Assembly: GCA_963557245.1 (NCBI GenBank)
Contig: CAUWDF010000001.1
Span: 1 to 60,772 of the forward strand
Direction of reading: 5' to 3'
Origin: an uncultured Bulleidia sp.
Lineage (GTDB): Bacteria > Bacillota_I > Bacilli_A > Erysipelotrichales > Erysipelotrichaceae
Length of the DNA stretch: 60,772 bases
Shown here: piece by piece, positions 1-60,772 of the stretch
How the letters are laid out: each line of letters begins with the position of its first letter
Position numbering within the stretch: position 1 is the stretch's first letter
Position numbers and translations under genes: made by a program
Notes under the pieces: generated by a model
The model's input: the letters and a program-made list of their open reading frames with translations, nothing else
Told to the model about the DNA's origin: nothing
Databases searched by the model: none

Positions 1-95
1 TGAATTTCAAAAGAAAAGGCCTGACACCTTGCCAAGCAAGAAATCAGGCCGTACAATCTGTGTAGTCTTTTGTCCTAAATTTGGGGTTCACTCCC
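1..95 (+). mobile_element. 3' end of an IS3-family insertion sequence (transposase C-terminus plus right inverted repeat), cut by the window edge
   Basis: Frame 3..65 reads NFKRKGLTPCQARNQAVQSV*, like the IS3/IS150 transposase tail (KLKGLSPxxYRxQ). It is followed by TTGTCCTAAATTTGGGGTTCAC, resembling IS3-family right ends. Confidence 0.6.
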
Positions 96-138
96 CTATG
101 GATGTCTTTTAAAAAAAATTGTATCCCCTTATACAATC

Positions 139-414
139 TTATTCATGATTCTTATTCATGGATACTGTATCGCAGATTGGAATTTCTGTTGTATCTTCAC
201 GCTTAGGGAAATCCACATCTACAACATCCCCAACATTGACAATATCGCGCATCAAACCATTGATCAATACCATTGTAGAAGGCATTTCATCCCCACGAAA
301 ATCTTCTGGATTCCCAATATATCCAGTATGAATCGATCCATCGAATAATGTGACCTGTATAAATCTTTGCGTTAAAATACGCATCAATTCTTTCTGTGAT
401 CTTTCCATAAACAC
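139..414 (-). CDS. Small hypothetical protein, possible Sm/LSm-like beta fold
   Basis: 91-aa ORF directly after 424..966; VTLFDGSIHTGYI resembles an Sm1 motif. Confidence 0.6.
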   Translation of the reverse strand: MFMERSQKELMRILTQRFIQVTLFDGSIHTGYIGNPEDFRGDEMPSTMVLINGLMRDIVNVGDVVDVDFPKREDTTEIPICDTVSMNKNHE

Positions 415-423
415 ACTCTCTTT

Positions 424-966
424 CTAATCTGTCGTACCACCAAGTTCTTTTAATGTTCCTTTTCCTCTTGGCGTAATGTTCTTCAATTCTACATTTGAAT
501 TTTCATGTTTCAAGAAAGCAACAAAACGCTGTGCTTCCTCCATCGATCTTGCACTCATGCGGACATCCCCCTCTGTCGTTTCCGCCTTCAGTACAATTCT
601 TCCCTTTTTGGTTTCTCCATCTTTTTCTAGAATCTGAATATTCTTTATATAGACTTCCTGTACTTTTAAATCGTAACATGCCAATATACGAGTCTTTAAA
701 ATATAAGTACAGTCCATCATACCACCTGTTTCATATTCTTCTATATTCTTAACTTCTTTTAATGCTTTACGTACTCTATGCTTATCTCTGTAATAGATAA
801 CTAAGATCAAAAGTAAAGCTATTGCACAGATACCGATGGCAATCTTAAGACCTGGTGTCTTTTTCTTTGTCATCATAAAGGCAATCATGAAAATAATCAG
901 TGGAATACCGAACATAAAATAAGAATATTTAAGGCTTACTAATCCGTAATAAAATTTCTTTACCAT
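424..966 (-). CDS. Hypothetical membrane protein (two N-terminal TM helices, soluble C-terminal domain)
   Basis: 180 aa, two hydrophobic segments, AAAGGA RBS. Confidence 0.75.
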   Translation of the reverse strand: MVKKFYYGLVSLKYSYFMFGIPLIIFMIAFMMTKKKTPGLKIAIGICAIALLLILVIYYRDKHRVRKALKEVKNIEEYETGGMMDCTYILKTRILACYDLKVQEVYIKNIQILEKDGETKKGRIVLKAETTEGDVRMSARSMEEAQRFVAFLKHENSNVELKNITPRGKGTLKELGGTTD

Positions 967-1163
967 GTATTTGAAATATCCTTTATTTCATTAGAATAAC
1001 TTTAACACGAAACGTTTTCATTTAAAACGGGAGGACTATAAAAATCACATGATTTCTTAAGGAATTCGTATCTATTCTTTTTTTACACGTCATTTACAAG
1101 ATTGTACTGGATTCCTTTAGGCTTTATGGTACATTAGTATCGTTGTATTTTACGGAGGAAAAT

Positions 1164-1592
1164 ATGAAACACTTCATGAATCAAAAAGATATGCACGAAA
1201 TGCTTGAGAAAGTACGTCCAGACCATGAATCTTATCGTACAAAAGTATGGTGTATAATCTCAGATGATTCTGACATGGGTAAATTCGCTCTTGAATCTTT
1301 AAGTATTTTTGATAACCTTTGTTGTTACTGCGGTGTGACCGAACACTATCTTGTGATGGTCATTATGAGTCATATGAATATCTCCAATATACAAGAGAAA
1401 ATCGTTATTCCAATCAAGAATATTCGAAATTATGAAAACCAACGAGGTATCCTACCTGGACAAAGACTCGTACGTATTTGTTTTGATAATACCGAACTAC
1501 ATCTTTCTTTACAGGTAAGAAATCCTTTTACATCCCATATTCCAAATCAGAAACAAAATGTAGCAGAACTCTGTCATGCTTTAGCCATTTGA
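1164..1592 (+). CDS. Hypothetical protein
   Basis: GGAGG RBS before ATG 1164; followed by its own terminator. Confidence 0.75.
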   Translation: MKHFMNQKDMHEMLEKVRPDHESYRTKVWCIISDDSDMGKFALESLSIFDNLCCYCGVTEHYLVMVIMSHMNISNIQEKIVIPIKNIRNYENQRGILPGQRLVRICFDNTELHLSLQVRNPFTSHIPNQKQNVAELCHALAI

Positions 1593-1624
1593 CCTTATAC
1601 AAAAATGTATAAGGTTTTTCTTTT
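1591..1624 (+). terminator. Intrinsic terminator
   Basis: ACCTTATACA/TGTATAAGGT stem followed by a T tract. Confidence 0.8.
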
Positions 1625-1692
1625 CTTCTGTGTATATATATCGTAAGACAGGAGGAAGAAGTTTTATGCAGAATACTTCTTAATAACGACAT

Positions 1693-1722
1693 AAAAAATC
1701 CTGTAGAGACCTACAGGATTTT
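1693..1722 (-). terminator. atp operon terminator (potentially bidirectional)
   Basis: AAAAAATCCTGTAG-agac-CTACAGGATTTT immediately after the atpC stop. Confidence 0.85.
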
Positions 1723-1724
1723 CA

Positions 1725-4379
<2,655 letters not shown>

Positions 4380-4380
4380 A

Positions 4381-6441
<2,061 letters not shown>

Positions 6442-6452
<11 letters not shown>

Positions 6453-6954
6453 GATCTGCATCCTTTACAAAAGCATCTACAGCCTTACGATCTAGATCTT
6501 TTGTATCTGTATCTCCAATCAGCTTAGCCGCAGCATCCATCGCAATGTCTACCATTTCCTTCTTCATGGAATCATACATTGCATTGCGTTCTGATTCGAT
6601 CTGTTTCTGTGCTTTTTCTCTTTCTGCATTTGCTTCTCGACGTGCTTCCGCAAGAATCGACTCTTTTTCTGCGCTCGCTTCTTTGACTGCTGCATCTATA
6701 ATCTGTTCCGAACGCTTTGAAGCAGCCGTGAGCTGTTCCTGTGCTTTGGAACGGTCCTGTAACGCATCTGCTTTTGCCTGTTCCCCAGCAGTTAAATCTT
6801 CTTGCATCTTTACAGCACGTGCATCGAGCCAGTTCTTAACTGATTTCCATAAGAACTTTTTCGCTACCAAAAAGAGAATTAAAGTACTGCATAACTGGAC
6901 GACGATTGTCAGTATATTCGGTATTAACTGACCGTTGATATCGACATCTATCAT
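6442..6954 (-). CDS. atpF: ATP synthase Fo b subunit
   Basis: N-terminal TM helix plus long Ala/Glu coiled coil. Confidence 0.95.
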
Positions 6955-6977
6955 CTCGTTTTACACTTTCCAATCCA

Positions 6978-7208
6978 TTAATATACAAACATCAGAAGGA
7001 ATGCGATAAGTAAACCATAAATCGCACATGTTTCAGACAGAGCAATACCTAAGATCATTGTAGAACGAATCTTAGATTCTGCTTCCGGATTCTTTCCGAT
7101 AGCATCACATGCATGCGCTGCAACTTCACCTTCGCCTCGACCTGTCATCATACCTGTCATGACAGCAAGACCTGCACCAATTGCAATTAATCCTTTGTTG
7201 ATATCCAT
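6978..7208 (-). CDS. atpE: ATP synthase Fo c subunit
   Basis: Helical hairpin, KNPEA loop, ALSETCAIY. Confidence 0.97.
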   Translation of the reverse strand: MDINKGLIAIGAGLAVMTGMMTGRGEGEVAAHACDAIGKNPEAESKIRSTMILGIALSETCAIYGLLIAFLLMFVY

Positions 7209-7225
7209 AATATTAGCTCCTCCTA

Positions 7226-7939
7226 TTAAGCTTTATCTCTATATTCTTCAGGAATATCATTCCCGATGAGAACCACGGTTAACGTGACAAATACAAGTGT
7301 CTGAATAAATCCTGCAAACAAATCGAAATATGCATGCAAGACTGGTGTAATGAACGGTGCCATAAAGTTAAATACATTTCCTGTAATTGGCACAAGTAAT
7401 CCAATAATCGAATTGGATAAAGACTGACAAGCTGTATATACCAGCTGCATCATGACACCACCACATAAAATATTACCGAACAGACGTAAAGACATCGATA
7501 CCATTGTAGAGAACTTACCAAATATATTCATCGGTAACATAACTGCGATTGGCTCTAAGAATGAATGGAAATATCCCTTCACGCCCATAAACTTAAATTC
7601 CGTTGCTTGAATCAATACCCAAGTAATGATAGATAATAACAACGTGACACTAAAGTTCGCTGTCGGTGAATCAAATCCAAATAAAGAGATGATGTTAGCG
7701 GTAAAGATATATACCCATAACACAAGAATATATGGAGTCAGTGCATCTGCATAATGCTTACCAACTGAATCCTTTACCATCTTATGAACCGCTTGTACCC
7801 CTAATATAACTGGTAATACGATTCCTTTTGGTTTCTCCATAGGATCAGTGCGATCGATCTTCTTTGAAATCCAGATCATTCCTGCACATAATAATATAGT
7901 CAGGAACACGATGGTATATACATCTGTTTGAATTGACAT
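7226..7939 (-). CDS. atpB: ATP synthase Fo a subunit
   Basis: SMSLRLFGNI, FAGFIQTLVF; start reset to MSIQTD. Confidence 0.96.
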   Translation of the reverse strand: MSIQTDVYTIVFLTILLCAGMIWISKKIDRTDPMEKPKGIVLPVILGVQAVHKMVKDSVGKHYADALTPYILVLWVYIFTANIISLFGFDSPTANFSVTLLLSIITWVLIQATEFKFMGVKGYFHSFLEPIAVMLPMNIFGKFSTMVSMSLRLFGNILCGGVMMQLVYTACQSLSNSIIGLLVPITGNVFNFMAPFITPVLHAYFDLFAGFIQTLVFVTLTVVLIGNDIPEEYRDKA

Positions 7940-7940
7940 A

Positions 7941-8288
7941 TTAAGATTCCTTTCTAGCAGATAATGCATCAATCAATGATGTAAATTTAATAATTAAGAT
8001 GCCTGCGGTATAAGCGAATATATTGAATACATTTGGAAGAATAATACATACAAGCAGTCCACCTGCCATAATCAATAGATTCATACCAAATGTCGAATAA
8101 CCAATATGTGGTGTACTATAACCTGAATCGATTACACCTCCCCAAAACCTTTCAATTCGCCAATATAAAATTCTGGAAAGAGTACATCCTAAGATCCATC
8201 CAGCGGCCCATGAACCATTTATAATAAATAATACAAGAGCTGCAACAATGGCTAGTGTGTAATAGATTTTCCAGGAACGATCTGTCAT
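7941..8288 (-). CDS. atpI: ATP synthase protein I-like membrane protein
   Basis: About 115 aa, four hydrophobic segments, first gene of the atp operon, GGAGG RBS. Confidence 0.75.
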   Translation of the reverse strand: MTDRSWKIYYTLAIVAALVLFIINGSWAAGWILGCTLSRILYWRIERFWGGVIDSGYSTPHIGYSTFGMNLLIMAGGLLVCIILPNVFNIFAYTAGILIIKFTSLIDALSARKES

Positions 8289-8471
8289 TCTTACGTCCCT
8301 CCGCTTTACATCAATGTTCATTCACATTATATCTGTAATTATAACGAAATAGATTTCATAACTCTTCTAATATGCTCCTATTATATACATAATTTACGTT
8401 TTGTTTCACCAAAAAATGTAAACCCTTTCATCATATTTAACACTTCATTCTTTTTGTATATACATATACGT

Positions 8472-8508
8472 AAAAAAAGACAGACAAGTGTATCACTCTG
8501 TCTGTCTG
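8472..8508 (-). terminator. parB terminator
   Basis: AGACAGACA/TGTCTGTCT stem with an A7 tract (U tract on the minus strand). Confidence 0.75.
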
Positions 8509-8511
8509 TTA

Positions 8512-9414
8512 TTATTCATGAATGGATTCGTCTAAGCATCCAATCAATTCCAAAATACGATTCAGGTCATCGTTATCAGAAAAAGAAATTGTGATTTTTT
8601 TATGAGCAACCTGTACTTTTGTACCAAGTCTTTCCTTCATATGATTTTCAAGATCTACGATAATCGGATCTTTCTTGGGCTTTTCTTTTTCAACCTGTTC
8701 GGCGGAATCCTGTCCATTCAGCTCTTTGACATACTTCTCAACTTCACGAACGGACATCTTCTTCTTTAATACTTCTTCTGCCGCATCATAGATACGGTTC
8801 TCATCTTTTAGACTTAAAAGAGGACGTACATGAGACATCGTCAACTTCTTATCAATAACAAGCTGCTGTACTTCATCTGGAAGTTTCAGTAAACGCAAAA
8901 TATTTGCACAATATTCACGAGACTTACCAACTCTTTCCGCAAGCTTCTCCTGTGTATAATCTAATTTTTGAATCAAAGATTCATAAGCAGCTGCTTCTTC
9001 AATTGGATTCAGATCTTCACGCTGAACATTCTCTAAAATGGAGATTTCCATCATCTGATCTTCCGTGAATTCCACTTCAATCGCAGGTACTTTTTCAAGA
9101 CCTACAATCTTTGCGGCTCTTAAACGTCTTTCACCTGTGATCAGATCATACCCAGAGACACTCTTACGAACAAGAAGTGGAGTAAAGATACCATGTGTGC
9201 GAATTGATTCTGCTAATTCTTCCAATGCTTTCTTATCAAATTCCTTACGTGGCTGATATGGATTTGGACGGATCTCTTCAACTGGAATCGAGATTTCTCT
9301 TCTGCCTGGTGTTGATGTGGAACTGTTCTGAATGTCATCCAAGAATTTTTCTACATTACATTCAAAAATGGAATCGAGTCCTTTATGAAGACCTGCCTGC
9401 TTCTTTCCTGCCAT
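8512..9414 (-). CDS. parB: Chromosome partitioning protein ParB/Spo0J
   Basis: GLHKGLDSIF N-terminal motif, PNPYQPRK, GERRLRA, ENVQREDLNPIEEA. Confidence 0.96.
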   Translation of the reverse strand: MAGKKQAGLHKGLDSIFECNVEKFLDDIQNSSTSTPGRREISIPVEEIRPNPYQPRKEFDKKALEELAESIRTHGIFTPLLVRKSVSGYDLITGERRLRAAKIVGLEKVPAIEVEFTEDQMMEISILENVQREDLNPIEEAAAYESLIQKLDYTQEKLAERVGKSREYCANILRLLKLPDEVQQLVIDKKLTMSHVRPLLSLKDENRIYDAAEEVLKKKMSVREVEKYVKELNGQDSAEQVEKEKPKKDPIIVDLENHMKERLGTKVQVAHKKITISFSDNDDLNRILELIGCLDESIHE

Positions 9415-9417
9415 ACG

Positions 9418-10197
9418 CTACCTCCTTCCTTTCTCATTCTGGAAGATAACTTCCTTTACAAGCTGTGCATATGCTTTCGCTCCTTCCGAACGTGTATCAT
9501 ATTCAAATATTGTTTCTTCTTCCGAAGGCGCCTCGGATAAACGAACGTTACGAGGAATATAGCACTTATATACTTTTTCTTTAAAATATTTACGAACTTC
9601 CTGCTGTACTTCAACCGATAACTTCGTACGTACATCGAACATTGTCAGAAGAACTCCTTCAATGGATAATTCTGGATTAAATAACTTCTGGACAAGACGA
9701 ATTGTACTTAATAACTGTGTCAAACCCTCCAATGCAAAATATTCACACTGAACTGGAATCATGACGGAATCCGCTGCGGTCAGAGCATTTGTATTTAAAA
9801 GACCTAAAGACGGTGGACAGTCAATAATAATGTAATCATAATGATCCTTTACCGGAGCAAGCTTATTCTTCAATAGTCTCTCACGGCCTAACTCATATGA
9901 AGCCATTTCTACATCTGCCCCGGAAAGGTCAACCGTAGAAGGCATGACATCTAATGGTGGCATCTGTAATGTAACTTTAATATCATCAACAGTACTATTA
10001 CTCATCAGAAGATCATATGTACTTTTATCATACCCAACTTTGTTCGCACCGATACCATGTGTTGCATTGCCCTGTGGATCAAAGTCAACAAGCAGTACTT
10101 TCTTGCCTACATAAGCAAGTCCTGCAGATAGATTCATAGCGGTAGTAGTCTTACCGACACCACCTTTTTGGTTTGCAATTGCAATGATCTTTCCCAT
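9418..10197 (-). CDS. parA: ParA/Soj ATPase
   Basis: [25 protein letters not shown]. Confidence 0.97.
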
Positions 10198-10208
10198 TTA
10201 TCTTCCTC

Positions 10209-11015
10209 TCACTTCTTTGGAAAACGGATGATCATGCAGACTTCTGTCGGTGTCTCCTCCGTTTCTGTATTTACTTCTATACCTAATTTTTCAATCATTT
10301 TAATACTCTGCTCAACTGTATTGACCGCAATCCTTGTATTTCTAGAAAAACCTTTCGTCTTCTGATGGGAACGTGGTTTTGGTTCTGCAGAAATTTTTTT
10401 AATATAGGTTTCTGTTTCGCGTACGTTTAGATTTTTCTGAACGATGATGTTATAGACTTTTTTCTTTTGATCATCTGGAATCGATAAAATTGCACGGGCA
10501 TGACGCTCTGTGATTTTTCCTTCCATGACCCCTGCCTGTATCTCATCCGGAAGATTCAGAAGACGAATCTTATTTGCGACCGAAGACTGAGACTTACCAA
10601 TCTTTTTGGCTAATTCTTCTTGCGTCATACCGGATTGGCGGATGATTTGAACATAACTTTTTGCCTCTTCAATAGCCGACAGATCTTTACGCTGAATATT
10701 TTCGACGAGAGCCATCTGAGCTGCTTGATCTTCTGTTGGTGTCAATACATAACATGGAACCTTATCCATTCCAATCTTACAACACGCACGATATCTTCTT
10801 TCTCCAGCAATCAGTTCGTAGTGATCTCCTACCGCACGAACAGTCAAAGGTTGAATTAAACCATTTTCTTGAATAGACTGCGCAAGTTCTTGTAGATCGT
10901 TCTCGTCAAAGATAAGTCTTGGCTGATAACGAGATGGCTTGATCTTTTCTACCGATACAGAAATGACGCGCTCCCGATCCATCTCTGTAAAAATATCAAA
11001 AAATCTGTTTGGCAT
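10209..11015 (-). CDS. noc: Nucleoid occlusion protein Noc (ParB paralogue)
   Basis: ParB domain with amphipathic N-terminus MPNRFFDIF; located between rsmG and soj as in Bacillus. Confidence 0.88.
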   Translation of the reverse strand: MPNRFFDIFTEMDRERVISVSVEKIKPSRYQPRLIFDENDLQELAQSIQENGLIQPLTVRAVGDHYELIAGERRYRACCKIGMDKVPCYVLTPTEDQAAQMALVENIQRKDLSAIEEAKSYVQIIRQSGMTQEELAKKIGKSQSSVANKIRLLNLPDEIQAGVMEGKITERHARAILSIPDDQKKKVYNIIVQKNLNVRETETYIKKISAEPKPRSHQKTKGFSRNTRIAVNTVEQSIKMIEKLGIEVNTETEETPTEVCMIIRFPKK

Positions 11016-11024
11016 ATCTTCTCC

Positions 11025-11723
11025 TTAAAGTGGCTTTTTCTTCATTGTTCCATAATTACGAGGATATTCCGCAGGTGTTTTCTTCGCTTTACGATAGAAT
11101 AGATTGACTCTCGCATCTCCAGAGAACAAAGATACATCCTGTTCTTTTTCTAATACAGCACCCAATACATCTGTCGCATGTTTCGCTTCTACAGCTTCTT
11201 CATGTCCTTTCGATCCCTTCATAGCGATAAAAAGGCCAGTAGTCTGTACAAGTGGAAGAGTAAGCTCGGATAGGAGGCGCAGGTTCGCAACAGCTCTTGC
11301 TGTAACGACTTGGAAAGAACTGCGAGCTTTTGTGACAAATTCTTCCGCACGTTCATTCACGACTTGTATCTCTTTTAATCCAAGATCCTGAATAACTGCA
11401 TTTAAGAAATTACATCTTTTGCCAGTAGGTTCCACAAGTGTAATCTTGAGATCAGGGCGCACAATTTTCCATACAAGTCCTGGAAAACCAGCTCCAGATC
11501 CAATATCGGCAACCTTTCCACTTAATTCCTTAACGGATAATGGCAAAATACAATCATAGAAATGTTTTTCAAATACTTCTTCCTTTTCTGTGATTGCAGT
11601 CAGATTCATCTTTTCATTCCATTCGCGCAAAAGATCCGCATACCGAATCAATTGAGCGACCATCTCTTCAGAAAGAATGACACCGCATTCTTCACTCTTT
11701 TTTACTAATTCTTCAATTGTCAT
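11025..11723 (-). CDS. rsmG: 16S rRNA m7G527 methyltransferase
   Basis: WNEKMNLTAI, DIGSGAGFPG, VTARAVA. Confidence 0.97.
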   Translation of the reverse strand: MTIEELVKKSEECGVILSEEMVAQLIRYADLLREWNEKMNLTAITEKEEVFEKHFYDCILPLSVKELSGKVADIGSGAGFPGLVWKIVRPDLKITLVEPTGKRCNFLNAVIQDLGLKEIQVVNERAEEFVTKARSSFQVVTARAVANLRLLSELTLPLVQTTGLFIAMKGSKGHEEAVEAKHATDVLGAVLEKEQDVSLFSGDARVNLFYRKAKKTPAEYPRNYGTMKKKPL

Positions 11724-11787
11724 TCCTTCATCCTTCTCTTTCTTTAAAATCATAACACTCTCATTTTTATAATAAAAGATTAAAATA

Positions 11788-11888
11788 TGTGGAAAACTTT
11801 TTTGTCCACAATTTTTGATATAGAAAGTGCATGAATAAGCCCTTTTACACTATTAGGCTAAAGAAAGTGGATAAAATATTTATCCACT
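11788..11888. promoter_or_regulatory. DnaA-box cluster upstream of rsmG
   Basis: TGTGGAAAA (11788), TTGTCCACA (11802), AGTGGATAA (11866), TTATCCACT (11880), each one mismatch from TTATCCACA. Confidence 0.65.
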
Positions 11889-11899
11889 TATATAGGAAT

Positions 11900-12541
11900 T
11901 TAAAATGATTTAACTTCTTCTCCAATAATAAATTCAGCATGGGGCAGTGTCTCTACCCACTTGCAGAAAGCACGCCATTCTGGCAAACGATGATCTTTTC
12001 TCTGATGATAGATTGTTTTTAATGCACGATAATTTGTAGTCATTTTCGCTGTCAAACGGAATCCGGCAGGATTGGAATATAAGATTTCTAAGTATTTTTC
12101 ATTCGATTGCTTTGTCAGTTCATGAACATCGCCGCCCATTTCTTTACAAGCCGCAATTTCATCCTGTATTGCATTATATTCCTTTACTTTCTCTTTCATA
12201 ATTTCTACGATTCTAGAATCCGTATAAGGCATGTACGCGCCATCCAAATCAAACTTCGTAATACGATGCATCGTAGATTGGGAAGACACAAAATCAAGGA
12301 ACTTATAACGTTCCGCTTCAACCCAAGCTTTATTAGAGAATGTTAAATCAAACTGTACAACGATTCCTGTCATGAATTGATCATGACCACTACCGGTTGG
12401 ACAAGTTGCTAGAGCCATCGTTGATTTTGTAATCTCGGATGTGACTTTATTTAGATCAACGGCATAAGAATACTTCGCACCCTTTACCGCATCTTCAAAC
12501 CCATAAATATGGACATTGGATACTACATCCTGATAATTCAT
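11900..12541 (-). CDS. Divergent ThyX-like (flavin-dependent thymidylate synthase fold) protein
   Basis: GSGHDQF..IVVQFDL, ERYK....SSQSTMH and NPAGFRLTAKMTTNYRALKTIYHQRKDHRLPEW align with the ThyX motifs GH-S-FE, RHRx7S and LP..T.N.R.L....R....Q.E. Confidence 0.7.
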   Translation of the reverse strand: MNYQDVVSNVHIYGFEDAVKGAKYSYAVDLNKVTSEITKSTMALATCPTGSGHDQFMTGIVVQFDLTFSNKAWVEAERYKFLDFVSSQSTMHRITKFDLDGAYMPYTDSRIVEIMKEKVKEYNAIQDEIAACKEMGGDVHELTKQSNEKYLEILYSNPAGFRLTAKMTTNYRALKTIYHQRKDHRLPEWRAFCKWVETLPHAEFIIGEEVKSF

Positions 12542-14418
12542 TTATTCAATCCCTTTCCTTGTTTAACCGCAATAGCTAGTACGGCAAGATCGGCCGGATT
12601 GACACCGGATATACGACTTGCCTGTCCCATTGTGGCAGGTTTATATTTCATGAGCTTCTGTCTACCTTCAATGGATAGATTATCGACTTCATCATAATTA
12701 AAATCGACACCAAGTTTGATTTCTTCCATAGACTTCAGCTTTTCCGCTTCTCTCTTTGCTTTTTCAATATAGCCAGCATATTTTAGATCAATATCTGTCT
12801 TGTTCGCTATAAAAGAATCACATGTCTCATCGATACATGCAAATAACTTTTCTGTTTCTACTTTTGGACGACGTACAAGATCTAGACCATTCAAACCACG
12901 ATGTCCATTTTCTTCATAACCACAAGAGAGAAGATAGTCATGAACTTTTGGATCATCTGCTTCAAAAGTTGTTGCCTTAAGCTGTTCTTTTGTATGCTGA
13001 AGAGCTTTTTGTTTTTCATCAAACATCTCCATACGTTCATCACTGATAAGACCTGCATTACGACCAATATGAATCAAGCGCTCTTCGGCATTATCATGAC
13101 GTAAAAGGAGACGGAATTCAGCGCGGCTTGTTAGCAAACGATATGGTTCTAATGTACCCTTTGCCGTTAAGTCGTCTGTCATGACACCGATATACGCTTC
13201 ATCTCTTCCTAATACAATCTGTTCTTTTCCATCTAACTTTAAAGAAGCGTTAATACCTGCCATCATACCTTGTCCAGCTGCTTCTTCATAGCCAGAAGTA
13301 CCATTAACCTGACCAGCTGTATATAAATTTTTTATAATTTTAGATTCATATGTTGGCTTCATTTGTATTGGTAAGATTGCATCATATTCAATAGCATATG
13401 CATATTTCTTGATGATACTGTTCTCGAAACCAGGTAAAGAATGTACCATTTTTTCTTGAATATCTCTTGGTAAAGAAGTAGAGAAACCTTGTACATATGT
13501 TGTATCCATAGAAAGAGATTCTGGTTCTAAGAATAAGAGATGACGTGGTTTATCTTTAAAACGTACTAATTTATCTTCAATGGAAGGACAATAACGAGGT
13601 CCTACGCCTTTTACCACACCCGAATACATAGAAGAACGATTCAGATTCGACAGTATCAGCTCATGTGTTTCTGGTGTTGTATAGGTTAAGTAACATGGAA
13701 CCTGTTGTTCAAATGGTAATACATCTTCTGATCTTGTTATTTCTGAGAAACGTAAAAAACCTTCACTACCAGGTTCATACTTTGTCTTAGAAAAATCAAT
13801 CGAAGATGTGATTACACGAGGTGGTGTTCCCGTCTTTAAACGGAACGTTTCCAAACCAAGTTCACGTAAAGAGGCTGAAAGATCATTTGTAGTCTCTTCC
13901 ATATCTGGACCACCTTCACATACTTCATCGGAAATCATATTGACACCAGCCATATAAGTACCTGTTGTTAAAATAACAATCTCACAAGATAAGAAAGACC
14001 CATCTTTTAAAGTAACACCTGTAATCTTATGATTCTTAGCATGAATACGAACAGCCATTCCTTCTATGACTGTTAGATTTTCTTGATGCAAACATACATC
14101 TTGCATCATCTTTTTATAAGCAATTTTATCCGACTGGACACGAAGCGCACGTACGCCCGGTCCTTTCGCACTGTTCAACATCTTAAACTGTAGAGCAGTA
14201 TGATCGGCTGTAATCGGCATTTGACCACCTAAAGCATCCAATTCACGAACAACAATTCCCTTTGCCGGTCCACCTACAGAAGGATTACATGGCATTTTAC
14301 CGATATTACGAATTGATAATGTCAAAAGACATGTTTTTTTCTTTGTACGAGCGGCTGCGAGTGCTGCTTCAATACCAGCATGGCCGCCTCCAATAACGAT
14401 GATATCAAAATCACGCAT
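12538..14418 (-). CDS. mnmG: tRNA U34 carboxymethylaminomethyl modification enzyme MnmG/GidA
   Basis: GGGHAGIEAA, MPCNPSVGG, GPRYCPSIEDK, GTSGYEEAAGQG. Confidence 0.99.
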   Translation of the reverse strand: MRDFDIIVIGGGHAGIEAALAAARTKKKTCLLTLSIRNIGKMPCNPSVGGPAKGIVVRELDALGGQMPITADHTALQFKMLNSAKGPGVRALRVQSDKIAYKKMMQDVCLHQENLTVIEGMAVRIHAKNHKITGVTLKDGSFLSCEIVILTTGTYMAGVNMISDEVCEGGPDMEETTNDLSASLRELGLETFRLKTGTPPRVITSSIDFSKTKYEPGSEGFLRFSEITRSEDVLPFEQQVPCYLTYTTPETHELILSNLNRSSMYSGVVKGVGPRYCPSIEDKLVRFKDKPRHLLFLEPESLSMDTTYVQGFSTSLPRDIQEKMVHSLPGFENSIIKKYAYAIEYDAILPIQMKPTYESKIIKNLYTAGQVNGTSGYEEAAGQGMMAGINASLKLDGKEQIVLGRDEAYIGVMTDDLTAKGTLEPYRLLTSRAEFRLLLRHDNAEERLIHIGRNAGLISDERMEMFDEKQKALQHTKEQLKATTFEADDPKVHDYLLSCGYEENGHRGLNGLDLVRRPKVETEKLFACIDETCDSFIANKTDIDLKYAGYIEKAKREAEKLKSMEEIKLGVDFNYDEVDNLSIEGRQKLMKYKPATMGQASRISGVNPADLAVLAIAVKQGKGLNK

Positions 14419-15310
14419 GATTAATTTGTTCCACCAGTTCTTTCACTTCCAGATCCTCTTTATCACTTATAATGGTAAAGATAACTTTTTTTTCAAAATT
14501 CAGTTTCTTTGTCCAATATTTATATAAAAGGATCTTCCCATATAATTCTCGGATTTTTGCATCCCTATCATTTGTCTGATAACAGAGAGCGAACGCTACC
14601 TTCACTTTATAACGATCCATCATCATAATGTCGGTCTCCGAGCCAATAATGCGTTCCCATTTCGTATCTGTCAGCTTTTCCGTGATAAGTTTGCGACATC
14701 TGTCCTTTTCACGTTGGCTAAAGGAAGACTTACCACACAGTTCTCCTATCATGGCTAGTTTATGGCGCATGACATCTGCGCGGAATATATCATCTGGTGT
14801 ACGATTCGGATCTAATGACCATAAATCGATTCCATGTTTTCGTGCACATTCTAAAATCATTACTGTCACTTTTGAATCCGACCGATCCAAATAAATATAA
14901 CTCTCTAAATGAATCGGAAAATCAATTCCGAACTCTTGCGGATAGACTGGCGTTAAAAAGAATACCACATCTGTCAGATACAAACACCGCATCTGTTTTG
15001 GAATCTCACCTTTTGCGGCTTTGGCAATTGCATCCTCAAGCCTTTGCTTTGAAGAATATCCAGTCGATTCCCCATATTGCTTCCACATCTGATTCAAGGA
15101 AAGACACTTTGTAGAATCATAATGCGCATATCCCACAAGTCCTTTTTTCCTGCCCCGTATCGGACGTGAGTAAAAGAATAGAAGATCCCCTTTATGGAAA
15201 TCCGCTATTTTTCTTTTACTTGCTAAACGCCAGAAAAGGATTGTGCGATTGCGACACAATCTATGATATTCCAGCATTTCTTCATCCGTTACGTAAGCTA
15301 TTGAACTCAT
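14411..15310 (-). CDS. Hypothetical protein: N-terminal PUA/EVE-like domain, C-terminal possibly degenerate PD-(D/E)xK-like domain
   Basis: AYVTD..FW..GDLLFFY..GLVGYAHY..MWKQYG...G..CLYLTDVVFF pattern; C-terminal IRELYGKILLY. Confidence 0.55.
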   Translation of the reverse strand: MSSIAYVTDEEMLEYHRLCRNRTILFWRLASKRKIADFHKGDLLFFYSRPIRGRKKGLVGYAHYDSTKCLSLNQMWKQYGESTGYSSKQRLEDAIAKAAKGEIPKQMRCLYLTDVVFFLTPVYPQEFGIDFPIHLESYIYLDRSDSKVTVMILECARKHGIDLWSLDPNRTPDDIFRADVMRHKLAMIGELCGKSSFSQREKDRCRKLITEKLTDTKWERIIGSETDIMMMDRYKVKVAFALCYQTNDRDAKIRELYGKILLYKYWTKKLNFEKKVIFTIISDKEDLEVKELVEQINHA

Positions 15311-15319
15311 TTTCTATCC

Positions 15320-16984
15320 TTAAAATAATCCGTATGTTTCGCCGTTTTCATCTACACCCATATGGATGGCTGCAGGTTCTTTTGGAAGACCCGGCATAGT
15401 CATAATATTTCCTGTATAAGCAACTGCAAATCCTGCACCTGCAGAAATTGTCAGATCTCTTACATGAATTGTAAATCCTTCTGGACGGCCCTTGATTTTA
15501 GCATCGTCTGTAAGGGAATTTGGTGTCTTAGCCATGCAAATTGGCAAGTTGTCCCAATGATTCTTCTTAAATACTTCAATCTTTTCTTTTGCAAGATCAG
15601 AGAATTCAACTCCATCTGCACCATAAATTTCTTTGGCGATTGTATTAATCTTTTCTTCAATGGAAAGATTGACATCATATAAAGGATGGAAAGCATTTGC
15701 CTGGTCACAAGCATCTAATACGAGATTTGTAAGATTCTTCATACCAGCGCCACCATTTGCCCATCCATCGGCCAGAGCGACTGGATGACCAGCTTCTTTA
15801 CACCAATTCATTAAAGCATCTACTTCCGCTGGCGTATCCGTTGCGAACTTATTAATTGCAATGACATATGGAAGTCCAAACTTTTGAATAGATTCTACAT
15901 GTCTCTGTAAGTTTGCTGCACCCTTTAATAATGCTTCTACATTTTCTTCCCCGAGATTTTCTTCTACACCACCATGCATCTTTAAGGCACGGATTGTGGC
16001 AACGATAACAACAGCATTTGGATGTAATCCTGCTGCACGACACTTAATATCCAAGAATTTTTCAGCACCTAAATCAGCACCAAATCCTGCTTCTGTCACA
16101 ACATACTCAGACAACTTCAACGCAGTCTTTGTAGCAATTACTGAGTTACAGCCATGCGCAATATTTGCGAATGGTCCACCATGGATAAAGACTGGAGTAT
16201 GTTCCAGTGTCTGTACGAGGTTTGGCTTTAAAGCCTCCTTCATTAAGACTGTAGCCGCTCCATCTGCCTGAATATCCTTTACTGTAACTGGCTTATCGTC
16301 ATATGTATAAGCTACGACACACTTGCCGATTCTTTCATGGAAGTCTTTTAAATCATCCGAAAGACAAAGAATCGCCATAACTTCTGTTGCAACTGTAATA
16401 ACAAATCCATCTTTTCTTTCGACACCATTTGTCTTCTTATCCTGTGCAATTGTAATGGAACGAAGAGTACGGTCATTCATATCCATACATCTCTTCCATA
16501 CAACCTTTTCTGGATCAATATTTAATGGATTTCCCTGATAAATCGAATTATCTAGAATCGCTGCAATCAGATTATTTACGGAAGTGATTGCATGCATATC
16601 CCCTGTAAAATGAAGATTGATTGATTCCATTGGGATGACCTGAGCATAGCCACCGCCAGTAGCGCCACCTTTCAGACCAAATACAGGTCCAAGAGATGGT
16701 TCGCGAAGACATGCCATAACTTTCTTACCTGCTCTTGCAAGTCCATCCGCAAGACCAATTGTAGTTGTTGATTTACCTTCACCTGCTTTTGTTGGATTGA
16801 TTGCTGTAACAAGGATCAATTTGCCATCTTCTTTATCCTTTAAAGAACGATATAATTCTGGGCTAACTTTTGCTTTATCATTTCCATACATTTCAAGATA
16901 AGATTCCGCAATTCCTGCACGTTCGGCAATCTTGCGAATATCTTCCATTTTTGCATCCTGAGCAATTTTGAGGTCTGTGTTCAT
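15320..16984 (-). CDS. fhs: Formate--tetrahydrofolate ligase
   Basis: TKAGEGKSTT, GLKGGATGGG, HGGPFANIAHGCNS, TMPGLP. Confidence 0.99.
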   Translation of the reverse strand: MNTDLKIAQDAKMEDIRKIAERAGIAESYLEMYGNDKAKVSPELYRSLKDKEDGKLILVTAINPTKAGEGKSTTTIGLADGLARAGKKVMACLREPSLGPVFGLKGGATGGGYAQVIPMESINLHFTGDMHAITSVNNLIAAILDNSIYQGNPLNIDPEKVVWKRCMDMNDRTLRSITIAQDKKTNGVERKDGFVITVATEVMAILCLSDDLKDFHERIGKCVVAYTYDDKPVTVKDIQADGAATVLMKEALKPNLVQTLEHTPVFIHGGPFANIAHGCNSVIATKTALKLSEYVVTEAGFGADLGAEKFLDIKCRAAGLHPNAVVIVATIRALKMHGGVEENLGEENVEALLKGAANLQRHVESIQKFGLPYVIAINKFATDTPAEVDALMNWCKEAGHPVALADGWANGGAGMKNLTNLVLDACDQANAFHPLYDVNLSIEEKINTIAKEIYGADGVEFSDLAKEKIEVFKKNHWDNLPICMAKTPNSLTDDAKIKGRPEGFTIHVRDLTISAGAGFAVAYTGNIMTMPGLPKEPAAIHMGVDENGETYGLF

Positions 16985-16999
16985 TTTACATTTCCTTTC

Positions 17000-17596
17000 T
17001 TATTTCATTTTGCGACGATCTGCTAATGCATGTGCTAATGTCATATCGTCTGCGTAATCTAATAATCCTCCAGATGGAAGACCATGAGCAATTCTAGTTA
17101 CTAATACATCAGGATTCTTTTCCTGAATCAATTTATCCAAATACATCGCTGTTGTTTCACCATCCATCGTTGTACTTGTCGCAAGAATAATTTCTTTAGC
17201 ATCTTCAGAGCGTTCTAATAAGCTATCCACGTTCAAATCTTCTGGCATAATACCTTTAGATGGGGAAATCAGACCATTTAGTACATGATAGACTCCTCGG
17301 TATTCACCTGTACGTTCCATAGCTGATACATCTTTTGCTGACTGTACAACAAAGATTGTATGATGGTCGCGACTCGTATCCGCACATACTTCACAAGTAT
17401 CATGATCGGATAGATTTCCGCATACCTTACAACGTGTCAGTTTTGTTTTTACATTAACGATAGCTTTGACGAACTCTTCGCAACGGCTCGCATCCATATC
17501 TGCAATTGCCAATGCATAGCGTTCCGCCGTCTTTTCGCCTACTCCTGGGAGTTCACGAAACTGTTCAATTAAATTTCTAAGACTCTGTGGGTACAT
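17000..17596 (-). CDS. recR: Recombination mediator RecR
   Basis: LPGVGEKTAER, C4 zinc finger, YHVLNGLISP. Confidence 0.98.
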   Translation of the reverse strand: MYPQSLRNLIEQFRELPGVGEKTAERYALAIADMDASRCEEFVKAIVNVKTKLTRCKVCGNLSDHDTCEVCADTSRDHHTIFVVQSAKDVSAMERTGEYRGVYHVLNGLISPSKGIMPEDLNVDSLLERSEDAKEIILATSTTMDGETTAMYLDKLIQEKNPDVLVTRIAHGLPSGGLLDYADDMTLAHALADRRKMK

Positions 17597-17598
17597 TC

Positions 17599-17892
17599 TT
17601 ACATCCCCGGCAGAGCCATATTCTGTGTTGCTTCATCGAGACGCTGTTCACGATCCTGTGCAGCCTTAGATGTCGCATCATTGAATGCAATCATGATCAC
17701 ATCCTGTAACATCTCACGATCCGTTAACATATCTTCTGGAATCTCGACAAGAAGACATTCACTTTTACCATTTACTTTAATTGTTACACCATTCGATGTA
17801 CCAGTATATTCTGTTTCGTCTAATTCCTGGCCAATATTACTTAAGTTCTGCTGCATCTTCTGTGCATCACGCATTAATTTCTGTAAATCCAT
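17599..17892 (-). CDS. ybaB: YbaB/EbfC nucleoid-associated protein
   Basis: MRDAQKMQQ...DREMLQDVI; located between dnaX and recR. Confidence 0.93.
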   Translation of the reverse strand: MDLQKLMRDAQKMQQNLSNIGQELDETEYTGTSNGVTIKVNGKSECLLVEIPEDMLTDREMLQDVIMIAFNDATSKAAQDREQRLDEATQNMALPGM

Positions 17893-17902
17893 GTTTTATC
17901 TC

Positions 17903-19648
17903 CTATTGTATTTCTACATTCTCTTTCCCAAAAAAATTCAATACTTTTTCTTCTGGAGTTTCTTCATTGATATGTTCTGGAATATACTTTTCAATCACTT
18001 TTTTTGCTGGTAATGTCCCATTCAACATTCTTTCACGGAACTTTTCACGTGCTTTTGTAAATGCATCACTCTGAATAGCACATACGACTTTATCGGTACT
18101 CATATCATTCTTCAAAAAGAAGTAGAGTTCACGATTCATTTCCACAGCGTTGATACGATTGACAACTGCCTGTTGTTTACATTTCAACAAGATAATATCC
18201 TTACCACTTGCAGCAATCTCAGACATATCTAATAGATTGATATACTTCCGATTTTCTATCGTACTGTGACTCTTTAACATAGCAAAGGTATTTTCATCGC
18301 TTACTTTACTCTGTTTATCACATACAACTAAGATAGAAAGAATATTTTCTTCGTCTAATTCAATCTTTTCTTCCTTCTCAATTGGTACTGGTTCTTCTAT
18401 CTTTTCCTCTTGTGTCGGAACCGGTAGTGCAGATGACGTTTCTACAACTGGTTTCGATTCCATATACGCTGGAACAGAAACAGGATTTGAAGTATGGGTA
18501 ATAGACACTGTTTCTTTGTCTGTGTTCTGTGATTCTGTAACCTTCGGTGCTACCATCACTGGAACTGCATGGAAGTCTTTCGTTGCTAAGTGCAAGCATA
18601 CAACCTCAAAAGTCATTGCAGTACTCTGCGATACACGATACTTTCCCTTTGCGTCAATCAACTTTTCTGCAATCTGCATACATGTCTCTTCATCCGCAAG
18701 AGATAAGATTTCTCGTGCATTTTCTTTTGTAATCAGTTTGAGTAAGTTTTCCTTTTCGGTATTCTTATAAATAACAGTTTCTTTCAAAATATTGATCATA
18801 CCATCGGTGAAACGCATTAAATCAATACCTCGTTCTTCATAATCTTGAATACGTTGAATCAAAGATTCAATATTATGTTGGAGGATATCTTTTATTAAAT
18901 GAACCTTTTCTTCCGCTGTTGTAAGACCATAGATGCGATCGATTGCTTCTGTTGTAATACAATCACTCGTATAAGAAGCACATTGATCCATGATAGATAA
19001 TGCATCACGCATTCCTCCATCTGCCAATTCTGCAATCATCAATGCAGCTTCTGATTCCATTTGGATATTTTCTTTTTGAGCAATATCTAATAAATGGTTC
19101 TGAATCTGATCTTTTTTAACTTTTGTAAAGTCAAAACGCTGACAACGCGAAATAATAGTAGGCAATAACTTCTGTGGATCCGTTGTTGCAAGAATAAAGA
19201 TTACATTTTCTGGTGGTTCTTCCAATGTTTTTAATAAAGCGCTGGAAGCAGCGGATGAAAGCTGATGCACCTCGTCAATAATATATACTTTGTGTTTTCC
19301 CTGCATTGGTGCCAGGCTGGAACGTTCAATCAGTTCCCGAATATCTTCTACATGCGTCTCGTTTGCCGCATTAATTTCGATAATATCTGGATGTGTCCCC
19401 TCTGTTGCAGCTATACAGTTCTGACATACACCACATGGTGCTTCTGCTGGATTTTCGCAATTCACAGCTTTTGCGAGTAATCTTGCCATGGTTGTCTTAC
19501 CTGTTCCACGTGGACCGCAGAACAAATAAGCATGTCCAACTTTATTTTCATGTACTGCATTCATAATGGAACGCACAACATATTCCTGTCCAACAACCTC
19601 ATTAAAGGTCTGGGATCTATATTTCTGGTATAATGCAAGTTTTGCCAT
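17903..19648 (-). CDS. dnaX: DNA polymerase III gamma/tau subunit
   Basis: LYQKYRS, GPRGTGKTT, IIDEVH, ISRCQ. Confidence 0.98.
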   Translation of the reverse strand: MAKLALYQKYRSQTFNEVVGQEYVVRSIMNAVHENKVGHAYLFCGPRGTGKTTMARLLAKAVNCENPAEAPCGVCQNCIAATEGTHPDIIEINAANETHVEDIRELIERSSLAPMQGKHKVYIIDEVHQLSSAASSALLKTLEEPPENVIFILATTDPQKLLPTIISRCQRFDFTKVKKDQIQNHLLDIAQKENIQMESEAALMIAELADGGMRDALSIMDQCASYTSDCITTEAIDRIYGLTTAEEKVHLIKDILQHNIESLIQRIQDYEERGIDLMRFTDGMINILKETVIYKNTEKENLLKLITKENAREILSLADEETCMQIAEKLIDAKGKYRVSQSTAMTFEVVCLHLATKDFHAVPVMVAPKVTESQNTDKETVSITHTSNPVSVPAYMESKPVVETSSALPVPTQEEKIEEPVPIEKEEKIELDEENILSILVVCDKQSKVSDENTFAMLKSHSTIENRKYINLLDMSEIAASGKDIILLKCKQQAVVNRINAVEMNRELYFFLKNDMSTDKVVCAIQSDAFTKAREKFRERMLNGTLPAKKVIEKYIPEHINEETPEEKVLNFFGKENVEIQ

Positions 19649-19801
19649 TCGATACTCCTATGCATAATATTATACACGTAAAATCAAACTTTCTTATGTA
19701 TGCATATTGCTTTTTTCAAGGGATTTATACCTTTCTTCCATTTCATTTTAAATTCTATTTATTTTTCTAAAAATGAATCAAAAAAGCAGAGATTATTTTT
19801 A

Positions 19802-20305
19802 TTAATCCCTGCTTTCTTTTTCTTTTATTGCTTGCCGGATAGCTTTTTTATATTCTCTTTTTTCTTTAAAGAATTGTTTTAATATATGCGAACAGTCTTC
19901 CTGAAGAATATCTGCATATATTTCTCTTGGATAGATGCTTAAACGCGGAATCGAACGTACTTGAATCAAGCTTTCAATTGTTCCACCCTTCGGATCCGTC
20001 GTTCCATAATAAAGACGACGAATACGTGCATGTTGCATCGCACCTGTACACATCATGCAAGGTTCTAATGTGACATATAGATCGCATTCTTGTAAGCACC
20101 ATGTGCCTAATACTTTTGATGCTTGATTAATTGCAAGCATTTCTGCATGAGAAGATGCAAGTTGATGATGTTCCTTCATATTATGTGCACGCGCTATAAT
20201 TTCACCATCTTTTACAATCACAGCACCAATCGGCACTTCATCCAATTGATATGCTATTTCTGCTTCGTTTAATGCTTCACGCATATAATCTTCTGGTAAT
20301 TGCAT
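19802..20305 (-). CDS. tadA: tRNA adenosine(34) deaminase
   Basis: EVPIGAVIV, HAE, TLEPCMMC. Confidence 0.93.
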   Translation of the reverse strand: MQLPEDYMREALNEAEIAYQLDEVPIGAVIVKDGEIIARAHNMKEHHQLASSHAEMLAINQASKVLGTWCLQECDLYVTLEPCMMCTGAMQHARIRRLYYGTTDPKGGTIESLIQVRSIPRLSIYPREIYADILQEDCSHILKQFFKEKREYKKAIRQAIKEKESRD

Positions 20306-20331
20306 TTTTTCTACCCTCAGATATAAAAAAA

Positions 20332-20410
20332 GTGGCACACGCGAATGGAGGTTCGTATGGCTGCTACCTTCCGGTCCTGACCAGGTTAGAACATATTTGC
20401 TGTGCCGTCT
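20332..20410 (-). ncRNA. ffs: Signal recognition particle RNA, short 4.5S type (about 80 nt)
   Basis: Minus strand contains GTCAGGACCGGAAGGTAGCAGC (SRP domain IV), closed by a GGCACA/TGTGCC stem and followed by a U tract. Confidence 0.93.
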
Positions 20411-20413
20411 TCT

Positions 20414-20442
20414 ATTATACCTGAGTTTCTATTTCTTCTCAA
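20414..20442 (-). promoter_or_regulatory. Sigma-A promoter of ffs
   Basis: TTGAGA-17 bp-TATAAT on the minus strand. Confidence 0.85.
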
Positions 20443-20471
20443 CTCTTATTTCACTTTGATTTTATTTTAAT

Positions 20472-20487
20472 TGTTTCACGTGAAACA
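20472..20487. promoter_or_regulatory. parS centromere-like site
   Basis: Perfect TGTTTCACGTGAAACA; the palindrome extends over 20470..20489. Confidence 0.93.
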
Positions 20488-20488
20488 A

Positions 20489-21286
20489 TCAGCGAATACG
20501 TCTTGGATAACGATGTTCAAATTCACGAACCACTCCCGTAAGATGTGCATCCAAAAAATCAAAAGCACGGTTCTCTAGTTCTTGTGGAATATCTTCATAC
20601 GCCGCCGCAATACCACCTGCAATATTTGCAATCGTATCACTATCCCCTCCAATCGAGATCGCACAACGAATAACCTGTTCGAAGTTCGTTCCTTCTATAA
20701 ATGCTTCTAAAGCTTCTGGAACAGATCCATCACACGAAACATCAAACGTATATGTATGACGAATTTCATCTAATGTAAAGGAAGGATTTAAATCATGCAT
20801 TTTCCAAAATTCACGTAATTCTTCTTTTGAATTGCCATGTCTAGCCAAAAATATTGTTCCTGCTATTGCTTTTGCAGAATTAATTGCATCTGGATGGTTA
20901 TGCGTAACTTCAGTCACTTTTTCAGCCATCCATAATGCATCTTGTAAAGTATCTGCTGCATATCCACAAGGAGATACTCGCATTGCCGCACCATTTCCAT
21001 AACTATTATAAGGCTCATGTTGCGGAGAAAATAACCAATCAAAGAATTTTCCGCCATACCCTGCATTTGGATACATTTTTCCATATTCAACCATAGAATG
21101 TACAGCGTAACGGCCTAAGTCTCCCCCACTCGTTTTATAATGCATTACAGCTTCAGCAATCGCACACGTCATGATGGTATCATCCGTAAAAGTACAGTTA
21201 TCTGACATCATAACAAAGTCCTTCGAACGCTGATTATGAAACTCATAAATAGAACCAGCAATATCACCTATAATTGCACCTAACAT
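20489..21286 (-). CDS. ADP-ribosylglycohydrolase (DraG/ARH family)
   Basis: GAIIGDIAGS, FTDDT, SYGNGAAMR, GGDSDT. Confidence 0.93.
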   Translation of the reverse strand: MLGAIIGDIAGSIYEFHNQRSKDFVMMSDNCTFTDDTIMTCAIAEAVMHYKTSGGDLGRYAVHSMVEYGKMYPNAGYGGKFFDWLFSPQHEPYNSYGNGAAMRVSPCGYAADTLQDALWMAEKVTEVTHNHPDAINSAKAIAGTIFLARHGNSKEELREFWKMHDLNPSFTLDEIRHTYTFDVSCDGSVPEALEAFIEGTNFEQVIRCAISIGGDSDTIANIAGGIAAAYEDIPQELENRAFDFLDAHLTGVVREFEHRYPRRIR

Positions 21287-21307
21287 AACATATACCTTCT
21301 TTCTACG

Positions 21308-21340
21308 AAAAAATGGTATGAGTTTTATCTCATACCATTT
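21308..21340 (-). terminator. serS terminator
   Basis: AAATGGTATGAG/CTCATACCATTT stem plus A tract. Confidence 0.85.
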
Positions 21341-21343
21341 ATT

Positions 21344-22645
21344 TTAGAACTTCTTTTTCTTTTCTGGAACAGCAATTTTATCCTGACCACCCATATAAGG
21401 TCTTAGTGGTTCTGGAATACGAATCGATCCATCTTCGTTAAGATTATTTTCAATGAAGGAAATTAACATTCTTGGTGGCGCAACAACCGTATTATTCAGT
21501 GTATGAGCAAAATAGTTGCCCTTTTCTCCTTTTACACGAATACCTAATCTTCTTGCCTGTGCATCGCCTAAGTTAGAACAAGAACCAACTTCGAAATACT
21601 TCTTCTGACGTGGAGACCAAGCTTCGACATCGCAGCTCTTTACCTTAAGATCAGCTAAGTCACCAGAACAACATTCAATTGTACGTACTGGAATATCAAG
21701 GGAACGGAAGAAATCTACAGAGTTCTGCCATAACTTGTTGTACCAATCCATAGAATCTTCTGGTTCACATACAACGACCATTTCTTGTTTTTCGAACTGA
21801 TGTACACGGTAAAGACCTCTTTCTTCGATACCATGTGCACCTACTTCTTTACGGAAACATGGAGAGTAAGATGTTAATGCATATGGAAGATCTTCCTTAC
21901 GGAGAATCTGATTAATGAATCGTCCAACCATAGAATGTTCGGATGTTCCAATCAAATAAAGATCTTCTCCTTCAATCTTATACATCATATTCTGCATTTC
22001 TGCGAAAGACATAACACCATTTACAACATCACCATGAATCATGAATGGTGGAATAAAATAAGTAAATCCACGATTAATCATGAAATCTCTTGCATATGCA
22101 AGAATAGAAGAATGTAAACGCGCAATGTTACCCTTTAAATAGTAGAAACCATTACCAGATGTTCTACCTGCAGAATCAATATCAAGACCATCTACCTTTT
22201 CAAGAATATCTGTGTGATAAGGAATTTCAAAATCAGGAACAAATGGTTCACCAAATCTTTCGATTTCTACATTCTCACTGTCATCTTTACCAATTGGAAC
22301 AGATGGATCAATGATATTTGGAATGACATACATTCTCTGTTTAATTTCTTCATTGAGTTCGGCCTCTCTCTTTTCAAGTCTTTCCATCTCATCGCCCATA
22401 GCTTTTACTTCTGCTTTGACTGCTTCCGCTTCTTCCTTCTTGCCATCGCGCATGAGTCCGCCGATTTCTTTCGACTTCTTATTGCGTTCCGCACGTAAAG
22501 CATCGCCCTTCTGCTTTACTTCACGAACTTCCTTATCAAATGCTGCAACTTCATCAACTAAAGGAAGTTTTTCATCCTGAAACTTCTTACGAATGTTTTC
22601 TTTGACAAGTTCTGGATTTTCTCTAATCAGTTTGATATCAATCAT
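21344..22645 (-). CDS. serS: Serine--tRNA ligase
   Basis: N-terminal coiled coil, LIGTSE, FRKEVG, RVHQFEKQE, HTLNNT. Confidence 0.98.
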   Translation of the reverse strand: MIDIKLIRENPELVKENIRKKFQDEKLPLVDEVAAFDKEVREVKQKGDALRAERNKKSKEIGGLMRDGKKEEAEAVKAEVKAMGDEMERLEKREAELNEEIKQRMYVIPNIIDPSVPIGKDDSENVEIERFGEPFVPDFEIPYHTDILEKVDGLDIDSAGRTSGNGFYYLKGNIARLHSSILAYARDFMINRGFTYFIPPFMIHGDVVNGVMSFAEMQNMMYKIEGEDLYLIGTSEHSMVGRFINQILRKEDLPYALTSYSPCFRKEVGAHGIEERGLYRVHQFEKQEMVVVCEPEDSMDWYNKLWQNSVDFFRSLDIPVRTIECCSGDLADLKVKSCDVEAWSPRQKKYFEVGSCSNLGDAQARRLGIRVKGEKGNYFAHTLNNTVVAPPRMLISFIENNLNEDGSIRIPEPLRPYMGGQDKIAVPEKKKKF

Positions 22646-22661
22646 TTTAATCTCCTTTCAA

Positions 22662-22885
22662 ATAAAAAAACATCATCCAACAAAGGGACGATGTCATCGC
22701 GGTGCCACCCTTTTTGTTAAATTGTTTCACGTGAAACAATTTAGCCACTTCATTAACGGATAACGGGCGGTGCCGGAAAGTATTAATTTCACTCACGGGT
22801 GGATTCACAAGACTCGCATCGGTTCACATCCTCCACCGATTTTCTGAGGCTGCGAAATACTTGTTACTAGTCCCCTTCTACGCTT
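22662..22885 (-). ncRNA. T-box riboswitch of serS with Ser (UCC) specifier
   Basis: Minus strand: AGTA box, GAA-UCC-A specifier (22801-22803), CCGTTA, AAGGGTGGCACCGCG T-box, terminator CATCGTCC...GGATGATG-T7. Confidence 0.93.
22723..22738. promoter_or_regulatory. parS site embedded in the serS T-box leader
   Basis: Perfect TGTTTCACGTGAAACA inside a perfect 26-bp palindrome (22718..22743). Confidence 0.92.
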
Positions 22886-22892
22886 TAAAACC

Positions 22893-22921
22893 ATTAAAAC
22901 ATTGCAATTTCAATTTGTCAA
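22893..22921 (-). promoter_or_regulatory. Sigma-A promoter of serS
   Basis: TTGACA-17 bp-TTTAAT with an extended TG. Confidence 0.8.
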
Positions 22922-22983
22922 TACGAGAAAATGAGCACGAGAAATGAACAACGATTTCTTATTTTTTACTACAGATAGGAACT

Positions 22984-23016
22984 AAAAAAAGGAATCTATC
23001 ATTCATAGATTCCTTT
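22984..23016 (-). terminator. gyrA terminator
   Basis: AAAGGAATCTAT/ATAGATTCCTTT stem with A tract. Confidence 0.85.
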
Positions 23017-23020
23017 GTGA

Positions 23021-25546
23021 TTATTTTTCAGTAGATTCTACTTGTCCTATGAAACCTTCGTTTGAAGAGTCTTCTAATATTTCTTCCTCTTCTGCCTCTG
23101 GTTCAAGAATCTCAACTGTAGATACCGTCTGATCATTTGTTAAGTTAATGACTTTAACACCCTGTGCAGCACGAGAATACTCAGAAACTTGATTTAAGGA
23201 AATACGGATTAAGATACCCGCATCTGTCATAATCATGCAGTCTTCATCACCATTCACCGCACGCATTGCAACAAGATCACCTGTTTTATCTGTAATACCT
23301 GCCGCAATAACACCTTTCGCGCCACGGTTCGTAATACGGAATTCTTCTAATGGTGTCTTCTTTCCGAAACCATTGGAAGAAATTGTAAGAATGTAGTTAC
23401 CCTGACGACTCGTTGCCATACCAATAACAGAGCCTTCATCCATATTAATTCCTCGTACACCACGTGCAGTACGACCGGATGGACGAATCAAATCTTCTAA
23501 GAAACGAACTGCTTTCCCCTTTGTACTAGCCAAAATAATCTCATCCTGACCACTTGTTCCAGCAGCGAAAGCAAGAATATCTCCATCATTAAGACCGATT
23601 GCAATCTTACCATTCTTATTAATATTCTCAAATTCTTCAATCGGAGTACGTTTTACAAGACCATTCTTTGTTGCAAAGAATAAGAACTTACTCTTATCAT
23701 CGTTCGCATACGATACCATTGCACAGATTTTCTCATCTTTGCTAATGGAAATAAGATTAACGACTGGAAGACCTTTAGAAGTACGTGAGAACTGCGGAAT
23801 ATTATATCCCTTTACACGGAACACTCTACCAGTATCTGTGAAGATAAGTAGATTGTCGTGGGTTGACATGTTAATAAACTGATCAATTGCGTCATCCGCA
23901 TTTAACTCCATCCCCTTGATACCTTTACCACCACGGTTCTGGACTCGATACGTATCTGCCGTCATACGTTTGATATATCCATTCGAAGATAGTGTAATGA
24001 CAATATTTTCGACCGGGATAAGATCTTCATCTTCCATATCGGCAGAACCATCAATAATTTCTGTTCTTCTAGGAGTAGAGAACTTATTCTTGATATCTGT
24101 AAGCTCATTCTTGATGATTTCTTCGACACGATAATGGTTCGCAAGAATATCTTTCAAATCATCAATCTTAATTAACAGATCCTGGTATTCACTTTCAATC
24201 TTTTCTCTTTCAAGACCAGTCAATCTACGGAATTGCATATCCAAAATAGCTTTTGCCTGAATCTCATCCAAATGAAAACCTTCCATTAAACGTGGCATTG
24301 CTTCATTTGCATCACGAGAATTACGAATCGTATGAATAATCGCATCCAAATTATCGACCGCAATTCGTAAACCTTCCAAAATATGCGCACGAGCTTGTGC
24401 CTTCTTTAAATCGAACTTTGTTCTACGTACAACAACATCAATCTGATGATCAACATAACCTTTGATCATATCTAACATTGAAGCTTGTTTTGGTACATTA
24501 TTGAACAATACAACGTTATTTACATTAAAATTCGACTGTAATGGAGAAAGACGATACAGTTGGTTCAGAAGAACTTCTGGCTGGACGTCTTTACGTAATT
24601 CCATAACAACACGAATACCATTCATATTAGATTCATCACGCAGATCAGTAATGCCTTCAATCTGTTTATCACGTGCTAACTGAGCGATTCTTTCTACCAT
24701 AGAAGCCTTATTCACCATGTAAGGAATCTCTCTTACGATAATACGTGGTTTGCCATTTGGCATTGTGTCGATTTCTGTCTTGGCACGCATAACAATTGTA
24801 CCTTTACCGGTTTCAAATGCCTTACGAATTGCTGTACGACCAATAATATAACCACCAGTTGGAAAATCTGGACCTTTAATATAATTCATCAATTCCGGTA
24901 CTGTGATTTCTGGATTATTCATATAGGCAATAACACCATCAATTGTTTCTCCTAAATTATGTGGCGCAACGTTCGTAGCCATACCAACGGCAATACCCAT
25001 TGAGCCATTTACAAGTAAATTAGGAAAGCGAGCTGGCAGGACATCTGGTTCTTCTAACTCATTATCATAGTTCGGAGACATATTAACAGTCTCCTTCTCC
25101 AAATCTCTTAATAATTCTACAGATAATTTAGACATACGCGCTTCGGTATAACGCATTGCTGCAGCACCATCGCCATCCATAGAACCAAAGTTACCATGTC
25201 CATCCACAAGAACTTCGCGCATGTTCCATTTCTGTGCCATATAAACAAGGGCACCATAGATAGAAGTATCACCATGTGGATGATATTTTCCCATTGTATC
25301 ACCGACAATACGCGCACATTTACGGTATGGTTTGTCCGGTGTGTTATTCATCTCATTCATCGCATAAAGAATTCTTCTTTGTACTGGTTTGAGACCATCA
25401 CGTACATCTGGAAGCGCTCTTGCGACGATAACGGACATCGAATAGTCAATGAAGTCTTTCTTCATCTCATCTGTTAGATTCTGTTCGGTAATATGTCCTG
25501 GATCAAATTTGGATTCATCAAATTCCATGAAATCGTCTTTCGCCAT
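23021..25546 (-). CDS. gyrA: DNA gyrase subunit A
   Basis: ALPDVRDGLKPVQRR, YHPHGD, AAMRYTE, GyrA box QNRGGKG. Confidence 0.99.
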   Translation of the reverse strand: MAKDDFMEFDESKFDPGHITEQNLTDEMKKDFIDYSMSVIVARALPDVRDGLKPVQRRILYAMNEMNNTPDKPYRKCARIVGDTMGKYHPHGDTSIYGALVYMAQKWNMREVLVDGHGNFGSMDGDGAAAMRYTEARMSKLSVELLRDLEKETVNMSPNYDNELEEPDVLPARFPNLLVNGSMGIAVGMATNVAPHNLGETIDGVIAYMNNPEITVPELMNYIKGPDFPTGGYIIGRTAIRKAFETGKGTIVMRAKTEIDTMPNGKPRIIVREIPYMVNKASMVERIAQLARDKQIEGITDLRDESNMNGIRVVMELRKDVQPEVLLNQLYRLSPLQSNFNVNNVVLFNNVPKQASMLDMIKGYVDHQIDVVVRRTKFDLKKAQARAHILEGLRIAVDNLDAIIHTIRNSRDANEAMPRLMEGFHLDEIQAKAILDMQFRRLTGLEREKIESEYQDLLIKIDDLKDILANHYRVEEIIKNELTDIKNKFSTPRRTEIIDGSADMEDEDLIPVENIVITLSSNGYIKRMTADTYRVQNRGGKGIKGMELNADDAIDQFINMSTHDNLLIFTDTGRVFRVKGYNIPQFSRTSKGLPVVNLISISKDEKICAMVSYANDDKSKFLFFATKNGLVKRTPIEEFENINKNGKIAIGLNDGDILAFAAGTSGQDEIILASTKGKAVRFLEDLIRPSGRTARGVRGINMDEGSVIGMATSRQGNYILTISSNGFGKKTPLEEFRITNRGAKGVIAAGITDKTGDLVAMRAVNGDEDCMIMTDAGILIRISLNQVSEYSRAAQGVKVINLTNDQTVSTVEILEPEAEEEEILEDSSNEGFIGQVESTEK

Positions 25547-25557
25547 ATTAACCTCCC

Positions 25558-27552
25558 TTAAATATCAAGACTTGCGAAGTCCGCATTTTCGATAATGTAA
25601 TTCTTTCTAGGTTCGACATCGTCGCCCATAAAAATACTAAAGTATTCATCCGCTTTTTCTGCGTCATCTAACGTGACACGAATCAACGTACGATTCTTAG
25701 GATCCATAGTTGTTTCCCATAACTGTTCAGCATCCATTTCACCAAGACCCTTATATCTCTGTACAGAAATACGATCACCTAATTCAGCACGTACTTTAGC
25801 CATTTGCGGCTCCGTATAGGCATAACGGACGGTATTACCCTTCTGTGCCTTATAAAGAGGTGGCTGTGCAATATAGACATGGCCTTGTTCAATAATCGGA
25901 CGCATATAACGATAGAAGAAAGTAAGAAGAAGGATGCGAATATGAGCACCATCGACATCGGCATCGGTCATAATAACAATCTTGTTATAACGTAATTTAG
26001 ATGTATCTACTTCATCCAAAATACCGCAACCAAATGCTGTAATCATAGAACGAATCTCATTATTTTCAAAAGCTCTTGCTTGACGAGCACGTTCTACGTT
26101 CAAAATCTTACCTCGTAAAGGTAAAATTGCCTGATAATGTGAATCTCTTCCCTCTTTTGCAGATCCACCGGCGGACTCACCCTCGACAATATAGATTTCA
26201 CAAATACTTGCATCTTTCGAGGAACAGTCTGCTAATTTACCTGGTAAAGAAGAAATATCTAAGGCATTCTTTCTTCTTGTTAATTCTCTTGCTTTCTTAG
26301 CGGCACGCCTTGCCTGAGACGCAATTGAAGCTTTTTCGATAATTGCTTTTGCTTCATCCGGATTCTCTAATAAAAAGCGTTCCAGTTGTGTACCAAAAAT
26401 ATCCGATACAATTTTACGTACTTCGGAATTACCAAGTTTTGTTTTTGTTTGTCCTTCGTACTGCGGATCTGGATGTTTTACTGAAATAACAGCTGTAAGA
26501 CCTTCCTTACAGTCATCTGTTGTTAGATTATCATCTTTTTCTTTTAAGAATTTATTCTCTCTTGCATATTTATTAATGACACGGTTCATAGCAAGATTGA
26601 AACCTTCTAGATGTGTACCACCTTCTACAGTATTGATATTATTACAGAAAGTATAAATCGATGGATTATAGCCATCATTGTACTGACAAGCTACTTCTAC
26701 CTGAATATCTTTTTCATACCCATCTGCGTAGATAATATCTGGATGTACAACTGCTCTAGACTTATTAAGGTATTCAATATACTGCTTGACTCCACCTTCA
26801 AATAAGAATTCATAAGACCGTTTCTTTTCTTCTTCCTGTCTTAGATCCTGAAAAACAAGACGGATTCCTTTATTTAAGAAAGCCAACTGACGTAAGCGAT
26901 CACGAATAGTATCATGATCATATACTGTTGTTTCTGTAAAGATGGTAGGATCTGCTTTAAATTTGACCTGAGAACCATGTTTATCGGTATCGCATGTACC
27001 AATGATCTTAAGAGGTTCTACCGCATGCCCACCATTCTCAAAACGAACAAAATATATATTTCCTTCATGGAAGACACGTACTTCTAGCCATGTCGAAAGT
27101 GCATTAACAACAGAAGCACCTACACCATGCAAACCACCAGAAATCTTATAAGCTCCACCACCGAACTTACCTCCGGCATGTAATACCGTAAAAATTGTCT
27201 CAATGGTTGATTTACCTGTCTTAGAGTTCGTACCTGTAGGCATGCCACGTCCATCATCTTCGACCGTAACAACATTTTCTTCATCAATGGTTACTGTGAC
27301 AGTTGATGCATAACCAGCCATGGCTTCATCGATACCATTATCGACGATTTCCCAGACCAAGTGATGTAGACCTTTCGAGGAGGTAGAGGCAATATACATG
27401 CCTGGTCTCTTACGGACAGCTTCCAGACCATCTAAGACCTGAATTTCCGAATCGTTATATTCTTCGGTTACTTTTGAGTCAATTTCACCACCAATAACGG
27501 CTTCTGTACCATCTGCAGTCTTAATGACTTCTGCTGTTTTTTCTTCACTCAT
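25558..27552 (-). CDS. gyrB: DNA gyrase subunit B
   Basis: [33 protein letters not shown]; start reset to MSEEK. Confidence 0.99.
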
Positions 27553-27562
27553 GCCATGCCTC

Positions 27563-28639
27563 CTATAATTTATGAATGATTCCATTTTCAATATGGAATT
27601 CTGTTATTTTTTTATTTTTTAAAAAGGAAGGGACTTCTGTCGCTGTGATCATACATTGATATGGACTACTGACAAGAGATAATAATCTTTTTTGTCTTGT
27701 CTGGTCTAATTCACTCAGCACGTCATCCAGTAATAATACTGGCTCCTTCCCTGTCATAGAACGAATATATTCCAGTAAGCTTAATTTAAAAGCCAACATG
27801 ACCATTCTTTTCTGCCCCTGACTTGCAAGATCTGTGATCGGTCTATCTTTCATAGTAAAGAGGATATCTTCCCGATGAATACCAAACGAGGTCACGCGAC
27901 TATCAATGTCTTTTTTCCGATATTCTTGATGTTTCTTAAGAATATCTTCTTGCCCAAAAGAATCATTGCAACAACGATATACAATCGCTACATCGCAATC
28001 TTCTCCAGCTATTTTTTGATACATTGTTCGCATATATTGATTCAATGTATCTACGAAATGCTTTCGCATCTCTATAATGACAGCTTCTTCTTTTGCCATC
28101 TGAACATCTAATGTATCAAGAAGAGCTACATCTGGTTCTGGTCTTTTTAAAATCAGATTTCTTTCTTTTAGAAAAGATTGAAAACGATTTAAAGAAAGAA
28201 GATAAGCAGAAGATACTTTTGTAATCTCCTGATTCATCATTCTTCGTCGATCTTTTGGAGAGTCAGAAAAGAGACGTAAATCATCTGGTGCAAAGAGAAC
28301 TGTATTTAGGATTCCTACAAATTCACTGCTACGACTAACTGGTTGATGATGTACGAGCAATGTCTTGCCTTTCGGATGAATGACCGCTTCCATTTCTTTC
28401 TGTTTTCCATTTTCTTCGCAGACACAACGAATGTCCGCAAATGGCATCTGATCTCGAATTAATTTTTTATCATCTGCAATTCGATGACTTCTTGTTAAAG
28501 AAAGATATACAAGACTCTCTAATAAATTTGTCTTGCCTTGTGCATTTTCACCTGTAAAAACGTTCAGATGTGGATCAAATGTCATATATAAAGATTCATA
28601 GTTTCTGAAATTACGTAATTTAAGACTTTTAATAATCAT
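27563..28639 (-). CDS. recF: DNA replication/repair protein RecF
   Basis: [30 protein letters not shown]. Confidence 0.98.
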
Positions 28640-28839
28640 CAGGAAACAATGAACTTCTTTCCGTTGATTTTCACTTCATCACCTGGATACAGTTTTTTAC
28701 CTCTTCTGTTCTCAGGTTCACCATTGACGTAGATTTCCGATTCTTGAACCATTATCTTAGCTTCACCGCCTGTTTGAGCGACACCTACAAACTTTAGAAA
28801 CTGCTGTAATGTAATGTATTCAGTCGTGATTTTATTCAT
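28639..28839 (-). CDS. yaaA: S4-domain RNA-binding protein YaaA
   Basis: EYITLQQFLK...TGGEAK...VNGEPENRRGKKL. Confidence 0.93.
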   Translation of the reverse strand: MNKITTEYITLQQFLKFVGVAQTGGEAKIMVQESEIYVNGEPENRRGKKLYPGDEVKINGKKFIVS

Positions 28840-28995
28840 GAAAATCTCCCTTGTTTTTTTTATATGATAAAGCTTCTTAATTATATCATAAAATAGCAAA
28901 AAATTCCTGTCTCCAAGCAGGGAAATAGGAATTGTGAAAACTATTTCATAAATGAAAAAAAGGATACTTCCTAAAAGAGGAAATATCCCAAATTT

Positions 28996-30117
28996 TTAAT
29001 TATATGTGCGTACAGGAAGGACAAGCTGCAAAATGGTTTCATCCTGTGGATCCGTCAGGATAAATGGTCTCATATCTCCTTTGAACTGAATCATGATTGT
29101 ATCACTCTTGAAAGCTCTTGCGGCTTCTAAAACATAGCTTCCAGAGAAACTAATATCTAAATCCTCTCCTTCAAATGTAGCTGTAAGAGATTCTCTTGAT
29201 TCACCGATTTCTTGTGATTTACTTGTTAAAATGACTTCATTGGCACTGCACTGTAGACGGTTGACATTCATATTGTCACTCTTGATGAATGTAGTACGAT
29301 CGATCGCATGAATCAGATCCATACGATTGATTGTAAGCTTATAATCAAAAGCATCAGGAATTAAACGATCGGTATCCGGATAACCACCATCAAGAAGACG
29401 TGTCTGTAATAACATATCATCACTATAGAACTGAGCTTTCTTATCACTCATAGCCATTACAATCATCTGATCTTGATCTAAAATCATTGTAGAACGAATT
29501 TCATTTAATGATTTTGCAGGAATTGTAATATCAAAAGAAGCATCTACATTGAATGGAAGTGTCTTTTTTGCAAGACGATAGGAATCGGTTGCTGTACATG
29601 TTAAGACATGATCTTTTAAAGAAAAATGAACACCTGTGAGAACGGGTCTTGTTTCTTTAATTGCAGTAGCGAATGTTGTTTCTTCGATAATTTCAGAAAG
29701 AATGCTGCTTTGAATAGAGATGCTATCAGCAGGTCTAGAGAAATCAATGGTTGGATAATCATTTACATTCATACCATTAATTTTAAATACAGCAGAATTA
29801 CCAGAGAATCTTGTTAAAGCTCCATCTAATACTTCAATCGTAATTATTTCAGAATCTAATTTTTTAACAATGTCTAAAAGATATTTTGCTTCAATTAGAA
29901 TCGAACCTTCTTCTGAAATAACGAGATTATTGGAGTCATTTGCTGTAATAGTCTTTTCAATAGAGATATCAGCGTCACTACCGGTAAGAATTAACGTATT
30001 ATCTTTCGCTGTGATCTTCATGCCTCTAAGAGATGGCTGAGGACTTGTCGATGAGATCGCATGAGATACGATGCTTGCTGTACTTGAGAATGCAGTTTTG
30101 TTGATTGAAAAATTCAT
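28996..30117 (-). CDS. dnaN: DNA polymerase III beta clamp
   Basis: ETRPVLTG, ATDSYRLA, LVLPVR. Confidence 0.98.
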   Translation of the reverse strand: MNFSINKTAFSSTASIVSHAISSTSPQPSLRGMKITAKDNTLILTGSDADISIEKTITANDSNNLVISEEGSILIEAKYLLDIVKKLDSEIITIEVLDGALTRFSGNSAVFKINGMNVNDYPTIDFSRPADSISIQSSILSEIIEETTFATAIKETRPVLTGVHFSLKDHVLTCTATDSYRLAKKTLPFNVDASFDITIPAKSLNEIRSTMILDQDQMIVMAMSDKKAQFYSDDMLLQTRLLDGGYPDTDRLIPDAFDYKLTINRMDLIHAIDRTTFIKSDNMNVNRLQCSANEVILTSKSQEIGESRESLTATFEGEDLDISFSGSYVLEAARAFKSDTIMIQFKGDMRPFILTDPQDETILQLVLPVRTYN

Positions 30118-30139
30118 TTTAGTAATGCCTCCTATTTCG

Positions 30140-30279
30140 CTTTTATTAATAATATATATTTATTAAGTCTTATTGTTATTAGAACTGTGGGAATTGTGGA
30201 AAACTTTTTAAAAAGCTTTATTTATCCACAAATCCAAGTGCTTTTATGCGTTGAAATGTGGTGGACAAATTTGTGGAAA
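30140..30279. other. oriC unwinding region (dnaA-dnaN intergenic): DnaA boxes, DnaA-trio-like tract, AT-rich segment
   Basis: Perfect TTATCCACA at 30222; tandem boxes at 30186-30203 followed on the minus strand by CTA-ATA-ACA-ATA-AGA and an AT-rich run, as in the Bacillus basal unwinding system. Confidence 0.85.
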
Positions 30280-31650
30280 TCAGTTTGTTAACTGCTTTTC
30301 TAGATCATTGACCGCATTTGCATAAGCTGGATCCTTCTTAATTTGCTTCTCTACTTTCGCGCATGCTGAGATGATTGTAGAGTGGTCACGCCCTCCAAAT
30401 TCATCTCCTATCTTAATATACGGCAAATCGAGTAATTTTCGGCATAAATAAATCGAAATATGTCTCGCATTTGCAATATTCTTTGTTCGAGTTTTTGAAG
30501 TTATTTGTTGTTTTGTCAGTCCATAGTAGTCCGCTACCGTTTTAATAATCTTTTTCGGTGAAAGACCAGTCTTATCGGAAACGACAGCATGACTCTTTAA
30601 GGCATTCATAACAGTCTCAAACTTGATACAACCTCCATCTGGTTGGAATTCGATTGCATAGAACAGGACACGATTCCATGCCCCTTCTAGATCTCGTACA
30701 TTACCAGAGAAGTTAGAGGCGATATAATTCAGACCTTCATCATCGACATCATCAATACCATATCCATTCTGACGTATCTTCATCTGTAAAATAGCAAGTG
30801 AAGTTTCAAATTCAGGTGAGTCAATACCAACGGAAAGCCCACTCGAGAAACGAGAAATCAGACGATCTTCCAGTCCTTTGATTTCGCGTGGTTGCCGATC
30901 CGATGCAATACATACCTGTTTTCGGTTATTGACCAGCTCATTATATATAGTAAAGAAGATCTCATGAGATTTTTCTTTACCAGCAAGGAACTGGATATCA
31001 TCAACTAAGAATAAATCGATATTATACATATATTGTTTAAAGGCTTCGATCTTATTCTCACGTATGGCATTGACAACGGTCTCAACGAATTTTAAGGACT
31101 CAGTATAGTAAACCTTCTTCGTTGGATCGTTTTTTAATACATAATTGGCAATTGCCATTAATAGATGTGTCTTACCCAGGCCAGAATTACCATATATAAA
31201 TAAAGGATTGAAGAATTTACCAGGATTTAGAGCACAAGCAAGAGCGGCAGCTTGGGATTCACGGTTACAGTCGCCTACTACAAAATTATCGAAAGTACGC
31301 TCTTTTTGGATTGGCATAGATTGAAAATCCGTGTCGTTGAGCGGTACAGGTTTAATAGGGACAGTACGATTGGAAAGTTCCGCTGGCTGACATATTTCAA
31401 GCATGAGTGAGTTATTAAGGTCCAGCACGGTTACAAAAGCTTCCGATATCATATCCGACTGCGATTGCAAGATAGATTTCGAAATAATATTTGGCGCAGA
31501 TATAACTGCTTTTTCTTCGGACAATTCATAGATACTACAAGGTTTATAGAAGTTATCTATAATTTCCGGTTCTAGGTTCTTGTTCGTCAGAAGATAATGG
31601 AGAACCTTAGTCCATACTTCTGATAGGTATTGATCTTTAGTAAACGACAT
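30280..31650 (-). CDS. dnaA: Chromosomal replication initiator DnaA
   Basis: NPLFIYGNSGLGKTHL, DDIQF, GGRDHSTI. Confidence 0.99.
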   Translation of the reverse strand: MSFTKDQYLSEVWTKVLHYLLTNKNLEPEIIDNFYKPCSIYELSEEKAVISAPNIISKSILQSQSDMISEAFVTVLDLNNSLMLEICQPAELSNRTVPIKPVPLNDTDFQSMPIQKERTFDNFVVGDCNRESQAAALACALNPGKFFNPLFIYGNSGLGKTHLLMAIANYVLKNDPTKKVYYTESLKFVETVVNAIRENKIEAFKQYMYNIDLFLVDDIQFLAGKEKSHEIFFTIYNELVNNRKQVCIASDRQPREIKGLEDRLISRFSSGLSVGIDSPEFETSLAILQMKIRQNGYGIDDVDDEGLNYIASNFSGNVRDLEGAWNRVLFYAIEFQPDGGCIKFETVMNALKSHAVVSDKTGLSPKKIIKTVADYYGLTKQQITSKTRTKNIANARHISIYLCRKLLDLPYIKIGDEFGGRDHSTIISACAKVEKQIKKDPAYANAVNDLEKQLTN

Positions 31651-31719
31651 GAATATTTACCTCTAATTTTTTTATATTTGCATGGTATATTGTAGGGTTC
31701 ATTTAGTGTAAAATCTACA

Positions 31720-32165
31720 TAAAAATTGTTGATAACTTTTTTCTCCACACATCCACAATTTACAATATATAGCATGAATATGCTGATTATTTGTGTTTTC
31801 CACACTTTTCCACATCTTTAGTATAGTGGAAAAAATGTGGATTAGTTTTACACATTGGGGAAAAGTTGTGATTTTGTTGAAAAAGTCATAAATGTAAGAA
31901 TGTAATTAACAGTTATAAACAATCGCAAAAAGGCTTTATTAAGCAATTATGCGAGTTTCCCACAGTTTTCCACAGTTGTGGAAAACTTGTTTGTAAACAC
32001 TGTGGTTTTCATGTTGATAAGTCGGTGGTTTTCATAATTTTTCCAACAGTCTGAAATTCACGATTCTCAACAGTACTTTTAAAAAATACTATAAATTAGC
32101 GGTTTTTTGAATAAATGTGGAAAACTTTAGGGATTTTTACTTATTTTAGTGATTGTTGATAGTTT
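31720..32165. other. oriC DnaA-box array upstream of dnaA
   Basis: TTTTCCACA/TGTGGAAAA at 31796, 31806, 31966, 31977 and 32116; TGTGGATTA at 31836; TTTCCCACA at 31956; several TGTTGATAA. Confidence 0.88.
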
Positions 32166-32175
32166 TCATCAATAC

Positions 32176-32209
32176 AAAAAAACGAATGAATTTTTCCATT
32201 CGTTTTTTT
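32176..32209 (-). terminator. jag terminator shielding oriC
   Basis: AAAAAAACGAATG/CATTCGTTTTTTT bidirectional hairpin. Confidence 0.85.
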
Positions 32210-32211
32210 GA

Positions 32212-32823
32212 TTATTCAGCAACTTCTGCAGATTCTGGTTCAGCAAATGTAATGCATACGTGACGCGCATTACCCTCACCTTTTGATTCCGTTTTGATAT
32301 TATGCCATTCATTTAATGTCTTATGAATGACTTTTCTTTCGTCATTTGGCATTGGATCGAGTTCAACACCTACATGAGATCTCTGAACTTGTTTACCAAT
32401 TCTCTTTGCCATTGCACGAAGCTTTGCATATCTTTCTTCTTTATAATGGTTTACATCAATTAAGATATCGATTCTCTTGCTGAACTGTGCATTGACAGCA
32501 GCACGGATTACCGTATTAAAGGCAGCGAGTGTTTTACCCATCTTACCAATTAATACAGCGTTGTTATCGGCATTGAGGTTGATGATGAATTCATCTTCTC
32601 TCTCTTCGATTGCAACTTCAATATCAAGGTCGATACCTGTAAAGTAATCTCCCATATAATCGAACAGGAATTCCTTTACATCTTCCATTGTGAATACATC
32701 TGCACTTACCGAATCTTCTTTTTCTTCTGTAATATTGTACATCAGCTCATCAACAGAACATTCTTTATCTTCTGAAGCAACATCTAAGAGTTCTTCTAAT
32801 GTTTTGGCAGTGTAGTTCTTCAT
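32212..32823 (-). CDS. jag: Jag/KhpB/EloR RNA-binding protein (KH + R3H)
   Basis: LIGKMGKTL, LDPMPNDERKVIH, TESKGEG. Confidence 0.92.
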   Translation of the reverse strand: MKNYTAKTLEELLDVASEDKECSVDELMYNITEEKEDSVSADVFTMEDVKEFLFDYMGDYFTGIDLDIEVAIEEREDEFIINLNADNNAVLIGKMGKTLAAFNTVIRAAVNAQFSKRIDILIDVNHYKEERYAKLRAMAKRIGKQVQRSHVGVELDPMPNDERKVIHKTLNEWHNIKTESKGEGNARHVCITFAEPESAEVAE

Positions 32824-33737
32824 GCCAGTTTTCCTTCTTTCTTTTCCGTGTTGTCAATATATTTCTGAACAAGGAACATCTTGAGAATATTAACTAAAGA
32901 GTTAATTGCCCAATATAAGGACATCGCAGCTGGCAATGTAAGACCGAAAATCAGAATCATTACCATCATATAAATCTGCATGACTTTGTTTGTAGTAGTA
33001 TTCTGAGCAACCTGTGGCTTTCTATGATGTTTTGCAGCTTCCTTTTCAGCCTTTCTCTTTTGGATGAACATAGGAATCTTCATAGATAAGTACTGGCAGA
33101 GTGCCATGAATAAGAACAGTAATAAGAACATAAATCCATTCATATCACCATGGAACATGCCCTTCATACCATTTAAAGAACTAATCTGTAAATCCATTCC
33201 TAAGAATGTACCAGTTGCAACAGCTTCCGATCTCTGTACAGCCATATACATAGCCATAATAATTGGTAACTGGACGAACTGTACAAGCATGGATCCTAAT
33301 GGATTAATATGGTTCTTTGTATATAAGTTCTGAAGTTCGGTAGCCATACGCATCTTTGATGCATCATCATTTCTACCTTCATACTTACGTTGGATTCGTT
33401 CCATCTCTGGCTGGATCAGCTGAATCTTTTGTGCGCCGACCGTACTCTTTAATGTCAGTACACCAAGAAGTGCATTGAATGCCAATGTAACAAGTGTGAT
33501 AGCGGCACCAACACCTACCATTGGAGTAAGCTTATTGATGCACCAAGAGAGTGGGAATACGAACAGTGCTGTGAACCAGGACTCGTTCTTGAATACCTCT
33601 GAGAATGTTGTGCTCTGTGTGATAAGGATGATCTTACCATTCTCATCGACAGGCGCTGTACATCCTGTTAATACAACTGCAAGTACAACAACCGACAGTA
33701 GTATTAATAACTTTTTTCTACGCGGGGTTAATTTCAT
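32820..33737 (-). CDS. yidC: Membrane protein insertase YidC/SpoIIIJ
   Basis: Lipobox LTGC, IQPEMERIQRKY, VQLPII, SLYWAINS. Confidence 0.95.
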   Translation of the reverse strand: MKLTPRRKKLLILLSVVVLAVVLTGCTAPVDENGKIILITQSTTFSEVFKNESWFTALFVFPLSWCINKLTPMVGVGAAITLVTLAFNALLGVLTLKSTVGAQKIQLIQPEMERIQRKYEGRNDDASKMRMATELQNLYTKNHINPLGSMLVQFVQLPIIMAMYMAVQRSEAVATGTFLGMDLQISSLNGMKGMFHGDMNGFMFLLLFLFMALCQYLSMKIPMFIQKRKAEKEAAKHHRKPQVAQNTTTNKVMQIYMMVMILIFGLTLPAAMSLYWAINSLVNILKMFLVQKYIDNTEKKEGKLA

Positions 33738-33758
33738 GTTTTCTCCTTAAAAAAATAT

Positions 33759-34091
33759 CTATATTATTGTAGCTTTTCTAAATATTTTTTCCAAGCTCTT
33801 TTTATTTGCCTCATAATCATTATCTTTATAGGAAAAACGAATTATAATGACAGCATCTTGCGTTGCGGAATTAAAATCGACAAGATCTTGACACATCATA
33901 CGTACTTGACGTTTGATTTTGTTACGTTCTACCGCATTTCCAATCTTTTTTGATAAAGAAATACCGATTCTCGCTTCTTCATCTGCTTTTGGCATGAGGT
34001 AGAGAACGAACTGTCCATTAATTAATTTTCTTCCCTTATGAATGATTTTCTGAAACTCTTCTGATCTTTTGACACGATTCTTTTTCTTCAT
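33759..34091 (-). CDS. rnpA: Ribonuclease P protein component
   Basis: RIGISLSKKIGNAVERNKIKRQVR. Confidence 0.97.
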   Translation of the reverse strand: MKKKNRVKRSEEFQKIIHKGRKLINGQFVLYLMPKADEEARIGISLSKKIGNAVERNKIKRQVRMMCQDLVDFNSATQDAVIIIRFSYKDNDYEANKKSLEKIFRKATII

Positions 34092-34105
34092 AAGTTAACC
34101 TTGAT

Positions 34106-34130
34106 AAAAAAAACCACCAAAGGGTGGTTT
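34106..34130 (-). terminator. Terminator/attenuator between rpmH and rnpA
   Basis: AAACCACC/GGTGGTTT stem with A tract. Confidence 0.75.
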
Positions 34131-34135
34131 CTTAC

Positions 34136-34270
34136 TTAAGCAGATAAGACCTTTCTGCCCTTAGCACGTCTTCTAGAAAGGACCTTACGTCCGCCGACTG
34201 TAGACATGCGGGCTCTGAAGCCGTGAGTGACTTTGTTCTTTTTCTTGCTTGGCTGGTATGTTCTCTTCAT
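34136..34270 (-). CDS. rpmH: 50S ribosomal protein L34 (absent from the supplied ORF track)
   Basis: Manual translation [44 protein letters not shown]; GGAGGT RBS. Confidence 0.99.
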
Positions 34271-34321
34271 TGCGTACCACCTCCATATTTTTTCTAATGT
34301 TTAGAAAACATTCGCGAAACA

Positions 34322-34350
34322 ATAATATATTTATTCTTCTGATAAGTCAA
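34322..34350 (-). promoter_or_regulatory. Sigma-A promoter of rpmH
   Basis: TTGACT-17 bp-TATTAT. Confidence 0.7.
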
Positions 34351-34395
34351 TAAATGGATTGTGGAACGGGCATATTTTTTAGAAAATAAGCTATT

Positions 34396-35205
34396 TTAAT
34401 GAGTTGTATGCTCATTTTGTACATTATAGAACTCTTCGAATGTACAATCAGGATTCGTTTCGTATATAGCTGTAGCGATATCGACACCTACATAACGATA
34501 GTGCCATGGCATATAGTCATAGCCAGTAATCTTTTCTTTTCCTTTTGGATAACGTTGAATGAATCCATATTCATGTGCATGATCATGTAACCATTGACCT
34601 GCTGGAGTATCTCCAAATGCCTGCGTTGGTGTAGAGTTTGCAGGATCATCTGTAAAATCGATAGCGAGGCCTGTCTGATGTTCGGAGAAACCTGCTTTTT
34701 CAATCTGTTTATCCGCAACGGTATCACCTAAAAGTGCAGAACGAGACTCATAATATTTCTGTTGATCCGCATACGAACGATATCCATTTGTTACAGTCAG
34801 TGAGATCCCTTGTTCATTTGCTGCAGAGATCATTTGTTTAGCCATGTCGCCTGTTTCTTGGTCAATTTGGATGACATCCGTTGTACTGTTAATATAAGGA
34901 GAAGAAAGTGTCTCTGGAACATAATCTGTCGGTAAAGAATGATTTCGATCGACGAGAACCTGTTTGGAAGATGGTGTCAGCAGTTCTTCTGGTAAAGGCA
35001 TCGTTACAGTTGTAGTTGAAGTTGGTGTCTTTGGTGTATTTGATTCTACAATTGCTTTTTTAATATCGTCTTGATGCATGAACGCATAGACTGATAGACC
35101 AAATAAAGAAATTGAGAAAATCAGTAATAAGAGCAATATAACGTTGATTGTGAAGAAACGTTTTTTCTTCGGTTGAGTATTTTCTTGTGGTTTTTTATTT
35201 TCCAT
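34396..35205 (-). CDS. Membrane-anchored M15B (VanY/LdcB-like) peptidase, catalytic Glu replaced
   Basis: TM anchor, GYRS and SEHQTGLAID present, but MPWH in place of EPWH. Confidence 0.88.
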   Translation of the reverse strand: MENKKPQENTQPKKKRFFTINVILLLLLIFSISLFGLSVYAFMHQDDIKKAIVESNTPKTPTSTTTVTMPLPEELLTPSSKQVLVDRNHSLPTDYVPETLSSPYINSTTDVIQIDQETGDMAKQMISAANEQGISLTVTNGYRSYADQQKYYESRSALLGDTVADKQIEKAGFSEHQTGLAIDFTDDPANSTPTQAFGDTPAGQWLHDHAHEYGFIQRYPKGKEKITGYDYMPWHYRYVGVDIATAIYETNPDCTFEEFYNVQNEHTTH

Positions 35206-35359
35206 AATTGATTTATTCCATTACTATTTATAAAATCACACGTATTATAACAAAAAGTGAAAAAAAATGCATAAAGTCAGATTTGTATTGATTTTTGATT
35301 CTCTGACGTCTTTTTTATGGGATTCCTGTATAATATCCTTTACACGGAGGGAAAACAAT

Positions 35360-36196
35360 ATGAATGCGATGCTGATTTTAAATATTGTACTGTTCGGTGT
35401 GACAATTTTCATGATCACACGAATCTTTAAGATGAATAAAAGAAATAAGAAAGGTAAAGCTCTGATTGCTATTGTAAATGCTTTACGTGATAAAGAGGAA
35501 TTCTTTGCTAAAGCAAATGAAATGATTGCAAATTCGGATGAGGAGTTCCAGAACAAAGCAAGAGTATTGAAATTATGGGGTATTGCCTATCATCAGGAAT
35601 TTAAAGAATTCGATGATGTTCTGAATTCGATTGACATGGATAAGTTAATGGAAAAGAACAATAATGGAAATGTTTCTATTGTGATGGATGAAGATTCCTT
35701 TTTCTATATGTACCTTGCTATTCCAAACTTATTAGAAGGAGATCATCGTAGAGATCTTCGTTTAAAGGTAGATGAAAAGATGGCTCCATATGGAGAAATG
35801 CTTGCCAATCAGATGTGTAAAGCTATCCATGATGAATTAAATACATTCTATGATCATACAGGTGATAGAGGTATGGAATTCTATAAGAAGATTCTTTCCG
35901 GTGATTACAAAGATCTTGTTTATGCAAAGTCTATGATTGGTCTCTACAAGAATATCGTTAATGCACACTTAGCTGTTCTATATAAAGAAGCAGGTGATGT
36001 AGAGAAATATGCAGAATGTGAAACAATGCTAGAAGATTTCTCAGAATATGGTGTTGGTGATAGATGGTTGAAGGTATTGAAGTTAACAGTTCGTAAACAT
36101 ACTGAGGATGAAGATGCGGATTCGGAAACATTTAAGATTACAAATGATAGTGCCGCAAAACAAGACGATAAAGATACAAAGGAAACAGAAGAATGA
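35360..36196 (+). CDS. Hypothetical membrane-anchored helical protein
   Basis: GGAGG RBS, N-terminal TM helix, stop overlaps the pth start. Confidence 0.8.
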   Translation: MNAMLILNIVLFGVTIFMITRIFKMNKRNKKGKALIAIVNALRDKEEFFAKANEMIANSDEEFQNKARVLKLWGIAYHQEFKEFDDVLNSIDMDKLMEKNNNGNVSIVMDEDSFFYMYLAIPNLLEGDHRRDLRLKVDEKMAPYGEMLANQMCKAIHDELNTFYDHTGDRGMEFYKKILSGDYKDLVYAKSMIGLYKNIVNAHLAVLYKEAGDVEKYAECETMLEDFSEYGVGDRWLKVLKLTVRKHTEDEDADSETFKITNDSAAKQDDKDTKETEE

Positions 36197-36765
36197 AATT
36201 AATTGTTGGACTTGGCAATCCAGGTCGTGAATACGAAAAAACAAGACATAACAGTGGCTTTATGGCAATGGATTATCTTTGTGATAAGGTCGGTGTGTTC
36301 TTAAATACAGAAAAGTGGAAGGCAAATATTGGTAAGACTGTCATTAATGGAGAACAAGTCTTATTGATGAAGCCATTAACGTATATGAATGAAAGTGGTA
36401 ATGCGGTCATTCAGGCTGTCAATTTTTATAAGATCGCTCCACAGGATATTCTAATTATGCATGATGATATGGATATTCCGGTTGGCTCTTTACGTATTCG
36501 TACAAAAGGGAGTGCAGGTGGACAGAAGGGTATGAAGTCCATTATTCAGCATTTAGGAACTTCCGATCTTGCTAGAATCCGAATTGGAGTTGGGCATAGT
36601 GATCGTGGAAATCATGATCTGGTTCCGGATTGGGTACTTTCTCCTGTTCCAAAAGCCGAACAGGAAGACTTTACATTTGCATTAAGAGCAGCGGCAGATG
36701 CAGCATATGCTTGGGTCACAGAACCTATGGACAAAGTTATGTCGCGTTATAATATTAAGAAGTGA
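36193..36765 (+). CDS. pth: Peptidyl-tRNA hydrolase
   Basis: LIVGLGNPG, TRHNSGF, KPLTYMNESG. Confidence 0.98.
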   Translation: MKLIVGLGNPGREYEKTRHNSGFMAMDYLCDKVGVFLNTEKWKANIGKTVINGEQVLLMKPLTYMNESGNAVIQAVNFYKIAPQDILIMHDDMDIPVGSLRIRTKGSAGGQKGMKSIIQHLGTSDLARIRIGVGHSDRGNHDLVPDWVLSPVPKAEQEDFTFALRAAADAAYAWVTEPMDKVMSRYNIKK

Positions 36766-39700
36766 ACAAAGAAAATAGAACAAAAACAAGTATGCCAAAA
36801 TGGCTACTGAACGAATTAAAGGACAATCCAGCTGTAAAGCAGTTGAATCAGAATAAAGGGGATCTTCCATTCACCTCCTTGGTAGAAGAATCTCTTGTGA
36901 TTGCGGCTGCTTATACACTTAAGAAAAGATCGATCCTTGTCGTGAAACCAAATCTTTATCAAGCACAGCTTCTTTATGATAGAATAGCAGCTCTCCTATC
37001 GGAAGAAGAATGTGCTCTTTTTGGCGCGGATGAATCACTCCGAGTAGAGGCAATCACAGCTTCTCCAGAGATGACAGCGATGAAGACAGAGACAATGGCT
37101 TCTTTATTACAAAATCCGCACCAGGTCGTTATTACATGCCCAAGTGCATGGATGCGCTTATTACCACTACCAGAAGATTTTCGAAATGGCTGTATTTCTT
37201 TAAAGACTGGTCAGAAAATCGATATGAACTCTTTAAAAAGAGCACTTGCGGCGGGTGGATATCGTCCAACGTCCCATATTGATCAGCCTTTAACGTATGC
37301 CGCACGTGGTGGCATTGTAGATGTTTATTCGATCAATTACGATAATCCGATCCGTATCGAATTTTTTGATACGGAGATTGATTCGATTCGTTTTTTTGAT
37401 ACGGCAACGCAGAAGACCGTTGAAGTAGTCGATGCGGTTGAAATTGTGCCAGCGAGTGATGTCATTTTTACAAGTGAACAGATTTCCCAGGTAATAAAAG
37501 AAACGGAAACATTAGGGGAAGAGGTTATGAGTGGCGATATCGAATCGGATCTTCGTTCGATTGAAGCCGGTATCTTTGAACCGCGTTTCTATCCATATAT
37601 GGCTTATTTAGATAAGACAGCTTGTATTACTGATTATATGGATCATCCTCTCATTCTTTTATCCGATGAGACTGCCATCCATGAGAACCAAAAATCACTA
37701 ATAGATGAAACCATATCCTATATTCAGGAAATGGTTCAAGAGAAGAAATTATTACCGAAATATGTTGTATGGCATGAACCTTCTTCACTTATAAAAGGAT
37801 ATAAAGTACTACGCGAGGATCCTTTCATTGATAATATTTCGATGATTGAAGAGGTCCATCTTCCAAATGAACCATTAGATATGCGTCTTAAGATGGTCAA
37901 TGGAGCAGGGAAGATAGTACTGGCATTACCAGAAAAAGAATATAAGAGAGTGATACAGATCTGTATCAATCAACATATTGCCTATCATTTATTGACGGAT
38001 GGAGAAGTAGAGAATGGAATCAATCTCTATCTTGCTAATTTTATACAAGGATTCCGGATTGGACGGGATTCGTTACAAGTCTATACAGCAGCGGAACTTT
38101 TTGAAGTTCGTCATCATCATGGTCGATATGAAAATAAGTTCCGTAATGCCGAAGTTATTCATGGTTATGATGATTTAGAACCAGGTGACTATATTGTCCA
38201 TGCCAATTATGGAGTGGGCCAGTATATTGGTATTGAGACACGTAAGATTCAAGATGTGAAACGTGACTTCTTAAAGGTTGTTTATAAAGGAAATGCAGAA
38301 CTTCTTGTGCCATTAGAGCAGTTCCGTCTTGTGCGTAAATTTGTTTCACGTGAAGGTGTTGTACCAAAGTTGAACAAGCTTGGTAGTGGTGATTGGGAAA
38401 AGACAAAGAAGAGATTACAAGAAAATGTAGAAGATATTGCCGAACGTTTGATCGATCTATATGCAAATCGTGAGACGCATATTGGTTATGCTTTCTCGAA
38501 GGACAATGAACTGATGGAAAAGTTTGAGAGTGAATTCCCATATGAACTGACACCAGATCAGAAGAAAGCAGTAGAAGATATTAAGACCGATATGGAATCC
38601 AATAAACCAATGGATCGTCTTGTCTGTGGCGATGTTGGCTTTGGTAAGACGGAAGTATCTATTTTAGCTTCTTTTAAGGCGGTCAATGACCATAAACAGG
38701 TAGCTGTGCTCTGTCCAACAACAATCTTAGCTGAACAACATTTTCATACGTTCTCAAAGCGCTATAAAGATTATCCTGTTGAGATACGTGTATTGGATCG
38801 TTTCGTATCCGCAAAAGAAGTTCGTGATACTTTAAAAGATACCGAAGAAGGAAAAGTAGATATCTTGATTGGTACACATCGTCTTTTATCGAAAGATGTG
38901 CATTTTAAAGATCTTGGTCTTTTGATTGTTGATGAAGAACAGCGCTTTGGTGTCGAACACAAAGAAAAAATTAAAGAGATGAAGAATAATATTGATGTCT
39001 TAACATTGAGTGCGACACCGATTCCACGTACATTACAGATGTCTCTTGTTGGAATACGTCAGTTATCGCAGTTAGAGACACCGCCTTTAAACCGCTATTC
39101 CGTTCAGACATATGTCGTCGAGAAGAATGAGGGTCTCATCAAGAGTGCGATTGAACGTGAATTGTCTCGTCAGGGACAGGTCTTCTATCTCTATAATAAT
39201 ATTGAACATATTTACAATGTTGTACGCAAGTTACAAGATATGGTGCCAAATGCAAGAGTTGGTGTTGTACATGGCAAGATGTCTCGTGAAGATATTGAAG
39301 ATGTCATGATGCAGTTCAATGATCATGAATTGGATATTTTGGTATGTACAACGATTGTTGAAAATGGAATCGATGTTCCGAATGCGAATACAATCTTCAT
39401 TGAGAATGCACAGGACTTTGGTCTTGCCCAGATTTATCAAATTAAAGGACGTGTTGGTCGTAGTGATCGTGTCGCCTATGCGTATTTACTTATTCCACCA
39501 CGTCGTCAGTTATCGGAAGTTGCTCAGAAGCGATTACAGGCTGTTAAAGAATTTGCTAAGTTAGGTTCGGGTTATAAGATTGCTATGCGTGATCTTACGA
39601 TTCGTGGTGCAGGTGACTTATTAGGACAGTCTCAGTCTGGATTTATTGATACCGTTGGTATTGATATGTATATTGAGATGCTGGAAGAAGCAATCCAAGC

Positions 39701-40199
39701 GAAGAAGGAAGGTCGCAAAGTAGCGCAACAAGAAGTGACTGCGAATGCAAATATCCGTAAGACAAGTTATATTCCAGATTCATTTGCGCCAGATGATTTT
39801 GATAAGCTGGATTTATATCATAAGATCGATGCGATGCAGACGGAACAAGATTTAGAAGTGTACCGTAAAGATATAGTGGATCAGTATGGCCGTTTACCAA
39901 AAGAAGTGAATACCTTATTTGAAAAGCGTAAGTTAGAAATTTTATTAGATGATCCGATTGTTTCGAATTATAAAGAGACACCAAAGAATATTGAAATTAC
40001 ACTTTCTTCTTTATATTCGCAACGTATCGATGGTGTTCTCTTATTTGAAACTCTAACAAAAGTATCCAAAGATATTACCCTCCGATATACGGGTGGAAGT
40101 ATCCATATAATCATTCCTAAAGGAAAGAAAGATCTCCAAATGGCTGCGGAAAGTATCCGTACGGCAAGAGAGTCTATGAGAAAAGATGATGAGAATTGA
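36762..40199 (+). CDS. mfd: Transcription-repair coupling factor
   Basis: [33 protein letters not shown]. Confidence 0.98.
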
Positions 40200-40461
40200 T
40201 AAATATTTAAAAGTATCCCGTATTCTGAAAAGAAGAACGGTATCTAGAGAGCTAGCATTGAATCAAAGAATCGAGATTAATGGTCGGATTGTAAAACCAA
40301 GTCATGAGGTCAATGCTGGTGATATTGTTGCGATTACATTTGGTAATCGTCGCTTAGAGATTCGTGTCTTATCGACACAAGAAGTGAAGCGTAAAGAAGA
40401 AGCTTCCGAACTCTATGAAGTTATCAGCGAATCTCGTACAGAAAATACTGTAAATGAATAA
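40186..40461 (+). CDS. rqcP: S4-domain protein YabO/RqcP (Hsp15 family)
   Basis: [17 protein letters not shown]; located after mfd. Confidence 0.9.
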   Translation: MMRIDKYLKVSRILKRRTVSRELALNQRIEINGRIVKPSHEVNAGDIVAITFGNRRLEIRVLSTQEVKRKEEASELYEVISESRTENTVNE

Positions 40462-40494
40462 AACGTGTTAAAATACAGGAAACAGGAGATTCCC

Positions 40495-40818
40495 ATGACG
40501 ACTACGATTACAAAACAAAAGAAGAAAAAGAAAAAACTTACACCTGTCACAAAATTAATTTGTGTATTATTACTCTTTGTGAGTGCGGGTCTTGTCTATA
40601 GTGTCGTTAAGGAAATACTGACGACTGTCCGTCTGCAACAACAACTTGCGGAAGTACAAGTGAAGTTACAGGAAGTACAAGATGAGAACGACTATTTGAA
40701 TTCGGAAAAAGAAAAATTGCAAGATCCCGATTATGTCGAAACCTATGCACGTGGTAAATACCAATTATCCAAAGATGGTGAGCAGATATTTTATTTACCA
40801 GAAAAAAAAGATAAGTAA
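40495..40818 (+). CDS. divIC: Septum formation initiator DivIC/FtsB
   Basis: TM helix plus coiled coil plus DPDYVETYARGKYQLSKDGE. Confidence 0.92.
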   Translation: MTTTITKQKKKKKKLTPVTKLICVLLLFVSAGLVYSVVKEILTTVRLQQQLAEVQVKLQEVQDENDYLNSEKEKLQDPDYVETYARGKYQLSKDGEQIFYLPEKKDK

Positions 40819-40974
40819 TAAGATTGAAACCTTGACAGTGGAATAGAAAACTGGATGGGTTTCTTTTTTTGTGATTTCCTATATATCGGAACAAAATATA
40901 CTTTATTTGTTGTGTTTTTAAAGAACACTTTCATATAAAATATACGAGGGAAATTTTGTCTTGGAGGGCATTAT

Positions 40975-41835
40975 ATGAAAAAAGTAAATTGGGGTGATTT
41001 CCTACAGGAGGCCATAGTCATTACATTTGCAACTGTGATTGTAGCGGCATCGGTATTCTTCTTTTTAGTTCCATCATCCGCAAGTGTCAGTAGTATTTCT
41101 GGTCTTGGTATTGTTGTTTCACAGTTAGTACCGATTACGGTAGGACAGTTCACTTTATTGATGAATGTGATCTTACTTGTGATAGGATTTATATTTTGTG
41201 GTAAAGAATTTGGTCTTAAGACCGTTTATACAAGTTTTCTAATTCCAATTTTGATTCAGGTATTTGAAAGAACATTCCCTAACTTTACTTCTTTAACTGG
41301 AAGTGATGCATTAGATGTTGTATGTTATGTTTTTTTTGTATCCATTGGTCTAAGTATTCTCTTTAATCGGAATGCTAGTTCAGGAGGAATTGATGTCATT
41401 GTTAAGTTAATGAATAAATATCTGCATATTGAACTAGGTAAAGCTATGATTATTGCAGGCATGGTCGTTGCAATGTCGGGTATCTTTGTATTCCCACCAC
41501 GTACCGTTCTTCTTTCTATATTAGGTACATATGCAAATGGTATTGTATTAGATCATTTTATCTTCGGTCAGACATTGAAGAAGAGAGTATGTATTGTTTC
41601 TAAGAATCCAGATATTGTACGTAACTATATTGTTCATCAATTGCATTCTGGTGCGACCGTTTATGAAGCAAAAGGAGCTTATGGATTAGAGTCACGTGAA
41701 GAGGTTGTTGCTATCGTTGATAATCAGGAATATCGTAAGTTATATACATGGATTACAGAAAATGATCCAGATGCATTCGTTTCTGTCTATAATGTTGCAG
41801 AAATGAGATATCAGAAGAAAATAATTAATAATTGA
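40975..41835 (+). CDS. YitT family membrane protein (DUF161/DUF2179)
   Basis: NASSGGIDVI, HSGATVYEAKGAYG, DPDAFVSV. Confidence 0.9.
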   Translation: MKKVNWGDFLQEAIVITFATVIVAASVFFFLVPSSASVSSISGLGIVVSQLVPITVGQFTLLMNVILLVIGFIFCGKEFGLKTVYTSFLIPILIQVFERTFPNFTSLTGSDALDVVCYVFFVSIGLSILFNRNASSGGIDVIVKLMNKYLHIELGKAMIIAGMVVAMSGIFVFPPRTVLLSILGTYANGIVLDHFIFGQTLKKRVCIVSKNPDIVRNYIVHQLHSGATVYEAKGAYGLESREEVVAIVDNQEYRKLYTWITENDPDAFVSVYNVAEMRYQKKIINN

Positions 41836-41918
41836 GCTATCGCTAGGAACGGAGATTCCAAATGAATGGAGAAATCCGATGACTTTCAGTCTCCGTTCGT
41901 GAGAAGCGATAGCTTTTT
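41835..41918 (+). terminator. Unusually long branched stem-loop with U tract after yitT
   Basis: AGCTATCGCT/AGCGATAGCT and GAACGGAGA/TCTCCGTTC stems followed by a T tract. Confidence 0.7.
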
Positions 41919-41974
41919 CATATAGTGCATGAATCTATACAATTCTGTATAATATAGGTTGGCAGGAGAGAGAT

Positions 41975-42526
41975 ATGCGTAATCTTGAAATAAAAACGAA
42001 AACGAAGAACTATCGTTTTCATGGTCAGATTTTAAATCTTCGTGAAGATACAGCAGAAACACCAGATGGACAACTTGTAAGTCGTGAAGTGGTAGAACAT
42101 CCAGGTGGTGTTGGAATTGCTCTCGAAGATACAGATGGAACTTTCTTTTTTGTAGAGCAGTGGCGTTATGCGCAAGAAAAAGTGACTTTAGAATATCCGG
42201 CTGGAAAAAGAGAACCAGGTGAAGATGATCTATCTACCGCAAAGCGTGAAATTGTAGAAGAAACAGGTTATGAAGGTACAGATTGGGTCTATCTTGGAGA
42301 GATGTGTCCGACTCCTGCATATGATACTGAGACAATCGGAATGTACTATGCAAAGAAAGGAAAATATTTAGGACAGCATCTGGATGCGGACGAATATGTT
42401 CACATTCAGAAATATACATTGGATGAGATTACCGATAAGATCGTTCAAGGTGAAGTTCCGGATGCGAAGACAATCGGAATGACAATGCTTGTCCGCGAAT
42501 TTAAGCAAAGAGGAAAAATAAGATGA
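41975..42526 (+). CDS. nudF: NUDIX hydrolase, ADP-ribose pyrophosphatase-like
   Basis: REVVEHPGGV, LEYPAGKREPGE...AKREIVEETG. Confidence 0.85.
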   Translation: MRNLEIKTKTKNYRFHGQILNLREDTAETPDGQLVSREVVEHPGGVGIALEDTDGTFFFVEQWRYAQEKVTLEYPAGKREPGEDDLSTAKREIVEETGYEGTDWVYLGEMCPTPAYDTETIGMYYAKKGKYLGQHLDADEYVHIQKYTLDEITDKIVQGEVPDAKTIGMTMLVREFKQRGKIR

Positions 42527-43224
42527 AAATTGGCATAATCGGCGCAATGAAGTCCGAAGTAGAGTATTTAAAAAATCATATGCGCGTCAGCAACTCTGTC
42601 GTTATTGCAGGACAGGAATACTTAGAAGGTAAGTTAGGTTCTGTGGAAGCCGTTATCGTAGAATGTGGCGTTGGTAAAGTAAGAGCGGCAATGGCAGCGC
42701 AGGCACTGTGTGATCATTTTCATATTACTCATTTGATCAATACAGGTGTTGCTGGTTCTTTAAATAATGAAATTAACATTGGGGATATTGTCATTTCTGA
42801 AGATGCTGTATTCCATGATGTAGATGCAGTGAACTTTGGTTATGATCTAGGTGAAGTGCCAGGGGTTGGAACACTGTACTATAAAGCAGATCCTATGTTA
42901 CATGATCTTGCAGTGAAAGCTGTAGAAAAGGTCGCACCAGACGTTCGTGCTTTTGAAGGTAGAGTTGCAACAGGGGATAGCTTTATTCGTTCTCAGGAAA
43001 AGAAGCAGTGGATTCGTGAGCATTTTGACGCAGATTGTACAGAGATGGAAGGTTGCGCGATTGCTGAAACAGCATTTTTACATGAGATTCCTTTTGTAAT
43101 TATTCGTGCAATATCCGATAAAGCGGATGAATCTGTTGAAGAGAGCTACGAGATCTTTGAAGAAAAGGCCGCAAAACACTGTGCACGTATTGTCCGTTTT
43201 ATGCTTGAAAATATGGATGAATAA
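42523..43224 (+). CDS. mtnN: 5'-methylthioadenosine/S-adenosylhomocysteine nucleosidase
   Basis: IGIIGAM, GVGKV, EMEGCAIA, RAISDKAD. Confidence 0.96.
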   Translation: MKIGIIGAMKSEVEYLKNHMRVSNSVVIAGQEYLEGKLGSVEAVIVECGVGKVRAAMAAQALCDHFHITHLINTGVAGSLNNEINIGDIVISEDAVFHDVDAVNFGYDLGEVPGVGTLYYKADPMLHDLAVKAVEKVAPDVRAFEGRVATGDSFIRSQEKKQWIREHFDADCTEMEGCAIAETAFLHEIPFVIIRAISDKADESVEESYEIFEEKAAKHCARIVRFMLENMDE

Positions 43225-43226
43225 TT

Positions 43227-44018
43227 ATGACTAAGAAGTTATCTTTATTAGGTATTATCTTATTTATCATTGTATGTGGAACGGTAGGTTGTGTTTTGAT
43301 CAAGTCGGATGCGTTCCATCCAGCCCCAACTGTATCAGAGGGCGAAGGGACTTCGAGTGAAGAAATAGAATCCAATCAGGAAGAAGAATCTTCCGCAATA
43401 AAAGAGCAGGATTCGGAACAGGATGACCGCTTTTTTAATACTAATAGTCTTCTTATTATTGCCAATAAGAAACATGCCCTACCAGAAGGCTATGAACCAA
43501 GTGATCTGCGTCAAGTCAATGTCCCAATCAATACCAATCAATGGCAGATGCGTGAGGAAGCAGCGAGTGCATTAGAAAAGATGTTTGCTGCTGCAGCTGA
43601 AGATGGGATTACTTTGAGTGCTTGTTCGGGATATCGTTCAGAAGCCTATCAGAGTGAGCTATACAATAGTTACGTTCAGAAATATAGTGTTGAACGCGCG
43701 GATGCGATTTCTTCTCGTCCAGGCTATTCGGATCATCAGACAGGTCTTGCTATGGATATTGGAGATCATGATCAAGCAACGGTCTTTACCGAGGCAATGG
43801 AAAATACCCCAGAGGGACAGTGGTTATATGTCCATGCGCATGAATATGGGTTTATCTTACGTTATCCAAAAGGAAAAGAAGAGATTACCGGTTATGCGTA
43901 TGAACCATGGCATTATCGTTATGTAGGAGTCGAACCAGCTACAGCTATTTATACTGTTTCACCCGATGAGACAATGGAAGAATATTTTAAATTAGCTGGT
44001 GGAAATTATTTGGAATAG
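43227..44018 (+). CDS. M15B (VanY/LdcB-like) carboxypeptidase
   Basis: SGYRS, SDHQTGLAMD and YEPWH all intact. Confidence 0.92.
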   Translation: MTKKLSLLGIILFIIVCGTVGCVLIKSDAFHPAPTVSEGEGTSSEEIESNQEEESSAIKEQDSEQDDRFFNTNSLLIIANKKHALPEGYEPSDLRQVNVPINTNQWQMREEAASALEKMFAAAAEDGITLSACSGYRSEAYQSELYNSYVQKYSVERADAISSRPGYSDHQTGLAMDIGDHDQATVFTEAMENTPEGQWLYVHAHEYGFILRYPKGKEEITGYAYEPWHYRYVGVEPATAIYTVSPDETMEEYFKLAGGNYLE

Positions 44019-44189
44019 GATTCTTGAGAGTACAAATTTTAGCCTGTTGACTATATTTACTTGTCGACAGGCTAATCTATTATTATATGACATATATATT
44101 TTTTTTGGTCTGTAAAATAATTGTAGAGGGACTGATCTCAAAGGTATAAAAGTGGTCCTTTTTGTGTCCTTGAGCACTGTATGCCCTAG

Positions 44190-44481
44190 GGGAGTTCATA
44201 CATCTTTTGTGGAACATAATGGGAATTTAAGAAGAAGTCAGGGACAAAAGGCGAGTGGTTGAAAGCGTATTTAGTAGCTTGGTCAGGATGACATTTTTAC
44301 TATAAAGATTTTCTTGGGAAAGAAGCTAGAACAGTCGGTATTCTTTCTTTAGAAAATGAGAAAGTATATACTCTTTCCGGTGGTGAGGTACAAAGAGTTT
44401 CTTTAGCCCGTACTATGATTTAACAGGGCTTCTTCTGCAGATCGAACATTCCATCTACAAAGTGGACAAATGGTCAAATAG
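44190..44481 (+). pseudogene. Decayed remnant: lactococcin-972-like bacteriocin fragment fused to ABC ATPase fragments
   Basis: HTSFVEHNGN / GEWLKAY...*HFYYK, then KVYTLSGGEVQRVSLAR* (LSGG at 44373), then an out-of-frame ADRTFHLQSGQMVK*. Confidence 0.6.
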
Positions 44482-44535
44482 AAATTTTGTTGAGAATGCT
44501 ATACTTAATAGTAATATCTGTTGAGGAGGAGCAGG

Positions 44536-44799
44536 ATGCAAGATAAGATAATGCGCATAGGCCATATTGTAATGACGGTTCTATTATTGGCCTTGTGGGG
44601 AATGCTGATGGTGCTTTCATCTACGACAATAATTGAGACACATTTGAATTATGTATGTTTTGGAATTCTTCTTTTTGTGGCAGTATGGATCGTACTTGAA
44701 AAAGTAATTGGATATGCGCTAGAAATATCTAAAAATAAACAGAAAGTATTCGTCATCTTAGCCATGATCCTATTAGCACGTATGTTATTATTCTCATAA
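44536..44799 (+). CDS. Small hydrophobic membrane protein (about 3 TM)
   Basis: GAGGAG RBS, TGcTATACT extended -10 upstream, 87 aa. Confidence 0.75.
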   Translation: MQDKIMRIGHIVMTVLLLALWGMLMVLSSTTIIETHLNYVCFGILLFVAVWIVLEKVIGYALEISKNKQKVFVILAMILLARMLLFS

Positions 44800-45139
44800 A
44801 AATTGGATAGCATATTATTTCGATGCATTGCAGTTCTCTGCTATGCTGTAATGCAAACGTCTTCCGTTATACACATAGAATGCGTTCATGATTTCGATTC
44901 TTCGTTTTTAAATATTGTATAAGTCTATATGAATTGATCTTGTTTTTTTGGCAAATGTATGTGTAGATAGCCCTTAAGGGTATGGTAGAGCCACTGACTT
45001 GTTCGGTGGCTTTCTTCGTTATTTCATTTTTATAATATTTCTAATTCAGGAAAGATATAGGATAAAACTTGTGAATAGGTAAAGTATCCCTTTGGATATC
45101 TTGAGAATGAATGCGGATATTCATGTTATAATTATGACC

Positions 45140-45769
45140 ATGAAAAAAGGGTTATTTATAACATTTGAAGGACCTGACGGAAGTGGTAAGACAACGGTTT
45201 CTACCAAAGTTACCGAACGTTTGAAACAAGAAGGCTATGCCGTCAGTTATACAAGAGAACCAGGTGGTTCTTATATTGCAGAACAAATCCGTAATGTGAT
45301 TTTGGATCCTAAGAATACTGATATGGATCCTCGTACAGAGGCTTTGTTATATGCGGCATCTCGTCGTCAGCATCTAACAGATATTGTATTGCCTCAAATT
45401 GAAAAAGGAGTAACAGTCATATCGGATCGTTTTATTGATTCTTCTCTTGCTTATCAAGGATATGGAAGAGAAATTGGAGAAGAAGAAGTATTTGCTATCA
45501 ATGCGTTTGCAATTGAAGGACATATGCCAGATTGTACGATCTTCTTAAATATTGATGCCGAGCTAGGCTTAGAAAGAATCCATCAGAATCGCGATTATCT
45601 CGATCGTCTTGATTTAGAAAGCAAAGAGTTTCACGATCGCGTTTACAATGGATATCAGAAAGTTATCCAGAAGTATAGCGATCGAATGGTAATCGTGGAT
45701 GCATCGAAAGATCTAGAAGAGGTCTGTGAAGCATGTTACAACATTTTGAAAGGACTATTGGATGATTAA
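45140..45769 (+). CDS. tmk: Thymidylate kinase
   Basis: FITFEGPDGSGKTT, TREPGG, SDRFIDSSLAYQG. Confidence 0.98.
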   Translation: MKKGLFITFEGPDGSGKTTVSTKVTERLKQEGYAVSYTREPGGSYIAEQIRNVILDPKNTDMDPRTEALLYAASRRQHLTDIVLPQIEKGVTVISDRFIDSSLAYQGYGREIGEEEVFAINAFAIEGHMPDCTIFLNIDAELGLERIHQNRDYLDRLDLESKEFHDRVYNGYQKVIQKYSDRMVIVDASKDLEEVCEACYNILKGLLDD

Positions 45770-46775
45770 AGAATTTCTGAAAGATAAGGAACCGATTGTG
45801 TATCATGCCTTACAAAGTGCTATACAAGAAAATCGTATCTCAAGTGCATGGTTATTTACAGGACCGTATGGTACGCCAAAATATGAAGCTGCTATCTTGC
45901 TGGCACAATCGATCTTATGCGAACAGAAGGGTTCTTTAGCCTGTGAAGAATGTAATACATGTAGAAGAGTCAAAGAACATGTCTATGCCGATATGATGGT
46001 ATTGGATGGAAGAGAGAATACTATCTCAAAAGATATGGTCGATGCAATTCAAGAGAAGTTCTCTAAGACGGCACTCGAAAAAAATGGCCAGAAAGTCTAT
46101 ATTATCCGCAATATTGAAAATGCGACAATAGCTGCTCAGAACAGTCTTCTGAAGTTTTTAGAAGAACCAGCAGAAGATGTCACAGCCATCTTAACATCGG
46201 ATAATTGGAATCGCATCTTACCAACGATTGTATCGCGTTGTACGGTATTGCCATTCTTACCGATGCCACAAGAATATTTTATTCAGATGGCAGTAGAAGT
46301 CGGCTTTTCGAAAGAAGAAGCATATCTTGTTTCTCATATTGTAAGAGAAAAAGAGGATCTAGCAAAACTATGGGATGAAGATGCGGATAAGCCATCGATT
46401 TTATATGAACATATTAAGATGATGTTCTGTCAGTTCTTGAATGTAGAAGGAGAAGAGAGTATCTATCTTTCTACTGATTTTGAGACAACCTATCTTTCTT
46501 CTTCGAAAGATAATGCAAAAGCAAAACTGGAGAATCGCATCTTATTATGTTCCTTCTTTGATCTTTTGATTTTATATGCAAAAGATTGTCTGCAAAGAAA
46601 ACAAGAAGGTCCGCTATGGTATCAAAAAGCAGTACAAGCTTCTCATAAAGAAGCTAAGTATTATGCAGATCTGATTCGTATTGCGGCAGAACAGAAAGAT
46701 CTTTGTAATCGATACAATGATCTGAGTCTGGTATTCTATCAGACATTATTTAGATTGGAGGGGTGTAATGCATGA
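45762..46775 (+). CDS. holB: DNA polymerase III delta' subunit
   Basis: Zinc motif CEECNTC, AAQNSLLKFLEEP, LPTIVSRC. Confidence 0.95.
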   Translation: MIKEFLKDKEPIVYHALQSAIQENRISSAWLFTGPYGTPKYEAAILLAQSILCEQKGSLACEECNTCRRVKEHVYADMMVLDGRENTISKDMVDAIQEKFSKTALEKNGQKVYIIRNIENATIAAQNSLLKFLEEPAEDVTAILTSDNWNRILPTIVSRCTVLPFLPMPQEYFIQMAVEVGFSKEEAYLVSHIVREKEDLAKLWDEDADKPSILYEHIKMMFCQFLNVEGEESIYLSTDFETTYLSSSKDNAKAKLENRILLCSFFDLLILYAKDCLQRKQEGPLWYQKAVQASHKEAKYYADLIRIAAEQKDLCNRYNDLSLVFYQTLFRLEGCNA

Positions 46776-47986
46776 GTACGCTCAATGAAAATAACAATGA
46801 AGTGGTCGTGGAAGAAGTGACTACAGAGAAGGAAGAAAAAGTAAATTACCCATATGCTGTAGTAATCAAGTTCCGAGGGGAAGGAAAACCTTATTCTTTT
46901 GGAAGCTTTCAGTCTGACTTTTACAAAGAGGAATGGGCCGTTGTAGAGACGCAACAAGGTCTTGAAATTGGTCAGATTCAGTCTGATGCGATGGATGTTG
47001 CGAAGTATAAGATTCATATGCCTACAAAGCCAGTCATTCGTAAAGCCACATCGAAAGATATGGCAGATTATCGTAACAATATGAAAGCGGAAGAAGAAGA
47101 TTTTAAACTATGTAATAAAGAGATTGAAGATCTGAAGTTAGATATGCATCTATTGAGTGCACAGTATACGTTGGATCGTACAAAGATTCTATTTGTCTAT
47201 GTGGCTGATCAAAGAGTAGACTTCCGTGAACTTTTAAAAAGATTAGGTGCTGTATTACATTGTCGGATTGAGCTTCGTCAGATTGGAGAACGTGATAAGG
47301 CTAAGATTGTTGGTGGCATGGGAATGTGTGGCATGGAATGTTGCTGTTCTCGATTTAAGTCTCATTTTGATGTTATTTCAATCAATATGGCAAAGAATCA
47401 GTTGCTTGCTTTAAATACAGAGAAGTTATCTGGTATGTGTGGTAAGTTGAAGTGCTGTCTGAAATATGAAGATGATCTCTATAAAGAATTGACTGATGGT
47501 CTGCCAAAGATGGGATCACAGGTTGAATATGAAGGAGAAATCTATCGTATTACAAATATGAATGTGATGTCTCGTGAGGCTAAGTTAGAGAACCGTGAAT
47601 CGGTCATCTTTTTATCCTTAGAGGATTTACGTACAAAGGCAATTCCTCGTAAAGGTGTCGTTGTAAAACCAAAACCGGGTGAAGATCCAAAGAAACATGT
47701 TAAGAAAACAGTTCATAATACATTACATGAAGAGCCTGCGAAGACAACTCATGTTGACTATGAACTACAGCCAACCAAACCAGAGGTTAAGAAAGAAGTA
47801 CGTTCTTTTGGTTCTAAGAAAAAGAAAGTTGCCAATACCGAACCGACAAATGCTCCTAAGAAGCATGCTCCAAATCCGAACCGTAATCGTTCGCAAAAGC
47901 CAAAGGAGTCAAAACCAACTCCACCAGCTAAGAATGTAACGGTCCGTACATTTGGACGTAAGAAAAAAGATGGTGAGACAAAGTGA
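46772..47986 (+). CDS. ricT: PSP1-domain protein RicT/YaaT with long basic C-terminal tail
   Basis: RVDFRELLK, RIELRQIG, GMCGMECCC, LSGMCGKLKCCLKYE. Confidence 0.93.
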   Translation: MSTLNENNNEVVVEEVTTEKEEKVNYPYAVVIKFRGEGKPYSFGSFQSDFYKEEWAVVETQQGLEIGQIQSDAMDVAKYKIHMPTKPVIRKATSKDMADYRNNMKAEEEDFKLCNKEIEDLKLDMHLLSAQYTLDRTKILFVYVADQRVDFRELLKRLGAVLHCRIELRQIGERDKAKIVGGMGMCGMECCCSRFKSHFDVISINMAKNQLLALNTEKLSGMCGKLKCCLKYEDDLYKELTDGLPKMGSQVEYEGEIYRITNMNVMSREAKLENRESVIFLSLEDLRTKAIPRKGVVVKPKPGEDPKKHVKKTVHNTLHEEPAKTTHVDYELQPTKPEVKKEVRSFGSKKKKVANTEPTNAPKKHAPNPNRNRSQKPKESKPTPPAKNVTVRTFGRKKKDGETK

Positions 47987-48843
47987 ATAGACAGAAATCA
48001 TTTGAAGGAAATATACCATCCTTATATTTAGTACCGACACCAATTGGTAACTTATCCGAAATGTCACCAAGAGCGATTGAGATTTTGCAAGGTGTCGATG
48101 TGATTGCTTGTGAAGATACGCGTACAAGTGGTAGTCTGTTACGTCATTTTGGAATTTCGAAGCGTTTGATTGCGTATCATAACTTTAATGAAGAGACAAG
48201 TTCGAAGGGAATTCTCTCTTTATTAGAAGAAGGAAAGAATGTCGCATTGATATCGGATGCGGGTTATCCATTGATCAATGATCCAGGACAGAGAATTGTG
48301 CTAGATGCCACAGAAGCAGGCTATCCAGTCATTCCTGTATCTGGACCGAGTGCTTTCTTAAATGCTTTAGTTGCGTCTGGGCTCATTGCTCAACCATTTA
48401 TCTTTGTTGGTTTCTTACCACAGTCCAATCATGATCGTGAGAAGAAGCTACAAGAATATGTCAAATATCCGATGACAATGGTTTTTTATGAAGCACCACA
48501 TCGTATTGAGAAGATGTTACAGAGCTGCTTAAAAGTATTTGGAGATCGACATTGTGTCTTAGCACGTGAATTAACAAAAGTACATGAAGAGTTCATTCGT
48601 GGCACAATCTCGGAGATTCTTCCTGAACTGCCAACTCTGAAAGGAGAGATGGTCATTGTTATGGAAGGCTGTACCGAAAATTCTGAAGAAGAGGTGGATA
48701 TGGAGGCGGTATTAAATCGTATTCAGGAGTCCATTGCATCTGGTATCTCTGCTCGGGATGCGATTCGTCAAGCGGCGAAAGAAACAGGAATTGCTAAAAA
48801 TGTTCTCTATGATATGGTTCATAGTTCAGAACGTAGTGAATGA
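47983..48843 (+). CDS. rsmI: 16S rRNA Cm1402 methyltransferase
   Basis: LYLVPTPIGNL, ACEDTR, ISDAGYP, YEAPHR. Confidence 0.97.
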   Translation: MNRQKSFEGNIPSLYLVPTPIGNLSEMSPRAIEILQGVDVIACEDTRTSGSLLRHFGISKRLIAYHNFNEETSSKGILSLLEEGKNVALISDAGYPLINDPGQRIVLDATEAGYPVIPVSGPSAFLNALVASGLIAQPFIFVGFLPQSNHDREKKLQEYVKYPMTMVFYEAPHRIEKMLQSCLKVFGDRHCVLARELTKVHEEFIRGTISEILPELPTLKGEMVIVMEGCTENSEEEVDMEAVLNRIQESIASGISARDAIRQAAKETGIAKNVLYDMVHSSERSE

Positions 48844-48905
48844 TACATAGCGAAAATATTTATTTGGTTGTATACTCATTTTGTAAAGTTTGAAAGGAGA
48901 TCATC

Positions 48906-49568
48906 ATGTTTGACGATCCTGTAATTTCTAAATTAATTATTTTTGCATTACTTGGACTGGTTGCAGTTCTTGGTATTGCCGTCATTGTATTAGCAGTTAA
49001 GAAAAATACATATTATGTAAATGACGATGGCTCTGAAATTAAAGCCATGACAAAAGAAGAAGCACTTCGAGAAGCACAGCGATTAGACGCAGCAGCGGCA
49101 GCTCCGGTATCCAATCCAGCTCCATCTATGCCAGTACCACCAACAGATGTTCCTATGCATAACATCCAGGCAGATACAATGGAAAATACAGTAATGCCAA
49201 AAGCTGATTCCATTCCACAGGATGGTACATTAGAAGTTCCTATGGCAGTTAGACCCGCTCATGTAGCAGGTCTCGATATTACTGTTATTGTGAATGGAAA
49301 TGCTAAGAAAGTATCGATTACAAGCTTCCCTTGTCTAATTGGAAGAGAGAGTACAAGTTGTGGTCTTGTGATTCCAGAACCAGCTGTTTCTAGAAGACAT
49401 GCAAGTTTCTTAACAGAAAGTGGAGTATTATATATTGAGGATGTATCCGAACATAATGGAACATTTGTGAACGGTGTAAAATTACCACCTCTAGGTAAGG
49501 CAAAACTTCATAGTGGCGACCGTGTCAATCTTGGAAGAGCTGAGATCCTAATCGATAGAATTTACTGA
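48906..49568 (+). CDS. Membrane-anchored FHA-domain protein
   Basis: N-terminal TM helix, Pro/Ala linker, FHA motifs IGR, VSRRHA and SEHNGTFVNG. Confidence 0.92.
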   Translation: MFDDPVISKLIIFALLGLVAVLGIAVIVLAVKKNTYYVNDDGSEIKAMTKEEALREAQRLDAAAAAPVSNPAPSMPVPPTDVPMHNIQADTMENTVMPKADSIPQDGTLEVPMAVRPAHVAGLDITVIVNGNAKKVSITSFPCLIGRESTSCGLVIPEPAVSRRHASFLTESGVLYIEDVSEHNGTFVNGVKLPPLGKAKLHSGDRVNLGRAEILIDRIY

Positions 49569-49572
49569 TCAT

Positions 49573-49597
49573 AAGATGCCAGCTAGGCATCTTTTTT
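49573..49597 (+). terminator. Intrinsic terminator
   Basis: AAGATGCC/GGCATCTT plus T tract. Confidence 0.8.
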
Positions 49598-49611
49598 GTA
49601 AAGGATAATAT

Positions 49612-51363
49612 ATGAAATGTAAGTGTTGTGGGTATGAAAATGAAGAGGATGCCAAATATTGTATTCATTGTGGTGAACCTCTTCAGGATCCAATTGTAAA
49701 AGATATAGAGAATCTGATTGATCTTGCAGAAGCGTATACAGCGAATCGTGCTGCCGCAAAAGAAATCGTTCAAAAGACCGAACATACGCAAGAGGCTGTT
49801 CGTAAAGCCTGTATGCAGTGGATTCAAGAAAGAGAGACACTCTTTGATTCGATTCCTGTGGTGGACGAGGATGTACCAGTACTATCGGAATTGCATGATT
49901 ATACAGAATGTTTAAAGAATCTGACATATGAAGAACGTATCATTGCTCTGTTGCATTGTGTAGAAGGACGTACGGTGGAAGAAATCGCAGTCATTCTTTC
50001 GTTGCGTCCAAAAGATGTACAGGCGTATTTACAAGAAGCTTTTCGAAAACAGCCAAAAGAATCTTCGAACAAAGAAGTCAAAGATACAAAAGAGATGGTA
50101 CATGATCCAGCTCCTTCCGACCAAGAACAGAAGAAAGCCGATAAACGTTTCTTACGTTTCTGTTTGATATCGGTTATCGTAATCTTTTTAGGCATCTTCT
50201 TTGGGGTTAGAAGTTATGCTGGCCAAGAGTATGACAAAGGTTCTACCGCTCTGCATGATCAGAAATATGAAGAAGCGATTGGACCATTAAAGAATGCTTC
50301 CCGCTTCCATATTGGAAAAGATACTACCTTAAAGCTTGGAAATGCTTATTACGGAGATAAACAGTATGAAAAGGCTCTCGAACAATATGAGAAATATTAT
50401 GCCGATAATCCAGATAGTACAGAGATCACAGATCATTTGATTGAAGTCTATGACCTTCTAGCCGATAAAGCGTTGGCATCGGAAGATCGGAAAAAAGCAG
50501 AATCCTATTTGAAGAAAGAGTTTGATTTAAATCATAATGATTATACGTATATTCGTCTGAATGCAGTAAAAGAGGAATCGGGTACGTATACGGATGAAGA
50601 GGGTATCGTCTATAACATGTATGCTCTACCAATTCATATCACTTGTTCCGATGGAGCAGGTGAAAAGTTATATGGTGTGGATATTACGTATGATGAAAAT
50701 GGTCACTTTGCAAATATGGAAGGCTACCAACAGAAAGGTGGAAGGATTACCGCCATTTCCTCTTTCTCTCATGCGGATGATGAGAAGTATCGTATCTCAT
50801 GGTTATTACAACCTGGACAACCTTTGAGCTTTACTTCTGAGATTGATACCTATCAAGATGGTCTTCTTTCTTCTCGTAAATTACGTACACCGACCGATAT
50901 TACAGGTTCTGCTTATATGTATGAGAAAGATGCAGATGGAAAGGTACAGACGGCTACTTATAAAGTAGTAGATACTGTGATTCAAGATACGTATCATTAT
51001 AAAGAGAATCGTCTTCAAGGTATTACGCGTAATGAGAATGGAGAAGATTACGATATAACATATGTATATGATAATAAATTACATACAGAAACACATATAA
51101 CAGATAATAAAGGGAATGAGATTGGTTCTGTTATGATGCAATATGATAAGAAAGGTCATATGACAGATGTAACGGAGAAGCATACACAGAAGTTAGTAGA
51201 AGATAAAGATCCATTCTGTTCGGATCGTTATATTAATCTTACGTATACAAAAGATGGTGATCCATTCCGTATGGTCATTCGTAATACAGAGAACCAGATT
51301 GTTGCGAAGGGTATCTATGTACCAGATAATGGTTGGGTCATTACTTATAATGCATATGAATAG
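49612..51363 (+). CDS. Zinc-ribbon + ECF-sigma-like (region 2/4) + TM + TPR + YD-repeat-like fusion protein
   Basis: CKCCG..CIHCG; LTYEERIIALLHCVEGRTVEEIAVIL (sigma4 HTH); TM helix; TPR LGNAYYGDKQYEKALEQYEK; repeated YxYD turns. Confidence 0.7.
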   Translation: MKCKCCGYENEEDAKYCIHCGEPLQDPIVKDIENLIDLAEAYTANRAAAKEIVQKTEHTQEAVRKACMQWIQERETLFDSIPVVDEDVPVLSELHDYTECLKNLTYEERIIALLHCVEGRTVEEIAVILSLRPKDVQAYLQEAFRKQPKESSNKEVKDTKEMVHDPAPSDQEQKKADKRFLRFCLISVIVIFLGIFFGVRSYAGQEYDKGSTALHDQKYEEAIGPLKNASRFHIGKDTTLKLGNAYYGDKQYEKALEQYEKYYADNPDSTEITDHLIEVYDLLADKALASEDRKKAESYLKKEFDLNHNDYTYIRLNAVKEESGTYTDEEGIVYNMYALPIHITCSDGAGEKLYGVDITYDENGHFANMEGYQQKGGRITAISSFSHADDEKYRISWLLQPGQPLSFTSEIDTYQDGLLSSRKLRTPTDITGSAYMYEKDADGKVQTATYKVVDTVIQDTYHYKENRLQGITRNENGEDYDITYVYDNKLHTETHITDNKGNEIGSVMMQYDKKGHMTDVTEKHTQKLVEDKDPFCSDRYINLTYTKDGDPFRMVIRNTENQIVAKGIYVPDNGWVITYNAYE

Positions 51364-51390
51364 AGATAGGATGTCCTATCTCTTTCTTTT
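51362..51390 (+). terminator. Intrinsic terminator
   Basis: AGAGATAGGA/TCCTATCTCT plus T-rich tract. Confidence 0.8.
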
Positions 51391-51515
51391 GAAAGAAAAA
51401 TGAAAATATTTTCTTTTGTTTTAAATTAAAAAATGAAAATAATGAAATATAATTCAGAATGTCCATCTTTATGAAATGAAATATGATAAGGTAATAGAGA
51501 AATGGAGAACAATGA

Positions 51516-54404
51516 ATGAAAATCAATGATATAGTACATGGATTTCAAATTTTAAATATAAGAGAACTACCAGATACACATGGCACTCTTTATGAGATGA
51601 AACACGTAAAAACAGGTGCACAGTTAATCTGGCATGCTCGCAAAGATGATAACAAGACATTTGCTATCACATTTAAGACAATTCCATCCGATGATACAGG
51701 TGTATTCCATATTTTGGAACACTCTGTACTGAATGGATCTGCGAAATATCCAGTAAGAGAACCTTTCGTGGAATTATTGAAAGGTAGTATGCAGACCTTC
51801 TTAAATGCTTTTACATACCCAGATAAGACAATGTATCCGGTCTCTTCACGTAATGAAAAAGATTTTATGAATCTGATGTCGGTTTATATGGATGCTGTAT
51901 TCCATCCGGCTATTTATACAAATCCAAATATCTTCTATCAGGAAGGTTGGCATTATGAGATTCGTGAGAAAGAGGCAGACCCAGTCTATAAAGGTGTTGT
52001 ACTAAATGAGATGAAGGGTGCTTTCTCTTCTGTTGATGAAAGTATTGTCGATGAATTAAATCGTATGTTATTCGCAGATAACTGTTATCAATATGTATCT
52101 GGAGGAGATCCTGCATTTATCACAGATTTATCCTATGAACAGTTCCTTGCTACACATAAGAAGTTCTATCATCCTTCGAACGCACGTGTGTGGTTAGATG
52201 GAGATATTGAGATACGTAAAGTATTGGAATTCTTAGATGAAGAATACTTCTCAAAGTATGAGAAAGAAGATTTTGACTTTACCATTCCAATGCAGGAAGT
52301 AACACCTTCTTGTACACATGAGATTACTTATGAACTCGCTCCTGGAGATGCCGAAGAAGATCGTACACAGATTGCAATTGCGAAGATCGTATCTTCTTTT
52401 GACAATATTGAAAAGAATCTTGCTTGGGCAGCACTATCCAATATGCTCGTTGCGAATAACGAATCTCCACTGAAGAAGAGTTTTATTGAGAAAGGTCTTT
52501 GTGAAGATGTTGAACTAGAACTGTACGATGGTATTCAACAACCTTGGGCAGTCCTCGTCTTACGTAATACAGATCGATCCAAATTCGATGTTTTAAAAGA
52601 AGAATTAAAGATGGTTTCGGATTCGTTATTACACAATGGAATCGATCATGAACAGATTATTGCGACAATCAACCAGATGGAATTCCGTTATCGTGAGAAA
52701 CATGAACCAGCAGGTCTCATGTATGGCCAGCGTGCTATGGAAGCGTGGTTATATGATGGTGATCCAGCGCAGAATCTGAATATAGGATCGGTATTTGATT
52801 CTTTACGTGCTAAGGTTGAAGAAGGATATTATGAAAAGCTCTGGGAAGAGTTTTTATGCGGCGGTAACTTGAAGACGGTCATTGCGGTACCTTCTAAGAC
52901 TTTAGGGGCAGAAAGACAGCAGAAAGAAGAACAGAAGCTTCTTGCAAAGAAGAAAGAATGGGGCGATACCATTTCTTCTTATATTGCTTTGAATGAGAAG
53001 TTAGATGTTTGGCAAGCTACTCCAGATACCCCAGAACAGTTAGCTACTTTACCAAGACTCTCTTTATCCGATATTTCAGAGAAGCCATTCCGTCTTTATA
53101 CAGAAGAACGGAATAGTAATGGCATTCCTATCTATTTACATCCAGTGGAAGATACAGGTATTGTTTACTTTACGTTATTCTTCTCTTTAGGTGGTGTGAC
53201 AGCCGATATGTTACCAAGTGTCGGTCTTTGGAGTTATTTATTTACAAACTTACCAACAAAGGAACATACTGTTGAACAGTTACAGGGCGCCATCCGTAAA
53301 GATATCGGTCTTTTGAATTTCTTTGTCGATGCCTATACACCAACAGGAGAAAGAGAATCTTGTATTCCGGTGATAGGGGTCACTTGTTCTGTATTAAAAC
53401 AGAATATGAAGAAAGCTATCGATCTGATTCAGGAAATTCTATATGATACCGTCTTTGAACCAGATGCGATTCTTTCTTTACTGAAACAAGATAATGAAGA
53501 TTTCCGACAGGGCATGATTGCAAATGGACATAATCTTGCGATGCGTCGTACGGCTGCTCACTATAGTGCAGAAGGGGTATTCCGTGAAATGGTTGGCGGT
53601 TATGCCTCGGGTCTATATGAAAAGAGATTGGAAGAACATTATGAGGAAGAAAAAAATCAGCTCATGCAGGACTTCCAGTTATATAGTGATGTCATCTTTG
53701 TGAAAGAACGTATGACAGCGTCTGTAACCGGAGAAGAAAATCTTCCTCTGTTAGAAGAATTAATGAGTCATATTCATTCTGGAGAAGGAATGCGTGCCAA
53801 GATGCGCTATCCATTCTTAAAAGATAAAAAAGAATATTTGGTCATTCCAGGTGGAGTTTCTTATTCATCCTGTGGGAATAATGTATTTGATCTTGGAGCG
53901 ACAGTCGATCCGCGTATGAATGTTGTCTCTCATTTACTGACATATGACTACCTGTGGTCAGAAGTCCGTGTAAAGGGAGGAGCCTATGGAACAGGTTTTA
54001 CATTCAGTGCGACTGGTACAATGCAAACGTATTCGTATCGTGATCCTGATACGAACAATGCCTTGCAGGCGTACCGTAGCGCCGGTGCCCATCTGAAAGA
54101 TCTTTCCAAAGATACTTCGTTTGATCTAACACAGATGATTATTGGTAGTCTTGCAAGTGGAGAACCTCTCTTATCTCCTGCAGCTGCCGTTCGTCTTGCG
54201 GATGTTTGGCAATTCCGAGGCGTCACATATGAACAACGCTGTATGAATAGACAGCTCATCTTACAGATGACAACAGAACAGTTAGGGGAGTTCTCAGATC
54301 TTCTGTCAAGAGGAATGGCTGAAGGTGCTGTCTGCATCATTGGCAGCGAAGAAAATTGTAAGCATCTATCAGAGGAGGGTTATACAGAGCTCGAGCACCT
54401 TTGA
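51516..54404 (+). CDS. M16C insulinase-family (presequence protease-like) metallopeptidase
   Basis: HILEH inverted zinc motif, FLNAFTYPD, RVKGGAYG. Confidence 0.95.
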   Translation: MKINDIVHGFQILNIRELPDTHGTLYEMKHVKTGAQLIWHARKDDNKTFAITFKTIPSDDTGVFHILEHSVLNGSAKYPVREPFVELLKGSMQTFLNAFTYPDKTMYPVSSRNEKDFMNLMSVYMDAVFHPAIYTNPNIFYQEGWHYEIREKEADPVYKGVVLNEMKGAFSSVDESIVDELNRMLFADNCYQYVSGGDPAFITDLSYEQFLATHKKFYHPSNARVWLDGDIEIRKVLEFLDEEYFSKYEKEDFDFTIPMQEVTPSCTHEITYELAPGDAEEDRTQIAIAKIVSSFDNIEKNLAWAALSNMLVANNESPLKKSFIEKGLCEDVELELYDGIQQPWAVLVLRNTDRSKFDVLKEELKMVSDSLLHNGIDHEQIIATINQMEFRYREKHEPAGLMYGQRAMEAWLYDGDPAQNLNIGSVFDSLRAKVEEGYYEKLWEEFLCGGNLKTVIAVPSKTLGAERQQKEEQKLLAKKKEWGDTISSYIALNEKLDVWQATPDTPEQLATLPRLSLSDISEKPFRLYTEERNSNGIPIYLHPVEDTGIVYFTLFFSLGGVTADMLPSVGLWSYLFTNLPTKEHTVEQLQGAIRKDIGLLNFFVDAYTPTGERESCIPVIGVTCSVLKQNMKKAIDLIQEILYDTVFEPDAILSLLKQDNEDFRQGMIANGHNLAMRRTAAHYSAEGVFREMVGGYASGLYEKRLEEHYEEEKNQLMQDFQLYSDVIFVKERMTASVTGEENLPLLEELMSHIHSGEGMRAKMRYPFLKDKKEYLVIPGGVSYSSCGNNVFDLGATVDPRMNVVSHLLTYDYLWSEVRVKGGAYGTGFTFSATGTMQTYSYRDPDTNNALQAYRSAGAHLKDLSKDTSFDLTQMIIGSLASGEPLLSPAAAVRLADVWQFRGVTYEQRCMNRQLILQMTTEQLGEFSDLLSRGMAEGAVCIIGSEENCKHLSEEGYTELEHL

Positions 54405-54428
54405 TAGATTCTTCTCAGAAAGGAATTT

Positions 54429-56246
54429 ATGAAGAAGGAAAAGTTTAACAGCAGAACAGAACTTGTTCTGTATTATCTGAACGGATCCAAAAGGTACTTT
54501 GTTGCATTTATTCTATTTTCTTGTCTTGTATCTTTATTGGATCTTTTGAATCCTAGGATTATCTCTTTTGCAGTCGATAGTATTATTGGTGCAAAAGAAG
54601 CTGCTCTTCCTTCCTTTTTACAAAAGGGGTTAGATTCATTTGGTGGTATTACATGGCTAAGAGGAAATCTATGGTTTGTAGCTTGCATCATACTTGTTAT
54701 TGCGGTCGTTTCGGCAATTTGTCGTTATATGAGCCGTACTTTAAATGGTATGGGGGCAGAGAAGCTCGTCCATAGGATGCGTAATACACTATTCAATCAT
54801 ATTCTACATCTGCCATTTTCTTGGCATAGTGAGAATCGTACCGGAGATATTATTCAAAGATGTACGAGTGATGTAGAAACAATCAAGATATTTGTTTCGG
54901 AACAGTTAACAACACTGTTCCGAACAATATTAATGATTTTGATGGCAATGACTTTTATGTTTTCTATGAATGTAAAGTTAACACTTGTCATTATGTTATT
55001 TATTCCTATATTAGTAGGATATTCTTTCTTCTTCTTTCATCGCATTGGCGAGTCTTTTGAGAAAGTAGATATCGAAGAAGGAAAGTTATCTTCCATCGTA
55101 CAGGAGAATCTGACAGGGGTACGTGTGGTACGTGCGTTTGGAAGAGAGATGTACGAAAGAAAGAAGTTTGAACAACAGAATCATAAGTATACCAATATGT
55201 GGGTCTACTTAATCCGCTTATTGAACTTGTTCTGGGTATCTTCAGATGCGATTGCACGTTTACAGATCTTAGCGGTATTAGCTTTTGGAACGGTATTTTG
55301 TGTCCATGGGGAGATTACACCAGGCGAGTTTATTGCGTTCAATTCTTATACGATCATGTTGTCATGGCCAATCCGTAGTTTAGGACGTGTCATTTCTAAT
55401 ATGTCGAAAGCGGGTATTTCGATCGATCGTCTTATGTATATTATGAATGCCGAAGAAGAGAAGGATAAAGAAGATGCGAAGGAGCCAGCATTCCCAGCGG
55501 ATATCGTCTTTGATCATGTCTCATACCATTATGGAAATAATCCAGAGGATATCTTAAAAGATGTATCATTTACAATTCCAGCTGGTTCTACCATTGGTAT
55601 TCTTGGTGGTACAGGTTCGGGTAAGAGCACGCTCATGTACTTGTTAGATCGTCTTTATGAACTCCCAGAAGGTTGTGGTTCTATTACAATCGGTGGTATT
55701 CCAATTCAAGATATCAAAGCTTCTTGGTTACGTAAGAATATTGGAATGGTCCTACAGGAACCTTATCTTTTTTCGCGTACTTTAGAAGAGAATATCGGTA
55801 TTGCGAATGCTCAAGCAGAGAAGGAAGATATCTTACAAGCATCGCATATTGCATGTCTTGATACAGCAGTCAGTCACTTTAAAGAAGGGTATCGTACTTT
55901 CGTTGGGGAAAGAGGTGTCACTTTATCAGGTGGGCAGAAACAACGTACAGCGATTGCTCAGATGCTCGTACAGAAAGCACCGATTATGGTATTTGATGAT
56001 TCGTTGTCGGCAGTCGATGCTGAGACGGATGAAAAGATTCGTTCAGCTCTCAAAGAAAATACGGAAGGTAGTACTGTTATTTTGATTGCCCATCGTATTA
56101 CAACTTTAATGAATGCCGAAGAGATTCTTGTCTTAGAAAATGGTAAGATCCTTCAACATGGTACACATGAACAGCTCGTTCAAGAAGAAGGTATCTATAA
56201 AGATATTTATGAACTGCAGTCCCGCAGTAAGGAGGAGGCCGCATGA
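54429..56246 (+). CDS. ABC exporter TMD-NBD subunit (degenerate Walker B, FDDS)
   Basis: GGTGSGKS, LSGGQ, VFDDSLSAVD. Confidence 0.95.
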   Translation: MKKEKFNSRTELVLYYLNGSKRYFVAFILFSCLVSLLDLLNPRIISFAVDSIIGAKEAALPSFLQKGLDSFGGITWLRGNLWFVACIILVIAVVSAICRYMSRTLNGMGAEKLVHRMRNTLFNHILHLPFSWHSENRTGDIIQRCTSDVETIKIFVSEQLTTLFRTILMILMAMTFMFSMNVKLTLVIMLFIPILVGYSFFFFHRIGESFEKVDIEEGKLSSIVQENLTGVRVVRAFGREMYERKKFEQQNHKYTNMWVYLIRLLNLFWVSSDAIARLQILAVLAFGTVFCVHGEITPGEFIAFNSYTIMLSWPIRSLGRVISNMSKAGISIDRLMYIMNAEEEKDKEDAKEPAFPADIVFDHVSYHYGNNPEDILKDVSFTIPAGSTIGILGGTGSGKSTLMYLLDRLYELPEGCGSITIGGIPIQDIKASWLRKNIGMVLQEPYLFSRTLEENIGIANAQAEKEDILQASHIACLDTAVSHFKEGYRTFVGERGVTLSGGQKQRTAIAQMLVQKAPIMVFDDSLSAVDAETDEKIRSALKENTEGSTVILIAHRITTLMNAEEILVLENGKILQHGTHEQLVQEEGIYKDIYELQSRSKEEAA

Positions 56247-58063
56247 GCGAGGAAAAGGATTATACAGTAAAGTTAAAGTTCTTCGGTATTCCAAAATTGA
56301 TTCCATATATCCGTCGTTATAAAGGAATCTTCGTTTCGATGCTCACATCGACGGCCTTTACCGCAATTGGACAGTCGTTCTTTCCATTATTCGCCTTATA
56401 TACATTGAACTATTTTGTGGCGAATCATACATTAGAACATATTGGATTATTTGTTTTATCTTATGTGGGATTGATCATCCTATTAGGAATTACGGATTTT
56501 ATATCTTGTGAAGGTTGCGGAAAGATTGAGATGTATACAGATCGAGATCTGAGAAATGAAGCATTCAATCATTTACAAGAATTATCGTTTGGTTACTTTA
56601 ATCAGAATAATGTAGGATATATTCATGCACGTGTTATGAGTGATACATCACGTATTGGGCAGATGTTATCTTGGGATCTTACATTAGTAATCAGTTCGAT
56701 TGTATATTTGATCAGTTCCATCTTTAATATGTTTGTGATCAATTGGAAGTTGGCATTGTGCGTCATTGTTATATTACCAGTAGGGGTATTGATCAGTTCA
56801 TTCTTTGAAAAGAGACTGTTACGTCAAAATCGTAAGATTCGTGAAGTGAACTCGAAAATTACAGGTAACTTTAATGAAGGAATTACTGGTGCGAAGTCAA
56901 TCAAGACAATGGTCATTGAAGATCGTATCTATCAAGACTTTGATAAAGATACTTCGGAAATGGAACGGATATCGATTCAGACTGGTAAGACGATGGGTAG
57001 TTTCATTGCGTTAGTAACGACATTGTCTTCGCTTGCTCTTGCGCTTGTCTTATGGCAAGGGGGTAAGATGACAGTGGATGGTGTCATTCTTGTTGGTACT
57101 CTTTCTGCTTTTATGAACTACGCTATGAATATGCTGGATCCAATTCAGGATCTTATTTCGGAAATTACAGTATTCGTATCGATTCAGGTCAACATTGAGC
57201 GTTTTACAAAACTATTAGAAGAGAAAGCGGATGTGGCGGACAGTCCAGAAGTTATTGAAAAGTATGGTGATGCTTTCTATCCAAAGAAAGAAAATTGGGA
57301 ACCATTGTATGGAGATATTGAATTTAAAGATGTCTCTTTCCGCTATCCAGATGGAAATGAAATGGTTTTGGAACACTTTAATCTAAAAGTTCCACAAGGA
57401 ACCAATGTAGCGATTGTTGGTGAGACAGGGGCTGGAAAATCGACGTTAGTCAATTTGGTCTGTCGTTTCTTTGAACCGACCAAAGGACAGGTATTGATCG
57501 ATGGACGAGATGCCAAAGAACGCTCACAGCTCTGGTTACATTCGAATATTGGTTATGTTTTACAGACTCCACACTTGTTCTCAGGTACGGTACGTGAGAA
57601 TTTACAATATGGGAAACCAGATGCGAGTGATGAAGAGATTCTACAGGCATTACGTCTTGTGGATGCGGAACAGGTCATTGCAAAGATGGATAAAGGATTG
57701 GATTCGGAAGTTGGGGAAGGTGGCGATATGTTATCGACGGGTGAGAAACAGTTGTTGTCATTCGCTCGTGCTATCTTAGCAGATCCACGTATCTTAGTCT
57801 TAGATGAAGCGACTGCATCCATTGATACATTGACGGAAAAGAAGATTCAAGATGCAGTCCATACGGTCATTCAAGGAAGAACTTCTTTTGTGATTGCACA
57901 TCGTCTGTCCACGATTGTTGATGCAGATGTCATCTTAGTTGTCAAAGATGGTAAGATTATTGAACGTGGTAGACATAATGAACTGATGAAGAAAAAAGGA
58001 TACTACTACGATCTTTATACAAGACAGTTCAGTCAGTTAGCTACCGATATTGTATTGAAATAA
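56243..58063 (+). CDS. ABC exporter TMD-NBD subunit (consensus-site partner)
   Basis: GETGAGKS, LSTGE, LDEATASID. Confidence 0.95.
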   Translation: MSEEKDYTVKLKFFGIPKLIPYIRRYKGIFVSMLTSTAFTAIGQSFFPLFALYTLNYFVANHTLEHIGLFVLSYVGLIILLGITDFISCEGCGKIEMYTDRDLRNEAFNHLQELSFGYFNQNNVGYIHARVMSDTSRIGQMLSWDLTLVISSIVYLISSIFNMFVINWKLALCVIVILPVGVLISSFFEKRLLRQNRKIREVNSKITGNFNEGITGAKSIKTMVIEDRIYQDFDKDTSEMERISIQTGKTMGSFIALVTTLSSLALALVLWQGGKMTVDGVILVGTLSAFMNYAMNMLDPIQDLISEITVFVSIQVNIERFTKLLEEKADVADSPEVIEKYGDAFYPKKENWEPLYGDIEFKDVSFRYPDGNEMVLEHFNLKVPQGTNVAIVGETGAGKSTLVNLVCRFFEPTKGQVLIDGRDAKERSQLWLHSNIGYVLQTPHLFSGTVRENLQYGKPDASDEEILQALRLVDAEQVIAKMDKGLDSEVGEGGDMLSTGEKQLLSFARAILADPRILVLDEATASIDTLTEKKIQDAVHTVIQGRTSFVIAHRLSTIVDADVILVVKDGKIIERGRHNELMKKKGYYYDLYTRQFSQLATDIVLK

Positions 58064-58068
58064 TATAT

Positions 58069-58092
58069 AGCAGGCCATAGGCCTGCTTTTTT
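58069..58092 (+). terminator. Intrinsic terminator
   Basis: AGCAGGCC/GGCCTGCT plus T tract. Confidence 0.85.
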
Positions 58093-58120
58093 GGTATAGT
58101 AGATATATTGGAGAGTATAT

Positions 58121-58927
58121 ATGGAACATAAAATTCATTTTATTCGTAGTGATTTAGATCAGAAGAATGCATTTACGGTTTGTTTAGAAGGTTTTCATCC
58201 ACTTCAAATCGATACGGAAGATATGATCTTTGATGTGACATGGGATCAAAAGAACAACCAAGGAACGGTAGCGGTCCCAAACGACCAACCGATTGAAGGA
58301 ACTTTACCGTTGTTCGTCGGTATCCTTATGAATGAAGAATTTCTCAATATTGCGCAAGACTTGACGAGAGATACAACTCTCGATCTGGATTCCATTGAAG
58401 CTATTGATATTGGCAAGGGCGCGGAACATTTCTTAAAGGATTCCTATACTGAGTTCGTACAGAATGCCATGCATCGGATTGAAGCATTTGGAGCATGTGA
58501 TATTGGAAAAGAAGTATGTATCGATGACTTAGATATGTATTTTGAAGATGAAGATAGACAGGAAAAATATGTCCGTGCTTTTGTTGAGATGAATGGTTGG
58601 ATTCAGGCAAAACAGACACAGCAAGATGTTAGTTTCCTTTGTGTGAAATATGGAAGAAATGGGTATTTCTCGATTGTCGATGCCAATGGAATCGAATGTA
58701 GCAAAGATGTTTATCGTACAGAACCAATTACGATTGAAGAGGCAGAAGATCGCCTTGTCGATCATATTGGTAATATGGAACATCATGAAGAGATTCAGGC
58801 TCTTTTCTTCTTGGATTATGAACCAAGTGAAGAGTTAAATCTCAACTTAAAGTATCTGATTCGTAATCCAGAAGCGTTAAAAGTACTACATGGTGTTCAT
58901 CCATATAGTTATGAAGAGGAAAGATAA
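58121..58927 (+). CDS. Hypothetical protein, tandem paralogue 1
   Basis: GGAGAG RBS; shares C-terminal pattern with the next two ORFs. Confidence 0.8.
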   Translation: MEHKIHFIRSDLDQKNAFTVCLEGFHPLQIDTEDMIFDVTWDQKNNQGTVAVPNDQPIEGTLPLFVGILMNEEFLNIAQDLTRDTTLDLDSIEAIDIGKGAEHFLKDSYTEFVQNAMHRIEAFGACDIGKEVCIDDLDMYFEDEDRQEKYVRAFVEMNGWIQAKQTQQDVSFLCVKYGRNGYFSIVDANGIECSKDVYRTEPITIEEAEDRLVDHIGNMEHHEEIQALFFLDYEPSEELNLNLKYLIRNPEALKVLHGVHPYSYEEER

Positions 58928-58928
58928 T

Positions 58929-59693
58929 ATGTTTGCAGTACAGATTGATAGAAATGAACAGAATGAATTCTGTATATCCTCAAAAGGATTTTCTTCTTAT
59001 CTTATCCATAAGATTGTATTACCAGAAGAATATGTTCTGAAGGATGATACGATTTATTTTACAGAGACAGAAAGAAAGAATGTCATTGCTCGTGTGATGG
59101 ATATTTTAGCGAGTTTTGTGTTCATCCAAGCAAGAGCGATTGCGGAAGAACGAATTTCGAACCAAGAAGTGGCACCACAATATGTTATGCATACAAGTCT
59201 TCCTGTACCAATGGAAGAGTATTATGAATATATGGAATCGCGTGTATTCCAGTATGCTATAACCGATGTATTCCCTCTTCAGTTTGAAGAAGAGAGACAT
59301 GTAGAGATTTCTTTTGATGAATTGATGGATCAAAAAGAAGTCAAAGATGGTTTTTTACGTTATGTAGCGGAGAACTATGGTTTTCTGTATCCGGTGAAGA
59401 TTGATCGTAAGTCTTCTGTCTTATTTGTAGAATGTTTAGAAGATGGACAATACTTGATCCGTGATGTCGATGGTGAGATTGTCGCACCAGAAATGTATAG
59501 TCATATATCTTTAAATCAGGAGCAAGCGGAAGAACAGCTCGTCCATATACTGGCAACATTACCATATGTACATCAAGTGCAAAAGATTCTATTTGAACAC
59601 TGTACAGCCAGTAAGACAACTTATAACAAGATATGTAATATCACTCGTAATGCGGATGTCATTCTGTCTGTTGATAGAATAGAACAGTTGTAA
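58929..59693 (+). CDS. Hypothetical protein, tandem paralogue 2
   Basis: GAGGA RBS, start reset to MFAVQIDR. Confidence 0.8.
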   Translation: MFAVQIDRNEQNEFCISSKGFSSYLIHKIVLPEEYVLKDDTIYFTETERKNVIARVMDILASFVFIQARAIAEERISNQEVAPQYVMHTSLPVPMEEYYEYMESRVFQYAITDVFPLQFEEERHVEISFDELMDQKEVKDGFLRYVAENYGFLYPVKIDRKSSVLFVECLEDGQYLIRDVDGEIVAPEMYSHISLNQEQAEEQLVHILATLPYVHQVQKILFEHCTASKTTYNKICNITRNADVILSVDRIEQL

Positions 59694-59884
59694 ATATGCC
59701 ATATGTTGTAGATACTACAAGATAAATGAGCAATCTTGATGCAGCTATGAATGATTTACGGATATTGCAAGAAGTTTTATATTTTCTTATATGAGAAGTT
59801 GATGATAATTCATTCTAGCTACAAGTAAAAGATGTAGGAGCAGTAAGAGGTACTTCAGAGAAGGTGCCTTTTTAGGTTGGGTTT

Positions 59885-60646
59885 ATGAAATATAAAGTAG
59901 AGATACGTAGAGAGAAAGAACATATATATTTAGATCTTTATCATTTTGGAGAAATACAAAAATCAGAGATAGAACCTGTAGCTTTTCGATGGACTAGGAC
60001 CGTTACAGAAGACGTACAGACAATCGATTTAGGAAATGTAGGGAATGAAGAGATCAGTTTATTTCTGAGTCTTGTGATACAGGAAGAGATGATGTATATC
60101 TATGAGGAAAAGATTCAAACAGATAAATATTGCCTCAAAGAAGATTGGAAAAGATATGATTGTCTCTATGATACATATGTCCGTAAGCAATTCCATACGA
60201 TTCAAAAGAAAATAAAAAAAGAATTAGAAGAACCAGTTACTTTTCTCACATCTGTAGTAGAACTATTAGAAGATAGAGAGAGTATTTCAAAGTGGTGCTC
60301 GATACAAAAAATAAATGATAATTATAGGACTCCTGCGATGGTACGGACGGGCATGTCTTACTTGGTCATTGTTGTAGAAAATGGTTCAGAATATAGCATA
60401 TGTAATGCAAGTGGGGATTATTTATGCAGTTATACGGTAGAAGATTCGGAGGATCAACAAGAAATTGAAAGACAGTTATTACGACATCTCATGAATCTAG
60501 AATATAAAGAAGATGTACAGATGGTGTTGATAGATTTTTGGGTCACACATACTTGTATTATGGGAATCTGTAAATTATTTGCGCTTCCAGGGTTGGCGGC
60601 AGTGATGAGTATGCGACCATATTATTATCAAAGAAAAGGAAATTAA
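59885..60646 (+). CDS. Hypothetical protein, tandem paralogue 3
   Basis: 253 aa; same layout as paralogues 1 and 2. Confidence 0.78.
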   Translation: MKYKVEIRREKEHIYLDLYHFGEIQKSEIEPVAFRWTRTVTEDVQTIDLGNVGNEEISLFLSLVIQEEMMYIYEEKIQTDKYCLKEDWKRYDCLYDTYVRKQFHTIQKKIKKELEEPVTFLTSVVELLEDRESISKWCSIQKINDNYRTPAMVRTGMSYLVIVVENGSEYSICNASGDYLCSYTVEDSEDQQEIERQLLRHLMNLEYKEDVQMVLIDFWVTHTCIMGICKLFALPGLAAVMSMRPYYYQRKGN

Positions 60647-60647
60647 G

Positions 60648-60752
60648 ATGTATCAAGTAAATATAAAAAAAATATTCCAGCCGAGTATAGGAGTGGAATA
60701 TAAATTACAGTTTATAGGATTAGTAATTTGTCAAATTAAGTGCAACATCTAA
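60648..60752 (+). pseudogene. Possible truncated fourth paralogue (34 aa)
   Basis: AAAGGA RBS; MYQVNIKK...EYKLQFIG resembles the paralogue N-termini, then an early stop. Confidence 0.35.
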
Positions 60753-60772
60753 TGTGAGTTTATAATTTCGTT

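Follow-up and report, generated by a model that had tools for sequence, protein, structure and literature searches.

The window analysed here, a 60,772-nucleotide stretch of DNA from an uncultured Bulleidia sp., carries on its reverse strand the tightly spaced run dnaX-ybaB-recR-fhs-ORF299-mnmG-ORF213. The first three genes (17000..19648) take their names from the translations in the list of open reading frames, and recR ends 15 bp upstream of fhs (15320..16984), which is thus not the first gene of the run. The latter encodes a 554-aa formate-tetrahydrofolate ligase (PF01268, E 3e-263; NF010030, 885.7 bits against a cut-off of 652) and is separated by 9 bp from a 299-aa reading frame (14411..15310), whose product unites an ASCH/PUA fold with a nuclease fold, as judged from structure comparison and column counts. 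This frame overlaps by 8 bp with mnmG (gidA; 12538..14418), coding for the 626-aa tRNA U34 modification enzyme (TIGR00136, 802 bits, cut-off 524.85), which in turn overlaps by 4 bp with a 213-aa reading frame (11900..12541). This last gene, assigned by profile to the unnamed family phrog_6721 (E 3e-49) and by Foldseek to the ThyX fold, is termed XL here for brevity. The rsmG gene, also on the reverse strand (11025..11753; TIGR00138, 169.9 bits, over the cut-off), starts 146 bp beyond XL. The order, overlaps and 9-bp gap are exactly those described in an earlier, sequence-only reading of this DNA, as is the splitting of the mnmG-rsmG pair: rsmG, which normally follows mnmG directly, is displaced by XL, whereas 7 of 8 loci from other families of the order preserve the adjacency.

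Gene order around mnmG and the ASCH protein

The sequence-only reading went on to propose that the four genes from fhs to XL form a coordinated module for one-carbon modification of uracil C5. The overlap of start and stop codons was not accepted as support for such a module, since closely packed genes are common in this genome: of 50 neighbouring same-strand pairs in the window, 17 overlap and 28 lie within 20 bp. A scan of positions 11600-12100 for promoters and terminators gave nothing decisive. The region is covered in two gut metatranscriptome assemblies at flat depth and in long contigs, which points to DNA as a possible source, so that this coverage is no proof of expression.

Among loci of the genus the dnaX-ybaB-recR order is kept, the full order recurs in 22 of 30, reaching records titled Holdemania and Anaerorhabdus, and the ASCH gene directly precedes mnmG in 30 of 31. 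Together with the failure of a motif search to find SHMT in the source genome, which suggests that one-carbon units for all these enzymes may enter mainly through Fhs, this conservation favours a scheme in which Fhs, the ASCH protein, MnmG and XL jointly modify uridine at C5, in tRNA or in DNA. We nonetheless regard this scheme as very improbable. Each part is lost or relocated separately: of the genus loci reaching beyond mnmG, 4 have no XL, while fhs does not precede the ASCH gene in 4 and the ASCH gene is missing in 1; a glycoside-hydrolase-like gene is also found inserted at this site. Beyond the genus and its surroundings the parts occur separately, with XL located behind folD or gyrB or in phage regions, and the copies viewed in family f9, Clostridia and phages adjoin neither mnmG nor an ASCH gene. 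Moreover, mnmE and trmFO are already present for tRNA uracil C5 chemistry. The string is therefore likely to reflect a gene order particular to the lineage and not a single joint machinery, and MnmG is an ordinary tRNA U34 modification enzyme whose partner gene mnmE lies on contig C86.

The 299-aa protein had been described as PUA-like from its sequence, and structural comparisons bear this out. Its N-terminal domain, spanning about residues 7-163, adopts the ASCH/PUA fold (VIA-align against ZmASCH, PDB: 5guq, Z 10.0, rmsd 3.2, 134 aligned), with Foldseek supporting a PUA-like β-barrel at E 1e-4. The C-terminal domain (197-299) is restriction-endonuclease-like and superimposes on a repair endonuclease (PDB: 2vld; Z 6.5, rmsd 2.7, 84 aligned). 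Column counts show conservation of E201 (71/74) and D227 (69/74), and a search for the catalytic D...(D/E)-x-K signature of modification-dependent PD-(D/E)xK restriction nucleases found neither a conserved acid nor a conserved lysine in columns 236-243, the position of the strand having been derived from secondary structure. A PADLOC search gave no match to this protein better than a borderline E of 0.01. The gene was detected in 35 of 51 genomes of family f1 and in 0 of 16 others, and is thus confined to f1 among the genomes tested. It is distributed independently of XL: 16 thyA genomes carry it without XL, and in 15 of 30 loci mnmG does not follow within 1.5 kb. The 299-aa protein probably serves as an independent binder of nucleic acids whose nuclease domain is predicted to be inactive.

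Predicted fold and conserved residues of the XL protein

In Foldseek searches with the model of XL (pLDDT 96.2) the top matches were all ThyX (best E 2.9e-7, TM 0.49-0.67, identity 13-18%), with no other family among the matches listed, and the ThyX-like label given to the protein by the earlier reading accordingly holds. At the sequence level XL scores 14.7 bits with the Pfam Thy1 model, under its cut-off of 24.8, and 14 of 73 members of the XL family match the Thy1 profile at E<=0.05 (best 5e-7). As sequence and profile searches of the PDB with XL recovered no ThyX, the link between the two depends on structure. NCBIfam holds no model fitting XL or the 299-aa protein, and XL is annotated as a hypothetical protein in the records examined. 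Clustering of the 8000 scored candidates at 90% identity gave 7999 clusters. A scan of 32 longer relatives for fused metabolic domains recovered HNH (4) and HTH (1) domains alone. Full-text literature searches, in a collection with limited coverage of subscription journals, listed no paper whose title or opening lines of the abstract pointed to the family.

Residues of XL were related to those of ThyX through a profile alignment (probability 55.9) rather than a residue-level superposition. On this mapping the uracil-binding arginine (M. tuberculosis R199) corresponds to XL R181, kept in 70 of 73 members, and the active-site serine (S105) to S89, kept in all 73; R181, S89, P158 and W189 are invariant in the 66 genome-derived copies. 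H53, present in 67/73, aligns with the GH motif of canonical ThyX, which we take to be equivalent to H53 of the T. maritima enzyme. The latter is reported to be the folate-stacking histidine (PMC11940539), and RHR (M. tuberculosis 95-97) to be the FAD-binding motif (PMC6514825). RHR is absent from XL, where R-Y-H/K stands in its place (R78 70/73, Y79 72/73, H/K80 57/73), and a subfamily B comprising 10 of 66 copies has T-Y-K, with threonine for the first arginine. The arginine and lid tyrosine of the S-x-R-Y loop (M. tuberculosis R107, Y108) map to M91 and H92 if the alignment is ungapped; hhalign opens a two-residue gap that pairs R107 with R93, itself R/K in 51/73 and cysteine in 20/66 genome copies. 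On the profile alignment, XL appears to lack several residues with which ThyX binds dUMP or FAD, since the equivalents of M. tuberculosis R87, R107, Y108 and R190 do not appear to be conserved. The Met91-His92 pair is a conserved feature specific to the XL family.

The missing RHR motif and several non-conserved phosphate-binding arginines, taken with the conserved Met91-His92 pair and the loss of even the first arginine in subfamily B, would suit a protein that makes dTMP by non-ThyX chemistry, whether with another cofactor or reductant or at the level of deoxyuridine or dUDP. We hold this to be rather unlikely, as XL retains the entire ThyX fold along with His53, Ser89, Asn170 and Arg181. 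This alternative and the explanation favoured below overlap on function and differ in mechanism.

Phyletic distribution and genomic contexts of XL

The source genome, which is 97.6% complete, yielded no match to PF00303 or PF02511, and tblastn searches that started from two ThyA and three ThyX sequences found nothing either; it encodes thymidine kinase and, besides mnmE and trmFO, a DHFR. In a draw across the phylum restricted to genomes with a completeness of 95% or more, 101 belong to families f1, f9, f15 and f26; of these, 53 have XL only, 43 thyA only, 4 both and 1 neither. XL is thus found in 53 of 54 genomes lacking thyA and thyX as against 4 of 47 with thyA. Canonical thyX occurs in 1 of the 101, a genome that also has thyA, and swaps between XL and thyA are seen within genera g81, g137 and g80. 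Likewise, in a draw of Clostridia XL is present in 7 of the 15 genomes that lack both enzymes, compared with 1 of 134 that have one of them, the latter being a partial copy. Fisher values for these contrasts are overstated because related genomes are non-independent. Among genomes of the genus, 20 of 21 with neither thyA nor thyX have XL; the locus of the exception, G025, is probably unassembled, because this genome also lacks an mnmG match. A quick tree, unrooted in effect, was built on 9 rows from the genus and every other f9 locus. It leaves 46 of 99 inner branches open; copies of the genus, those of f9/f26 and those of subfamily B fall apart from one another, but the tree does not demonstrate independent acquisitions.

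The exclusion is weaker inside the genus: 9 of 14 genomes with thyA, and both of those with thyX, retain XL. This retention, the thymidine kinase of the source genome and the description of Bulleidia extructa as dependent on nucleotide salvage (PMC12786226) would accord with XL being some other nucleotide or folate enzyme, acting for instance in pyrimidine salvage or folate recycling, that is useful once thyA is lost and thymidine is salvaged. Life without XL, thyA and thyX is common, probably by way of salvage: of the 138 phylum-draw genomes without either known enzyme, 85 have no XL, with 72 of these belonging to family f7, and XL is likewise absent from 8 of the 15 such Clostridia genomes. 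However, the salvage-type family f7 is devoid of XL throughout (0/89), which argues against a salvage role.

Several contexts of XL in other lineages accord with de novo synthesis of dTMP. The folD gene lies directly upstream of XL in 24 of the 24 loci inspected in f9, as well as in the f26 locus, preceded in 6 XL loci by a ComEB/dCMP-deaminase-type gene; in several Clostridia XL follows gyrB; and in phage-type loci it is found near genes for dNMP kinase, NT5C, ribonucleotide reductases and dUTPase. Furthermore, five large phage records with XL carry neither thyA nor thyX. In view of these linkages we consider a salvage or recycling enzyme improbable. A DHFR gene stands beside thyA in 9 of 9 f9 loci, whereas searches of 4 XL-only f9 genomes found DHFR in 0 of the 4. 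This would be expected if the reaction released THF, and it also speaks against the non-ThyX chemistry raised above. An in-place swap of XL by thyA behind folD was looked for and not seen, folD lying within 1.5 kb in 0 of 9 f9 thyA loci.

Probable role of XL and comparison with known systems

Its ThyX-like fold and its occurrence mostly in gut bacteria without detected thyA or thyX make XL the likely missing thymidylate synthase, most likely a variant of the flavin-dependent type. We conclude that it is quite probably the thymidylate synthase of this bacterium, a divergent ThyX-fold protein predicted to convert dUMP to dTMP with flavin and methylene-THF in a remodelled active site, and set in a four-gene string that likely reflects lineage-specific order. 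Of what the sequence-only reading had suggested for this protein, dTMP synthesis thus stands as the likely job, and a part in a coordinated uracil-C5 module does not. In the proposed reaction, dUMP would be supplied by dCMP deaminase and methylene-THF would come from formate via Fhs and FolD; an XL oligomer with bound flavin would then transfer and reduce the one-carbon unit and release THF, so that DHFR would not be needed. Known flavin-dependent thymidylate synthases are homotetramers that bind FAD where their subunits meet. Arg181 would likely activate the uracil and His53 likely stack the folate, with an invariant S-x-S-x-M-H loop presumably taking the place of S-x-R-Y.

All cells depend on dTMP that they either synthesise or take up, and to our knowledge only two families of dTMP-making enzymes are known. 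It is possible, and we suggest it tentatively, that XL constitutes a third class with a ThyX scaffold, a different mode of cofactor binding and a Met-His catalytic loop. In that case a large group of unannotated proteins, spread among gut bacteria and their phages, would have taken the place of thyA repeatedly, in Erysipelotrichaceae, in a second Bacilli-type family and in Clostridia, and would explain many gut genomes modelled as thymidine auxotrophs. XL would fill the dTMP gap in 53 of the 138 phylum-draw genomes and 7 of the 15 Clostridia genomes annotated with neither enzyme. If confirmed, metabolic models that call XL-bearing bacteria thymidine auxotrophs would be wrong, thousands of hypothetical proteins could be assigned a function, and a ThyX-type active site that has been rewired in nature could serve to test which residues the debated flavin mechanism needs.

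Comparable fusions of a PUA-fold reader with a PD-(D/E)xK nuclease resemble the 299-aa protein in domain pairing, and its N-terminal domain shares the ASCH/PUA-like fold of Zymomonas ZmASCH and E. coli YqfB (PDB: 9kyf). Unlike these fusions, it lacks a conserved E-x-K on the expected strand and is encoded by a single-copy gene at a fixed housekeeping site after recR or fhs. The XL protein shares its fold across the whole chain with the flavin-dependent thymidylate synthases (PF02511; H. pylori, PDB: 3ah5, 3n3y; T. maritima, PDB: 1o26), as well as the GH-motif histidine, the first RHR arginine in the main subfamily, the active-site serine, and the asparagine and arginine of the N-x10-R segment. 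It differs in falling below the Pfam cut-off and, on the profile alignment, in having R-Y-H/K-x8-S-x-M-H where ThyX has RHR-x7-S-x-R-Y, with no conservation of several arginines for the dUMP phosphate and FAD. A precedent for a shift of substrate on this fold is PolB, a ThyX paralog reported to methylate UMP in polyoxin biosynthesis (PMC5954106, PMC7226160). PolB is encoded by a second copy of thyX within a biosynthetic cluster, whereas XL is usually the sole thymidylate synthase candidate and lies among housekeeping or dNTP genes. Like ThyX itself, XL is patchily distributed, largely exclusive with thyA and phage-borne.

Gene neighborhood of mnmG and the ORF299 family

The four minus-strand genes around mnmG, namely fhs (15320-16984), ORF299 (14411-15310), mnmG (12538-14418) and ORF213 (11900-12541), were recovered from the ORF list of the window with the coordinates and overlaps of the sequence-only reading, and both fhs and mnmG pass curated cut-offs in profile searches. 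They form part of a longer gene string (dnaX-ybaB-recR-fhs-ORF299-mnmG-ORF213), and 146 bp separate its ORF213 end from rsmG (11025-11753, minus strand). Overlapping neighbors are frequent in the window (17 of 50 same-strand pairs), and close relatives bear the titles Bulleidia, Solobacterium and Erysipelotrichaceae. Upstream lie an ADP-ribosylglycohydrolase gene (PF03747; 20489-21286), flanked by serS and tadA, which adjoin each other without it in locus L082, and the origin-region genes dnaA, dnaN, a 358-aa ORF, gyrB and gyrA (27563-31650; named by size and order).

The proposal that the four genes form a coordinated module for one-carbon modification of uracil C5 is not supported by their wider distribution. 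The surroundings of mnmG were examined in 32 of 36 genus relatives, excluding three with short contigs and one without an mnmG match. The complete order is kept in 22 of the 30 loci showing both sides of mnmG. ORF213 or its relatives (hereafter XL) follow mnmG in 27 of the 32 loci, are absent in four, and in one the contig ends too early to show them; four loci lack fhs in front of ORF299, and one lacks ORF299. In eight loci sampled from the order's other families, mnmG has neither fhs, ORF299 nor XL nearby, and outside the genus context XL lies behind folD, behind gyrB or within phage DNA regions. As the parts have been lost or moved separately, XL is placed elsewhere, and mnmE (on contig C86, not beside jag) and trmFO are both present in the window's genome, the string is likely a gene order inherited within one lineage and not a unit. 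Insertions occur at the mnmG-rsmG junction: an ORF of about 400 aa with a lipoprotein-like start precedes rsmG in 12 of the 32 loci, including L069:7682-8872, and the only scanned copy is GHL10 glycoside-hydrolase-like.

The anticipated PUA fold of ORF299 is borne out by its predicted structure (pLDDT 85.8), whose ASCH/PUA-like domain is shared with ZmASCH (Z 10.0). Its C-terminal domain resembles restriction endonucleases in fold (Z at most 6.5, within the range of common arrangements), but column counts show that the expected E-x-K has no counterpart in the family. This family was found in 35 of 51 f1 genomes and in none of 16 genomes from outside f1; 16 thyA genomes without XL carry it. At 15 of its 30 loci mnmG does not follow inside 1.5 kb; in the scanned examples the next gene is for an aldo-keto reductase, or a CYTH gene comes next together with one for NAD kinase. 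Our best guess is that ORF299 binds nucleic acids in a housekeeping role and descends from a fusion of a reader with a nuclease; within the genus, with ORF299 in front of mnmG at 30 of 31 loci, it may have a role with MnmG.

Distribution of XL relative to thyA and thyX

XL is a strong candidate for an unrecognized thymidylate synthase, and its distribution is the decisive evidence on this role. Profile and translated searches of the contigs found neither thyA nor thyX in the window's genome, which is 97.6% complete. A phylum draw comprised 401 genomes with completeness of 95% or more, of which all but G080 and G124 (399) were scored; XL occurs in 57, thyA in 249 and Thy1, the Pfam family of canonical ThyX, in 16. 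Four families hold all of the XL copies, and their 101 genomes comprise 53 with XL only, 43 with thyA only, four with both and one with neither (f1: 19, 26, 3 and 0; f9: 30, 10, 1 and 1; f15: 3, 1, 0 and 0; f26: 1, 6, 0 and 0, respectively). Three genera (g81, g137 and g80) each contain both states. The genomes are kin rather than independent, and hence the counts weigh more than the P values. In a separate draw from the Clostridia, the class of G445 (centre genome and unscored G542 left out), XL is present in seven of 15 genomes without thyA and thyX, with a partial copy in one of 134 that possess at least one of these two enzymes. Among 37 genomes of the genus (69-100% complete), it is present in 20 of 21 lacking both.

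On the contrary side, nine of the 14 genus members with thyA, and the two with thyX, retain XL, while neither enzyme nor XL is found in 85 of 138 phylum genomes and eight of 15 Clostridia lacking both enzymes. Of those 85, 72 belong to family f7, taken to be mycoplasma-like given its small genomes with in-frame TGA; PMC7226160 describes salvage as the route in such bacteria. The eight Clostridia, at least 95% complete (G480, G511, G521, G526, G548, G574, G583 and G598), may possess another hidden enzyme or rely on salvage. PMC2826268 set aside 35 genomes with neither thyA nor thyX above its stringent cut-off.

Gene context of XL and the predicted reaction

The gene context of XL agrees with its distribution. 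All 24 XL loci viewed in f9, out of 31 positives, have folD immediately upstream. The f26 locus shares this arrangement, and six XL loci carry a ComEB/dCMP-deaminase-type gene ahead of folD (1.5-kb view; scores under NCBIfam cut-offs). Such neighbors would supply both substrates of XL. DHFR was not found in four of four XL-only f9 genomes (96-99% complete), as a THF-releasing, ThyX-type reaction predicts, although the sample is small and the window's genome has DHFR. A DHFR gene adjoins thyA in nine of nine f9 loci; these thyA-folA pairs (L283-L291) lie among neighbors differing from genome to genome, as if repeatedly gained as a two-gene cassette.

Of the 31 viral XL loci, which are partly redundant, 16 have a nucleotide-kinase-like gene cluster and 15 have one for NrdD; dUTPase, class I/II reductase and NT5C appear in others. 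The annotated neighbors in phiCD211, Fnu1 and XP41-N3 are replication/recombination genes or hypothetical. Five large phage records with XL, phiCD211 and Fnu1 among them, contain neither thyA nor thyX, in itself weak evidence. An HNH_3 endonuclease domain lies N-terminal to the XL match in the XL relatives P0313, P0255, P0375 and P0328, an arrangement reminiscent of those homing elements whose targets are conserved phage nucleotide genes.

The earlier suggestion that the protein makes dTMP or another C5-modified uridine is narrowed to dTMP as the likely product. The analysis itself shows fold, distribution and neighbors, whereas the bound flavin, the oligomeric state and both substrate and product are predictions. 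The window's genome encodes dCMP deaminase, which would provide dUMP, and Fhs and FolD, which would provide methylene-THF; XL would most likely convert the two to dTMP through a flavin relay with NAD(P)H. A scan of this genome for SHMT motifs was negative, and formate may thus be the principal one-carbon donor, a situation that could favor fhs staying close to folate-using genes.

Fold and conserved residues of XL compared with ThyX

XL belongs to phrog_6721, a family without assigned function, for which a literature search at title and abstract level found no descriptive paper. The family is large (7999 among 8000 candidates scored; 2415 representatives at 50% identity); its protein-atlas neighbors are mainly viral, with Thy1 in 18% of the members of one neighbor cluster. 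Methanosarcina acetivorans, a genetically tractable archaeon used as a control genome, has both a phrog_6721 and a ThyA-family match. ORFs of about 470-510 aa with two tandem Thy1 matches occur in four genomes (G159, G432, G463 and G497).

The ThyX fold suspected for ORF213 is upheld by a model built from 73 sequences (pLDDT 96.2): every match listed by Foldseek against the PDB is ThyX (best E 2.9e-7, TM up to 0.67), and in a viral structure library ThyX ranks next after two uncharacterized proteins. Residues were mapped by aligning the canonical ThyX of genome G433 to M. tuberculosis ThyX, followed by a 12-sequence ThyX alignment and hhalign (probability 55.9), with residue roles taken from PMC6514825 and PMC11940539. 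In this profile alignment XL retains H53, E/Q75, R78, S89, P158, N170 and R181, and the equivalents of M. tuberculosis R87 and R190 are variable. Subfamily B, to which 10 of 66 genome copies belong, replaces R-Y-H/K by T-Y-K and still has S89, M91, H92, R181, H184 and W189; in five Clostridia genomes without thyA and thyX it lies behind a gyrB-like gene, immediately or with one small ORF between them (L243-L247). On the whole, XL is predicted to share the fold of ThyX, but the RHR membership motif of ThyX is replaced by R-Y-H/K, and S-x-R-Y by S-x-M-H, suggesting a protein that probably acts in a ThyX-like manner while departing from the defining motif of that family.

What the first reader, a model, noticed from the sequence alone, without database searches (positions are those of the whole stretch)
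11900..12541. Non-canonical ThyX-like flavoprotein domesticated in the core origin region
Seen: motifs GSGHDQF, ERYKFLDFVSSQSTMH and TNYRALKTIYHQRKDHRLPEWRAFCKW follow the ThyX layout, but the RHRx7S signature has become RYK-x8-S. From memory, this STMH/HRLPEW variant occurs mostly in phage genomes as a hypothetical protein (not verified here). Inference: it could be this organism's alternative thymidylate synthase, or a flavin-dependent C1 transferase with a different substrate.
Basis: partly seen in the sequence, partly recalled or inferred. Interest (0 to 1): 0.72.

Follow-up and report, generated by a model that had tools for sequence, protein, structure and literature searches.

The report
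Hidden thymidylate synthase of gut bacteria
This unannotated gene belongs to a large protein family, predicted to have the fold of the flavin-dependent thymidylate synthase ThyX, that turns up in almost every sampled related gut bacterium lacking both known enzymes for making the DNA letter T, so it is likely their overlooked T-making enzyme, with a rebuilt catalytic loop.

Summary
The ORF (11900-12541, minus strand, 213 aa) and its motifs are real. It is phrog_6721 ('unknown function'), below the Pfam Thy1 cut-off, yet its predicted fold matches ThyX best (Z 12.9; next unrelated 7.2). The genome (97.6% complete) has no detectable thyA or thyX. Among 151 genomes of its family, 54 of 55 without thyA carry the family and only 4 carry both. 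The pattern repeats in three other families, e.g. 22 of 24 genomes of a Lachnospiraceae-type family lacking both known enzymes. Relatives sit in thyA's slot before folA (24 of 72 loci) or directly behind folD (19 of 19). DHFR is kept by 94 of 96 thyA genomes but only 27 of 54 family-only genomes, as a ThyX-type reaction predicts. The canonical Arg90-Tyr91 pair aligns to Met-His (SxMH in 239 of 239), so His likely takes over as general acid. Best reading: the organism's de novo dTMP synthase, a cryptic ThyX variant shared with phages. Activity, FAD binding and tetramer are untested. No description found in ten literature searches; this scan noted the family before on other DNA.

The parts
11900..12541 (-). 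ThyX-fold gene, phrog_6721 subfamily A, predicted de novo thymidylate synthase (213 aa)
12374..12394 (-). GSGHDQF motif; His53 aligns to the folate-site His of ThyX (T. maritima H53)
   Evidence: (H in 99 of 110)
12266..12310 (-). R78-Y79-K80...S89-T90-M91-H92: remodelled ThyX motif and active-site loop; R78 and S89 kept, Arg90-Tyr91 equivalent is Met-His
11975..12034 (-). N170..W189 helix-loop; R181 aligns to the dUMP-activating Arg (T. maritima R174, Mtb R199); H184 conserved
   Evidence: (R181 107 of 110, H184 107 of 110)
12550..12560 (-). SD-like purine stretch inside the end of mnmG; ATGA overlap suggests translational coupling
   Evidence: sequence
12538..14418 (-). mnmG (gidA), upstream neighbour; directly upstream in 25 of 30 close-relative loci; likely a host operon, not a functional partner
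11025..11753 (-). rsmG (gidB), downstream neighbour
15320..16984 (-). fhs, formate-THF ligase; with FolD on contig C110 the likely source of CH2-THF, since no glyA was found
45092..45769 (+). tmk, dTMP kinase, downstream step of the pathway

Best explanation
The gene likely encodes this bacterium's only de novo thymidylate synthase, a highly divergent enzyme predicted to have the ThyX fold, whose family is present in nearly all sampled relatives that lack thyA. It would work as ThyX does: a homotetramer in which NAD(P)H reduces bound FAD, FADH- takes the methylene from CH2-THF (here from formate through Fhs and FolD), the flavin carbinolamine is attacked by dUMP (from dCMP deaminase and dUTPase) that Arg181 activates, and the flavin then reduces the methylene to give dTMP and THF, so that DHFR becomes dispensable. 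The catalytic loop is rebuilt: Ser89 is kept, and the Arg90-Tyr91 pair, in which Arg is proposed to acidify Tyr as general acid, aligns to Met91-His92, so His likely serves as the acid without needing the Arg. Shown here: gene, family, absence of detectable thyA/thyX, phyletic exclusion, gene context, DHFR loss, motif conservation. Predicted: fold. Inferred: activity, FAD, tetramer, role of His92. The family moves between phages and chromosomes and has displaced thyA in several lineages.
For: Fold: AF2 pLDDT 96.6, pTM 0.89; every Foldseek row shown is a ThyX, best E 1.5e-6; unbiased search gives five ThyX-family chains at Z 10.5-12.9 (best rmsd 2.5 A over 174 residues), next unrelated 7.2; subfamily B model Z 14.1, next 5.8. 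Own genome: no thyA, no Thy1; dCMP deaminase, dUTPase-like, FolD, NrdD, Tmk, Fhs present. Own family, 151 genomes: family 58, thyA 96, Thy1 2; both 4, neither 1, against about 37 and 34 if independent. Family f9: 20 of 26 family, 5 of 26 thyA, none both; f15: 2 and 1 of 3, none both; swaps within genera g119 and g118. Family of G414: 22 of 24 genomes lacking thyA and Thy1 carry it. Context: directly behind folD in 19 of 19 f9 loci, dCMP deaminase-folD-gene in 5; directly before folA in 24 of 72 readable subfamily B loci, the slot thyA holds in 26 of 28 readable loci of the G414 family; L336 holds inverted thyA beside folA-gene-folA. DHFR: 94 of 96 thyA genomes, 27 of 54 family-only genomes. 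Phage loci: 33 of 80 have nucleotide-metabolism neighbours, none thyA/thyX. Residue roles: PMC6514825, PMC8316439, PMC11940539.
Against: No activity, flavin or oligomer data. RHRx7S is in 0 of 239 sequences; T. maritima R90A and Y91A are strongly impaired (PMC8316439), so the loop must be compensated or the chemistry differs. The Arg190 (Mtb) FAD-contact position is R in only 57 of 110 subfamily A members, and subfamily B has Thr for the first motif Arg (77 of 77) and Glu at the Arg190 position (76 of 77). The residue map rests on a profile alignment of 89% probability, not on a superposition. The genome has tdk, so salvage could suffice; it also keeps folA. 52 of 68 genomes of family f7 have none of the three enzymes, so thyA loss does not demand this gene. 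4 of 58, and 6 of 28, carriers also have thyA or Thy1, as does Lacrimispora sp. HJ-01 (Thy1). Kin are not independent, so the Fisher p-values overstate; many genomes are drafts.
Confidence: 0.86

Rival explanations
1. It makes dTMP, but by chemistry that differs from ThyX in kind: another flavin (FMN or a loosely bound reduced flavin), another reductant than NAD(P)H, or no flavin and a DHFR-coupled hydride from folate.
For: Canonical FAD contacts are eroded: RHR is RY(H/K) in A and TYK in B, the Arg190 equivalent is often Leu or Glu; subfamily B often sits in an operon with folA and nfnA/nfnB-like genes.
Against: Half of the family-only genomes lack DHFR (27 of 54 keep it), which speaks against a DHF product; folA and nfnA also flank thyA in the same slot (L280), so they are likely inherited; Pfam-positive ThyX proteins in the same genomes also lack RHR; subfamily B has other invariant basic residues (R20, K61, R64, K80, R161) that could replace lost contacts.
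Confidence: 0.2
2. It is a flavin/folate C1 transferase for a tRNA or other uracil substrate, working with MnmG.
For: Directly behind mnmG in 25 of 30 close loci, with ATGA overlap; ThyX fold includes PolB, a UMP/dUMP methylase (4p5a, Z 11.1).
Against: The mnmG link holds only in this one clade; other lineages have folD or folA as neighbours. TrmFO is present. It gives no reason for exclusion with thyA or for DHFR loss.
Confidence: 0.04
3. The carriers are thymidine auxotrophs living on salvage, and the gene is a degenerate or unrelated phage relic that tracks thyA loss by shared ancestry.
For: tdk is present; PMC1971073 states that bacteria with neither enzyme rely on tdk; family f7 shows loss without replacement.
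Against: Intact, strongly conserved frames (SxMH 239 of 239); exclusion recurs in four families with separate gene lineages and inside genera; dCMP deaminase is kept; in-slot replacement before folA.
Confidence: 0.05
4. In phages (not in the chromosome) some members make a modified pyrimidine such as 5-hydroxymethyl-dUMP rather than dTMP.
For: Large phage radiation with a rebuilt loop; a stalled flavin carbinolamine route could release a hydroxymethyl product (inference).
Against: The window's clade lies among phage members in the tree with the same motifs; frequent phage neighbours are NrdD/G, dNMP kinase and replication genes; five phage records have no other thymidylate synthase.
Confidence: 0.05

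Closest known systems
ThyX / FDTS, flavin-dependent thymidylate synthase (Pfam PF02511 Thy1; H. pylori 3ah5, T. maritima TM0449, M. tuberculosis 2af6)
   Same: Predicted fold over the whole chain (Z 11-13); aligned His (H53), first motif Arg (R78, subfamily A), Ser (S89), dUMP Arg (R181); mutual exclusion with thyA; DHFR often lost.
   Different: 10-16% identity; below the Pfam cut-off and no NCBIfam match; RHRx7S absent (RYH-x8-S in A, TYK-x8-S in B); Arg90-Tyr91 is Met-His; new conserved C-terminal HRLxEW/HKLxEW motif; FAD and activity untested.
PolB, UMP/dUMP methylase of Streptomyces cacaoi (PDB 4p5a)
   Same: Same fold (Z 11.1); shows the scaffold can take other uracil nucleotides.
   Different: PolB is a Pfam-detectable ThyX relative, known from an antibiotic gene cluster (recalled); this family stands in for the housekeeping enzyme.
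ThyA, classical thymidylate synthase (PF00303)
   Same: Same inferred reaction and, in the G414 family, the same chromosomal slot before folA.
   Different: Unrelated fold; ThyA genomes keep DHFR (94 of 96), family-only genomes often do not (27 of 54).
PHROG phrog_6721 (unknown function)
   Same: The protein and all 14 tested subfamily B members belong to it.
   Different: The library gives it no function; this report assigns one.

Membership tests
ThyX (FDTS) | ThyX alpha/beta fold | tested here: met
   Predicted models of both subfamilies match only ThyX-family chains at Z above 8
ThyX (FDTS) | Pfam Thy1 score over the gathering cut-off | tested here: not met
   14.7 bits against 24.8; 24 of 110 relatives match at E up to 0.1, best 5e-7; no NCBIfam thyX match
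ThyX (FDTS) | RHRx7S signature | tested here: not met
   0 of 239 locus-derived members; note that Pfam-positive ThyX variants also lack it
ThyX (FDTS) | Catalytic Ser88 and dUMP-activating Arg174, folate-site His53 | tested here: met
   S89 109 of 110, R181 107 of 110, H53 99 of 110 by profile alignment
ThyX (FDTS) | Arg90-Tyr91 pair of the active-site loop | tested here: not met
   Met-His in 101 and 102 of 110; SxMH in 239 of 239
ThyX (FDTS) | Mutual exclusion with thyA; DHFR dispensable | tested here: met
ThyX (FDTS) | Homotetramer with active sites at three-subunit interfaces | not tested
ThyX (FDTS) | FAD binding and dUMP + CH2-THF + NADPH to dTMP + THF | not testable with these tools
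   Needs assay or complementation
ThyA | ThyA fold / PF00303 | tested here: not met
   No PF00303 match in the protein or the genome; best fold matches are ThyX
TrmFO/MnmG-type flavin C1 transferase | GIDA family match | tested here: not met
   No PF01134 match; separate mnmG and trmFO genes exist

The most novel reading that the evidence does not exclude
phrog_6721 is a third working class of thymidylate synthase: a ThyX scaffold whose catalytic loop (Ser-x-Met-His) and flavin site have been rebuilt into different chemistry, carried by phages, and installed several times as the sole dTMP source in over a third of the sampled genomes of this family, most of a small-genome Bacilli family and about one in seven of a Lachnospiraceae-type family, all of which current annotation reads as thymidine auxotrophs.
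Probability: 0.25. Interest if true: 0.88.

Novelty: new variant of a known kind. Interest (0 to 1): 0.72.

Why it matters
Bacteria with neither thyA nor thyX are assumed to live on thymidine salvage (PMC1971073, passage read). This family fills that gap in 54 of 55 thyA-less genomes of one gut family and 22 of 24 enzyme-less genomes of another, so metabolic models and predictions of how antifolates and fluoropyrimidines reshape the gut community would need revision for these taxa. It also gives a natural test of the debated ThyX mechanism: a whole family without the Arg90-Tyr91 pair thought to supply the general acid. Type strains carry it as the only candidate, so the claim is cheap to test. 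It would also annotate a large phage family now listed as unknown.

Tried and rejected
Sequence searches of the PDB with the protein or with either subfamily profile found no ThyX; the narrow subfamily B profile alone barely aligned to ThyX (probability 3%), the mixed one did (87%). Homotetramer/FAD prediction: tool not available, no result. Transcription: three gut metatranscriptome runs of one study cover the region as contigs with flat depth over genes and gaps alike; DNA carry-over cannot be excluded, so this is no evidence of expression. Promoter/terminator scan: no excess over shuffles (23 against 19.9; 7 against 4.1). Functional link to mnmG: rejected as clade-specific context. Obligate DHFR coupling, suggested by folA adjacency: rejected by 27 of 54 family-only genomes lacking DHFR. 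Phage origin: chromosomal groups are not one side of the tree (all together p-AU 1.6e-59, largely the A/B split; window clade plus f9 p 0.03, plus f15 p 0.019; groups were chosen after a first tree was seen, 55 of 239 rows used), but there is no root, so no donor is shown. Literature: ten full-text searches gave no paper describing this family; subscription journals and bioRxiv supplements are not covered, and one paper on distinctive ThyX motifs (PMC515151) was not held.

Full report
Observation. The ORF at 11900-12541 (minus strand, 213 aa) exists as described, with the three motifs quoted. It starts in an ATGA overlap with mnmG and is followed by rsmG, two ParB-like genes and a ParA-like gene, about 18 kb from dnaA and the GC-skew minimum. 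It matches phrog_6721, unknown function, at E 3e-49, Pfam Thy1 only at E 0.027, under the cut-off, and no relevant NCBIfam model. The family is large: 7999 of 8000 scored candidates, 2415 representatives at 50% identity, 18 phage records, named 'hypothetical protein' where annotated. A close relative is named from Bulleidia sp. and Erysipelotrichaceae, so the host family is probably Erysipelotrichaceae (inference).

Fold. A model from a 110-sequence alignment has pLDDT 96.6 and pTM 0.89. Every Foldseek row shown is a ThyX (best E 1.5e-6). A search independent of Foldseek over 48,161 chains gives five at Z 8 or more, all ThyX-family (H. pylori Z 12.9, rmsd 2.5 A, 174 residues; T. maritima, M. 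tuberculosis, PolB, 4fzb), and 7.2 for the next, a helical fragment. A second subfamily (B, about 30% identical), also phrog_6721 (14 of 14), gives the same result (pLDDT 94.4; Z 14.1, next unrelated 5.8). Sequence searches of the PDB miss ThyX altogether, which explains the missing annotation.

Own genome. It is 97.6% complete and shows no thyA and no Thy1 match. It has dCMP deaminase, a dUTPase-like gene, FolD and NrdD (tblastn with proteins from other loci), Fhs, Tmk and TrmFO, a lone folA without thyA beside it and thymidine kinase. No glyA was found, so CH2-THF likely comes from formate through Fhs and FolD. The pathway lacks only the synthase, though salvage is possible.

Phyletic test. 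In 151 genomes of the own family (filter 90% complete), 58 carry the family (35 subfamily A, 23 B), 96 thyA, 2 Thy1; 4 have both the family and thyA and 1, a 380-contig draft, has neither, against about 37 and 34 under independence. In a phylum sample (299 of 301 scored; its 38 own-family genomes overlap the first sample), family f9 has 20 of 26 with the family and 5 of 26 with thyA, none both; f15 has 2 and 1 of 3; genera g119 and g118 hold both states. Against a universal rule: 52 of 68 genomes of f7 (small, TGA-recoded, probably mycoplasmas) have none of the three. In 151 genomes of the family of G414 (record title Lachnoclostridium phytofermentans, so probably Lachnospiraceae), 28 carry the family, 115 thyA, 24 Thy1; 22 of the 24 genomes with neither known enzyme carry it, and 6 carriers also have thyA or Thy1, two of them by short fragments. 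Kin are not independent, so the Fisher values (6e-35, 6e-19, 9e-5) overstate; the recurrence in separate gene lineages is the stronger point. Four named strains (A. dolichus DSM 3991, L. xylanisolvens DSM 3808, O. sinus DSM 17245, [E.] hominis UGRO018) show neither known enzyme; Lacrimispora sp. HJ-01 has a Thy1 elsewhere.

Context. Next to mnmG in 25 of the 30 best own-family loci, but directly behind folD in 19 of 19 f9 loci, 5 of them dCMP deaminase-folD-gene. Of 80 subfamily B loci (the best of 586, chosen by likeness to the query), 72 were readable and 24 have folA as next gene, often followed by nfnA/nfnB-like and MATE genes; thyA has folA next in 26 of 28 readable loci (30 fetched) of the G414 family. 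Locus L336 holds an inverted thyA beside folA-gene-folA-nfnA-nfnB, which looks like a replacement in progress; L134 and L263 have lost folA from the slot. Of 80 viral loci, 33 have a nucleotide-metabolism neighbour (NrdD, NrdG, dNMP kinase, NT5C by Pfam; dUTPase-like by BLAST; a guanylate-kinase-like label is my reading) and none has thyA or thyX; five phage records have neither elsewhere.

Which chemistry. ThyA yields DHF and needs DHFR; ThyX releases THF (PMC6514825 sections 3.1-3.2, read; PMC1971073, passages). DHFR is found in 94 of 96 thyA genomes but 27 of 54 family-only genomes (13 of 33 A, 14 of 21 B), and in none of the three congeners. This favours a ThyX-type product.

Active site. 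A profile alignment to 19 Pfam-positive ThyX proteins (probability 89%, E 2e-6), bridged to the M. tuberculosis and T. maritima chains, maps His53 to the folate-site His, Arg78 to the first motif Arg, Ser89 to Ser88, Arg181 to Arg174, and Met91-His92 to Arg90-Tyr91. Counts of 110: H53 99, R78 106, Y79 108, S89 109, M91 101, H92 102, R181 107, H184 107; position 80 is H 75, K 14, R 7; position 172 is R 57, L 32. SxMH is in 239 of 239 locus-derived members, RHRx7S in none. In ThyX, Tyr91 is proposed as general acid with Arg90 raising its acidity, and S88A, R90A and Y91A slow carbinolamine use (PMC8316439 and PMC11940539, passages). A His needs no such help, so the paired swap reads as a compensated redesign (inference). 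Subfamily B also has Thr for Arg78 and Glu for Arg172 but adds other invariant basic residues.

History. In a 97-row tree the window's clade is one group (SH-aLRT 92) inside a 95-supported set with 26 viral rows; f9, f15 and subfamily B are separate. Holding the Bacilli subfamily A copies together is weakly rejected (p-AU 0.03 and 0.019). This fits repeated phage-chromosome exchange; direction is not shown.

Known and new. It works like ThyX but fails three sequence criteria for membership (Pfam cut-off, RHRx7S, Arg90-Tyr91), so I file it as a new variant, not a plain member. Ten literature searches found no description; PMC2826268 (passages) dropped 35 genomes without a stringent thyA/thyX hit and does not name such a family in the passages seen. 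This scan noted the family before in three other genomes; my reading and the first anti-correlation count came before that look-up.

Verdict. Real and well supported by genomics, untested at the bench. Thymidylate synthase about 0.86; chemistry different in kind about 0.2-0.25. Interest 0.72.

Noticed in passing
window 11788-11888: Four DnaA-box-like 9-mers (one mismatch to TTATCCACA) within 101 bp between the gene and rsmG; the window has 33 in all, the main cluster at 30195-32124 around dnaA. One or two such boxes lie downstream in some relatives.
   Followed up: partly
window 14411-15310 (-): 299-aa ORF between fhs and mnmG without a significant Pfam, PHROG or NCBIfam match; an earlier scan note calls a similar gene ASCH-like, not checked here.
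   Followed up: partly
L336:4234-10831 (G464): Inverted thyA beside folA-gene-folA-nfnA-nfnB-MATE: two DHFRs and two candidate synthases at one locus, a likely displacement intermediate.
   Followed up: partly
proteins P0132, P0190, P0205, P0252, P0122: Four long homologues carry an in-frame insert before the GH motif that looks like an HNH homing endonuclease (my reading, not scanned); P0122 holds two copies of the domain.
   Followed up: no
control genome Methanosarcina acetivorans: phrog_6721 rings in this control genome; strength and place not shown.
   Followed up: no
L313-L325, L329-L330: Pfam-positive ThyX variants that also lack RHR (a THIGG-type loop; an SxxLQY-type loop, some beside dUTPase, four copies in G488), so the ThyX loop varies more than the textbook motif.
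   Followed up: no
genome G000: No glyA found although it is present in all 14 control genomes; Fhs and FolD are present.
   Followed up: partly
L089/L092 (G247:C5): A 512-aa frame with two Thy1 domains in tandem.
   Followed up: no
window 20489-21286 (-): ADP-ribosylglycohydrolase gene between serS and a tadA-like deaminase gene in the origin region.
   Followed up: no

Follow-up and report, generated by a model that had tools for sequence, protein, structure and literature searches.

A consensus parS palindrome at the position of stem III in the serS T-box leader of an uncultured Bulleidia sp. and its relatives

The serS leader of an uncultured Bulleidia sp., a gut bacterium, is a T-box riboswitch whose stem III is topped by a perfect parS sequence, and the reading that we favour, with a probability of roughly three in four, is that this consensus parS on a standard serine T-box has two uses that are largely independent of each other, one in DNA, where ParB would load on it, and one in RNA, where it caps a helix that the switch requires. 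The window, by which we mean the whole stretch of 60,772 nt that was analysed (contig CAUWDF010000001.1), also carries a second parS and the genes for ParA, ParB and Noc (Table 1). An earlier note, made from the window's letters alone, had reported a perfect parS within a perfect 26-bp palindrome, and both its coordinates and its sequence were confirmed. The 16-mer agrees at every position with TGTTNCACGTGAAACA, which we take to be the chromosomal parS consensus of ParABS-SMC systems. A perfect parS is expected 0.0006 times by chance in this 1.68 Mb genome and is seen twice, both times in the window; the same two sites are the only ones in the genome even when two mismatches are allowed, a count that rests on an assembly 97.6% complete in 141 contigs. 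Shuffled versions of the window held on average 0.20 parS matches, against four strand-matches observed, and four were reached in 1 of 100 shuffles.

Table 1. Features of the window around the two parS sites, the serS leader and the origin region (a point marks features given without strand)
Feature	Position	Strand	Basis or remark
parS site 1, consensus 16-mer TGTTTCACGTGAAACA	22723-22738	.	0 mismatches; upper 6 bp and loop of stem III
Perfect 26-bp palindrome (16-mer plus 5 bp per side)	22718-22743	.	sequence
Stem III hairpin	22716-22745	-	Rfam and folding; 11 contiguous pairs, ACGU loop
serS T-box leader, transcriptional class	22681-22889	-	RF00230, model positions 1-219
Candidate sigma-A promoter of serS leader	22893-22921	-	TTGACA, 17 nt, TTTAAT; TG precedes -10
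Specifier codon UCC (Ser)	22801-22803	-	Rfam alignment
Stem IIA/B element CCGUUA	22761-22766	-	Rfam alignment
Purine string AAGUG (RRRxG) 5' of stem III	22746-22750	-	sequence compared with motif in PMC7583486
AA partner of RRRxG-stem III-AA motif	22715-22714	-	sequence compared with motif in PMC7583486
Antiterminator with T-box bulge UGGCACC	22684-22709	-	Rfam and folding
Intrinsic terminator hairpin and U tract	22663-22695	-	folding
serS, seryl-tRNA synthetase	21344-22645	-	TIGR00414, above cut-off
parS site 2	20472-20487	.	just 3' of ADP-ribosylglycohydrolase-like gene stop, upstream of SRP RNA
parB (spo0J)	8512-9414	-	positions 173/179/184/201 = R-I-K-S
parA (soj)-like ATPase	9418-10197	-	best family NF041546, below its cut-off
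noc	10209-11015	-	TIGR04285, above cut-off
dnaA (30280-31650) and DnaA-box-like cluster, putative oriC region	30195-32124	.

The leader scored 110.7 bits against RF00230 in a cmscan of the window, above the gathering score of 93, and the palindrome aligned to the stem III columns of the model, between stem IIA/B and the T-box. This is where the earlier note had placed it, between a stem II CCGTTA element and the T-box; the element itself was rightly recognized, but the start given there takes in a second copy (22759-22754), whereas Rfam assigns the copy at 22766-22761. The gene downstream is serS, as had been proposed, and the specifier codon agrees both with this gene and with a tRNA-Ser(GGA) gene found in the genome. 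The RRRxG-stem III-AA discriminator is present as AAGUG, the hairpin and AA, and each of the 11 pairs of the hairpin has a probability of 0.87-1.00; a weak G-C pair at its end, beyond a C-A mismatch, has one of 0.12. When the 3' domain of the leader was folded, a shortened RNA gave the antiterminator and the full-length RNA the terminator, with stem III in both; both structures fold and share sequence, and are mutually exclusive in silico. Folding of the whole leader gave a z of -1.9, which is not significant, with the domains mixed up. The candidate promoter comes from reading of the sequence and is absent from the list of the consensus scanner, the RNA data found for it were at contig level, and no strain variants were found inside the span of the T-box model. 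From the sequence of these elements we infer that serS would be controlled by tRNA-Ser through its leader. The genome holds 14 other RF00230-type T-boxes, all of them without parS because there are only two parS sites to be had.

Judged from its sequence, its position and its co-occurrence with ParB, the 16-mer is likely to be a ParB site in DNA. At 59 distinct stem III sites the entropy was at most 0.21 bit over the 16 positions, the ACGU loop included, and 0.8-1.95 bit in the flanks, although these sites were chosen by two or fewer mismatches to the 16-mer (14 of them by an exact-pattern search), which inflates the invariance. Selection by similarity makes lineages free of parS at this position the more telling comparison, and there stem III sequences and lengths are unrelated. 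A 16-mer that is nearly invariant even at loop bases that cannot pair fits reading by a protein. Among 60 genomes of the host class the motif was found in none of the 12 without a ParB match and in 39 of the 48 with one, and among the Erysipelotrichaceae genomes checked ParB was present in 80/80 and parS in 79/80, mostly as two sites irrespective of the slot that they occupy. The motif outlasts loss of the T-box (in L152 it lies at -29 and in L357 at -47), and it remains beside gyrA in loci that serS has left (L347, L352-L354).

The flanks of the 16-mer behave differently. Pairing above that of shuffles extended over positions 9-15 at the stem III sites and only over positions 9-11 at 115 control parS drawn from the same loci; as positions 9-11 pair in ordinary parS too, this part of the extension is not evidence for an RNA role, and the lengthening to 26 bp proves selection on RNA only in part, control parS also extending by 1-3 bp. 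The sense strand folded better at 52 stem III sites and worse at 5, the corresponding figures for the controls being 46 and 55, and mean fold energies were -11.0 versus -7.6 kcal/mol. G-U and A-C combinations occurred at 29:8 in stem III flanks and at 51:51 in controls, an excess of G-U that could come partly from the G-rich purine string. Related genomes are not independent and p-values overstate the case, so that, given this kinship and the G-rich 5' flank, the tests of an RNA role are supportive and not exact. Flanks that vary while keeping their sense-strand pairing fit an RNA helix. A hairpin of unrelated sequence occupies the stem III position in 46 of 52 parS-free serS leaders (L197, which has no stem IIA/B motif, is excluded from this count), while in L271 and L275 stem III consists of the 16-mer plus a base or two. 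Stem III has been described in a review as indispensable for the discriminator though variable in stem and loop (PMC7583486), and an earlier study, which suggested a role as pause site, found that tRNA still bound fairly well in vitro once it was deleted (PMC6197855). The proposal that one sequence serves as DNA site and RNA hairpin is thus backed on both sides by comparison, through the invariant 16-mer, the sense-biased flank covariation and the co-occurrence with ParB, with the role of ParB itself standing as a prediction.

Both parS sites lie close to the putative origin, at about 7.5 kb (site 1) and 9.8 kb (site 2) from dnaA. The order on the minus strand is dnaA, dnaN, recF, gyrB, gyrA, serS, an ADP-ribosylglycohydrolase-like gene, SRP RNA, tadA and dnaX, with noc, parA and parB further on (dnaN, recF, gyrB, gyrA and dnaX were identified from the sequence by inspection and not by profile scan). 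Eight of the 11 DnaA-box-like matches of the window fall within 2 kb at dnaA, the window total being not above chance, and smc was found in the genome. The ADP-ribosylglycohydrolase-like gene (20489-21286) separates serS from parS site 2 in the window; in most genomes of the genus the second parS directly follows the serS stop, with no intervening gene. Site 2 is also about 29 bp upstream of a promoter-like site, TTGAGA-17-TATAAT, that would serve SRP RNA and tadA (20416-20487). In the alignment of ParB the specificity residue R173 is kept and position 201 is S in place of the usual G; this position is G in 29/30 ParBs of other families, and S in 3/5 of the same genus and 0/30 of other families. 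Gly201 of ParB has been described as invariant, and a deep mutational scan found S201 to be permitted for parS binding and frequent among variants of dual specificity (PMC7383237). By that scan, R173 together with S201 would be compatible with parS binding, and the ParB of the window, with S201 and Lys at 184, may have dual specificity for parS and the Noc site.

The earlier note had called for a survey of relatives' serS leaders for a retained parS. Of 21 serS loci in the genus 20 have upstream DNA, and 19 of these 20 carry a stem III parS, perfect in 17; in the sister family it was present at 1 of 9 loci. The pattern of parS, gap and T-box was found in 55/151 Erysipelotrichaceae genomes, representing 26/74 genera, with none for the reversed-pattern control, and in 41/401 genomes of the host class, in 10 families; a search at the level of the phylum returned the class result again (41/401). 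A scan of GTDB gave at least 120 loci, and in 88 of the 120 listed serS follows, the carriers among these including Holdemania filiformis, H. massiliensis, Erysipelothrix tonsillarum and E. inopinata. Of the 32 listed matches without serS downstream, 30 appear to be ordinary parS with a chance motif alongside and were set aside, and the other two are on Erysipelotrichaceae contigs that end soon after the T-box. RF00230 scored above its gathering threshold at 16 of 17 loci from diverse relatives, the exception being L152, which has no T-box. The arrangement was not found in about 300 Bacilli genomes at up to two mismatches, and the idea that it is a general feature of Bacilli was rejected, the 38 of 301 genomes with a match showing no T-box-like string when judged by eye. 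Beyond these groups, four loci of distant bacteria (L036, L039, L091, L105) have a parS just 5' of a start that reads approximately M-E-T-x-F-D-V-I-V-x-G, and the gene that follows looks, by eye, like mnmG/gidA; and a genome labelled 'uncultured Thermococci archaeon' (G665, locus L113) contains 479 exact degenerate-parS matches in 2.5 Mb, with none for the reversed control, those listed all being TGTTACACGTGTAACA.

Among serS-anchored loci (114 with upstream DNA, a set in which the genus itself is over-sampled and from which L020 was dropped for want of upstream DNA) the T-box leaders carry a stem III parS in 46/100 and none in 54/100, L152 having been reclassified. A parS just 3' of serS is present at 66/114 of these loci, and in 36 of the 46 stem III cases serS lies between the two parS. 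Elsewhere the site is upstream of the serS promoter (L155, L221, L235, L274-L278), and in several families with the canonical SerS type it lies within the serS coding sequence, where it is read as NVPRET or DVPRGT. This coding-sequence parS occurs at about +317 in L151, L152, L266-L269 and L273 (7 of 12 loci of the canonical type); it is present also in L344-L346 and L348, with a version of two mismatches in L272. Whichever slots serve, most genomes hold about two parS. Two compact T-boxes (L099:1501-1555 and L129) have a parS in the stem II region and not in stem III, and apparent remnants of parS are seen in the stem II region of the related leaders L166 and L172. The T-box with parS is separated from serS in L204 (G076:C4:66716-67273) by a short additional reading frame, which by its position would fall under serine T-box control.

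The arrangement precedes two types of SerS that are only 30-37% identical. The SerS of the window shares 30-37% identity with its counterparts in other families of the class and in two genera of the same family, a distance suggesting that the serS gene was replaced behind a retained leader with T-box and parS. On an unrooted FastTree phylogeny of SerS (L228, with a short SerS, left out) presence of the stem III parS in 113 T-box leaders required 11 changes, compared with 37.9 on average, and never fewer than 31, in shuffles. Both SerS types include carriers that branch deeply, a clade of 40 rows with good support has no stem III parS save one degenerate copy, and likely remnants are seen in L217 (core lost, arms kept) and L167 (two mismatches). 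The simplest reading, to be taken with the limits that the tree has no root and that SerS possibly moved between lineages, would be that the overlap is old in the class and has been lost repeatedly, parS itself being retained in most cases at a different place.

Our working hypothesis is one of dual use. At the level of RNA, stem III, going by the role that the literature gives it, must exist and offer its flanking purines to the antiterminator, and because the sequence of its stem and loop is free the palindrome fits there at no cost. At the level of DNA, ParB would load at parS and recruit SMC near oriC, and about two parS per genome would be maintained in the gyrA-serS-scr/tadA interval close to oriC, with stem III as one of several slots, the others being before the serS promoter, within the reading frame of serS and just past its stop codon. 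For stem III any hairpin will do, whatever its sequence; parS requires a palindrome near oriC, and a single 16-mer could serve both. Such a use of slots agrees with selection acting on how many parS a genome has and where they lie, stem III being a free slot that lasts.

A different and rather unlikely possibility is that the two roles are coupled, ParB at parS slowing RNA polymerase while stems I and II await the tRNA, lengthening the decision window of the T-box and shifting serS read-through with the state of ParB and CTP. In the glyQS T-box of B. subtilis polymerase is reported to pause at stem III, and the time open for the decision is about 0.5-1 s (PMC6197855); ParB represses comCDE in Streptococcus pneumoniae (PMC4488948) and two parS-adjacent genes in Pseudomonas aeruginosa (PMC7022226). 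The stem III slot is retained in 10 families, in two genomes (G035 and G217) it is the sole exact parS match, and retention of one slot across SerS proteins of 30-37% identity might exceed what a neutral slot would lead one to expect, leaving room for coupling. At its fullest, and with the same low probability, ParB clamps at the stem III parS would set the dwell of RNA polymerase and the output of seryl-tRNA synthetase would follow the state of the partition complex and of CTP, a link dating from early in the history of the class. The site is not an operator, being about 150 nt downstream of the likely promoter, and the same T-box runs without a stem III parS in 54 of the 100 serS-anchored leaders. 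In B. subtilis and S. pneumoniae most neighbours of parS showed no change when ParB was lost (PMC4488948, PMC7022226), and a ParB condensate in vitro left polymerase processivity unchanged and speed only slightly lower (PMC10786196). With so many leaders free of parS and published effects of ParB that are mostly small, the suggestion of the earlier note that ParB loading or spreading modulates serS read-through finds no support, and the patchy distribution argues that regulation of serS by ParB is not required.

Less probable still is a benefit in the reverse direction, in which leader transcription or serS read-through, for example during serine starvation, tunes ParB spreading or SMC loading. 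With serS between both parS in 36/46 stem III cases, read-through crosses the segment between them; smc is present, and convergent transcription has been described as a hindrance to SMC. The parS, however, is upstream of the terminator and is crossed by terminated and read-through transcripts alike, so that polymerase passes over it in either state. Whether parS is transcribed is thus beyond the control of the switch, which acts only on polymerase going on through serS, in the segment that separates the sites; and pairs of parS stay put when serS leaves the locus. The corresponding proposal of the earlier note, that leader transcription modulates ParB/SMC loading, is likewise unsupported. That the 16-mer is an RNA hairpin only, or serves a different protein, for example Noc, with an incidental match to parS, is very improbable: it does fold well as stem III, noc is in the genome and in two relatives the central variant (CCCGTG or CACGGG) shifts toward what is presumably the core of the Noc site, but the loop bases are near-invariant here though free in stem III of other lineages, the identical 16-mer stands at a second site that is not a T-box, the motif tracks the presence of ParB, and just 0.0006 sites per genome would be expected by chance. 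The frequency of S201 among dual-specificity ParB variants (PMC7383237) is a further point on the side of Noc.

Apart from this overlap, the leader resembles transcriptional T-boxes of RF00230 such as those of B. subtilis glyQS and tyrS, with the same stem I, a Ser specifier, stem IIA/B, the RRRxG-stem III-AA motif, bulge, antiterminator and terminator; its stem II is short, and its stem III, usually a variable element, here carries a fixed 16-nt site of the DNA-protein type in 10 families of one class. The site, likewise, resembles other chromosomal parS of ParABS-SMC systems in its perfect consensus, its position near the origin, its low copy number and its occurrence in a genome with parA, parB and smc, and differs in lying inside a structured regulatory RNA, a location for parS that the papers searched do not describe. 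In S. pneumoniae parS(-1.6 deg) lies within the coding gene SPD_2058 (PMC4488948), where one sequence is likewise ParB site and second code, and relatives of the Bulleidia sp. also have a parS that codes for part of SerS; in the leader, by contrast, the palindrome itself builds an RNA helix, and this helix, not a string of codons, is the second code. The parS near S. pneumoniae comCDE and P. aeruginosa PA0011/PA0013 are similarly close to regulated transcripts, but there the effects were measured and attributed to promoter access, whereas the serS site lies in an attenuator and is known from sequence. Our search of the literature found no report of a parS in a T-box or serS leader, though the tables of a 2007 parS survey and the TBDB flat file might list one; 'parS' does not occur in the main text of the TBDB preprint, nor 'riboswitch', 'serS' or 'leader' in a ParB review, and no parS study of Erysipelotrichaceae or related families was found. 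Both components are ordinary members of known families, and within the literature searched the new part is parS as a riboswitch helix.

The arrangement is of interest as one palindrome under two separable constraints, DNA reading by a protein and RNA pairing, that is deeply conserved and for which natural intermediates of loss exist. It also shows where the centromere is likely to lie in Erysipelotrichaceae and related families. As the T-box converts sub-second shifts in polymerase timing into an on/off output, and simple mutations would separate both roles, these leaders provide a natural and sensitive test of whether ParB at parS disturbs elongating RNA polymerase. Were coupling to prove true, a bacterial centromere would be wired into a riboswitch.
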